In this document: positions 1 through 64,000 of the stretch, piece by piece
Position numbering within the stretch: position 1 is the stretch's first letter
Layout: each line of letters opens with the position of its first letter
NCBI GenBank assembly: GCA_964016885.1
Contig: OZ024743.1
Span: 274,784,001-274,848,000 of the forward strand
Reading direction: 5' to 3'
DNA: 64,000 nt
DNA from: Eledone cirrhosa
Lineage: Eukaryota
Program-made: the position numbers and the translations under genes
Notes under the pieces: generated by a model
What the model was told of the DNA's origin: nothing
Database searches by the model: none
What the model saw: only the letters and a program-made list of their open reading frames with translations

Positions 1-1337
<1,337 letters not shown>

Positions 1338-1519
1338 AGGCTGTACGTTTCTCTGGCAACGGTGATGCTAAAACAATGATTACACGTGTGTTATTCCTCG
1401 GAGTTAGGAGTTCTCTATGTATTATATCCATCAATCTCACTAGCTATCTATCTAGCTATTTGTTATCCATATCTATCTCTTTAACTGCCAATCTATCTAT
1501 CTATCTATCTAGCGACTAA

Positions 1520-2040
1520 TTTTTTAAATTGCATTTGTGATAACATTTTACACGTTTTTTTTTTATGTAAACTTCCCCCTTTGTATTTGTCCCTTTCTTT
1601 TGTGCCCCTGTGGCTAATAAATAAACATATCTATCTATCTGTATCTATCTATTCATCCATACCTATCTATTTATCTGCCAATCTATCTATCTATCTATCT
1701 ATCTATTCATCCATATCTATCTATGTATTTATCTATCTAATCTATCTATCTATCTAACTACCTTCTCTCTATATCGGCCTGTAGGTTGAGGAAAAAGAGG
1801 AAGAGAGGAAAGGGGTACTCACTCTTCGTACTCCTGGAGATGAGGGTTGCACATTTTTTTCGGGGGTATGTGTTACCCATATGAAATGTCTACCCCTATT
1901 GGGGAAAATCGATTGTTTTTTAAATTGCATTTGTGATAGTATTTTACACGTTTTTATTGTATGTAAACTTCCTCCTTTGTATTTGTCCCCTTCTTTTGTG
2001 TCCCTGTGGCTAATAAAGAAACATATCTATCTATCTATCT
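1520..2040 (+). mobile_element. Two tandem 3' ends of one putative LINE family, each ending AATAAA + (TATC)n
   Basis: A ~110 bp segment 'tttttaaattgcatttgtgata...cctgtggctaataaa.aaacatatctatc' occurs at 1520-1630 and 1916-2026. LINE identity is inferred from the poly(A) signal plus simple-repeat tail. Confidence 0.55.
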
Positions 2041-2117
2041 GTCTATCATCTATTCATATTTATCCATCCAACGTAAATACATTTTCGTTTACTGTATGTC
2101 TCTTTTCTTACCCTCCC

Positions 2118-2154
<37 letters not shown>

Positions 2155-2421
2155 AGTTTCCTCAATACCCGGCTACTTCCCTCCTTCTGTATGGCTCATC
2201 CTTTCCTCTTGTTTATATCTATGGGAAAATCTGTGCGTACGCGCGTATGTGTGATGTCACATTCAACATACGTCTTCATTAAGTATATACTTCTCCTGCC
2301 CCCCTCTCCCTCTCTCCCTCTCTCCCTTTCTCACACACACACACACACACACACAAACACCCTCTCTCTCTTCCCCCTTTATCTCCCTTCCTTCCTCTTC
2401 TTTTCTTTTCCATCTCTCTAT

Positions 2422-2492
<71 letters not shown>

Positions 2493-2628
2493 GCTTTATC
2501 TCCTTTCCTTCCCACCCCTTTTCTTTTCCATCTCTCTATCTCTTTCTCTCTCACTCCGCTTTTTCTTCCTTCCTTCCTCTCCTTTTCTTTTCCATCTCAC
2601 TATCTCTCTCTCTTTCTCTCTCTCTCTC

Positions 2629-2695
<67 letters not shown>

Positions 2696-2825
2696 GCTTT
2701 ATCTCCCTTCCTTCCTCTCCTTTTCTTTTCCATCTCTCTATCTCTTTCTCTCTCCCCTCTTCTCTCCCGTCGCTTCTATTCTCTCCTGTCTGTCAATCAC
2801 GTGTGTATGTGTGTCCATGCCACTG

Positions 2826-3210
2826 TGTGTGTATATGTAAGTGTGCGTACGTCTCTGTGTATATATGTAAGTGTACGTACGTCTCTGTGTATATATGTAA
2901 GTGTACGTACGTCTCTGTGTATATATGTAAGTGTTCGTACATGTCTGTGTACGTACATGTCTGTGTACGTACATGTCTGTGTACGTACATATGTAAGTGT
3001 ACGTACATGTTTATGTATATATGTAAGTGTATGTACGTGTTTGTGTATATATGTAAGTGTACGTATACATGTTTCTGTATATATATGTAAGTGTGTACGT
3101 GCTTGTGTATATATGTAAGTGTACGTACGTGTTTGTGTATATATGTATATGTAAGTGTACGTACATGTTTGTGTATATATGTAGGTGTATGTACGTATTT
3201 GTGTATAAGT
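2826..3210. repeat. ~30 bp minisatellite (gtgtatatatgtaagtgtacgtacgtctct)n
   Basis: Direct tandem copies with drift. Confidence 0.9.
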
Positions 3211-3701
3211 ATATATTTTTAGTCGTTTAGCCCAAGGTCAATCAGCCCTGATCGAGAAAATCTCACACCAAGGCCATTCCAGTCGTGACCATCACCACTT
3301 TTACTTTCTTTTCAGGCATTGATTTTAGGTCATCATGCCATGTGTCTGTTCTTTCTTTATTTTTTTTTTTTTGTTATTTTTTATTAAGTCGTGGTATAAG
3401 GAAGATTCAGCTGCCATGTTTAGCACGTCAAGGGACTACACAGAGGCTCCGATGAGTCTGCTTGTCCAGCCATCTATCTTTTTCACTCTTTCACTCACTC
3501 CCTCTTGGTCTTCTTGGTTCTTTCTTTCTCTTTCTCACTGTTTCTCCCTCCTCTCTCTCAATCTCTCTCGCTTTCCCACAGTCTTTCACTTTCACTCTTT
3601 CTCTCTCCTTTACTCCCTCTCTCTATCATGTGTGGTAGTGATTGTGGGGTTCTGTCTCTCTGAGTATGTGTGTGAATGTGTGTGAATGTGTGTATGTGTG
3701 T

Positions 3702-3733
<32 letters not shown>

Positions 3734-3745
3734 ATGGGTATGTAC

Positions 3746-3870
<125 letters not shown>

Positions 3871-4007
3871 CCTGGCTATCAATCAATTCCTCCATGAGCC
3901 AACAAGGGAGCCTGTCTCTATGTAGTCGTTCGAACTGCTAGAAATAACAGTGAAATCGCCCTCGAATAACGCCTTTATGGTTTGGAAAGCAAGAAATTAT
4001 ATTGGAT

Positions 4008-4290
4008 GAAGGCGCATGGTTTAGTGGTTAGAGTGTTCGGGTCACAATCGTAAAGTTTCCAGTTTGATTGCCAACAACACATTGTTTCCTTGAGCAAGAC
4101 ACTTTATTTCACATTGATCCAGTTCACTCGGTTGGTAAAAAGGGAGTAGTACCTGTAATTCAAAGGGCCAGCCAGGTCACATACTGTGTCATGCTCCCAC
4201 ATCTAGCCGCACGTTGATTTCACGAGTCAGCTGTTTCGTTTGTCGAACAACTGCAACAGTCGTCGTCGTAAGTGACGCAGGCCCTACACA
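4008..4290 (+). mobile_element. tRNA-derived SINE (family starting gaaggcgcatgg.ttagtggttag)
   Basis: A-box-like 'tggtttagtgg' and body 'ccttgagcaagacactttatttcac'. Same family on the minus strand at 7775-7895, 14470-14560 and 51945-52210. Confidence 0.7.
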
Positions 4291-4372
4291 GAGACAGTCA
4301 CACACTCACACACATTGGATAATGAAGCCAATGTTGTCTGAGATACAGATTAGCCGAGAAAATGATGAGACA

Positions 4373-4456
4373 ATAATTGTTTCTACTTTTTGGCACAAGG
4401 CCAGCAAATACCCAGTACATTACTGGTACTTTATTTTATCGACCTCGTAAGGATGA
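4373..4456 (-). mobile_element. 5'-truncated SINE (family S1, tail ...gtagaaacaattat) with 9-bp TSD
   Basis: TSD gacaataat at 4369-4377 and 4455-4463; body matches other S1 copies. Confidence 0.8.
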
Positions 4457-4540
4457 CAATAATGTTCGTATCCTTATTGATTCACGTCCTGTTCGCTTAA
4501 GGCTGTCCTGGGGTTAAACAGTAATAATATGTTCTTATAG

Positions 4541-4730
4541 ATAATTGTTTCTACTTTTGGCACAAGAGCAACAATTAACCCAGTGCATTACTGGTACTTT
4601 ATTTTGTCGACCCTGTAATGATGAAAGGCAAAGTTAACCTCGGCGGATTTGAAATCAGACCGTAAAGGGGCGTGACTCTATGCTGCAAAGCATGGCGTTC
4701 GACCCTCTACCGATACTGCCAATGCAACCG
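4541..4730 (-). mobile_element. Full-length tRNA-derived SINE, family S1
   Basis: Minus strand: A box 'tggcagtatcgg', degenerate B box 'gatttcaaatcc', body 'gttaactttgcctttcatc', 3' end 'gtagaaacaattat'. Confidence 0.85.
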
Positions 4731-4880
4731 CAAAAGAAGATCTGTCTGCAAGTGAAGTTCCTGTCCAAATCGGCAAAGTCTAGGTAGCTTTAAATAAATT
4801 ATCAACGGCCTGGAAAGCTTCCATTGAAGTTGAAATATAATTTCTTTCAAGTTGTTATGCCATCAGTTCTGTTATATGGA

Positions 4881-5080
4881 TGTAGAACACCTTGGGAAGA
4901 TGTACAGCGCCTTGAAAAGATATACAACACCTTGGAAAGATGTACAGCGCCTTGAAAAGATGTACAACACCTTGGAAAGATGTACAGCGCCTTGAAAAGA
5001 TGTACAACACCTTGGAAAGATGTACAGCGCCTTGAAAAGATGTACAACACCTTGGAAAGATGTACAGCGCCTTGAAAAGA
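4881..5080. repeat. Minisatellite of 5 x 40 bp (dimer of two related 20-mers) inside the RTE fragment
   Basis: (tgtacaacaccttggaaaga tgtacagcgccttgaaaaga) x5. Confidence 0.95.
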
Positions 5081-5320
5081 AAGTTGGCGGAACCTATACA
5101 AAAATGCTTCGAGCTGTTCTAGACATCATCTGAAGGCAACAAACACCCTACGAAATAATTTCTATATGGAAATTTATCCCCAATATCACACGTCATCAGA
5201 GAAAGAAGAAGAAGATTCACTAGACATTGCTGAAGAACAAAGGATGATATTATTAGCGACGTTCTTCTTTCAGAACCGAAGCATGGTTAAACAAATGTTG
5301 CTAGACCACATTGCACCTAC

Positions 5321-5510
5321 ATAATTGTTTCTACTTTTGGCACAAGGCCAGCAATTACCCAGTACATTACTGGTGCTTTATTTTATCGACCCCGTAAGAG
5401 TGAAAGGCAAAGTTAACCTCGGCAGGATTTGAACTCAGAACGTAAAGGGCCATCACTCAATGCTGCAAAGCAAGGCGTCTGATGCTCTACCAATATTGCC
5501 AATCCACCGT
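5321..5510 (-). mobile_element. Full-length S1 SINE nested in the RTE LINE, 10-bp TSD
   Basis: TSD cctacataat at 5316-5325 and 5511-5520; A and B boxes on the minus strand. Confidence 0.9.
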
Positions 5511-5709
5511 CCTACATAATGCAACTATGCGAGGATTCTGTGCAACCGAGAAGACCCACCATGAGCAATGACAGACCAAACAGACTGGAGAGAATGAGTC
5601 TTGGCGATCCGTGCAATAAGCACACGCCGATGATAATGATGAGATAATGTAGTATACTCAGAAGCAGAAAATAACAGTAAATACAGTCGGTTGTTATAAA
5701 TAGCTTAAA

Positions 5710-5893
5710 CGGGGTTTCTCAAACTATTTCAAACGCGGAACCCGTTTTGGTTCAGAAACTTTGGGGGGAACCCCAAAGTCTAATACTGTTATATGGTCGT
5801 AATATTAATATACTCCTCTACTTTTTTCACGGAACTGTAAACACTCCTTTGCGGAACCCTTGGGCCCAGCGGAAGCCATTTTGGTAACCACTG
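5710..5893. mobile_element. hAT (Charlie-like) MITE
   Basis: Imperfect TIRs 'cggggtttctcaaac' / 'ttttggtaaccactg', repeated internal 'ggaaccc', and similar flanks agcttaaa / ggcttaga. Confidence 0.6.
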
Positions 5894-6190
5894 GCTTAGA
5901 AAATCGGGATAAAAAATCCCTTATAGTTAGAAAATAGTTGCCAGCGCCGCTACGAGTAATCAAACCTCATATCTCTCAGATAGCCATTGAGTTAAGGGTT
6001 CAACTTCTTTCCGTCTACAAAGTGTCTTTTCCGATTTTCTAAGCTACTTATAGCAACATACTGTGTTTACATTTACTTCTGCGTCTGAATTTCCTACATT
6101 TTCTATGAACTTCATAATCCCTCAGTGCTCGAATGTTCGAACTCAGAATATAAGAATATATTCTTATATATATATATATATACGAGAATA

Positions 6191-6236
<46 letters not shown>

Positions 6237-6321
6237 TATTTATAAAATATCATGTCGAGTGATTATTTTATCAATCCCTGTTTATCGAAATGCTAAGTTA
6301 TGGATATAAACAGTAAGCGTA

Positions 6322-6378
<57 letters not shown>

Positions 6379-6382
6379 AACA

Positions 6383-6460
<78 letters not shown>

Positions 6461-6518
6461 CACAATCGTACTCACACACAAACACACATTCGTACACACG
6501 CATATATATATATATTAA

Positions 6519-6675
6519 TACGACGGGCTTCAACGCAGTCTCCGTCTTCCATATTTCACTCATATGGCATGAGTAAACTGTAAGCTGTAATAGAAGACAC
6601 CTGCCAAATGTACTACACTGCGTGACAGAACTCGAAACTACGCAGTGCGAGGCGAACTCCTTAACCACATAGCCA
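6519..6675 (-). mobile_element. tRNA-derived SINE (family atggct.tgtggt...gaagcccgtcgt)
   Basis: Minus strand starts 'atggctatgtggttaagg' and ends 'gaagcccgtcgt' + (AT)n. Related copies at 46898-47052, 53653-53806 and 58556-58712. Confidence 0.75.
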
Positions 6676-6710
6676 TCCTTGCTCTTAAATCTGCTTGCTA
6701 TCCACCCCCC

Positions 6711-6846
<136 letters not shown>

Positions 6847-7019
6847 ATATATATATAAATTATATATATATATATATATATATACAAATTTTAGTACAGC
6901 ATTGACGAAGCTTTAGTTCGCGGCTAAGCCAACGAATGGAAATTCGAAATGTAGCTTTAGCACTCGAATGGGAATAGTACCCCAGAGTAATAACAATACG
7001 TTTAGACAGCTTAGCAAAT

Positions 7020-7082
<63 letters not shown>

Positions 7083-7677
7083 TTTTCACTCTCTATCAAC
7101 CGATATGCATTTTTTTATTTCACTCGAGTCTCCCTCTCTCTGCCTCTCACCCAGCACATGTTCGCATGTTTAAACATGCCTATGCTATTTATACAGGCAA
7201 GAACATAGCGGTACAGGTAAACTTGTAGTTATGAAAACAGCTATTTTGAAGGGAGACCACTACCCTCAACCTCACATTGTTCTATTCTGTCTTGTTAAGT
7301 GTATGTACATCATGTACAGTACATGTACTTGAATGTAGCCGTAATCCATAAATAAATCATATGCAGAGTATTTAGCGCTGTAGGGTAGCTCAACAGTGTA
7401 CCCTCCTGTCTTCCAGTTACGCACCCCATTTTCTCAAATAAAATATTTTCATCTTAAAATTTGGCAAACGGTCCACACTAAGAAAATTACTAAGCCTGCA
7501 TTTCCTACTACACAGTCAATATTCACCCACGCCAAAGGACCCTCTCCACCACTTTGGATATTACCACAAGGTTTCTACGCGGCAAGATGTGATTCATTTG
7601 GTAATCGCCGGAAATGATTAAATATTTGAATTAATAAACGACGACGGCTGACAAGATCCCACACTTCATTCACTTAC

Positions 7678-7766
7678 CGAGTCGGGTGGAGCTCGTCAAA
7701 TCGGACCAAGGAAACAATGTTTCCATTGGTCTTTCCATTGTTGATACTATCTACTGGTCGCAACTC
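7678..7766 (-). CDS. Candidate 89-nt internal exon of an unidentified host gene
   Basis: Minus strand acceptor 'ctctttctgccag|' and donor '|gtaagt'. Only one frame is open (ELRPVDSINNGKTNGNIVSLVRFDELHPTR); no homology recognised. Confidence 0.25.
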
Positions 7767-7774
7767 CTGGCAGA

Positions 7775-7895
7775 AAGAGCAACGTGAAATAAAGTGCCTT
7801 GTTGAAGGACATAACGCTTCGCCCAGTCTGGGAATCGAATCGCAACCTCACAATTGCGAATCCAATTCTCTAACCACTAAGCCACATGCCTTCAC
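7775..7895 (-). mobile_element. tRNA-derived SINE 5' part
   Basis: Minus strand 'gtgaaggcatgtggcttagtggttag...ttcgattccc', same family as 4008-4290. Confidence 0.7.
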
Positions 7896-8225
7896 TGAAT
7901 TGAAATACAAATTTGTAAGAAACCATGATCTTTTATGGTTCGATAGTATGTCTCTCTGCGGTGGGCGCGCTCTGGGAGACTGCTTAGTTAGCCTTAATGG
8001 AAGCACCGCTTCTGATTCTATGTATTCATAACTGATTATTAAAATATTTAATGAACAGCTGTGAAATTAAGCCTACATTTCACAGCTGGCGTGGGCGTAT
8101 TACCAACCTTCGGGAATTATATTTTGCATTTAGCCTCGACCTACCACTAGCGTTAGTTATCTTACTTTTTATTGCCACACACAATCGACATATAATTTCT
8201 TTCTCCTTTCTTATATCTAATTGAC

Positions 8226-8343
<118 letters not shown>

Positions 8344-8413
8344 TATACATATATATATATAATATATACACATATATATACATATATATATATAATATAT
8401 ACATATATATATA

Positions 8414-8468
<55 letters not shown>

Positions 8469-9109
8469 ATTTCTTCATCTTGTCAGATGATAACAATTAC
8501 CTCAATCTCTACATCCTACATTCCCACATCCTACATTCCCACATCCCTACATACTCCTATGTGCACGGGGATGACATTTCAATCCACCAACAAATGGCAA
8601 GATCAAGATCAGACCTTCAAGTAGTGACAATACTTCAACATAGAACACCTCAGCACAGATGACTGGAGAACAGTGACTGCTCCCGAGGTCACGAAACTAC
8701 AGAAGTGGCGGTATTTTGCTGGCGCAAATTTGCGAGACATCCCAATAGCTGCAGCAATAGATCTATGTTTATATTATGCTAAGAATTTAAAGTCCCAGCT
8801 TGCATTGGCTAGACAGATAAAATGACAGATGCGAAGATCACAAAAGAGCCATCTATACTTAAATCATGGATTATAATGACAAATGCTTGTACAAAATGAG
8901 TGCAAGTCTTTCTAAGTTTCAGTGATTATTATCTGATAACAAGCATAAGGAAAATGACCAGTAATCAGGTAAACCACGTGTTTCACTTCAGAGTGTCCTT
9001 CTCTTATAAGAATGTACTAACAACAACCCGTAGTTTTTCACTCCTTACTGTGCGCCTTGACACTATCCAAGGGAATTTCTGAGTTCCGGCACACAACTGG
9101 ATTGTCATA

Positions 9110-9310
9110 ATTATGACTAGAGTCCCATCTACCCTGTTTTTGAAATCAGAATAACCTTTCTCCTAGACAAAGTGCCACTCAAGGCTGACGAGTTTTATTT
9201 TCCCGGATCAATTGATTTTAAGGCGCCAGTAACTCACCTTTGCTTCTTCTCCTTGTCAGTTCCAAAGATCGCCATTAAGTGCTTGATGGGGTTCAACAGC
9301 TAATACCCTT
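9110..9310 (-). mobile_element. RTE-type LINE 5' region fragment
   Basis: Minus strand 'gtctaggagaaaggttattctgatttcaaa' resembles the motif 'ctaggagaaggaaaactctga' in the RTE-derived elements at 22.4-27.2 kb. Confidence 0.45.
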
Positions 9311-9319
9311 CAAATCAGA

Positions 9320-9983
9320 ATGTTTCTTCCGGAATTGTATTCAGCTCCACTATTGCAGTTCACATCATGTTCTCTCGGCTCTCAAAGCGGAAGCTTTTGG
9401 GGGTATCTTCATATTTGTAAACAACCAGAAGTCAGAAGGAACCATGTCTGGAGATCATGGAGTCTGGTAAATGAGCTAAATGCTTTTCTTTCCTAAAAAA
9501 AACTTGGATCAGCTGCAATGAATGAACTCGGGTGTTGTCATATTGCAGCTACCAGTTTTCTTGGGCCCAAAGATCCGGTTTCTTGCACCGAAATGCATCA
9601 CGGAGATATCGGAGAATTTCCTGACAGTATTCCTGTATAACTGTTTCGCCTTCTGGAGCGTATTCCTGATGCACAACACTTTGCTCAACACCAGACATGT
9701 TTTTTATGCCTCTGCGACGTTGGGTTCTTTCACAATAATGACTGAGCTTTGGTTTCCCAGTTGTACCCGTAAATCCGCGTCTTATCTCCAGTTATCACGG
9801 TATTCCAGATCTGAGGATCCTTGTTGGCAGCATCAAGCAAAATGAAAAAAAGTGATGAGTAAACAGTACGACACTTTAAACACTGGATGCTACGCGTGCC
9901 CATAAACGATTCTGCGATTTGATTCTGCACGTCATTGCATCCCACGGGAAAAAACGTTGGATACTTTTTTGACAAACCTCGTA
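9320..9983 (-). mobile_element. Internally deleted mariner (DD34D-type) transposon, transposase pseudogene
   Basis: Minus strand motifs ITGDKTRIYGYNWETKAQS (cf. ITGDETW..YDPETK.QS), QYDNTRVH (cf. HHDNAPAH) and P*SPDMVPSDFWLF (cf. PYSPDLAP.DF.LF). One TIR 'tacgaggtttgtcaaaaaagtatcc' ends at TA 9982-9983. Confidence 0.9.
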
Positions 9984-10190
9984 TTTGTATCGAAATACAC
10001 GGAGAATGCATCTTAACACAGGAATCCACTAGAGTGCTCTATAAATTAGGTTTAGCCTACTATAATGTAATGTAATAAAACACGGACTAACTGAATCAAG
10101 AAAACATTAAGACATATTTATCTCAACGTATGTATATGGCTTGAGTTGTTTTGTTCTTTACCCAGTTTGTCTACATATTCTCTCTATAAA

Positions 10191-10223
<33 letters not shown>

Positions 10224-10370
10224 GAAAAGATTCAGGACCCCGACGGCTGAACTCCAGTAGTTTCCTATTACCCACTCTACTACCCCAAGTATCGACTACG
10301 CTGGTGTGTTATAGTCCACCTGGATTTTTACCACACCCTATTTGATATATATATATATATGTGTGTATGT

Positions 10371-10408
<38 letters not shown>

Positions 10409-11377
10409 AACAAACAGCTGAAGTATACGTTAAATGCATATCTGTATGTGCACAGTGCATATTTTAGTAGTACTCAATAAAGGATGTACTAATTTGCATA
10501 TCTTTAGAAGTAAAATATATGGAACACTCTACTTTCTTCGTCTTGCAGCAATAAACTTGTGGTATTTTACAAAATGGACAAAGTTAAGAAATAGACTGTC
10601 TGTTGAAGCCAACCTGTAATTTCCATTTTATTCCCTTACGTTAAATGTGTCTAAATATGTGTGTGTATATATTAGGCATGAGTCTGCGAGTGCATATGTG
10701 GTGTGTCTGTGCGCGTGTGTGTGGGGGGGGGGGGGGGAGGTATATGTGTGTGTGTGTGTGAGCGAGTACGTGGCGAAATTTATAATTGATTCGTCCATAC
10801 TATATATATATATATATATATAGTATATATATATATGGGCGTTTTGTGGGTGTATTTATGTATATATATGTATACACGAAGATGCATATATATGTGTATA
10901 TATATATATACGAACTTACATGCATACAAAGCTACATACATATATACATACATACATACATTCAGAGATATATATATATTTGTATATTTATATATATAAT
11001 TACATTTTCTATATTTTTATGTATGTGCATGTTTTTAAGTGAGAGAATGTATAAAGTATGTTTATCTGTATGTAGGTCCCTATGATATATACAAGTATTT
11101 AATATATATGTAAATATTTATAATTGATAATTTAATAAAGTTATTTTTGCGTGTTAATGTGTATGTGTCGGTATTTATTGATTCAAAGTATGTGTGTATG
11201 CATGTTTTACATACTTACAGACATACTTGCATATATGTGTGTATATATGTATGTATATACATATATGTATGTATGGATGTATGTGAAATGAGTAAAAACA
11301 TTATTTTCCATGTATGTTTATAAATGTATGCATAATTGATTGATAGACAGGAAGATAAACTGTCAGAAAAGGTCAAG

Positions 11378-11599
<222 letters not shown>

Positions 11600-11657
11600 C
11601 TACTACCTTGATTAAATCTTAACCATTTACCATGTAAGGGTATGTCATGTATCATTT

Positions 11658-11724
11658 TATTTTATCTGATGAGGACGTACTGTTGAACTTAATTCAGTAC
11701 CTCTGAAATATGTATAATAAAATA
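11658..11724 (+). ncRNA. Minimal type-I hammerhead ribozyme (intact core)
   Basis: Stem I tattttat/ataaaata, CUGAUGA 11666-11672, stem II gga.gtactg/cagtac.tct, GAAA 11705-11708, near-palindromic stem III tatgta, AUA cleavage after 11716. Confidence 0.8.
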
Positions 11725-11764
11725 TAATTGATCACAAGAATATCTATTTTGTTAATATTTGGAA

Positions 11765-11885
<121 letters not shown>

Positions 11886-12123
11886 GGCGGGCGGAGAGAG
11901 AAATGAGAGGCAAATAAACAATCAGATATATAGATATACAGATTGGTACATAGATAAAATATATACCGACAAGTATATATATATGTGTGCGTGTGTGTGT
12001 GTGTGTGCGTGCGTGCGTCTGTGTGTGTACAATATAGAGAGGATAAACACAGTAGAGTGTGTTTTCATTTACAGGATTTATATTACAGGGTTATACGCGA
12101 CTCCTTTACTCCTTTGTTTTACT

Positions 12124-12250
<127 letters not shown>

Positions 12251-12330
12251 CTACCATTAAACCCCGGCATTGCTCGGGATCAGTAAGTTACCAAAGTTAG
12301 GTTGCACCACCCATTTTATGGCACCACTTT
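12251..12330 (-). mobile_element. Helitron 3' terminus fragment (extent uncertain)
   Basis: 'a|ctac' (degenerate CTAG) followed by hairpin cccg-gcattgct-cggg, same layout as the ends at 15788 and 54967. Confidence 0.45.
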
Positions 12331-12545
12331 TTTGTCTGCCAGGCACTGGGTGAATGAATTGCAGACCTGGACTGCCGAAGCAGGAGCTGCGCCAGCAGTG
12401 ACAATTGTAGTTTCGCCTATGGATATTATCTCTGTACAAAGAAGTGTTGAAATTTATTGTTTCACAGTACTTGCGCAACACGCGCGTAGACGATGCCAGC
12501 CGAACAACAGAGCTGCGATGGAGTTGTTCTGCATAGTTGTCTAAT

Positions 12546-12822
12546 GTGTGTTTTCTAAATTTAAGACAGTAGGGAGGGGTGTGATATGCGGGAGAGTTAG
12601 CTGCTGTTTCTAGTAGGTTTAGTGACCTCATAGAGGATATGTGTTTTTTAAAATTTAAGACAGTAGGGAGTGGTGTGATATGGGGAGAGTTAGTTGCTGT
12701 TTCTAGCAGGTTTAGTGACCTCATAGAGGATAGGTTTTCTAAATTTAGACAGTAGGAAGGGGTGTGATATGGGGGAGAGTTAGCTGCTGTTTCTAGTAGG
12801 TTTAGTGACCTCATAGAGGATA
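12546..12822. repeat. Tandem triplication of a ~92 bp SINE-like segment
   Basis: Three copies of 'aaattt(a)agacagtagg...ggagagttag.tgctgtttctag.aggtttagtgacctcatagaggata'. Confidence 0.9.
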
Positions 12823-13330
12823 TTATTGTGTATAGTAAATAAACTGATACTTCTTTCTTCCACGTTCGTTGAGAGGTTTTAAAAAAGATTTATCGCTATT
12901 TTTTTTGTTGTTGAATAAATTTATCTGTTGCCTTTGAATAATTGTTGTTTTTTATTAAATGTAATAAGTTCTCTTTGTCATTGAAGTAAATAAATGTTTG
13001 ACTGTTCCACACTCTCTTCTCTTTCTCTTTGGCGTTTCTAAAGGAAGTTTGTAAGCATGTATGTAGTTTTATCGAATTTTAAGGGGAGTAGAGAGAGGAA
13101 ACAGATTGTATTAGAGGGGTAAAGCGTCATGTATTTAGTTTTATCGATTATTTCCGTAATTGTGGGTGAGTTTGAATGAAATAAATAGTCGTTGACCTAA
13201 GTAAGACCATTTACAACATTCTTACAGACTTTGAGTCGAATTGGTTTGAAATTGTGAAAATGTATAAACATGGAACAGGCACACAACACACACACACACA
13301 CAACAACAACAATCTGCCTTTTATAGATAA

Positions 13331-13404
<74 letters not shown>

Positions 13405-13570
13405 ATAATAATAATAATAGTAATAATAATATATATATATATATAAACCGGAGTTTTTTCCGTATAATCCCATTTTAATTTAATTCAACTTAATATTTAT
13501 TTACATTAAATACAAAACCAATATCCCTCATAACTCATTAGAACAATTATCTATAACATGATATACCCAT

Positions 13571-13749
13571 GTGGTTTGGCAGTATCGGTAGAGCGTCAGA
13601 CACCATGTTTTGCAGCATAGTTATGGCCCTTTGCGTTCTGAGTTCAAATCCGCCGAGGTTAACTTTGCCTTTCATCCTTACGAGGTCGATAAAATAAAGT
13701 ACCAGTGGTGCACTGGGGTAATCGCTGGCCTTGTGTCAAAAGTAGAAAC
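13571..13749 (+). mobile_element. S1 SINE
   Basis: A box tggcagtatcgg, B box gagttcaaatcc, 3' end gtagaaac then (ATTT)n. Confidence 0.85.
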
Positions 13750-14189
13750 TCTATTTATTTATTTATTTATTTATTTATTTATTCATGTATTTATTTATGT
13801 ATTTATTTATTTATTTATTTATTTATCTACTTATAACAGAAGAAAAATATTATATTATAAACAAGTTTTAAACAACTAATAATCGTAAATACACTTACTT
13901 TTAAGACATATACTTAGAATATATTTCCCTTAAATTAATGTTATATGAATTTTATTCATCTCTTGTTTCTTTCTTCTCTCTCTCTAGCACTATCTTATCC
14001 TCTCTTCCTATTTCTCCTCTCTCTCCATAGTCGTTTAAATAAACGGTTGTTTTTCAATTATTTACATATTCATTTGCATATTCACACATAAGTTTTAAAA
14101 ATCCCTAATATATTTCCACTATCCAATGAATTTCCAACCGATAAGGTATGATTTTCATGGGTATGTCTCTATTTATAAAACAAACTTTG

Positions 14190-14252
14190 TATTTTATCTA
14201 ATGAAAGCGTATCAATGTGTCTTGGTACCCTTGAAATATATATAATAAAATA
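14190..14252 (+). ncRNA. Hammerhead ribozyme relic (core G5->A, probably inactive)
   Basis: tattttat-CUAAUGA, stem II aag.gtatcaa/ttggtac.ctt, GAAA-tatata-ta-ataaaata. Downstream sequence is shared with the copy at 30943. Confidence 0.7.
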
Positions 14253-14294
14253 AATATGGTTTTATAAATATAGTTTCCATTTATTGAATATCAT

Positions 14295-14368
<74 letters not shown>

Positions 14369-14563
14369 CATGGCCATGGGACTTGCACCTAGAAAGTTTC
14401 CCTCCGAGGAACAAGTCCGGGCAAGGTTGTGTGTGGTTGTTGTATAATGAAAAGGCAGCCTGAGACGAATAACGTCGTTACTCATTTCAACAGCTGAATA
14501 AACTGGAGCAACGGGAAATAAAGTGTCTTGCTCAAGAACACAACGCATCACCCCGTCCGAACG

Positions 14564-14856
14564 TATATAATCAAGGTTTAGCAAATAGAGAAAAACGGCA
14601 CTAGACAAGATTGTTCCTTATCATACACTCTCATCCGGGAGCAGTTCTGTATGGCGCCAGTTCGTGATTTGAACTTATATTCTCCGAGTGAGAAGAACCC
14701 TCTGACGAAAGTCTTCTTTTCAATGGAGTTCCGTATGGATTATCCATTTATTTTGAGACTTGAAACCGCGCGGTAAGGGTAATTATAGTAAGTACAGTAA
14801 ACTTTTTAAAATTTATTTTAAAACTTTTTCTCTATTTGCTAAACCTTGATTATATA
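14564..14856 (+). mobile_element. Non-coding hammerhead-containing element with perfect 32-bp inverted termini (Penelope pLTR-like)
   Basis: tatataatcaaggtttagcaaatagagaaaaa (14564-14595) is the exact reverse complement of 14825-14856; contains the ribozyme at 14697-14780. Confidence 0.7.
14697..14780 (+). ncRNA. Type-I hammerhead ribozyme with long stem II (intact core)
   Basis: Stem I accct/agggt, CUGACGA 14702-14708, stem II aagtct/agactt enclosing aatgga/tccatt, GAAA 14762-14765, palindromic stem III ccgcgcgg, GUA cleavage after 14775. Confidence 0.88.
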
Positions 14857-14920
<64 letters not shown>

Positions 14921-14976
14921 AAATATATTTACAATATATTATATACAGACATATACAAATACATACGTACTTACAT

Positions 14977-15049
<73 letters not shown>

Positions 15050-15062
15050 TCTGTGTGTGTGT

Positions 15063-15123
<61 letters not shown>

Positions 15124-15246
15124 AGAGACTGTTCCAATACACAATCCATTTCATTGTCATCATCTAAATTGCAGTGACAGGCAGAGGGTTATGAAGTTCT
15201 CCTGGGATACTGATAGTGAAGGCGGTGATGGGGATAGTGATGACGG

Positions 15247-15313
<67 letters not shown>

Positions 15314-15599
15314 AAAGACGATTATTATTTTAACGATAAATGTGGATGGCGGTTCTCATGTAGATGTCACCGATGATGAGTACAATAGTGATAGTGATGA
15401 TGATGATGGTGATCGTGATGGTGAGCATGAAAGTGATGATGATGGGGAGGAGAATGAGGAGAGGGATGACAATAATAATGACGATGATGGTGGTGGTAGT
15501 GGTGATGGTGGTGGTGGTGGTGTCTTTTGATTCTAAGTAAATCAATATCTGTTGTCAAAATGCTCTATGTGCCACACTTGATATCACTGTTGTTGTTGT

Positions 15600-15635
<36 letters not shown>

Positions 15636-15787
15636 CGATGATGATGTTGTAGTTGTTGCTGCTGTTGTTATTGTTTGTTTAGTTTTTCCTGTTAATTGTA
15701 TCGGAGTTGTTTCTTGTTTTAGGTGAGTAGGACTGTTATGTTTCTCTTACCTACTTATATAGATATATGCCTCTCTTTATTTATATA

Positions 15788-16580
15788 CTAGCAGCAGTAC
15801 CCAGCGTTGCCTGGGTAGGTAAAATAATATCTACTTTGATGAAAAGGTGTTGATCTTAGCGACTGCTTCTCGATGACTCATCTATGGCCACACACAGGCC
15901 ATGCAGGGGAGGGTGGTGATGACCTCTATCACTGAGAAACGCGGATGACTGACGAAGGGGCATGCTGGGGAGGGAGGTAATGACCTCTAACACTAAGCCA
16001 AATTTCCTCCCGCTACTTGATTGGAAACCGGTGAATTCTCAAATACACAACTAAAAGCTCAGACGACGTCAGTGGCCATCGTTTTGCCTTTGACCATCTA
16101 TAAGATGTGTAATGATAGGTTCTATCGAAGTATAAAAGTTGAACCAAATAAATTGATTATGTGTGAGGTGGAGCCGAAGTTTCGAATTTGAACGAAATCG
16201 GTTGAAAATGTGGGAGCTAGAGCCGAAAAGGCGGAAATTTGAGCGAAAAGGTGGTATTTTCGAATATTTAAGCGGTTGTCACGCCGTTCCTGAAAGAAAA
16301 ATCCAAAATGTAAAGCGACTTTAAGACGTGAAATAATCAGAATTAGCGTAGTGTAAAATTTGAACAAAGTAGGTTGATTAATGTGGGAGCTAGAGTGGAA
16401 ATTTGAGTCTAAAAGTGGTATATTTGAATATTTAAGCGGTTGCTATGCCGTCCATGAACAACAAATGCAAAATATAAAGGCATTACATGGTGTGCAATGA
16501 TAAATTTTATTTAGGCCCCTATATGTAATACACAGACACACAAACACACACACATACTTAATTTTATATATATATACAGA
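15788..16580 (-). mobile_element. Non-autonomous Helitron
   Basis: 3' CTAG at 15788-15791 with hairpin acccag/ctgggt; 5' end TC+(TA)-rich ending at 16580; inserted between A and T. Internal direct repeats at 15901/15961 and 16205/16380. Confidence 0.75.
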
Positions 16581-16588
16581 TATATATG

Positions 16589-16656
16589 CAGAGTGACCCC
16601 CAAACATGTCAACAGAAAGGTACTCAAAGTGTGTATACATTTTTTGGGACACCTTG
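16589..16656. mobile_element. Tiny Tc1/mariner-type deletion derivative (TIRs only)
   Basis: 'cagagtgacccccaaa' and 'tttttgggacaccttg|ta' are imperfect inverted repeats of the cagggtgtcccaaaaa type. Confidence 0.5.
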
Positions 16657-16664
16657 TATTTATA

Positions 16665-16768
<104 letters not shown>

Positions 16769-18254
16769 AAGAGAGAGGGGGAGGGGGGAATATAGATATA
16801 TTTCTTTATTATTTTTATTTATTTATTTATTTAGATAGATTTATGTAGATATATAAATGTATGTGTTTATTTATGTATGCATTAAAATATTTTAGTAACT
16901 TAGCTAATGACACCACTAATTATATAGATATGACTATATATGCGTAGTGTGTGTATGTGTGTATGTGTGCACGCACGCGTGTTTGTGGCTGTATGCATAT
17001 GTGTAATGTGGTAACTAGAAAAACAAATACATATCCTAGAGAGTGTGTGCTGTCAGCTTTGTCTGGCCTTGTCTTCGATGGGTGGACAGAAACACGGATA
17101 ATAACAGAAACACGGATAATAACGGAATGTTTTCAGCATCACCTAGGGTCATAATCGGGTCATAGGGGTCATGACTTTAACGGCCATTCATCATATTGCA
17201 TGCATAGAGAGCGTGCCTGAAAGTTCACGAGAAGAGACTGAGTCTGTAAAAGTTCGTGGGAAGGAATTTATGCATATGGCAACAAGCTAAAATTGATGGG
17301 GATTTTTTTTTTGTCGAATGGGCAGAGTTGGCGTTACCTTTAAGGTCATGTAGGCAGCCACTTAGGACGCTGGTCCCAGAGAGGGACATTACTGAACATT
17401 AATGTATCAGAGTTTCATACAAATTTGTATAATTAATTTTAAATATATAATAATATCCTGCGATCAATGAATCTTTGCCACGGAACACCATTGTACAGAG
17501 ATCCAAGGTGGTGAAGAGGGCTGTATGTTTTTATGACGTGTAACAGGATTTGGTGGGGTGAGAGTGGTCTGTGTAGTAGAAAATGCTGACTTGATAATTT
17601 TTTTATTGTGATCAGAAGAAAAAGTGTCAAAAACTGGGTTTGTCAACTCAACAAACTCTAAGTTGAAATGATTTTATTTGGTGGAAGTGGGTGCATAACT
17701 AGGAGAAGATGACACATTTTAGGAGACCGAATAGAGAGAACAAATGAAGAACAGCCCCTGTTTCTACTCGTCGGCCACTCTATATATAATAATTTAATAG
17801 CTAAAGTTTTAATACAAATAATATTCAAAATTAGTAGCAATAATTTAAGGAATTTACTGACGAAAAGAGCAACAAGAACGCTCCTGGGACATGAACTATC
17901 ATCCTGTTGTTCAAATATTGACTGTGTTATAGATTACACTAGAGTAGGTTTGTGACGGTTATTTTCTATACTAATGGACCCGTGCCGTCAATAATGACGG
18001 TAATAACGTTGAACGTATTTCATTTTTGGAACCCATGATTGGTATATCGTATATATCAGGATTACTGGATATATGAACAATCAGGACAACTAAGAAACCC
18101 TATAATTCGTGGTAACTACTGGAAATTATTGAAAATAAGAATTATATTTAATTAATATATTAAGTAGATATATTTTTATATATGTACAACTAGCATACAA
18201 GATTAAATATGTAAGTGGTGGTATGGTCCCATAACTCCTGATAGAGTGGTAGGG

Positions 18255-18522
18255 TCACCGTATTGATATACGGCGTTCCTTGGGCATTTTAAGCCTGGTG
18301 GAGCCCATCTCTCTCCAGGTCTGAGTACAGCAGATTTCTTCCAGAGAAAGATAGACAGTGAGAGAGGAAACAAGAAAGAGATATAGAGGAAGAATCGACC
18401 ACATTACTAGACTGGTACTTTTTATATCGTCCTCGAAAGGATGAAAGGCAAAGTTGACCTCGGCGGGATTTGAACTCAGAGAGCATTTTAGCCGACGTTC
18501 TAATGACTGCCAATTCGCCGCC
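18255..18522 (-). mobile_element. S1-related SINE with long alternative 3' tail
   Basis: Same B box and body as S1, with tail 'ctctggaagaaatc...agacctgg...ccaccagg...aaatgcccaag' shared with 45690-46010, 32750-33100 and 33395-33642. Confidence 0.75.
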
Positions 18523-18688
18523 TAAATAGTTAAGCAACTATGGAAAAGTAACTATTTACAGGGGCAAACGTCAGGTTAGAACTCTAGACTTGTAATTAGA
18601 AAGCGAACTTCGTATCGTAGCAACTAAGATAGGAAATGTATTGTGTGTATACATGTGTATATAAACACATAGCGTATCATTATGTTTG

Positions 18689-18850
18689 ATAATTGTTTCT
18701 ATTTTTAGGCACAAGGCCAGCAATTACCCAGTTCATTACTGGTACTTTATTTTATCGACCCCGTAAGGATGAAAGGCAAAGTCAACCTCGGCGGGATTTG
18801 AACTCAGACCGTAAAGGGACGTAACTATGCTGGAAAGCATGGCGTTTGAT
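18689..18850 (-). mobile_element. 5'-truncated S1 SINE with 13-bp TSD
   Basis: TSD tatgtttgataat at 18681-18693 and 18853-18865. Confidence 0.88.
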
Positions 18851-19524
18851 AATATGTTTGATAATGCTATATCTAATGGTGCGTAATACGTGTGTGCGTG
18901 CGCTTCTGTGCGTGTGCACGTGTGTGTGTGTGCGTGTGCATCGGTGCGTGTGTTTGTATCTGTCTGTGCATATGTTTGTGTGTGTCTGTGTGTTCGTGCA
19001 TGCGCATGTGTGTGTGTGTGTGATGTGTGTGTTATGTGTATATACCTGAGTATCTGTGCATACGTGTGTGTGTGTGTGTGTGCATCTGTGTCTGTGCAGA
19101 CGCGCGAGTGTGTTAATGTTCCAAACAAATACACATGGTCTCCAACATATGTGTATGAATGAATGCATCAACAAATATCCTAAACTCTCCCTCTCTTTCT
19201 TTATCTCTCTCCCGCCTTCTCTCTTTCTCTTCCTCTATCTTTATCTCTCTCGTTCAGACACTCTCCCTCTCCCCCTTTATCTCTCTCTTTCTTTATCTCT
19301 CTCTTTCTCACACACACACACTCTCTCTCTCACTTTCTTTATCTCTCTCGCTCACACACTCTCTCTCCCTCTCTCTCTCTCTCTCTTTCTTTATCTCTCG
19401 CCCGCCTTCTCTCTTTCTCTTCCTCTATCTTTATATATCTCTCTCACACACACACACTCTCTCTCTCTTCTTCTTTATCTCTCTCTCTCTCACACACACA
19501 CACACTCTCTCTCTCCCTCTTTAT

Positions 19525-19556
<32 letters not shown>

Positions 19557-20338
19557 CTCTCTCCCTCTTTATCTCTCTCTCTCACACACACATACATACT
19601 CTCTCTCTCCCTCTTTATCTCTCCCTCCCACACTCTCTCTCCCACACAGACACACACACACTCTCTCTCTCTCTTTATCTCTATCCCTCACTCTTTCTCT
19701 GTCTCCCTCTCGCTCCCTCCCTATTTCACTTTCTTTCATATCTCATCCTCTCTCCCTCTCTCTCTCACGCTCTCCCCCCTCTCTCTACACTCACATATAC
19801 ATGCAGACATATATTTTACAACCTACAACACCACTATCGCCACCACCACCGTCATCAATGTCATCGTTATTATCAATATCGTCATCACCATCATCATCAT
19901 AATCACTAGCCCTACTACAAATCGATGTGCGCACGCATCAAACACACACATGTGTATATAGTGTACTACCAACAGCACTAACCCACCAACCCACCAACCC
20001 ATCATTTTCATCACCATTGTCATCATCCCCATCACCCCCATCACCCTCATCGGCCCCATCCCCACCGTCACCACAACTCCCTCACCACCACCTCCCCCAC
20101 CACCCCCACCACGCCCCCACCACCACCACCACCACTACAGCTGCTACCAACGTTATGAAAAGTTCATGATCAATCAATATCTGACATGAATTACTACAGC
20201 ATTCTTCCACTTCATTCATAAAAACATTTCATTGAGAAAACAAGCTTCTTTCTTTCTCTCCCCCTCTCCAATCGTATACTCTCTAGCTCTGCCACTTTCT
20301 CTCTCTCTCTCTCTTTCTCTTTCTCTCTCTCTCTCTCT

Positions 20339-20430
<92 letters not shown>

Positions 20431-20564
20431 CTATCTCTCTCTCTCGCTCTCTCTCTTTGTTATTCTTTCCACCCAAACACACACTAACACACACGCTCAC
20501 ACGTATACATACATACAAAGAAACATCGAGACACATATATTACTATTGATATATATATATATAG

Positions 20565-20607
<43 letters not shown>

Positions 20608-20634
20608 TCTTCCTTCTTCCTTCTTTCTTCTCAT

Positions 20635-20676
<42 letters not shown>

Positions 20677-20742
20677 ATATATACATACATATACATATAA
20701 TATACATATATTATATATACATACATATACATGTATTTTGTA

Positions 20743-20775
<33 letters not shown>

Positions 20776-20776
20776 G

Positions 20777-20881
<105 letters not shown>

Positions 20882-20963
20882 ACACACATATATATATATA
20901 TGCACACACACACATATATATATATATATACAAAATACATGTATATGTATGTATATGTACATA

Positions 20964-20998
<35 letters not shown>

Positions 20999-21026
20999 GA
21001 TATATATATATATAAATCTCTCTCTA

Positions 21027-21083
<57 letters not shown>

Positions 21084-21190
21084 GAATGAACTTATCGATC
21101 TATCAACCTATCTTATCTATTTGGCAATCCATCAGACTGTCTATACATCCATATCTCTCCCTCTTCAGAACCATATCTTAATGCCGATTC

Positions 21191-21360
21191 ATATATCCAG
21201 CTATATCCAGCTATATCCAGCTATATCCAGCTATATCCAGCTATATCCAGCTATATACAGCTATATCCAGCTATATCCAGCTATATCCAGCTATATCCAG
21301 CTATATCCAGCTATATCCAGCTATATCCAGCTATATCCAGCTATATACAGCTATATCCAG
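21191..21360. repeat. Decamer tandem repeat (ctatatccag)x17
   Basis: Directly visible; variant ctatatacag at 21251 and 21341. Confidence 0.97.
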
Positions 21361-21495
21361 CCGTATAAGGTGTTAATAATTTTTTTCTGATTATCAAAAA
21401 ATTCCCATAACACGCACCACACACTCATACACACACAATAAATATTAGAAATATGAAATATAGATATATAGTAATAATAAATGTTCTTATAATAA

Positions 21496-21613
<118 letters not shown>

Positions 21614-21712
21614 TATATATATATTTATATATAAATGAAAGGTATAGAAAATATTGTAGCAAAAAGGCAACAGTATTCCATAATATATAAGTGACAATAG
21701 CGTCAACATATT

Positions 21713-21748
<36 letters not shown>

Positions 21749-21802
21749 GATATATATGTATATAAATATGTATATATATATGTAATAATATATATATATA
21801 TA

Positions 21803-21858
<56 letters not shown>

Positions 21859-21918
21859 TTACGTATGTATACTGTTCCCAATATTGGCAGTTTACAAGGA
21901 GGTTGGCAGAACTCTAGA

Positions 21919-22109
21919 TATATAATAGAATAAATATATATAATTCTCTGAAGATAGCGCAACTATCAACTTGTCTGGTTGAAACATACTTATGTTAAAT
22001 ATCAGTTGATTTATTCATCATTCTTAAGACGTAAGTGTGTTTCAACCAGACAAGCTGAGAGTTGCGCTAAGCTTCTTCAGAGGATTGTATATATTTACTA
22101 TATTATATA
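21919..22109. repeat. Imperfect inverted repeat (~80 bp arms), each arm carrying a degenerate hammerhead core
   Basis: 21919-21996 vs 22028-22109. Each arm reads ..ctCTGAAGA..tagcgcaact.tca.cttgtctggttGAAAca.actta.gt towards the centre. Confidence 0.8.
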
Positions 22110-22160
22110 CATACATATGTATGTATGTATCTATGTATGTATGTATCTATGTATCTATTT

Positions 22161-22391
22161 GCTTCACGGCACAGGCATTGCTTTATATCTGGAGATCTCT
22201 CTGCACTTGTCGTCACATGGTACCAAAGGCAAAGCACTATGTGTCAATAATTGTCACAAGTGTGGTGTTTGTACCAGAGTTTTCAAGTCGCTGGCTGGAC
22301 TAAAAAGTGACACTCGTTCAGCGCATCGGTAGGAGTTCTCCTACATAGATATAAAGTAGTGGCTGTACTCGAAAACGAGGTGGCAGCCACC
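22161..22391 (+). mobile_element. 5'-truncated non-autonomous RTE-derived element
   Basis: Matches the 3' part of 26655-27258; terminal C2H2-like peptide HKCGVCTRVFKSLAGLKSDTRSAHR*; (ATGT)n tail. Confidence 0.75.
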
Positions 22392-22437
22392 ATGTATCTA
22401 TGTATGTATGTATGTATGTATGTATGTATGTATGTAT

Positions 22438-22844
22438 GGGAGAGATGACCCCTTAGCCTTTGTCAAGGCAGAATTCTAGGAGAAGGAAAACTCTGTTATA
22501 ACACCTGCAACCCTGATGGTATCCAATGATGTTGACTTGTTCTTCTTTTTGGTAAATATCATCTTGGTTAAGAGAGTGGGACTGGCTTTGTGCAGTGCCT
22601 TTGCTCACTATAAAAGCTTCACGGCACAGGCATTGCTTTATATCTGGAGATCTCTCTGCACTTGCCGTCACATGGTACCATAGGCCCAGCACTGTGTCAA
22701 TAATTGTCACAAGTGTAGTGTTTGTACCAGAGTTTTCAAGTCGCTGGCCGGACTGAAAAGTCACACTCGTTCAGCGCATCGGTAGGGGTTCTCCTACATG
22801 GATATAAAGTAGTGGCCGTACTCGAAAACGAGTTGGCAGCCACC
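22438..22844 (+). mobile_element. 5'-truncated non-autonomous RTE-derived element
   Basis: Near-identical to 26850-27258; RTE 5'-region motif ctaggagaaggaaaactctg; 3' ctcg-aaaa-cgag stem-loop; (ATGT)n on both sides. Confidence 0.8.
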
Positions 22845-22945
22845 ATGTATGTATGTATGTATGTTATTTCTTTCTCTTAATTTCGAGTATATTTTTTTTG
22901 ACCGGCCACCTTCCTGGTGGCAAGGTTGTAAAAGAAAAGAAATTG

Positions 22946-23749
22946 TCATCTCTTGAATCGCAACAATGTTTTGCAAATTTTGAAGGTGCCAGTTCTCGCA
23001 GCCATTTGTAGACTATGAATTAGGGAGCTGCGCTTTTTGTCCGCAAATCCAAGTTCAGTCATACTTTGGTCCAAGCGGGTTGGTATATAACCCGTAGCTC
23101 CAATAATGATGGGTATAAAGCTAAAGGTGTATCTTGGATATTGGATTTGTAAACTCCTCATCAATGGTCCGTAGATGTCCTCCTTCTCCTGTATTTTTCT
23201 GACAACGTTTACATCAAGTGGGCAGCTGATCTCCACAACAGAACACGTTTTCAATGTGTGGTCCCAAACAACAATATCAGGCCGGTTGTGCTTTAATTTG
23301 GTGGCAGTTTTTATTTTCAGGTTCCACCAGTATTCCTTAGTGCCATCTGTCTCAATATATTCTTCCTCGTTTGTTGTTAATTTTGTTTTCCGAATTGCGT
23401 TCCAGATGGTTCTAGCTATCCCATCGTGTCTCATGGGGAGGTAGTAGTGAGATGACATTCTTTCGCAGCTGGCAACAATGTGGCTTACATCCTCGATCTT
23501 TGTTTTACATAGCCTACCTTTATTGTCAGCTGCTGGCCCTCCCCTTTTGTGCAGCAGATATTTGGTAGGGAGTTCTTGTTCCTGTATTGCATAGAGATAT
23601 CCCTCAAGGTGTGATGTCATAAACTTGTCGGAACTCCATGCCAGGCTTTTTGAGTCGTTTATCCCCTCTATGGTCTGTGTTTTACGTCTCAAGTATCCAT
23701 GCACAACTTTTTCTGTAAATTGGTCAATTTTTTTATCTTGTTTGAACAT
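22946..23749 (-). pseudogene. Zinc-knuckle/RLE endonuclease portion of the R4-clade ORF
   Basis: 267-aa open frame with PD-(D/E)xK-type motifs; first Cys of the CCHC knuckle reads Gly. Confidence 0.88.
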
Positions 23750-24170
23750 TGAATAGGATCTTCCGATTTCTCTGGGTGAGAGATTTATATCAGGCTTTAT
23801 TCCATATCTCTCCTCCAGATCAGTCGCTATTCTAATGATATTTTTTTTTTCATGCTCATAAATCTGGGCAAGATGGTTGCCAACCCTTTTTCCTCTGTTG
23901 AAGGTGTTGCTTCAGTGTTACTATCCGGGTCTCATATGTTGTTAATATTTATTTTAGACCCCGGCCACCTTCCTTGCGTGAGAAGTATAGCCTATCCACA
24001 TCACCATTGATGTTAAAGTTCCCAGTAACACTGAGAAGTTTGCGAGTTCTAACATCCATCTCACTTAGTTCTTGCAATGACCAGTTCAGCAGGCCAAATG
24101 TTGGCGTTAGAATTGGCACAGCATAAGTATTGTGGGAAATGTATTTGTTGTACGCTGACAGTTCTGATGA

Positions 24171-25131
24171 TCATATTTTCTTTACTCTTCTGAGGTATTC
24201 AGTTCTGGTTCTCTCCTTATTTATGGGTCCATCATATCTGACATTCTCATCCTGTCCAAGATATCTGTAGTTGTCACCTGACTGTAGAGGTTGTATTGTC
24301 AGGCCGTTCATCTCTAGATTTCTAGAGGAGGGCACAGCTCTTCCACGTTTTACTGCCAAATATGCACACTTGGACTCACCAAATTTCATTTTGATGTCGG
24401 TTGAAAATTGTGTAATGAGGTCCAATTGTTTCTTGATGTCATTGATATTTGGCCCATACAACTTCAGGTCATCAACAAAGAAAAGATGGGAGATACTTCT
24501 GGACCCACTTCTTTGTCCACCTTGTTTCCTGAGTAGGTAAGATAGCGGATTCAGTGAGAGAACGAAGAGTATCACTGACAAGTTATCACCCTGAAAGATG
24601 CCCTTCTGGTAATGTATCTTATCAGTCTTAACTTGCTCCTTCTCACCTCTAAGGATCAAATTGGTGTACCAGTTCTTGGTCAGGCGTTCAACAGCAGCTA
24701 CCAATGGTTGTGGGACTTTGGCTAACTATAAAACCTTAATAATCCACCTATGAGGTACACTATCAAATGCTTTTTGATAGTCCAGCCGCACCACAGTCAT
24801 GTTTCTGCGATTCTTTGTTGTTTTTTCCTGAATCATTTTGTTAGTTAGTAGGTGATCTATGCAACCCCACACCTCTCTCTTTCCACCAGCTTGCTCAGGT
24901 GTTATGATGTTGTTGGTAGCACAGTGATCCTGTAAGAACAGGTTAAGGCACCCAGTATATAATTTATACATGATGTTTTGGCAGGCTATTGGGCGGTAAT
25001 TTTTAGCAAGGGTGGTTTGGCTATTTTGGGGAATGAGGAGAGTAGTGGCAGTTGATAACCATCTGGGCAGTTCTTGTTTGCCTTTAATGGTTTCTGTAAA
25101 CAGCCGTATGAGATCTTGCCGATAGAAAGTG
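24171..25131 (-). pseudogene. Reverse transcriptase portion of the R4-clade ORF (broken into ORFs 24726-25131 and 24171-24704)
   Basis: RT motifs as above; stops at ~24726 and 24171. Confidence 0.9.
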
Positions 25132-25202
25132 ATGTATGTATGTATGTATGTATGTATGTATGTATGTATGTATGTATGTATGTATGTATGTATGTATGTA
25201 TG

Positions 25203-25371
25203 TTTTCTCTTTCTCTTAATTTCGAGTATATTTTTTTGACCGGCCACCTTCCTGGTGGCAAGGTTGTAAAAGAAAAGAAATTGTCATCCCTTGAATCGCA
25301 AGAATGTTTTGCATATTTTGAAGGTGCCAGCTATCGCAGCCATTTGTAGACTATGAATTAGGGAGCTGCGC
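25203..25371 (-). mobile_element. Second, heavily 5'-truncated copy of the R4-clade element (3' end only)
   Basis: Near-identical to 22865-23032; flanked by (ATGT)n on both sides. Confidence 0.9.
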
Positions 25372-25469
25372 GTATGTATGTATGTATGTATGTGTGTATG
25401 TAGGTATGTATTATAATTTTTTTTTTATTAATTTTTTTTGTTGCTCTTTTTGTAGAGAGAGAGCTTCCT

Positions 25470-26105
25470 AGTCCTCCTTAAGACATCTCTCTAGGAGAAG
25501 GTTACTCTGATATAAAACCTGCGACTTCGTGTGTATCCAATGATGTAGATCAGTTCTTCTTTTGGGGCAAATACATTCCATGTTCAGAGAGTGGGATTGA
25601 CCCCATGCAAAGCTTTTCCTCACTTAAAATGCTTCAAGCACAGGCATCGCTTGATATGTGACATTTTTTTGCGATGAATGTCATTGCTGGCCATAGGCAA
25701 GTCCCTAGCAGGATTAAAAGTTACGTCTGTGATGCTCATGCTTAAGTATCAAGCGATGACATTACTCGAATTGAGTTGCAACCATCAATTATGTATGTAT
25801 GTGTGAGTGAAAGGCCCCACAGTTGTTGTTACAACACCTTTCTAGGAGAGGGAAACTCTTAAAAAAAAACCTGCGGCTTCGGAAGCATCCGATGATATTG
25901 ACCAGTTCTCCTTTTCGGGTAGTGTTTTCTATGCTCAGAGAGTAGGGTTAGTCGAGTGCAAGGCCCACTTAAAAACCTTCAAAGCACAGGCATTGCTTGT
26001 TCAGGATATGTTACAGGTTCGTGTAGCTGGCCGTAGCCTAAAAGTGCACAAAACTCTATAATCTGACAAGCGACTGCAATACCCTTAGTAGAGTGTGCCG
26101 CCATC
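25470..26105 (+). mobile_element. Two older, diverged RTE-derived non-autonomous copies (25470-25790 and 25810-26105)
   Basis: Each has 'ctaggaga.gg..actct', '(t)cc.atgat.t.ga.cagttct' and 'gcacaggcat.gctt', and ends in (ATGT)n. Confidence 0.65.
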
Positions 26106-26654
26106 ATGTATGTATGTATGTATATATGTATGTATATATGTATGAATGAATGTATGTATGTATGGTTTAATTATTTTATTAATTTTCACCGATAGAGAGA
26201 GAGTCGGTTTCTAACATAGAAACAAGACTCTTTCATTGGAATTTAGACAACATCAACTAGGTAAATACGTATGTATGTGTTTGTGTGTGTATATGTGTGC
26301 ATGCGTGGATCTGACATCTGTATATGTGCATACGTGGATCTGGCACGTGTATAGGCATCTGTATCTATACATGTCTGTATGCTGTTATTACATGCCGAGT
26401 TTCTGAATTATTTTACATATTTTACAGTTTCATTAATGAACTATACTTGCAATCTCCTAACTAGTCGTGCCCTTTCTGGTTCTGGGAAGCCCAGTTTCTG
26501 AAGATGTGTACTAAATCAGTTAGTACCATATACCAAAGCTCCAATAATCACAGGTTCAATCCTAAAGGTATAGCCGGGGTGGAATACTTGCAGATGTATG
26601 TATGTAATGTATGTAATGTATGTAATGTATGTATGTATGTATGTATGTATGTCA

Positions 26655-27258
26655 GGTCACCAGTTGGTGCTACTGGTAACATGTATCCCAGTACAACCTG
26701 TCCCATGGTCGGGTCGTTGGCGACTAAACTGGCAACCCCACCAAGGTTTCTTAGTGAGGAGGGTAACTTTGGACATCCTGCAGGACTAAAAACAAAACCT
26801 GTCAAAGGGCAAAGGGGCTCTTAAGAGTCAATGGCCATCCAAAATCACTGGGAGAGATGACCCCTTAGCCTTTGTCAAGGCAGAATTCTAGGAGAAGGAA
26901 AACTCTGATATAACACCTGCAACCCTGATGATATCCAATGATGTTGACTTGTTCTTCTTTTTGGTAAATATCATCTTGGTTAAGAGAGTGGGAATGGCTT
27001 TGTGCAGTGCCTTTGCTCACTATAAAAGCTTCACGGCACAGGCATTGCTTTGTATCTGGAGATCTCTCTGCACTTGTCGTCACATGGTACCATGGGCCCA
27101 GCACTATGTGTCAATAATTGTCACAAGTGTAGTGTTTGTACCAAAGTTTTCAAGTCGCTGGCCGGACTGAAAAGTCACACTCGTTCAGCGCATCGGTAGG
27201 GGTTCTCCTACATGGATATAAAGTAGTGGCCGTACTCGAAAACGAGTTGGCAGCCACC
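26655..27258 (+). mobile_element. Apparently full-length (~600 bp) bipartite non-autonomous RTE derivative (5' region + 3' end)
   Basis: Starts immediately after (ATGT)n at 'ggtcaccag'; RTE-like 5' motifs; 3' C2H2-like HKCSVCTKVFKSLAGLKSHTRSAHR*; stem-loop; atgt tail. Confidence 0.78.
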
Positions 27259-27347
27259 ATGTATGTATAATATTTATATTAACAGTTTGATTTATCAGTT
27301 GTTTCACAGACGGGATGCTTCTAACTGTTTCAGATACTATTACTTAA

Positions 27348-27473
27348 GAGGGTCGGATGCTATGCTTTGCAGCATAGAGTTACGGTCCTTTACGGTCTGA
27401 GTTCAAATCCCGCAGATGTTAGCTTTGCTTTTCATCCTTACGGGGTCGATAAAATAAAGCACCAGTAATGCAC
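27348..27473 (+). mobile_element. S1 SINE fragment
   Basis: B box gagttcaaatcc and S1 body. Confidence 0.8.
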
Positions 27474-27848
27474 CAACACTACTACCACGTCCATTACAAC
27501 TACCACCACCTTCACCACTACCGCCCACTATTTCACAGCCTCACCTTAACTTCCACCATCACCATCATCACCATCATCACTGCCATGAATAAAATACACA
27601 CATAAACTAACAGCAGTGAAGCTGTTTGGTGAAATGGAAACAAGTTCACCAGATATGCATCGTTGGTGCAAATCAGGATTTTGTGGATGATAAGCGTCTT
27701 TGTGAAAGCAGAAATGTCCCTACTGTAAAGCAAACATTTTGTATAGAAATATTTCGTAACTCAAGCTCTTCTGTTAGATTTCCATGTAAGAGGTAGAATA
27801 GAATGTCGTATTATGAAAGAATGAGTCCTTCATATGTAAACATAGACG

Positions 27849-28165
27849 TCTTCTTCTTCTTCACCCTCCTGAGGGAGAAGAGTACTGAAATACCCCTTCC
27901 AGAAGCAACCGTTTCCAATTGATCCGGCTAGATCACCAAGCGAGACCAGCCGACCACATGAATGTTATCCAACCATCTTGTTCGGGGTCTTCCCCTGGGT
28001 CTCCTGCCAGTTGGTTTGGCCGTAAAATATGCCTAGCCATTATTTCTTGAGGCATTCTACCCCCATGCCCTTAATATCAGGGCTGTTATCTCTCAAATCG
28101 GAGAAGTAGCTGGTCTACCTGGAGCGAATCTCGGACCTCCGAGCTACGCACTCTATTGAGTAATG
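27849..28165 (-). mobile_element. RTE-clade LINE 3' end
   Basis: Minus strand LLNRVRSSEVRDSL...PTGRRPRGRPRTRWLDNI followed by a (GAA)n tail. Confidence 0.8.
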
Positions 28166-28519
28166 TCTGACCGCCATACCAACAGAAATATCACCCACTC
28201 CTCGATCGGCACTTCCATACCACTACCATCACTCCACTCAGACCTGTCTTCCACTCCTTCGCTCCCCCTCCCCCTCTCTTTCCGCTTACTTCCTCTCCTC
28301 TCCTCATCTATTTCCTACTACTTCATCTCTACCTCCATCCTGCTCATCCTTCACCCATTTCCTCCTACTTCCTTCGTCAATCAGTCCCCTCCTCTCCTTC
28401 ATCTCCCCCCACTCCCTTACCGACACTACATATCCCTGCATTTACCAATCTCACATCCATTTAAACACATAAAATGATCCTTAAATGAAGCGTTCGACAA
28501 TCTTTCACACTCATTTCAT

Positions 28520-28759
28520 CCACTTCACCACTTCATCTACATCTTCACCAGATCCACCATCACCACCACCACCACCACCACCACCACCACCAACACCACC
28601 ACCAACACCACCACCACCAATACCACCACTAACACCACCACCATCACCACCACCACCAACACCAACACCACCACCAACACCACCACCAACACCACCAACA
28701 CCACCACTAACACCACCACCATCACCAAAACACCACCACCATCACTACTACTACTACTC

Positions 28760-28803
<44 letters not shown>

Positions 28804-30280
28804 GCTTCTGCTGCTGCTGCTACTACTACTGCTGCTACTACTACCGCAGCTACTACTCCTACTACTACTACTACTGCTGCTACTACTACTACTACTGCTA
28901 CTACTACTAATACTGATGCTGATGCTGCTACTACTACTCCTACTTCTACTACTACTACTACTGATGCTACTGCTTCTACTGATGCTACTACTACTACTGC
29001 TGTTGCTTCTAATGATGATGGTGCTGCTGCAGTTTGTAGTGCAACTGCTGCTGTTACCTCCATCACCATCACCATCATTAACATTACCACCAGCGTCATC
29101 TCAATCACCACCAACACCACCGCCATTAACACTATCACCGCTACGACCACCACCACTAACAACACCAATATAATCCCCAGCACCAACACCACCACCAACA
29201 CCAGCACCAACACCACCAACACCCCCACCACCCCCACCACCACCACCAACACCACAACCACCAACACCAACACCACCACCAACATCACAACTACCAACAC
29301 CAACACCACCAACAATAACAACAACAACACCACCACCAACACCACGACCAACACCAACACCATCACCACCACCACCACCACCACCACCAACACCACCACC
29401 ACCACCACCAACACCACAACCACCAACACCAACACCACCACCAACACCACAACTACCAACACCAACACCACCACCACCACCAACAACAATAACAACAACA
29501 ACACCACCACCAACACCACGACCAACACCAACACCAACACCATCACCACCACCACCACCACCAACACCACCACTACCACCACCACCACCACCACAATTAC
29601 CACCAACAACAACACTACCATCAACACTACAATCAACACTACCACTACCACTACACCACTAACAACACCAATATAATCCACACCACAACCTCCAACACCA
29701 CCAACACCACCACAACCACCAACACCACAACTACCAGCACCAACACCACCACTAAACCCACTACCATCACCAACACCAACACCAACACCAACACCAACAC
29801 CACCACCACCATAATCACCACCAACACCACCACCAACACCAACACCAACACCAACACCACCACCACCACCACCACCACCACCACCAACACTAACACCACC
29901 ACTACCACCACCACTACCACAATTACTAACAACAACAACACTACCATCAACACTACCACTACCACTACCACCACTAACAATACCAATATAATCCACACCA
30001 CAACCTCCAACACCACCAACACCACCAACACCACCAACACCAACACCAACACCACAACCACCAACACCAACGCCACCACAACCACAACCACCACCATCAC
30101 CACCACCACCACCACAACCACAACCACCACAACCACCACAACCACCAACACCACCACAACCACAACCACCACCATCACCACCACCACAACCACCACAACC
30201 ACCACCACCACAACTACCAACAACAACACTACCACCACGAACAACACCAACATCCCCACTACCACCAATACAGCTACCAT
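28520..30280. repeat. (ACC/AAC/TAC)n low-complexity region with internal duplications
   Basis: Directly visible; anchor 'ccaatataatcc' recurs at ~29165, 29668 and 29983. Confidence 0.95.
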
Positions 30281-30480
30281 TGGTTCTTTTCTTCTTACGT
30301 CTTCCTTCCGCTTTTTTTTTTCGTCTCTTCGATTTTCAGGGGTTTCTATTTCCTTCCTCACTTATCTCTGTGCCTCTCCATCTCTCTTTCACACAGATAT
30401 ACACACACACCTACATATATTCACACACATCCATACTTACGCAAAAACATCATACCACATAAGTGTGGATGTGTGTGTGC

Positions 30481-30524
<44 letters not shown>

Positions 30525-30526
<2 letters not shown>

Positions 30527-31055
30527 GATATTAAATAAATGGAAACTATATTTATAAAACCATATTTATTTCATTTCAAATCTATTTATCTATAAAACTG
30601 TCTATATTGTATTTTGTCTGAAGAAGGCATAACATATTGTTAATATGATATCCCTGAAATATATATAATTGTTTCTACTTTAGGCACAAGGCCAGCAATT
30701 ACCCAGTGCATTACTGGTACTTTATTTCATCCTTACGGGGTCGATAAAATAAAGTACCAGTAATGCACTGGGTAATTGCTGGCCTTGTGCCTAAAGTAGA
30801 AACAATTATATATATTTCAGGGATATCATATTAACAATATGTTATGCCTTCTTCAGACAAAATACAATATAGACAGTTTTATAGATAAATAGATTTGACA
30901 TACCGTTCAACATCGACTTGTATTTGAAAACTGTCTATATTGTATTTTGTCTGAAGAAGGCATAACATATTGTTAATATGATATCCCTGAAATATATATA
31001 GTGAAATAAATATGGTTTTATAAATATAGTTTCCATTTATTTAATATCGTATATA
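30525..31055. mobile_element. Nested fold-back structure: hammerhead-containing element plus S1 SINE
   Basis: Perfect 152-bp inverted arms 30576-30727 / 30747-30898 (19-bp spacer) inside outer inverted arms 30525-30573 / 31002-31050. Confidence 0.88.
30943..31008 (+). ncRNA. Minimal type-I hammerhead ribozyme (3'-truncated twins at 30610-30667 + and ~30807-30864 -)
   Basis: Stem I tattttgt/gtgaaata (three G-U), CUGAAGA 30951-30957, 14-position stem II with two mismatches, GAAA 30989-30992, palindromic tatata, AUA cleavage after 31000. Confidence 0.72.
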
Positions 31056-31095
31056 TATATATATAAAATATATATATATACATATACATACATAT

Positions 31096-31156
<61 letters not shown>

Positions 31157-31157
<1 letters not shown>

Positions 31158-31886
31158 TAGAATTGGTGCTCTGAAATAGCGATGTATACATGAATGTATA
31201 TATAGTATATTTTGCAATATACTGTATGCTTAATTAAAAGCATTTTGAAGACCCCGCGCTATTGTTTTAAAGTAGTGACTATGTCACTTACTTCTTTTTT
31301 CAACAAACAATGGGAGATAAGCTGACAAATCTGTTTCATACTGTTGGTACTCCCCAGAGCTTAGCACTCGCTTTGTCTGTTGAAAATTATAAATGTTGGA
31401 TTCTTATAGAATTCCAGTAATAATCAGGAACTGATTATACAGAGCGATTGCCGGTCCAGCAAAAATTGAAATTTAGAATTGGTGCTCTGAAATAGTGATG
31501 TATACATGAATGTGTATATAGTATATTTGGCAATATACTATATGCTTAATTAAAAGCATTTTGAAGATTTGCGCTATTATTTTAAATATATGCTATTTTC
31601 AAAAATACACAGTGACTGATCGGCCGGATTTGCATCATAGCAGACTGGCTGATCAGTCAGATCTGCATATATTTTCACTAGCTCTGAAAGTGTGCTGGGT
31701 GAACAGTGAGCTGTACTGATGAAGAGTAATTCCCAGAAACATTAGTGTCTGCAGTTCTGTTCGCATGCCAACACAAGAGCAAGAATGAAGTGTTCATTCT
31801 ACTAACATGGCTATAAAATTGTGGCTTGTTTGCATAATTGCAAACGAATCGAATGTTATTATTAATATTTGAAAAACTCAGATTAC

Positions 31887-31890
<4 letters not shown>
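31157..31890 (+). mobile_element. Non-coding hammerhead-containing element (Penelope pLTR-like) with 115-bp direct repeats
   Basis: Direct repeats 31157-31271 and 31473-31586; 31671-31890 is homologous to 47720-47940; flanked by (TA)n. Confidence 0.65.
31708..31757 (+). ncRNA. Minimal hammerhead ribozyme (weak stem II)
   Basis: gagctgta-CUGAUGA-agagtaattccca-GAAA-cattagtg-UC-tgcagttc; GUC cleavage after 31749. Confidence 0.68.
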
Positions 31891-31917
<27 letters not shown>

Positions 31918-31994
31918 CAAATAAAATGTAGAGTCAATAACTTATATTGATACCCTGTAATTATTACTACATATACTATATATATATACATATA

Positions 31995-32088
<94 letters not shown>

Positions 32089-32278
32089 CAATTACTCTCT
32101 CTCTATTCTTCCTCTATTAGCCTCCCCATTTGGTCACTCTCCTGTCTCCTTCCTTTATTTAAGCTATTTGCGGTTCTTTTCCATCGGCCTATATTGAAAA
32201 GTTGGTCCTCCAGACCAATGAAACGTATGTTCCTGGTATGAGACTGGTTGTAGAGACTGGCCTTAATAATCATTGTTA

Positions 32279-32620
32279 GGTCAGGTTTCTACCTGCCACT
32301 GGTACAATGTAACCCAGTACAACCTACTTCATGGTCGGGGACTAAACTACCCCCCCCCCTATAAGACCCTGGTCTTGTCTGGCGAGGAAGGTATGTGGAA
32401 CCCCAGCAGCACAAAAAACAAGAGCTGTTAAAAGGGCGAATGAACTCCTCAGAGTCAACGGCCATCCACCCCCAACTGTGGGTTAAATAGCCTCACCAAC
32501 TCGCAATTGGCCAAGCGTGGTGAATACTACTACACATCTGACATGGCCAAAACCAAACAGAAAGCTGCGGAGGTCAACCAGGAAGGGGTTCCTCCAACAG
32601 GAGTGAGAATGCCCTGGATT
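32279..32620 (+). mobile_element. RTE-type 5' region fragment related to the 26655 element
   Basis: Shares 'ggtca...actggta..atgta.cccagtacaacct...catggtcggg...gactaaact' and 'agagtcaa.ggccatcca'. Confidence 0.65.
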
Positions 32621-32749
32621 GGATCGGATTGGGTTTGATATATATAAATACTTTAAACAACAGTACCTGTCTCTATTCTCCAGACGAGCTACCATTTGTC
32701 TCTGTGTATGAACGTCAGATATAATGGTTTGCTTTATTCGTACTACCTC

Positions 32750-33100
<351 letters not shown>

Positions 33101-33394
33101 GCGCCCTTGTGACTCTATCTGGAGTTACGTGTCTACATTCAGTGACCATTTGTTGTTCCATATAACACATAGGTTTGAATCCAGTCAAAGCTCAGTACTC
33201 TTTATTGTATTTATGAAAAAATAATCTAAGATTATCATTGTAAATATCATTTTACTGTTTGTCGCTGATGAGACCTTGTTACATGGTAGAATAATTCAAC
33301 CGCAATCATATTATATCCATCCTTCCCTGTTTGAAAGAACTTGTTGTATATATGTATATATCTGTGACAACAGTGTAGTCGTTGATACCTCATC

Positions 33395-33642
33395 CTGATA
33401 TACGGCGTATCTGGGCATTTTTTTTTATTTAGCGGAGCCCATGCCCCTCCATGTGTAAACACGATTTCTGCCAGAGACGGATAGTAAAAAAGAAAAAAGA
33501 ATCAACCTTAGTAGTGGGCCTGGTAGCTTTTTTAGTGACTTCAAAAGGATGAAATGCAAAGTTGACAAGGGCGGGATTTGAACTCAGAGAGCCAGAATGA
33601 ATACCGTAAAGCCTTCTATCCAACGTTCTAACAACTGCCAAT
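33395..33642 (-). mobile_element. Degenerate long-tailed S1-related SINE
   Basis: 'aaggatgaaatgcaaagttgac...ggatttgaactcagag' and tail matching 18265-18350. Confidence 0.6.
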
Positions 33643-33772
33643 AAACCATCTCTGTAGAATTTAAGTGTTACTAAGCGCGTCCAACTTGGTGGATGAAGAT
33701 ATATCGTTGCTCCTTTCCTGATTGGCATTGTCCATAGAAAATTGAATATCATGGGTGTATATATATATACAT

Positions 33773-33806
<34 letters not shown>

Positions 33807-34592
33807 CGACAATAAATATATGAAATATAAATATTACTACATAAGTTTAAAAAATGAAAATATAAATGAAAATAATATATATATATATATATATATATAT
33901 TCATTTATATTTGCGTTTTTTTTAACTATGTAGTAATATTGATATTTCATATATTTATTTTCGATTTTTTAACATCTTGCCATTTATTATTTTTCATTTT
34001 TTTTTTTTTTTTTGTTCTAAAGTATTTTGGCAATTTTATTTAGCCGGATGTGGGAGAACACCTCGAAGTATCCGTATTTGGCTCTAAATAAGCCTTGATT
34101 AAATAAAAATGGTAGATAGTGCTATACAATAGGAAATCTGGAATGATTACCCTACCTCTTAGTTGACTTTCTATACGCTCGTTTATTTCTTCTCTACTTT
34201 TTCCTATCTTTATTTATAACCTGCTTCACCCCATTTCTTATTTTTCCTTCAAACTTTTTCTTCCAAACGCCACGTGTAGTCGTGCCAACATTTGATTACA
34301 CGTACCACTATATCTGTATGTAGTATGTAGTATGTAGTATGTAGTATGTACTTGCAGTTATATATATATATATATTAAAATAACAGATTAAAGTTTAAGC
34401 AAAGAATCGCTGCTTTCACTCTTAACGGGATCTTCTGAAACTAAAAAAATCAATCTGTGAACGCAGAAGTAAATATTTCAAAAACCGTTGCAACCGAAGG
34501 AAGACAGGAAGACGATACTTTGGTTCGTGGAAACGTTCCCTGGCAAAGAACGAAAAAAAAACGAAGATAATACGTCATTATTTGGAGCGGGG

Positions 34593-34709
34593 TGAGTTCA
34601 AATCCCGTCGAGGTTAACTTTACCTTTCATCCTTACGGGGTCGATAAAATAAAGTACCAGTAATGTACTGGGTAATTGCTGGCCTTGTGCCTAAAGTAGA
34701 AACAATTAT
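34593..34709 (+). mobile_element. 5'-truncated S1 SINE with 11-bp TSD
   Basis: TSD attatttggag at 34577-34587 and 34705-34715. Confidence 0.88.
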
Positions 34710-34910
34710 TTGGAGTGGTGAAAATAATTACACGCAAAGACAAAACCACGTTTATGGTATAAATGAAGTCGTAGACTAATATTCTATTAGGTGGTTCGTG
34801 GAGACGTTCTCTGGCAATGAACGGAAAAAACGAAGATAATACGTCATTAAGTGGATCGGTGAGAACAATTACACGCAACGACAAAACCACGTATATGGTA
34901 TAACTGAAGC

Positions 34911-35329
34911 AGCCTGGTGCAGTCTGCGACTGACCAAGGTTCTGCTGCACGTCGGCATGAGAGGGCCAAACCTCTCAAATACCGGTCGCTCTCCGACAGG
35001 TTTGCTGTCGTACCCCTGTCAGTGGAGACTTCTGGTGTCCTCGGCCCCAGGGCTACCTCCTTATTCACCACCATAGGCGCTGAGCTGGCCAGCCGCAGGT
35101 GTGAGCCCCGCGAGATGGAGTGGCTTACCCAGCGCGTCTCCCTTGCCGTCCTCCTGGGAAACGCCTTCTCCATTCTGTCCGCCGGGGATGTGGGTGGGCC
35201 CCATCGCGTACCAATACATTAGTTAAATACTATTCTTTCATCTGATATAACACCAATATATATTTTACTGTTATTCAACTATGTCCGTAATAAACGAGCC
35301 AGTGAATTCTTAAAAAAAAAAAAAAAAAA
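34911..35329 (+). mobile_element. CRE-clade non-LTR retrotransposon 3' end with poly(A)
   Basis: GC-rich ORF 34917-35222 with AARRHERAK.LKY, VPLSVETSGVLG and QRVSLAVLLGNA, the typical CRE C-terminal RLE signature; A-tail 35312-35329. Confidence 0.85.
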
Positions 35330-36026
35330 GTCGTAGACTAAAATTCTATTTAGGAAACCGAATGATTCTCGGCTTCAGAGTTAAGAATAAAGTAAATAAA
35401 TTACAGAGGTAATTGAAATTAAATATATACATGCAAGCATCCATATACGTACATACGCAAAAATACGCGAAAACACCCAGCATGGGTATGCAAATACAAG
35501 CACGTACACAAAAAACACACGCACATACAGAACCCACGCAACGCCTGTACCCGCACAGATACGAGCGTATACACATAAAAATATATATAAAGAAAATATG
35601 TATATATAAGTGTGTGTGTGTGCGTGTATACATATAAATATATAAACGTATATAAATATACACACATAAATACGTATATAACGTGCGCGCGCGCACATAC
35701 CTACATGTAAATACACATAACTTCCTTCGGTTGCAACGTTTTTCGAAATATTAACTTCTGCGTTCACAGATTGATTTTTTTAGTTTCAGAAGATCCCGTT
35801 AAGGGTGAAAGTAGCGATTCTTTGCTTAAACTTTAATGTTATTTTAATAAATATTTGCTCTACGGTTTTTATATATTTGATATATATTTATCCTTATCGG
35901 GCCCTCTTTGGATTTTAGTGATCCTGGTCTGAAGTTCGATCCTGGTTGGGAGAAAGGTTCTCGGCAAACTTTTTCAGATATTTTTCTATTGGTTGTAAAA
36001 TAAAAACTGAAAAAGGTTACATCTAC

Positions 36027-36097
36027 CTCTTGACTAGGATTGAACCCAAGACCAGGATCTCCACCGTCTCTAGTACCTACCGCTAGGCAACAGAGAC
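36027..36097 (-). other. tRNA-like Pol III head (SINE/pseudo-tRNA), with an inverted partial copy at 35920-35952
   Basis: Minus strand A-box-like ttgcctagcgg and B box ggttcaatcc; no convincing cloverleaf. Confidence 0.4.
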
Positions 36098-36339
36098 AAC
36101 TACGAAAGCTTTATGAAAATTCATACTTATAAACCTACTTTCAAAATTTTCAAACGAAAGTGCCGTTCATGTCTTTCTTAATGTTATTGCTCCTACTTAA
36201 GGTCGACTTCTAAATCATTTGGGTATTCCATAAACTACATCCTCGTTTTGTTTCACATCTATCTAGACTATATTTTAACCTGTAATCCATGTTTCATTTC
36301 TGTTGCACCTCACCCCCACACGCACCCACACCCACCCAC

Positions 36340-36416
<77 letters not shown>

Positions 36417-36522
36417 TGGGATATTTGAATCTTCTATGATTTGGGCTTACCTTATTCCTATATATATGTTTTTGCATGTCAGATTCAAACTTACAATGAT
36501 TGGCATTATATATATATATATA

Positions 36523-37464
36523 CAGTGGCGGACTAGGTCTAAAAATATTGGTTGCCAGATGAAGGGGGCCCACCTACATATAGAATGCTATCATTTAATT
36601 TTTATAGTGAATAAATAACATTTTCAAAATATACATAAGTGGAAACAAAACAATGCAATAAAATTTTTGCGGAAAAATATCTTACTTTCTCCGATAAAAA
36701 ATATGTATTTTGCGAAATCCAAAGACTTTCAATCATGACTTTTGGTCTTTCACACTCACTCAATATATGTGAGTGTGTGTGTATGGTTGTGTGTGTGTGT
36801 GTGTGTGTGTGTACACGACCTTCACCACTAATTGATACCAAATATTATTTGGTCAGTAGTTCGTGTGTAAGTATATAAATATATATATGCTTGTGTGTCT
36901 GTGTCTATATATGTATGTGTGCATGCATGAATGAATACACTAAGCTTTAGATTTAGTAGACAGTACAACCACTGATTCCACCTATTTGCACTATCAGTTC
37001 GGTTATTGACATTTTTTTTTTCCTCTAAATATATTGGCTTTGTCTTTAATGAACAAAACATATAATTGTAACGTGTTTAGTTGTTGTCTTTCTGTTTCTT
37101 CTACAACAACTAAAACGGCCGCGATGGGGCCCACCCACAGCCCCGGCGGACAGAATTGAGAAGGCGTTTCCCCGGAGGGCGGCAAGGGAGGCGCGTTGGA
37201 AAAGCCACTCCAACTCGCGGGGCTCCGGTTTATAGTAATTCCCTGGGGAATTGGTTGACCAAATGCTTTGCTTAATTGTTTTTTTTTTGTTTTGTTTTTT
37301 ATTCTTTCTCTTAGATTTCAGGTATTTTTTGAAAGCAAAGCATTGGCCCCTAAAATACTACAGTGGGCCCTGCAATGCTACTGTGGGCTCTTGCAATACT
37401 ACCATGGGGCCCCTGGGGCCCACTTGCCATTGGCCAACCTGGCAACCTGGCCAGTCCGCCACTG
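36523..37464. mobile_element. Non-autonomous hAT-like DNA transposon
   Basis: TIRs cagtggcggact / agtccgccactg; subterminal gggccc repeats; TSD not clean (TA-rich flanks). Confidence 0.75.
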
Positions 37465-37735
37465 TATATCAGGATAGAACCAGTTTGAAAATAGCTACAC
37501 TATTTCTCAACAGAGTACACTACACTAAGTAGAATATGACTAAATTAATAGTCTGGAACTAGCTGTTGAATTGGCATATAAGAGAGATAGTACATGGTAT
37601 TGGGGAAGAGATGCCGAAGAAAGGCCGTACTCTAAACATTAACTTCCGTCACATCATGACACATCAGTAACACTTTACTATTAATTCTATTCATACATTC
37701 TAGTTTAATGACAGATACCATCACTTCCGAGTATC

Positions 37736-37833
<98 letters not shown>

Positions 37834-37858
37834 TGTATGTATGTATGTATGCCACCTG

Positions 37859-37980
<122 letters not shown>

Positions 37981-38105
37981 TATATATATATGTATATATG
38001 CATATATATATATATATACACATGTATGTATACATATATATATGACATCTCTCTCGCCCTCTCTCTATCTCTCTCTCTCTCTCTTTATATATCTGTATAT
38101 ATATA

Positions 38106-38154
<49 letters not shown>

Positions 38155-38663
38155 CCCCTGTCTATATATCTCTATAGCTGACGTTGCCCTACCCTCGGCC
38201 TTATTCACACATCCACAAGAATTATATATCGATAATTGAGGCAGATTGTTCTCGTTCCGTGCATGAATAATTCCCCGCCACTTCACCAACATAGCCAAGT
38301 AAGTTGAAGTAATAAAGTAATACACACAACCATCGTAATAAAACAAGCAATAGCAAACACGAACAACGAAGCTTATCAATGTCTCTAAAATGGCATCCAA
38401 CACCAACTACAGCAGCAGCAGCAGCAGCAGCAGCATCAAAAACAACAACACAAACAATAACGACAGCAGTTAATGAATAGACAAATAAGGTAGATAAAAG
38501 TTTATAATGTGCTAATGTGTAAAAGTGAGAAGCGTGAGTGATAGCGCGGAAATTCTTTTATGAATATGGAGAAGATATTGATAGATAAAAACGTGAGTGT
38601 CTGTATGTATGTATATGACTAAGCATATGTTTATGCATATGTAAATGTATGTATGTATGTATA

Positions 38664-38728
<65 letters not shown>

Positions 38729-38730
38729 TA

Positions 38731-38815
<85 letters not shown>

Positions 38816-39047
38816 TATATACTGTATATATATATATATATATTAATATATAACTGCACCAAATTAACTGTCTCTAATACAGTTTATTTCATATACATAT
38901 ATATGTACAAATACACATAGATTGTTCTATATAAACACATAAATATGCATACATATAAACACATATATTATACTATATATATTTATACATACATACATTC
39001 ATACATACATCCATCCATCCATCCCCATACATACATACATACATACA

Positions 39048-39078
<31 letters not shown>

Positions 39079-39448
39079 GTATATGTATATGTGTATGTAT
39101 ATACAATTGTATATGTATATGTGTATGTATGTATATACACGTTTGTATTCTTGTATCATCAGGTAGGTTTCAACATTTTCTTTCTTTCTTTCTTTTGATG
39201 AGAGGTGAGGTAGGAGTAGGGGGTGAAAGGTAGGGGTAGGGTGGGATGAAAGGTAGGTGTAGGGGGTGGGGTGAAATGTAAGGGTAGGTGGTGGGGTGAA
39301 AGGTAGGTGTAGGGGGTTGTGTGAAAGATAAGGGTAAGAGGTGGGGTGAAAGGTAGGGGTAAGGATGGGGGTGAAAGGTAGGGATGAGAGGAACTAAAAC
39401 AAAATGGTTAAAATTATTTATGAGTAGACAAAATGGCAGTGATATGGG

Positions 39449-40700
39449 TGATGATATTGGTAATTATAGTGTAATGGTGGTGGTGCTGGTGGTGATGGTG
39501 GTGGTGGTGATGGTGGTGGTGGTGGTGTTGGTGGTGATGGTGGCTGAGGTGGTGATGGAGGTGGTGGTGGTGGTGGTGATGATATTGGTAATTATAGTGT
39601 AATGGTGGTGGTGCTGGTGGTGATGGTGGTGGTGGTGATGGTGGTGGTGGTGGTGTTGGTGGTGATGGTGGCTGAGGTGGTGATGGAGGTGGTGGTGGTG
39701 GTGGTGATGATATTGGTAATTATAGTGTAATGGTGGTGGTGCTGGTGGTGATGGTGCTGGTGGTGATGGTGGTGGTGGTGGTGTTGGTGGTGATGGTGGT
39801 GATGGTGGCTGAGGTGGTGATGGTGGTGGTGTTGGTGGTGATGGTGATGGTGGCTGAGGTGGTGATGGAGGTGGTGGTGCTGGTGGTGATGATATTGGTA
39901 ATTATAGTGTAATGGTGGTGGTGCTGGTGGTGATGGTGCTGGTGGTGATGGTGGTGGTGTTTGTGGTGATGGTGGCTGAGGTGGTGATGGAGGTGGTGGT
40001 GGTGGTGGTGATGATATTGGTAATTATAGTGTAATGGTGGTGGTGATGGTGGTGATAGTGGCTGAGGTGGTGATGGTGGCTGAGGTGGTGATGGAGGTGG
40101 TAATGGTGTTGGTGATGGTGTTGGTAATGGTGGTGGTTTGGTGGTTTGGTGGTGGTGGTGGTGGTGGTGGTAGTGATGCTTGAGATTTGTAGTTGGTGAT
40201 GCTGGTGGTGTTCGTGGTGGTGGTGTTGGTGATGGTGGTGGTGGTGGTGAAGGAGGTGGTGGTGGTGGTTTGGTGGTGGTGTTCATGGTGATGGAGGTGA
40301 TGGTGATGGTGGTGGTGGTGTTCGTGATGGTGCTGTTCGTGGTGATGGAGGTGATGGTGGTGGTGGTGGTGGTGGTGGTGGTGGTGGTGGTGGTGATGCT
40401 TGAGATTTCTAGTTGGTGATGCCGGTGGTGTTCGTGGTGGTGGTGTTGGTGATGGTGGTGTTCGTGGTGAAGGAGGTGGTGGTGGTGGTTTGGTGGTGGT
40501 GTTCGTGGTGATGGTGGTGTTCGTGGTGATGGTGGTGGTGGTGGTGGTGGTGATGCTTGAGATTTGTAGTTGGTGATGCTGGTGGTGTTGGTGGTGGTGG
40601 TGTTGGTGATGGTGGTGTCCGTGGTGATGGAGATGATGGTGGTGGTGGTGGTGGTGGTGGTGGTGGTGGTGTCCGTGGTGATGGAGGTGGAGGTGGTGGT
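39449..40700. repeat. (GGT)n-based higher-order tandem repeats
   Basis: Anchor 'gatgatattggtaattatagtgtaatgg' x5 (~39450, 39578, 39706, 39888, 40010) and 'gtgatgcttgagattt.tagttggtgatg' x3 (~40173, 40393, 40550). Confidence 0.92.
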
Positions 40701-41420
40701 GGTGGTTGGGGGGGGGGGGGGTATTGGTGATGAAGGTAGTTATGATGTTGGTGATGGTGTTGTTAGTAATGATGGTGGTGTTGTGGTGGCGTGGTGATGG
40801 TGATGATGATGGTGATTGTGATGTTGGGTCTTTGGATGCGGTGATGTCGGCTGTAGTAGTTGTGGTGTTGATGGTGGTGGTAGTGTTGGTGGTTTGCGAG
40901 TGGTGATGGTGGTGATAGTGGTAGTGGTGATGGTGGTTGTGATGCTGGGTATTTGGAGATGGTGATGTCGGCTGTAATAGTTGCGATGGTGACGGTGGTC
41001 GAGATGGTGGTGGTGATGGTAGTGGTTCGATGATAGTGGTGGTGGTGGTGGTTTAACCTTTGATAAGAGTAGTTGTAATGATGATGATGCTAGTTGTTGT
41101 AATGTTCGTGTGGTTGGAGATGTATGTAGTTTTGTTATTGGAGGTGTTAAACTGTGGTAATGCTTCCATTCATACACCTCCTCCTCCTCCTCCTCCTCCT
41201 TCCCCGCCACCTCCTCCTCCTTCCCCGCTACCTCCTCCTTTTATCCATTCTTCCCCATTCTTCTACTTCTTCAACGATTTTTATTGTCATTATTGTTGTT
41301 CTTATTTTGAGCTTTATCATCATCATCATCATCATAAATAAATTACTATTATTATTATCAATATTATTATTGTTATTATTAATATTATTATTTTTATTTT
41401 TATTATTACCATTATCCCCT

Positions 41421-41460
<40 letters not shown>

Positions 41461-42212
41461 GAGACAGAGAGAGAGACAGAGAAAGAGACAGAGAGAGAGA
41501 GACAGAGAGAGGGGGAGAGAGAGAGGGGGAAGACAGAGAGAGAAAACCGTTTGATGTTGGGTAAATGACTTGGGTTCGGTTCAACGGGAGACACAGGAAG
41601 GAATACATTACATCTCAAGGGGGGGGGGTAGATGAAGATAGAGAAACAGGCAGTCTGGTTCCTAATTCTTTGGATATAACAAGGTGTTGCACAGAATTGG
41701 TATTTGTATGTCTATATTTGTAGGAGGGGATTTGCAGCTAGGGTAAGTTGGGAAGGGAGGGAAGTGGGAGGGTAGGATTGGCGAGTTAGGCAGGTAGGGG
41801 AAGGGGGGAAGTGGGGGTGAGAGGCTGGAGTTAGGAAGGTAGGGAAAGAGGGGGAAGTAGGTAGGGTTGAGAAAGGAGAGAAACGAGAGGAAGGGAGGTA
41901 GAAGTTCTGTGTGTGTTGTGTGGAGTGTGTAAGGATTTGGTAAACACGCAGCTTGGTGCCTAATTCCTATGGTATAACAAGGTGTTGCACAGAGGTGTGT
42001 TTGAGTGTCTAGGGAGGTTGAAGCTAGGTGAGTAGGGTAAAGGAGGGAGGTAGATATAGATATGTAGGAAAGGGTGTATGGTGGGTAAGAATGATTAGGA
42101 AATGATAGGGGAGAGATAGAGAAAGGGTGTGGGGAGACTTTTGAGTAAAATATTACGTGAGATATGAAGGAAGTTTTAAGAACCAATAATAAAGTGAAAG
42201 AATGTCTCTCAA

Positions 42213-42273
<61 letters not shown>

Positions 42274-42274
42274 G

Positions 42275-42299
<25 letters not shown>

Positions 42300-42306
<7 letters not shown>

Positions 42307-42570
42307 TATATATATATGTATGTATGTATATGTATATGTGTATACACACAAACACATGCATATAATCATATGTATATGTACATATATGCATACATATATA
42401 TGTACATACGCTTATATACATATATACGCTTATATACATATATATACGCATATATATATATACATATATATATATGCGCATATATATGTATATAAGCGTA
42501 TATCTATATATGTGCATATACATATATATATAAATAAATATATACATATATATATATTTAGTCTTCAAAT

Positions 42571-42604
<34 letters not shown>

Positions 42605-42658
42605 TGTGTATATATATATATATATAGTAATAATAATAAATTTGAAGACTAAATATAT

Positions 42659-42754
<96 letters not shown>

Positions 42755-42757
42755 GTG

Positions 42758-42789
<32 letters not shown>

Positions 42790-43040
42790 ATTTGAAGACT
42801 AAATATATATATATGTATATATTTATCTATATATATATGTATATGCACATATATAGATATACGCTTATAAACATATATATACGCATATATATATGTATAT
42901 ATATATATGCGTATATATATGTATATAAGCGTATATATGTATATAAGCGTATGTACATATATATGTATGCATATATGTACATATACATATGATTATATGC
43001 ACGTGTTTGTGTGTATACACATATACATATACATACATAC

Positions 43041-43055
<15 letters not shown>
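42300..43055. repeat. AT-rich inverted repeat with ~285-bp arms around (AT)n
   Basis: 42300-42590 is the reverse complement of ~42775-43055 (anchors tttagtcttcaaatt / aatttgaagactaaa and acacacaaacac / gtgtttgtgtgt). Confidence 0.85.
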
Positions 43056-43111
<56 letters not shown>

Positions 43112-43112
43112 C

Positions 43113-43217
<105 letters not shown>

Positions 43218-43635
43218 CACATACGGATACGCATATATATATATATATATATTATTTAAACACACGCACGCACACAAATATACATTTGAAAGGAAAGGAA
43301 GGTGTTGGAACGTGGCGAGGTATGATGACATCATGATGATACGATACGGATAACCCTTTTGCGGCTTTCTTTACTTTAAACAGCCATTTTTTATTCTTAC
43401 ATATTATGATTATTTTATTTTATCTTATTTTATTTTATGTGTTTACTTATTGTTAATTTATTACTTTTAAGAGCTGTTTTCTTTCCAAACATATACGGAA
43501 TGAACTGTTTTGCTATGACGCATCCATCGATTTCTGCTGTTTGATAAAGAGGAAGTGAAAACAGAGAAAATATATAAATTGAAAAATTATGATATATATA
43601 CAGTATATACATACATATATAGGTATATATATACA

Positions 43636-43728
<93 letters not shown>

Positions 43729-43801
43729 TAAGAGAGAGAGAGATAGATATATAGATATACATATATATATACAAACATATATATATATATATGCATATTT
43801 A

Positions 43802-43839
<38 letters not shown>

Positions 43840-44887
43840 TATATATATTTATATACAGTATATACATACATATACACACGCACACACACACATATATATA
43901 TATATATATGCATATCATGTATATTTGAGAGAAACAAATAAATATAAAGCCACGCCTATACCATGTTAAGTTTTGATTTCCTGTTTATATTTTGAATTTC
44001 ATTCATTTTCTTCTTCTTCTTTCTTTCTTTTATTCCTTCATTCTTTCCTTCTTTCCTTCAAACTTTTCTTTTTATTTCTTTCGTTCTTTCTTTTTCTTTC
44101 TTATTTTTTTATTTCTTACTTCTTTGGCATGGTAGAGAACAGATGCTGACTTGGCACAGTTGCTCACGTACGAGTTCGAATTCTCGGCTCCAGAGGGCAA
44201 ATTGAAATAACTATGTTACCATCGCCACTAACACAATCCACAGTCACTAACACAACCCCCACACCACCACCACCCCAAACCACCACAGCATCACAACCAC
44301 CATTACCACCACCACTGCCTCTACCACAACCACCACACCACCACCACCCTAAACCACCACAGCATCACAACCTCCATTACCACCACCACCACCACCACAA
44401 CTACCATCACCACCACCTCCACCACAAACATCCCCCCCCCAAAACCACCACCAGCATCACAATTACCCCCCACCACCACCACAACTACAACCACCTCCAC
44501 CACAACCATCGCCCCCAAACCACCACCAGCATCACAACTACCATCACAACCACCACCACCACCACCACCACAACTACCATCACCACCTAACCACCACCAC
44601 CCCTCACCGCCACCACAACAACAACCCCCACCTCTATCAACCACCCCCACCACAACCACCCCCACCTCCATCAACACTAGTACTGCCGTTGCGATAAATT
44701 GTAAGATACTCCAACAAAAACTTTAAAAAATGATTTCTGAAAATGTCAAACTTAGAACAGTCGTGAGATTAATTTTTCATTCTTCTCGGAATGACAAATC
44801 TATAATTTGAAAAAAGAAATCCACGCGCGAGGAAGAGAAATGTATATTTATAGTACTAAGCATATTTCATATTAAGTTATATTTATA

Positions 44888-45224
44888 TTTGCCTTTCATC
44901 CTTACGGGGTCGATAAAATAAAGTACCAGTAATGCACTGGGTAATTGCTGGCCTTGTGCCTAAAGTAGAAACAATTATATTATGTTATTATATTATATTA
45001 TATTATATATTATATAAGGGATTATATATATTATATAAGGGATTGGCAGTATCGGTAGAGGGTCGGACGCCATGCTTTGACGCGTAGAGTTACGGCCCTT
45101 GCCATTCTGAGTTCAAATCCCGCCGAGGTTAACTTTGCCTTTCATCCTTACGAGGTTGATAAAATAAAGTACCAGTAATGTACTGGGTAATTGCTGGCCT
45201 TGTGCCAAAAGTAGAAACAATTAT
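44888..45224 (+). mobile_element. Two tandem S1 SINEs (truncated 44888-44978, near full-length 45040-45224)
   Basis: A/B boxes and body; the second sits in the (ATTAT)n tail of the first. Confidence 0.88.
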
Positions 45225-45257
45225 ATTATATTATACACTCACACAAACACGTATATG

Positions 45258-45300
<43 letters not shown>

Positions 45301-45547
45301 ATGAATATGTATGTGTGCATGTATATATATGTGTTTGTGTGTATCATTAAATTAAACCGTTCACAGATTTTCTCCCCTCGTAGGTACGTTACATGTAGGT
45401 AAGTAGGAAACGGGGTTATTTCTTCGTTGATCTTGTCTTTTGTTTAGTGCCAGGTTAGCCTGAGCTGGTCGAAATGGCTTCTGATCAAAGGCATTCCAAC
45501 CGTGACCATGCCGTCTGATTTTTTATGTATTTTAAATATTATATTTT

Positions 45548-45661
45548 AGTTCAAATCCCGCCGAGGTTAACTTTGCCTTTCATCCTTACGGGGTCGATAA
45601 AATAAAGTACCAGTAATGCACTGGTGATTGCTGGCCTTGTGCCAAAAGTAGAAACAATTAT
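45548..45661 (+). mobile_element. 5'-truncated S1 SINE with 13-bp TSD
   Basis: TSD attatattttagt at 45538-45550 and 45657-45669. Confidence 0.88.
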
Positions 45662-45689
45662 ATTTTAGTATATCTAGGGCAAGACTACG

Positions 45690-46010
45690 AATTTACAGAG
45701 TCGTTAGAATGTCGGATAGAATGCTTTGCGGTATTTGTTGCAGTTCCCAACACTCTGAGTTCAAATCCCGCCGAGGTCAACTTTGTCTTTCATCCTTTCG
45801 ACGTCCAGAAACAAGTACCAGTCAAGTACTGGTGTCGATTCTTCATCTATATTTCTTTCTCACTTCCTATCTATCACATACACGCACTCTCTCCCTCTTC
45901 TTCTCTGGAAGAAATCGAACGTGTTTAGACCTGGTGAGGAGATGGTCTCCACCAGGTTTTTAAATGCCCAAGAAACACCACATGTCACTAGGGTGCCCGA
46001 TACGACTAGA
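45690..46010 (+). mobile_element. Long-tailed S1-related SINE
   Basis: B box gagttcaaatcc; tail shared with 18255-18522. Confidence 0.75.
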
Positions 46011-46522
46011 CCAGGAGCTACCGGTACATACATATCTTGGGTGAAATCATATTTTACTCTTATACTGTTTACTCGGGGAGGGAATTGCAGCAGCTGATTA
46101 TTTTCAGGGCCTCAGAGACTGGTAAGAGGATGGGAGGAATATCTTCTGACTGGGAACCTGATCTGAATACTTGCAAGGTCCAGATTGTGTTGTTAAATTG
46201 GGTGTCGGATTAAGTTTTCTACCGAGGAACAGAAGAATTTGTACTCAGCATTCAGAGAGTCGGAACTAATATCACAAGGCATCTATATTAGTTCATCACA
46301 ACAGAAAGGATGAAAGACAAAGTTGTGGAACCAAGCAAGCAACCGAAAATTTATAAATTTAAAAAATAAAAAAAAATTTTTTTTATTTTTTTATTTATAA
46401 TAAATTGGAGTGAAAGCAACTGGTGCGTGTGTTTCTTTTTGGCAACATGAACCTTCCAAAGTATAACTATCGGTTTCAACACACGTTTTCAGATAAAGAA
46501 TCTTGCTAAACAAATTCAGAAA

Positions 46523-46558
<36 letters not shown>

Positions 46559-46897
46559 GGCAGAGCTGTTCTCTACTAGATAATGGGTCACAGGTGGCGA
46601 ATAGCGATACTGCGATCAGATATGATCGTCAGTTGCGATATAAGCGGGCACCTAAGGGTGAATAAGCAAACTCGGACCAACATCGATGCACTACTTGGGA
46701 AGATGGAGCAATGGGTAACACCTTCAGCTCCCAAAAAATTATCACAACCCAATGATGTAGCTATGATAACGCAAATAAGGGGGGTTTCTAAAAAGCCTAG
46801 TCTTCACGGGCCTGAGAAAAGTACCAGATTTGTGGCTGACGTGAATAAGACCACGAAAACTGCAATATGGTGAGTTTTGAATTATAGGTACAGTCCA

Positions 46898-47052
46898 TAC
46901 GGCGGCCTTCCAAATATTTTCCGTCAACCAAATTTCACTCACATGGCATGAGTCGCCCCGAGACTATAATAAATAACATGTGTCCAAGATGTCACGTAAT
47001 GGGATCGAAACCGGGACCTAATCATTGCTAACCTCGTAATCATTTGGTCATG
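46898..47052 (-). mobile_element. tRNA-derived SINE (same family as 6519-6675)
   Basis: 'ttccgtc.accaaatttcactcaca.ggc' body. Confidence 0.65.
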
Positions 47053-47310
47053 CTACGTACATGTATGTTTATGAGTGTATATATATATTTGTGTATGTGT
47101 GCGCACTCATGCGTATATATATTTCGGTGTGTGCGCGCACTCGTGCATATATATATATATGAGAAAATTTGCTCCGAAGGAACCTGCAGCCGTAGAATCA
47201 GCCAGATCCATGCAGTGATCATGTCTCGAGCTACCTGCCGGCGAAACAATTGTAACACGCAATAAACTGAGTCCAGATGCATCACTGACTTTTCGTTTTT
47301 ATACTATATA

Positions 47311-47377
<67 letters not shown>

Positions 47378-47408
47378 AAAAATGTTCGCACTACATGGCT
47401 GAATACAA

Positions 47409-47935
47409 TAAATATAATCTGAGTTTTCGAATATTAATAACATTCGATTCGTTTGGAATTATGCAAACAAGCCTCATTTATAAAGCCATGTCAGTAGAAT
47501 GAACCCTTCATACTTGCTCTTGTGTTGGCATGTAAACAGAACTGCCGGCATGTAAAGCCGGCCATTTATCGCTCGTATACAGGAAACTGACTGGCCAGTC
47601 TGCTGATATACAAATCTGGCTGATCAGTGGATCTGCTAATATGCAGATCTGACTGATCAGCCAGTCTGCTATTATGCAAATCAGGCCGATCAGTCACTGT
47701 ATATTTTAGAAAATAGCATTATTTTCACGAGCTCTGACAGTTGGCAGGTGAACAGTGAGCTGTACTGATGAAGGGTTATACCCAGAAACATTAGTGTCTG
47801 CAGTTCTGTTTACATGCCAACACAAGAGCAAAAATCAAGGGTTCATTCTACTGAAATGGCTTTAAAAATGAGGCTTGTTTGCATAATTGCAAACGAATCG
47901 AATGTTATTATTAATATTCGAAAAACCCAGATTAC

Positions 47936-47940
<5 letters not shown>
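47409..47940 (+). mobile_element. Hammerhead-containing fold-back element with ~138-bp inverted termini
   Basis: 47409-47545 is the reverse complement of 47800-47940; ribozyme at 47757-47806; (TA)n at the right flank and nearby on the left. Confidence 0.82.
47757..47806 (+). ncRNA. Minimal type-I hammerhead ribozyme
   Basis: Stem I gagctgta/tgcagttc, CUGAUGA 47765-47771, stem II gggt/accc (A-A at its base), GAAA 47785-47788, stem III cattagtg, GUC cleavage after 47798. Confidence 0.8.
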
Positions 47941-47976
<36 letters not shown>

Positions 47977-48437
47977 TTCAAGTTATCAACAATGTAGTGA
48001 TAATATATCGTCACGTTAGAGATGAACAGCGTACGTGTAGGTTTGCTCAACGAGTATAAATTATATTCCGGAGAAAATGTAGAAAAGATGAATATAAAAT
48101 GAAAGTGCTTTTATAAAGGAATTTATTAGGTATTGACATATGTTTCTGTAACAGACGGAATACCTATGTATTGCTGCTTGCGTAATCATATAATGTTAGC
48201 AAGTATTCGATAGCAAATGTATAATCAGTTGTCACTTCTTCAGAGATATTGGATAAATTGGAAAAAATCAGAAAAATCAAAGTATTTATATTAGTTGTAA
48301 AAAAAGGAAGAAGAGAAGGGATAGTATATAACAGATGGCAATTCAATTTGCTGGTAAACAAGTATATAGAAAGTTTTTAATGAGAATACAATGAGTATAT
48401 GGGTTATTTTATCTAAATAAGAATTTTTGGGAGTGCC

Positions 48438-48487
<50 letters not shown>

Positions 48488-48598
48488 TACAATCGATTCA
48501 TAATAAATTAGCTCTACTGTTATAGATCATTTTTTTCTTCTTGGCTCTCTCTCATTACACGCGTTCATACACACATACATAAACACACATACACACGC

Positions 48599-48630
<32 letters not shown>

Positions 48631-48719
48631 ACATCAAGCAATTCAGATAAATATTGTCATGATCTCTAGCAATCGTAAAAGGAAAATCCCTTAAATCCGT
48701 GCATAAATCTGGTAAGACG

Positions 48720-49371
48720 GACAACACAACAATACAAGCACCACCACCTCCACCAGCGATAACGCCACCAGTCATGAACACAAGCAACATCAACAATACG
48801 AACACCACAAACAACAACAATGTCACCGCCACCACCACCACCAGCACCCCCACCAGCACCACCACAAACAACAACATCAGCAACAATACAAACATCACCA
48901 CCACCACCACCACCACCACCACCACCACCACCACAAACAACAACAACAGCAACACTACAAACGTCACCACCACCACCACCACCACCACCACCACCACCAC
49001 AAACAACAGCAACAGCAACACTACAAACGTCACCACCACTACCACCACCATCACCGACACCACCACCACCACAAACAATAACAACAACAGTAACAATACA
49101 AACGCCACCAACATCTCCAATGTCACCGCCACTACCAATACCACCACCTCCACCACCACCACAAACAACAATAACAGTAGCAGCAACAGCAGCAGCAACA
49201 ACAACAGTAGTAGCAGCAATAACAACAATAACAGTGAAAATAAAATCAGCAACAACAGCAGCAATAATATCATCCATGGTGACAACAACGCCATTAAGAC
49301 AAGACAATCACCACCACCACCGCCACCACCAACAACAACAACACCAACAACACCAACAACAACAACACCAA

Positions 49372-49403
<32 letters not shown>

Positions 49404-50100
49404 CTAATGATACCAACATCATGATGAGAGCAACGATTACCCTCTTCCCTTATCTCCACCACCACCACAATCACCACCTCCACCACTACTACCACCACCA
49501 CCATCACCACCACCACCATCACAACCATCACAATCACCATCACAACCCTCACAATCACCATCACCACCATCACCACCACCACCGCCACAATCACCACCAC
49601 CACTACCACGATCACCACTACTACAATCACCACTACCACAATCACAGTCACCCCACCACCACCACCACCATCATCACCACCACAATCACCACAATCACCA
49701 CTACTACAATCACCACCACCACCATCACCACCACCACAATCACCACCACCACCACCACCACAATCACCACCACCACTACCACCACCACAATCGCAATCAC
49801 CACCACCACCACCGGCACCACAATCACCACCACCACTACCACCACCACAATCACCACCACCACCACCACCACAATCACCACCACCACCACCACCACCACA
49901 ATCACCACCACCACCACCACCGCTAACTGCATCAATAACGTCATCCATAGTGACAACCTCGACAATAACAGCAACAAGAACAACAATAACGATCCCAACA
50001 TCACCAATATCTGGACGCCAACGCCGCTACCGCCATCATCATCACTAACAACAACAACAATATCCACATTCACAAACAATAACAATAACAACAGACTTCC
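48720..50100. repeat. (ACC/AAC/AGC)n low-complexity region
   Basis: Directly visible; several frames are open only because of codon-length repeats. Confidence 0.92.
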
Positions 50101-50466
50101 TCTTCATTTTGTTTGTATTGATATTGTTGTTGTTGTTGATGTTGTGTTATCATGACATGACTTAGCTGGAAATGAAACTACTCGGAATATTTTTATTACT
50201 CCCATAAATATTTATCACTGAAATATTACTGATAGTGTGTTACTAGAATATTTATTTTCTAGTGAAATAAATAAAAGCCCCATTCTGGAAAATATGAAGG
50301 AAAAGATATAGCATCTTTAGCAGACGACCGTCAAACATGGCACACCCATTGAGTTTTACTTCGCCCTATCTCCGCCATCTTGTTGGCAGCTTAGTCAAGA
50401 TTGTTGATTAGCAAATAGCAAATAACAAAAGTATTTCATAAGCAATGTCCCACCACCAACACCACC

Positions 50467-50498
<32 letters not shown>

Positions 50499-51548
50499 CT
50501 TCTTCTTCTTCTTCTTCTTCTTCTTCTTCTTCTTCTTCTTCTTCTTCTTCTTCTTCTTCTTCTTCTCACATTCTCTTGTTATGTCTTTCAATTTCTTTTT
50601 GTTTTTATTATTGTCTTTAATTTAACCCCAACTGAGCAGACATATAACGAAACCTGTTCCAACCGTGACCCCTTCAACATTGCGAGAATTTATCATCGAA
50701 TATAACATTTAATATTCAGCAGTGGTGAATCAACATGCAAGAGATAGTATACAAATCTTCCTAAAACTAAACCCTGCTGTTTTTAAAAAAACGGAACAGA
50801 CGTTTCAACTAGTTTTCTCCATTGCTGATACAATCAGTCGGATGTAACACTTGGTAAAAGCACCGGTGGTTTTCTGGTAACAGGGGGCGGAATTTGAGCT
50901 CAGAATGCATAGAGCCGCAACAAGGCACCTTCTTGAACTGGTACTTTATTTCATCAACCTTGAAGAATTAAAGGTAAATTTGACCTCGGCGGTATTTGAA
51001 CTCAGCGCATAGAGAGTCGGAGCAAATTTCACAAGCATTATTTCAAACGCCTCAACGATAATTCACCGTTAACTTTAATCGTAGATCTATATATTTCCAA
51101 TGCGAGAGTAATCCCATACACACACGTACACGCACACAGACGCGCGCGCGCGCCTTGTGTGTTGGGTGGAGTTGTTTGTGTGTATTCTTCTGGTTAAGTC
51201 TGATGAGACTTTTTAGGACCTCCGAGACTGGTGTGAGAGAGGGTCATATCCTCAAACAAGAGACCTGGTCCAAGTGCTTGCAAAGAAGTGGACCTTGATA
51301 AAACCAACCAAAAGTCGAATGATGGCATTAAACCAGGCAATGGAGACTATGTCTATCAGTCAAATAGGCGACAGCGATATTGGAGCTCAAAAAGGAAAGA
51401 ACCGAAGTATATACTGCACGATCTCTCGTCTGATACTCCAACAATTCCGCTGGGCGGGTATTTTATTTTATCGACACAGAAAGGATGAAATGCAATGTTA
51501 ACATCACCGTGATTTGAACTCAGAGAGCCGGCGGCAAGGTTAAGATAA

Positions 51549-51767
51549 ATATGGTTTCTTATATAGGCACAAGGCCATCAATTTTGGGGGAGTGGAAAGT
51601 CGATTAAATCGATCCAATGCGTGACTGGTACTTTATTTTATAGACCCCGTGAGGATGAAAGGCAAAGTTAACCTCGGCGGGATTTGAACTAAGATCATAA
51701 AGGGCCGTAAATCTATGCTGCAAAGCATGGCGTCCGACTGTCTACCGATACTGCCAATCCACCGCCC
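51549..51767 (-). mobile_element. S1-family SINE (longer variant) with probable 13-bp TSD
   Basis: ttaagataaatat at 51540-51552 and 51775-51787; A box tggcagtatcgg on the minus strand. Confidence 0.82.
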
Positions 51768-51944
51768 TCAGGGCTTAAGATAAATATACAACGACGAAAA
51801 CAATTGAAATGAAAATGGCCCTTAATCTGTTTAGGGCTATCGGCAACAGCACTCATACGAGTACATTATTCATCGGTAATCTAAATATTAAGTGTTTGCA
51901 GCGGTAACACACCCAGATTCTATTCCGTCTTCAATATGTGTGTT

Positions 51945-52210
51945 GGTCCTCCGTCGGATCCGATGACCGATGTTTCAGTTGTCCGAACAATGAAACCCCA
52001 AAAAGTAATTCTCGGGAGATGCAGCCTGAAACAGTGTGTGGCAAGCTTGACTCTTTGAATTACAGGTACAACTATTTTTGGCAGCCGAGTGGACTGGAGC
52101 AGCGTAAAATAAAGTGTTTTGCAGAAAGACACAACGTGTCGCCCGAATTCAAACTCATGACCTTACAATCGTGAACCGAACACCTTACCTACTAAGCCAC
52201 ACACCTTCAC
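51945..52210 (-). mobile_element. tRNA-derived SINE (family of 4008-4290)
   Basis: Minus strand 'gtgaaggtgtgtggcttagtagg'; body 'gactggagca.cgt.aaataaagtg' on the plus strand. Confidence 0.7.
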
Positions 52211-52507
52211 ATCTTCAATATATTAAGTTGTAAATTAATTGCGACTAACGTTAATTAATATAAAATTAACCTCCAAATGCTCCACCTTTAACAACAACTG
52301 TAGCAACAACAATAACAACAAGGATAATAACGTCGACAACAAATTATATTTACCTGTCCTCCTTTTCTTCCCTAAATTATTCTCATTCTCTCTGTCTCTT
52401 TCTACTTCCTCCCGAATTAAGCTCACCTGGAAATAATTAAATTATTTCCTAATTTCCAGTGCGCTCGAACACACACACACGTATATGCATATTCATCAAT
52501 ACCTATA

Positions 52508-52571
<64 letters not shown>

Positions 52572-52624
52572 ATATATTATTTATATATATTATATATATT
52601 ATATATATATATATATATACATAT

Positions 52625-52752
<128 letters not shown>

Positions 52753-53257
52753 GCATATATATATATACACACATATATACATATATATACATATCCATGC
52801 CATGGTCCCTAAACTCCTGTTGGAGTCGTATGGGCGCCGTTGTAACATACTTATATACGTCTCGGGCATATATGTATACATATACCTACACAAATACACA
52901 AATACCTGACACATCGAGTTATATTTTTAACTTAGACGCCTCATGACAACTTCCGTAGGGAAATTAGTAAACAGATTTGGTGTTTTCCGCCTCTTATCAT
53001 TCAGGACGGAACTTTCTGCAAGACCGCTTTATCGCATCGTACGCTGACAGAGTTCATTTCAACTTATATTCCGTAATATAGCTGAGTGAGTGGAGAAAGG
53101 GCAACATCTATGATATTTTCTATGGTCACCGTGTCTAATGGTAGGAAGGGAGGAAGTTATCTTCAAAATCGGGGTGCGGCTTGAATGTTTGCAACAGTGA
53201 AGACTCTACTATAGGTACTCAAGAGGTAGATGTGTGAAACTGGGCGATGGGTTAAGG

Positions 53258-53613
53258 CAGGGGTTCCCAACCTTTGTTGCTTCATCAGCCACTTTCGCAT
53301 GGAAAAATTTTCCACCGCCCACCTGTATAGTAAATATTGAAAAGTATACCAAAACTGTTTGGTAAAAGTTTGTTACTGGTACGTTATTCCCATTTAGCCT
53401 CCTGTTTTATTTTTTTAATATATATATACAAGTTCTTTGCATATCTCCTTTGGATATTTGTTTTTGTATAGAATATGTTGAAATACCTTCTTAATACTCA
53501 AAGTCCTATATCGTCCACTAATTGCCCACCAGTTTCTAGTCAGTTGCTTATCGCCAACCCAACTGTTGAAATCGCCAATCGGCGGGCGATATCGCACAGG
53601 AAGGGAAACCCCG
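53258..53613. mobile_element. hAT (Charlie-like) MITE with 8-bp TSD
   Basis: TIRs caggggttcccaacct / aggaagggaaaccccg; TSD ggttaagg (53250-53257) / ggttaaag (53614-53621). Confidence 0.8.
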
Positions 53614-53652
53614 GGTTAAAGCTACCACACTAGAAAAGAAACGGCCTCCTGC

Positions 53653-53806
53653 CAGGCTTCCACACACGTATTTCTGTCTACCAAATTTCGTACATAATGC
53701 TTTGGTTGAATCGAGGCTATGGTGACAGGCTCTTGCCTAAGGTGTCGCGCAGTGAACGTGAACCTGAAATTGCATAGTTGCGAACGAACTTCTTTATCAC
53801 ACAGCC
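53653..53806 (-). mobile_element. tRNA-derived SINE (family of 6519-6675)
   Basis: Body 'tttctgtctaccaaatttc...cttgcctaaggtg'. Confidence 0.65.
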
Positions 53807-54029
53807 TAATGAGACAAGAAAACTTAGTCTCGTTCGTCATATCAAGCCTTGTGTCACACCTTCCCTGCATATAGCGTAGTCATTAGGATGAGGCTCGGGG
53901 ATAAGTAAACATAATGTTGGGAGGATGAGTCTAAATGGTGGTGGCATGAGACTAGTATATTACTTCTATTTATTCTCTTTCGCCTTTCCAGGAAAGTTGA
54001 CAAACCAATAAGGGGATATATACGCATTC

Positions 54030-54425
54030 GTCCTACTTGCTAGAAATAGCAGCTAAATCTCCTTCAGAATACACCTAGTCGTCTTTAGAAGGGAAGAACA
54101 GATTGGCCAATGCAATATTAGATATAAAAGTGACGGAATGTTCACTGTTAGAACGCCTTTTATCATCGTTCTACTCAATTACAGAGGCTAAACAACAGCA
54201 ACAACAAAAGTTGGAATAAAAGATATATTCGAGAATAGAGACTCTATAAGGTCACTTGATCTGCTAGAAATGGTAGCCAACTACCCTCAAATCACAACTA
54301 ACGTTGCATACATTGTAGTCCTGATTTCCTTGAACATGGGATTAAATTAGGCTGTTCACAGCTGAGTGCTCTTTATCATAGTTGAGCTCGATTAAGATTG
54401 ACCTGGGGCTAAACAACAAAAACAT
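54030..54425 (+). mobile_element. Two tandem old SINE 3' fragments with (CAA)n tails
   Basis: 'tgctagaaat.g.agc.aa' ... 'ggctaaacaac' twice; reverse-strand relatives at 3220-3450 and 12546-12822. Confidence 0.55.
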
Positions 54426-54966
54426 GTAAAAGTTGTTGCTAGAACACCTTTGGTTATATGTATGCTCGTAAAATAGTGGATCTGATACGAAACAACAAGC
54501 TTATAACATCGCAGTCTACTCCAGGTGTTACTTCAATTCCACAATACATTTATATCAGCACTACCGTTTCTTGTTATTCAAATCACCCTGGACATAAATG
54601 TTCTTTCTTTTTACAGCCACAGAATGGTGCTGAAAAGATTAATAGGGCAATGATAGTAACGTTCCTTTTCTGGGCTTTTTCATGTAGCCGAACCTGAGAG
54701 AACGAGAAGAGAAATCAACTCCACTACTTCACTCGTACTTAATTTTTCAACACCTAAGTTTGGCCTCAGCAGTATTTGAACTCAAGTCTCAGAGAGTCGG
54801 CACACAGGGCATTTTATCCGACGCTTTAACGACTCTGTTAATTCATGGCCTTTATCAAAATTATTCCTAACATTGGCAGAAGTTCAGATATTTTGAGATA
54901 AAAAGATGAACAGTCGAATAAATCGACTCTAGTGTTTGACTAGTTTGACTAGTGCTTTATTTTATA

Positions 54967-55855
54967 CTAGCCGAATTACCCGTGCCTTGCTGCGTTTCAC
55001 ACTTTTTTTTTTTTTGTAAGAAAATGATGATTGATTTTAAATCAGTGATATAATTTATGGAGAAAAACTCTGCATTTCAATATTACTCAATGTAAAATGC
55101 AATGCATGAAAAATTGGAAAACATTATTTTTTGTAATATATCAAATCAAAATTACATTATTAAATCTTATTCTTATTTTGTTTCTTGTAAATAATTTTTT
55201 TAAAAATATCAATTCAAAACTTGATCATTTCATTTTTGTGTAAAGCATTATTTTCAAATTAGAAATTCAAAGTTTCATTATTTATTTTTTAACATAATAA
55301 ATACATGAAAATATATTTCATACTTTGTCCTAATGAAGAACTTCAGGGTAAACAACATTTCTTGTCTTTCTTTGATTGGCTAAAGTGTAAAGCAAGGCCT
55401 CACTGGGAACTGCAGCCTCTTAAATATAAAAGGCAACTCGCTATCACTTGGTATAAGTGGAATCCTCGGAATGAGTAGAGCTTGACCTTTGTAAGCCCCG
55501 AATATAATGGTTGCTTCAATCAAGTTCTCATGCAATCTTGTTCCATTTATTGGCCCAAATTTTCACTGTAGGAGGTTTAACCCCCATTAGGGTGTCTTAA
55601 TATTATTGAAATTTGCTGAAATTTTGTGAATAGGCATCATATCTTGTCATTTACCTATCGTTTAAATTTCATATAAATCGAAGGGAAAAAATTTCAGTGG
55701 AGGTTTGTACCCCCGGGGATTAAAATGAAATATACTTATCCAAGTACCCTGGGCAATGTAGTTTCAGAATATATATGGTTATGGGGGTCTATCTCCAAAA
55801 CCATAGGAGGAGTTCGTGAACAAACAAACAAAAACTACAACTTTATATATATAGA
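54967..55855 (-). mobile_element. Non-autonomous Helitron retaining a PIF1-type helicase fragment, inserted into a SINE
   Basis: 5' TC at 55855-55854, 3' CTAG at 54967-54970, A|T target. Minus strand 55550-55330 reads NGTRL..NLIEATI..G..LIPRIPLIPSDSELPFIFKRLQFPVRPCF, then (shifted frame) KTRNVVYPEVLH*. Confidence 0.9.
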
Positions 55856-56384
55856 TATCCTGGAACGATGACAGGTAAAATCAAACTTGGCAGGATTTGA
55901 GCACAGAACTTACAGAGTGGAAACAAAGAACGAAGGTCATTTTATCTCGTCGTTCTAACGATTCAGCTAAGCCCGCGCCTTGTCACCTTTATTAAACATA
56001 TTGACTATATACATTTAAAACTTTCTCTTGAAATCTTAGACGAAACCGAGGAAAAAAAAAAAAGAAAATATCTTAGAAAGAACTAAAAATATCTTCCACG
56101 TTAACCGGATTAACTTCTACTGCTCAGATGCTTTAATATATTTTATACTTTATGCCATTTTTGTCATATTTATACATCTCTTTATAGTCATTATAAACAT
56201 TAATGGGCGTGTGCTGTGTATACTGAAAGATCTTTGAAGATCTGTGATCTCACGACATAAGAAAGCACTATTTATTTATTGCAGGAATCTCAAAAAAAGC
56301 AGTGAAATTACATTCGTGTCATCAGAGATTTGGAAATTTGGAAATAAGTAGATGAGATGAGATTTGGGGGGACTGAGATAAAAA

Positions 56385-56420
56385 TAAATTAACTGAATTT
56401 CAAACTCATGCTAACAAACT

Positions 56421-56466
<46 letters not shown>

Positions 56467-56528
56467 GAAAATAGAGAAATTAATGTGAGCAAGAAGCCAA
56501 CAGTAATTCATACATAAACTAACAAACT

Positions 56529-56568
<40 letters not shown>

Positions 56569-56607
56569 AGTTTGTTAGTTTGAGATTGAAATTCAGTTAA
56601 TTTATTC

Positions 56608-56661
<54 letters not shown>

Positions 56662-56678
56662 GTGCGTGTGTGTGTGTC

Positions 56679-56711
<33 letters not shown>

Positions 56712-56755
56712 GAATAAATTAACTGAATTTCAATCTCAAACTAACAAACTTCTCA

Positions 56756-56757
<2 letters not shown>
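56385..56757. repeat. ~46-bp segment repeated in alternating orientations between (AT)n tracts
   Basis: + at 56385-56428, partial + at 56516-56535, - at 56562-56610, + at 56710-56757. Confidence 0.88.
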
Positions 56758-56822
<65 letters not shown>

Positions 56823-56919
56823 GCACTCATCCACGCATACACATGCTCAGATAGAGACATACACACAGGTACATACGCACATGCATAGGTGTGTGTATAA
56901 CTAGGTATATCTATATATA

Positions 56920-57005
<86 letters not shown>

Positions 57006-57257
57006 CATACATATATCTGTCCGTGTGTGTGAAAATACCTGCACGACAGAAAGAAGACGCAAGAGGAAGAGGCATATCGTATTCGTCCGTCAGCTGCCAA
57101 GTTGGATAGGACATGGTGAGTTCAAATCAATTACAGATGGTCCGTTGTAACTGAGAAGACAGAAGAAAGCACCTTTTGCGTGTGCGCATATATATATATA
57201 TGCGTGTATGCATATATATATATATATGTGCGTGTGTGTAATATATATGAATATTTT

Positions 57258-57394
57258 TAGTTTATGGAATATGTGTACATAGAGGTGAGGGGGGAATATT
57301 TGTAAAAGAGAGGAGGAATTTATCTATATAAATAAATTCCTCCTTCATAACTAAATGTTCACATCCCCTCTATATACACATATCCCATAAACTA
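57258..57394. repeat. 137-bp imperfect palindrome (hairpin MITE-like)
   Basis: tagtttatgg.atatgtgta.atagagg / cctctat.tacacatat.ccataaacta and ggaggaatttat / ataaattcctcc. Confidence 0.8.
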
Positions 57395-57584
57395 GAATTA
57401 TATATAATACACATGTGCACAAACACATGCATACATACAAACACATGCACTCGAAATACCCATCTTAGATCAATCAACCATCAAAACCTACCAAAATAAA
57501 TACACACACTCACACCCATACTGCACCTAATCACAAACCAATGAATTCTCTAACCTTGCTATCATTACCCTGATTTATATATAC

Positions 57585-57693
<109 letters not shown>

Positions 57694-57779
57694 CGTATAT
57701 ATATATATATTTCTGTATATATATATTTGTGTGTATATATATATATATATATATATACAGAAATATATATATATATACG

Positions 57780-57832
<53 letters not shown>

Positions 57833-58196
57833 TTCTCCCCTTCTCACTTCACCCCGTTCGCGACGAAAACATTTTCTCTCTTTCTCACATTTGGATTCAT
57901 CTCGAAAGGTCTTTTTTCTAAGCGCTCATATATTCACCTAGCTTATGCTAACAGAATAACTATGTAGCTTGTTCCCTTCCTCTCTACGGTTAGCTCTCCT
58001 CTTTGTTGTTATCTTGTCTCACTCGCTTTACGCGTTTTAATTGTCCTAATAACTTAATTTAGTTATTATTGCACCGACGTGAGGTATATGATTTTTAACG
58101 CAATGAAATATCTATGATCGTCGGCAAATCACTGATGAGGGACTCATTTTATTACATGTTATCCATGTGCAACCTGCAGTATTCTTCTCCCCATTT

Positions 58197-58246
<50 letters not shown>

Positions 58247-58286
58247 TGGTAGATAGATAGAGAAATAGATAGAGAGATAGATATAC

Positions 58287-58332
<46 letters not shown>

Positions 58333-58399
58333 GTGTGTGTGTGTGCGGGCGGGCGCGCGTGTGTGTGTGTGCGTTTATTTATGAACGTGAAATTGGAAT

Positions 58400-58712
58400 G
58401 GAACTCTGTCGATTTCGAACAGCCGCTCCATCAAATTAATGGGTAAGTGGCTGAGCATTCCACAGATACATAAACCCTTAACTTAATTCTTGAGGAGATT
58501 CAGGATGCCAGTGTGTGACAAGGTTGGTACTTTGAATTATAGATACAGTCCATCCTACGGGCTTCCAAACAGTTTCCGTCTACCCAATTTCAGTCACATG
58601 GCATGGATCAACACAAGGCTATGGTAACTTATACTTGCTTAAGATACTCCGCAGTGGGATCGTACCCAGGACCCAATGATTTCGAAGCAAGCGTTTTAAC
58701 CATTCGGCCATG
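58400..58712 (-). mobile_element. Adjacent SINE fragments (3' part of the 4008 family, then the 6519 family at 58556-58712)
   Basis: Body similarity to the other copies in this window. Confidence 0.6.
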
Positions 58713-58733
58713 TTGCTTCCACGTATATATACA

Positions 58734-59904
58734 CAGAGTGATAAAGAAAAACTGATCAAACTCTGAATATATTTAGTTTGAACCATTAAAAACAATGCGT
58801 TAAAAATTAACCCTTTTCTGAATTTGTATCCTGAGTTTCAGCGAATGATCAGAAGTGATCACCATTTGAATTCATGCATTTTTTTGAGGCGCATAGTGAG
58901 GTTTAGCATAACGTTTTTACAAACAGACCTAGGCGTGGCTCTAATCTCCTCCCTGATGTTTTCCTTTAGTTCAGTGGTGATCCTGGGTTTGTTGACATAT
59001 AACCCATCTTTCAGATAGCACCAAAACCAAAGAAAGAATTATGGAGGGTTTAAATCAGGGCTGTATCGGGCCTACACAAAATCTGTCTTCAAACTGATCA
59101 CACGATCTCCAAAGTTATTTTTCAGCCGTTCTCGCGACTCATTGGAAGTGTGAGGGCTTGCTCCATAATACTGAAACTAGAACTTATTCATTAGAGATAG
59201 GTACATAGTCTGTAGCTCCTCTTTTGAAGTATTTCAGGATCTCTACATGGCGTTCCTGTGTGACTGCATTAGTGACACTATTTTCTTCGAAAAAGAATGG
59301 ATCAATAAACCCTCTCTCGGAAATGGCAGATCTGATGGTACATTTAGCCGAGAGGAGATGTTTTTAACCTCTTCAGTGGGTTTCTCTGATCACCATTATA
59401 CATTGTTCTTAGAGCTGATCGTCTCTAAGTGAAAGTGGGTTTGATCAGAGGTTCACAACAGATAGAAAGTTTTGGCGTTATTATTTGAGCTTTTATCTTG
59501 GTCCTATCAGCTACAGTAAGTTTTTTTTTTTTGTCTGTATTCTGTAGGGTTACTTCTTAGACAACCCCTCTGCAAGTTTCTGTGGAGGAACCCAAGTACT
59601 GCATCTGTTCAACAAGCTTTCTGGGTAGTACTGTTCTCAGAAATTGTATTAACGTTCTTCACTGTCCCATAAGTTTCACACTTCTTCACCCAGTTTTGTA
59701 TACTGGCTTTGAAGAGAGATTTGTTCGATCCAAAAAATGCATATTTGAACGAGACGCATACATAGTAGTGTTTCACACGTAAATCCCGTGCCTGAGCTCG
59801 CATTGGGGTCATGTCGTCTTCTCAGACGTTGTATCTGCCATGTACTGAAATTTAAGGTTGATCGGTTGGAAACATGGAGGACCAGTTTGTTTTGAGTCAC
59901 TCTA
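58734..59904 (-). mobile_element. Near full-length degenerate Tc1/mariner-superfamily transposon
   Basis: TIR-like ends cagagtgataaagaaaaactgatc / gaccagtttgttttgagtcactcta. Minus strand motifs SIQNWVKKCETYGTVKN (HTH), FQYYGASPHT (cf. QQDGA..HT), RYSPDLNPP*FFLW and YLKDGLYVNKP..ELKENIREEI. Confidence 0.85.
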
Positions 59905-60764
59905 TATATAGGTTCCTATATATGTATGTATGCATGCATGTAAGTATGTATGCCTGTATAAATGCATGTATGTATGGATGGATGGATGTATGTATGTATA
60001 TATGTATGTATGCATGTATAAATACATGTATGTATGCTTGCATGTATGTAGGCATGTATGCATGTATGTATGCATGTATGCATGTATGCATGCATGTATG
60101 TATGCTTTATCTATCTATGTATGTATCTATCTATCTATGCAAGTATGCAAGTATGTATGCATGGAATGGACGGATGTATGCATGTATGTACGGATAGCCA
60201 GCCAAATGATCTGTGCATTGTATCGTTTTACTTGACGCTGCGCCGCGTTCTCTGCAGGGTAAAATAATCCTAAGAACATAGTTAATGGTGAATGATGGCC
60301 CAGCACTATAAGTTACGGTACTACTGTGATATCTACGTTGGTTTTAATATCATGCTGTATTACTGACACCAGCCCTTTCCCATTGAACTGGGGCGGAATG
60401 TACTCCGCCTATTTATATATATGTTATCAATCATATACTCACATATGAATATATATATTTATTTATAGTAGAATTAATGCACCGCCCACACACACACACC
60501 ACATATTTTATAGATATATGTAATAAATCATACGTTTGCATACATATATGTATGTGTTTGCGCGTGTATGTGTGTGAGTGTCTGTGTGTATATACTGTAT
60601 GTATGTTTGTGTACAAATGTATACACACACACATGCGCACAAGCACTTGCCCACATGCATACGTTCGCGCATGTACACACACATACACACATGCATTACA
60701 AACAATATTTCATATATACGTATAAGCACAATATATATATATGTGTGTGTGTGTGTAAGTGTAT

Positions 60765-60905
<141 letters not shown>

Positions 60906-61518
60906 GTGTGTGCATGTAAAGGATATATGCATGAGTTATAAAATACACGCACATTTTATGCTCTTGTCAGACGCTTTGGTACTTGGATAGAGAAAGAAAG
61001 AAAGAGTAAGAGAGGGGAGCAAAAGAGGGATAGTGAGAGAGGAAAATATAAAATCTTTCGAAATTTCAAGCTATCAACTGTATGAAGGTGATATGACCCT
61101 ATCATAAAGATGTCCTGTGATAGAATGGTGGTTTAAGGTGTGAGCGATGGTATATATTTATTGTAAACATGTGATATTGTCTTCTATTATACCTTCTTTT
61201 TATTGCAACCCATTAAAATATATTCTGGTGATTTGTGGAAAGGGGAAAGAAGATGAAGCATTTAAATAATTTCATGAACGTTTTCTATGACTGTTCTTCC
61301 TTCTTGTTGATAATTTTTATGTTTTTTTATAGTAATAATCAAATTCTGGCGGGGCTCTATTTTAACACCATGATTTATTCGCATGTCACACACACACCTA
61401 CACGCGTGCGTGCACACACACACACACAAACACACACACATACACACCCTCATATAGACACACAAACATACATATATAAATATGAATATATATAATATAT
61501 ATATATCTGTACACATAT

Positions 61519-61585
<67 letters not shown>

Positions 61586-61790
61586 GGTGGCTGCCAACTC
61601 GTTATCGAGTACGGCCACTACTTTATATCAATGTAGGAGAACCCATACCGATGCGCTGAACGAGTGTGACTTTTTAGTCCAGCCAGCGACTTGAAAACTC
61701 TGGTACAAACACTACACTTGCGAAAATAATTGACACATAGTGCTGGGCACATGGTACCATGTGACGACAAGTGCAGAGAGATCTCCAGAT
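61586..61790 (-). mobile_element. 5'-truncated non-autonomous RTE-derived element
   Basis: Reverse complement of 27055-27258; (TACA)n lies on its 5' side. Confidence 0.85.
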
Positions 61791-61816
61791 TATATATACA
61801 TGCATACATACATACA

Positions 61817-61927
<111 letters not shown>

Positions 61928-62279
61928 GAATAATCGAGTATCGAAAAATCGGCGCACGAGTTCACGATAAACAAAATTCGATATGAGTGGCAGAGGGCTC
62001 AATAATTCAGATAAATCAGAGCTATAACTATCGTTAAAATACCAACACACATAGATTATGTCTAAAATCAACCATACGACCGAAAAATTACGATCTGGAA
62101 GATTCGGGTCACTCAGATAAAATATCAATAAATCAATAAATAATATGAATGTAAAAATATATATATATATATACACATATATATATACATATATATATAT
62201 ACATACATATATATACATTCTTGTCAGTTTGTTGAACCCCAGGCTATCGCTACATCTGTTCCTTATTCTATATATATAT

Positions 62280-62616
62280 GGTAAATTTCTTTAAATCGTC
62301 TGGAAGCCTCGACAATGCAGATGGGTAAATCTCCGGGTAACAAGTGGGTCTACGTTGAGAAGCGTGGCGTGTATAAGACTGTAACGTGTAGAGGAATGAA
62401 GGAATGAGCGTAAAGGATAAAAATAAAAATAACAACACGAGAAAGAGTTACCTTGGGAGAGATTTAATTGTCCCTATATATTTCAGATTCAGATCCATCA
62501 ATTGGGTTTTTTCCGGGGGGGGGGGGTTGTCTGACGGAATGGTGCGAAACGTGTCCTCCGCTGTTCGTTGTTTTGAAGCAGTGTCGAGGCTTAAAAACGA
62601 CTTAAAGAAATTTACC
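62280..62616. mobile_element. MITE with ~39-bp TIRs (superfamily unassigned)
   Basis: ggtaaatttctttaaatcgtctggaagcctcgacaatgc vs the reverse complement of gcagtgtcgaggcttaaaaacgacttaaagaaatttacc. Confidence 0.75.
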
Positions 62617-62671
62617 TTATTATTCCACAATGCTTCAAGCAAACTTCAATACTCTCATATATTTATATATA

Positions 62672-62736
<65 letters not shown>

Positions 62737-62742
<6 letters not shown>

Positions 62743-62923
62743 GTTTCTACTTTTTGGCACAAGGCCAGCAATTATCCAGTACATAACTGGTACTTTATTT
62801 TATCGACCCCGTAAGGATGAAAGGCAAAGTTAACCTCGGCGGGATTTGAACTCAGAATGGCAAGGGCCGTAACTCTATGCGTCAAAGCATGGTGTCCGAC
62901 CCTCTACCGATATTGCCAATCCA
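62737..62923 (-). mobile_element. Near full-length S1 SINE
   Basis: A/B boxes and S1 tail, in an (AT)n context. Confidence 0.88.
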
Positions 62924-62959
62924 GTGCACTTATATATATATATAAGTAATCGTCTAACT

Positions 62960-63780
62960 TTATGGGGGATATAGTATGAATGCATTGTCCGCTAATATTT
63001 TCCTATCCAGCCTTATTTAGCGGTGTGCTTCAATTGTTTTTTCTTGTAAATGCATGGTGAGCTTTCGAGGAAGAGTTGAATTTGTATGACTAATGTAACA
63101 GTTGTAGTCATGATGATTACAACTTTCATTTTTACAATCGAATTTATAAAATTACATTCGTTATTTGTAGATCATTCTCAGGTTTACATGTTTGTTATTT
63201 GTTGTTGGTAAGGAGGTCTTTTTTTTTCATTTTAGTGTTGTTTTTAGTATATTATTACTGTTACTTTACAACTTGGTATGGCGCCTTTTGTGTTATGTCA
63301 TATATTCTATGAAACTGTTCATTGTGTGTTAGTCCATCCTGTGGTTTATTTGCATTTGATCCATAAAATACACTATTTGTGTCATTTGTCTAAATTTAAT
63401 AGATACCATGTCTGAGACATTTGTTGCTTTTGTATTTATGTCTATATTTATTTGTAGCTTTGTCTACTACTCTGTTCAAATATCCATTGTTTATTACTAT
63501 TTGTTTTATTCTATGGATTTCTATATCCAATGTTTCGTTTATGGAAAATAATCTAAATGCTTTTTTAAGTAGGGATTTTACCTTTGACACTTTCTAGCTC
63601 TGTGGACATTCACTGTTTCCTTATAAATATATACATTTATTTGTGTTTTTTGGTGAATACAAACGTGATGTATCTGGATGGTAGGGCTTCTGTGTATTCA
63701 TTTCAATGAGTATAATATGCACATACATGGTTTATATTGCATGTTTGTGTTCTGGAGTTAGTTTTCTATTGAAGCTGGTT
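62960..63780 (-). mobile_element. Degenerate Penelope-like element (RT C-terminus + GIY-YIG endonuclease remnants)
   Basis: Minus strand GNSECPQS*K..KSLLKKAF..EIHRIKQIVINNGY..VVD (PLE RT thumb region) and CYISHTNSTLPRKLTMHLQ (cf. YIGHT..TL.RRL..H). Confidence 0.78.
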
Positions 63781-63861
63781 AGAATGCAGCTAATGTGGGA
63801 AAAATAAACAAAGAAAAACAAATTAGGGGTGGCGTCACATACTATATATATATGTGTGTGA

Positions 63862-63894
<33 letters not shown>

Positions 63895-64000
63895 TGTCTG
63901 TGTGTGGTAAAAAACCGATTTTCTTTTTAAACCGGTACAGTGCAGTAGAAAAATACGAAAGGCAAATGATGACAAATGAAACAAAACAAAAACAAAGTAA

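Follow-up and report, generated by a model that had tools for sequence, protein, structure and literature searches.

Arm 5' ends across a 440-nt Eledone cirrhosa repeat family step at the predicted cut of a hammerhead ribozyme

Across a 440-nt repeat family of Eledone cirrhosa, we found that the 5' ends of inserted arms form a ramp that ends in a cliff at the predicted cut of a hammerhead ribozyme, and this step at the cut site is a solid, family-wide observation. Insertions consist of two arms joined at their 5' ends, with short (+143/148) and tailed (~+180) 3' ends and with variable 5' ends that are in 3-4-fold excess in +12..-2. On balance we favour the reading that the insertion at 47372..47941 is a head-to-head (TA)n insertion of the 440-nt unit, likely mobilised by a Penelope-like reverse transcriptase, and that about one-fifth of arms family-wide likely end near +1 through copying of self-cut RNA.

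The two-armed insertion, its ribozyme and its family

The window is the whole 64,000-nt stretch of DNA analysed, and coordinates are its positions; positions in the unit are numbered from the predicted cut, with T47799 as +1. The element at 47372..47941 is one ordinary head-to-head insertion of the 440-nt non-coding unit within (TA)n, with the following parts.

47305..47371, no strand: left (TA)n target run, read from the sequence
47372..47408, minus strand: tail of the left arm, unit +179..+143, at this end only, parsed against the family
47409..47545, minus strand: left inverted arm, unit +142..+2, likely a cDNA of cleaved RNA, judging its template from family statistics
47546..47553, no strand: junction filler templated by nearby sequence of both arms, a microhomology-type join
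47554..47941, plus strand: right arm, unit -246..+143, ribozyme intact
47740..47823, plus strand: predicted type I hammerhead with extended stem I, predicted cut 47798/47799
47942..47970, no strand: right (TA)n target run, read from the sequence

The left arm is indeed the reverse complement of the segment downstream of the cut, as the original prediction had it (47408-47545 versus 47800-47941, 91.5% identity). That prediction also took the inverted copy to be the 3' cleavage product minus its first base; the exact match does stop at +2, with T47799 (+1) absent from the left arm, but the arm begins at 47372 and not at 47409, with a 37-nt tail (+143..+179) that has no counterpart in the right arm, and the junction carries filler. 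The arm end is not clean, as GCCGGC at 47544-49 equals 47557-62 and GGCATGTAAA at 47547-56 equals 47527-36, and an alternative profile parse extends the left arm to -4 at the cost of two mismatches. The right arm reaches 246 nt beyond the cut site with its ribozyme whole; because it crosses the site, its template was uncut, re-joined or circular RNA. Since each arm has sequence missing from the other, fold-back copying of one arm into the other is ruled out in either direction. The left arm here is probably, though not certainly, a run-off product of self-cut RNA, given that ~70-75% of the ends in its zone are excess, and this single locus is insufficient as proof of in vivo cleavage.

The ribozyme was called from its motif by eye and by regular expression. 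The core comprises CUGAUGA (47765-47771), GAAA (47785-47788), a 3-bp stem III with a UUAG loop and GUC (47796-47798), which gives the type I order of CUGANGA, GAAA and NUH with three stems and agrees with the cut position that had been predicted after GUC at 47798. Core columns are 95-99% conserved across family copies, and 47735-47825 folds with z = -5.4. In a canonical type I hammerhead R10.1 and Y11.1 are paired at the base of stem II, whereas here an A.A mismatch (47772/47784) occupies that position in ~95% of copies. The base pair is named as G10.1-C11.1 in PMC4209133, and the axolotl HHR_Amex2 sets a precedent for a mismatch there, its U.U being described with weak cleavage, 22% in 1 h as a monomer (PMC7229834). 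The lowest-energy predicted fold pairs the core away (-37.3 versus -31.1 kcal/mol), so that the active fold lies ~6 kcal/mol higher. Rfam returned no hammerhead match in two local scans, nor among the matches listed (150 of 295) for the whole window; the matches listed were only chance matches to microRNAs and snoRNAs.

Two recurrent changes were seen in this region. One and the same deletion of 3 nt from the loop of stem III occurs in ~12 of 76 listed rows on differing allele backgrounds (e.g., loci L161, L163, L168 and L173), possibly from the reverse transcriptase skipping a small hairpin. In addition, some read-through copies (L167, L217 and G000:C4:361732859) have 1-3 extra A precisely where the cut is predicted. 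Such A-type insertions at the C/T cut number 3 in one listing and 3 of 9 insertions in another; they may mark jumping of the reverse transcriptase or re-ligation across the cut, and are too few and post hoc to be more than a lead.

A search of the 3.0 Gb genome returned many full-length copies at 93-96% identity, and a family 30-mer has 1,936 exact genomic matches. The unit has a 440-nt period, is non-coding and strongly self-paired (z -10.7), and occurs in head-to-tail junctions, with two or more ribozymes in some arms (L093, L097, L103 and L113); one type I hammerhead per small non-coding tandem unit is the arrangement of non-LTR retrozymes. We segmented 189 loci by jumping profile alignment into 416 distinct arm ends. 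The usual insertion lies within or beside a TA run, and 5' truncation, partial tandems and an inverted truncated copy, all features of Penelope-like elements, are present. The 3' ends cluster at +143/+148 and ~+176..+183, which corresponds to the one-sided 30-40 bp tail and two 3' end classes of Penelope-like elements. Among 113 head-to-head junctions, with short ends defined as +130..152 and tail ends as +160..196, 39 pair short with tail, 2 are short-short, 2 are tail-tail and 70 are unclassifiable owing to an interrupted end. The window holds another copy.

31584..31892, plus strand: second copy of the 440-nt family in the window, whose two arms have their 5' ends away from the cut, at -157 and -82

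We rejected a MITE or transposase reading: fixed terminal inverted repeats and a uniform structure were not found, and almost every locus has its own arm lengths and junctions. A further abundant family, which we take to be SINE-like, often sits at one AT-rich spot (+109..+127) of many 440-nt family loci; it also makes fold-back insertions (30670-30804) and has at least 11 copies in the window. Transposase-free inverted termini have already been reported for Penelope-like elements (PMC8557442), and the 440-nt unit is likely mobilised by a Penelope-like reverse transcriptase; a comparison of the unit with five loci of the second family described below, made to look for 3'-end similarity to an autonomous partner, showed none.

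The distribution of 5' ends

End counts exclude the 47372..47941 locus, arms selected for ending near the site and colinear deletions; arms selected for length or core content were counted only beyond the selected part, and rates are per 1000 nt at risk. Towards the cut, the rate of non-colinear 5' ends climbs from 3.6 (+100..+61) through 6.2 (+60..+26) and 9.9 (+25..+13) to 18.7 in +12..-2 (34/1816), and then falls to 6.5 in -3..-15 and 4.1-4.8 further upstream (4.8 overall for -3..-240; 103/21558). The ratio of +12..-2 to upstream is 3.9 (p = 1e-9), or 3.3-3.7 with junctions called at their middle or inner edge. When +100..-240 was scanned, the top 14-nt window was +11..-3 and the strongest drop was at -3/-4, with p = 5e-4 for the top-ranked drop, uncorrected for the ~310 boundaries scanned. 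In +25..-2 the excess amounts to ~36 of the 164 arms at risk, or about one in five. Short, tail and other arms show an alike excess.

Genome-wide pattern lists gave 200 rows, 173 of them unique after removal of 27 duplicates; with 28 internal indel rows set aside, 145 ends were classed by hand. We found 115 of these in +12..-2 versus 30 in -3..-15 (p = 1.5e-9). The 73 rows from contigs C2-C8 alone divide 49 to 12 between the same intervals and 100 unselected rows 19 to 7 (p = 0.036). Overall the samples lean to contig C1 and young copies, and the segmentation, the unselected 100 and a pattern list overlap in part. Ends joined only to a microsatellite or tail show the same excess (~22 versus 5, hand count).

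By position, the 145 ends include 26 at +9, 13 at +1, 11 at +12, 10 at +3, 8 at -1 and 3 at +2. No single spike dominates, +9 exceeding +1, and single-position peaks are partly microhomology effects. The breakpoint histogram with which the original prediction was to be checked is not uniform, with a pile just 3' of the predicted cut and baseline just past it; the fixed one-base offset failed, with only 3 of the 145 ends at +2. Both arms end in +12..-2 at 10 junctions, in 8 of which one arm is able to start exactly at +1 (hand count), 4 through the TGCA palindrome (+1..+4) and 4 without microhomology. The latter 4 include three identical +1/+9 joins at unrelated loci; descent of these from one copy was ruled out, as flanks and arms differ. 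The 3' ends do not pile at -1, as priming of the reverse transcriptase at the cleaved 3' end would have them do (1 of ~18 3' ends among 76 rows).

Simulations with a constant rate of ends and joining by microhomology were flat across the site, with uneven single positions and no step. A long hairpin elsewhere in the same unit served as a control for stalling.

47577..47698 (approximate; ~-222..-101), plus strand: long internal hairpin, -56.7 kcal/mol in the reference copy

The inner part of this hairpin is as stable as stem I (-36.3 versus -35.6 kcal/mol), and its 3' strand has a rate of 3.5 by segmentation. Genome-wide counts made in the same way for both give the hairpin 5.8-7.4 (182 of ~1,300, with 62 true ends in 100 listed rows) versus 14-18 at the site, so the hairpin itself may be mildly raised. 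Of the two strands of stem I, only the 3' one (+25..-2) is raised, to 14.3; the 5' one (-34..-60) stays at 3.7, which excludes arm-to-arm annealing through the stem as the cause. As the cut itself marks the start of the 3' strand of stem I, a cliff at this place is expected from structure and from cleavage alike, and stalling is not fully separable from cleavage by DNA alone. Stem-strength alleles were considered as a cause and rejected, as a difference in unselected rows (5/47 versus 14/49) was not upheld in the pattern list.

A second, Penelope-like family

A second hammerhead-bearing family occupies a locus that the original prediction had taken as an unrelated family with the same offset.

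30525..31050, plus strand: compound locus of the second family, with reverse-complement +50..-1, forward -95..+2, a SINE-like fold-back (30670-30804), reverse-complement +2..-124 and forward -74..+50

It is no replicate. The usual +1 base of this family is A, so that the arm reaches +1/-1 against the family and G31001 is a private change, and the locus is made of five pieces, in which the SINE-like fold-back sits at -1/+2 and the colinear continuation of the arm (+2..-124) is found at 30805-30930. The simpler reading, not a proven one, is that the fold-back is a later insertion at a TA run beside the cut. At 30573-30901 the fold-back and ~95 nt of inverted duplication of the flanking element together form a 329-nt palindrome (96%).

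The second family has 38,852 exact 30-mer matches and a minimal, AU-rich hammerhead. Its genome-wide end rate at the site is 2.6-3.3 (2,378/~44,400, with ~59 of 100 listed rows true ends) and its upstream rate is 2.2 (1.1-3.8; 12 ends in 73 arms, by eye), which gives no clear excess at the site. This fits the weak cleavage of minimal hammerheads described in PMC4209133, and it also fits stalling.

A 583-aa frame found in relatives has YRDD and IY..YVG motifs (by eye), and among Atlas neighbours (0.94-0.98) 21-100% of members have HTH_animal, RVT_1 and GIY-YIG; Pfam and PDB returned no direct match for the reverse transcriptase frame. The motif order, reverse transcriptase then C-terminal GIY-YIG, marks the family as an autonomous EN+ Penelope-like element, the end of which is represented at 30525..31050. 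Long reverse transcriptase-endonuclease frames with a Cys-rich linker were seen at L253:1938-3689 (minus strand) and L250:1211-2733 (plus strand), and young copies with identical arms suggest recent activity. A subgroup without the GAAA half of the core has been amplified to several copies (L185, L203, L220, L222 and L236), so an intact ribozyme is seemingly not needed for its spread. Within the window, 11666-11714 and 14160-14292 are further hammerhead-like ends resembling this family, and hammerhead-like cores of a further family face each other at 21948-21988 (plus strand) and 22080-22033 (minus strand), in a short head-to-tail-inverted arrangement beside TA runs.

Origin of the step and related systems

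In the mechanism that we propose, nicks in both target strands would each prime a cDNA, which would begin at either of two internal sites. Synthesis on cut RNA would run off at +1; the two cDNA ends would then lose 0-25 nt by trimming and be joined through short microhomology or filler, whereby a sharp stop would become a ramp. Uncut, re-ligated or circular RNA would have been the template of arms crossing the site. The pairing of tail with short ends (39 versus 2+2) fits two primings on two target strands. The earlier proposal that a reverse transcriptase copied ribozyme-cut RNA and then switched thus survives in its first half, as ends pile 3' of the predicted cut, and not in its second, as the arms hold unique sequence.

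Alternatively, the reverse transcriptase could produce the step on uncut RNA, by stalling or dissociating within the extended stem I of 24 bp or at the folded three-way junction; we hold this explanation to be unlikely though of real weight. It would account for the raised zone, which coincides with stem I's 3' strand (a rate of 14.3), and for the second, weak-stemmed family without clear excess, and it would sit easily with a ribozyme that is non-canonical at the base of stem II and has a core-disrupting fold. However, the control hairpin, which is at least as stable and lies in the same RNA, has a rate of only 3.5-7, the rate climbs up stem I as the remaining helix shortens, and a predicted extension of the helix to -4..-10 gives just 8.0. 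At +13 stem strength shows no effect either, as the wobble-forming T variant is found in 30 of 65 breaks versus 47 of 100 copies (hand counts). RNA 5' ends at +1..+25 made by an internal cluster of transcription starts or by a host nuclease cutting the stem would suit the broad ramp, and a start site is described within Penelope pLTRs (PMC8557442); we think this improbable, as the cliff lies <=3 nt from the predicted cut, several arms begin exactly at +1 without microhomology and the control hairpin is far less affected.

The remaining two explanations appear very improbable to us. A single reverse transcriptase that copies cut RNA to its end and turns round, leaving a fixed one-base offset in unrelated families, would explain the offset at 47372..47941, which is real, and the coupling of arms within an insertion, which share rare alleles above random pairs (1.3% versus 0.43%) and tend to end together in -2..+30 (11/59, odds ratio 6.7, p = 0.002). 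The shared alleles, however, also fit two RNAs of one source locus or later conversion, and the turn is contradicted by the tail/short asymmetry, by a tail absent from the right arm and 246 nt absent from the left, by the scarcity of ends at +2 and by the compound nature of the second family's locus. The excess might be held an artefact, whether of sampling, of self-complementarity or of the way microhomology is called, in view of the palindromic TGCA at +1..+4, the many tallies by hand and the ambiguous parsing of self-complementary regions; yet null simulations are flat, the effect persists under three junction conventions and in rows from other contigs, and it is also seen in ends joined only to a microsatellite or tail. 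Run-off on self-cut RNA is our preferred reading.

The architecture of the 440-nt family resembles that of Penelope-like elements as described by Craig et al. 2021 (PMC8557442), with head-to-head arms, a one-sided 30-40 bp tail, partial tandems, a microsatellite target and a hammerhead near the 3' end, and differs from them in a unit without an ORF; the available text of that study does not compare truncation points with the place of cleavage. With the metazoan non-LTR retrozymes described in Cervera and de la Pena 2020 (PMC7229834) and bioRxiv 10.64898/2026.07.22.740005 it shares a small non-coding unit with one type I hammerhead, strong self-pairing, head-to-tail junctions and co-occurring autonomous Penelope-like elements, whereas here the copies are mostly dispersed two-armed insertions of <2 units and the sampled loci showed no long arrays. 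Cleavage and circular RNAs are described for retrozymes (PMC7229834, PMC7761336 and bioRxiv 10.64898/2026.07.22.740005). The in vitro system of the anole Poseidon PAc (Frangieh et al. 2024, PMC11167929) is alike in its two internal start sites of reverse transcription bounding the tail, in the cutting and extension of both target strands and in its AT-rich target. According to the available text of that paper, insertion in vitro was normal with ribozyme mutants and no RNA-seq read had its end at the site; in contrast to that dispensable cleavage, genomic ends are here enriched at the predicted cut. In R2, with an HDV-like ribozyme (Eickbush et al. 2013, PMC3774820), the cut likewise determines where the cDNA ends and influences the form of the 5' junctions, with variable microhomology-primed joins; ribozyme and clade differ, and the R2 cut is described as defining the full-length element, while here it would truncate a minority of arms.

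Our literature search, mainly of open-access main texts, returned no title on Penelope-like truncation points mapped to a hammerhead cut. In vivo cutting by the hammerheads of Penelope-like elements and retrozymes, and retrotransposition of cut RNA, are described as open in the available texts of PMC4209133, PMC8557442 and PMC7761336. The locus architecture was already known, and it is the family-wide step of ends at the predicted cut that gives a testable handle on this question. The histogram of breakpoints is a cheap readout from assemblies alone, comparable across families with strong and weak ribozymes, and the pairing of tail with short ends is genomic support for two-strand priming. We lean, by a little, towards regarding these breakpoints as a quantitative fossil record of germ-line self-cleavage, in which ~20% of integrated cDNAs would have had cut RNA as their template and the others uncut or circular RNA, and in which each insertion would result from two primings of reverse transcription, one per internal start site, joined end to end.
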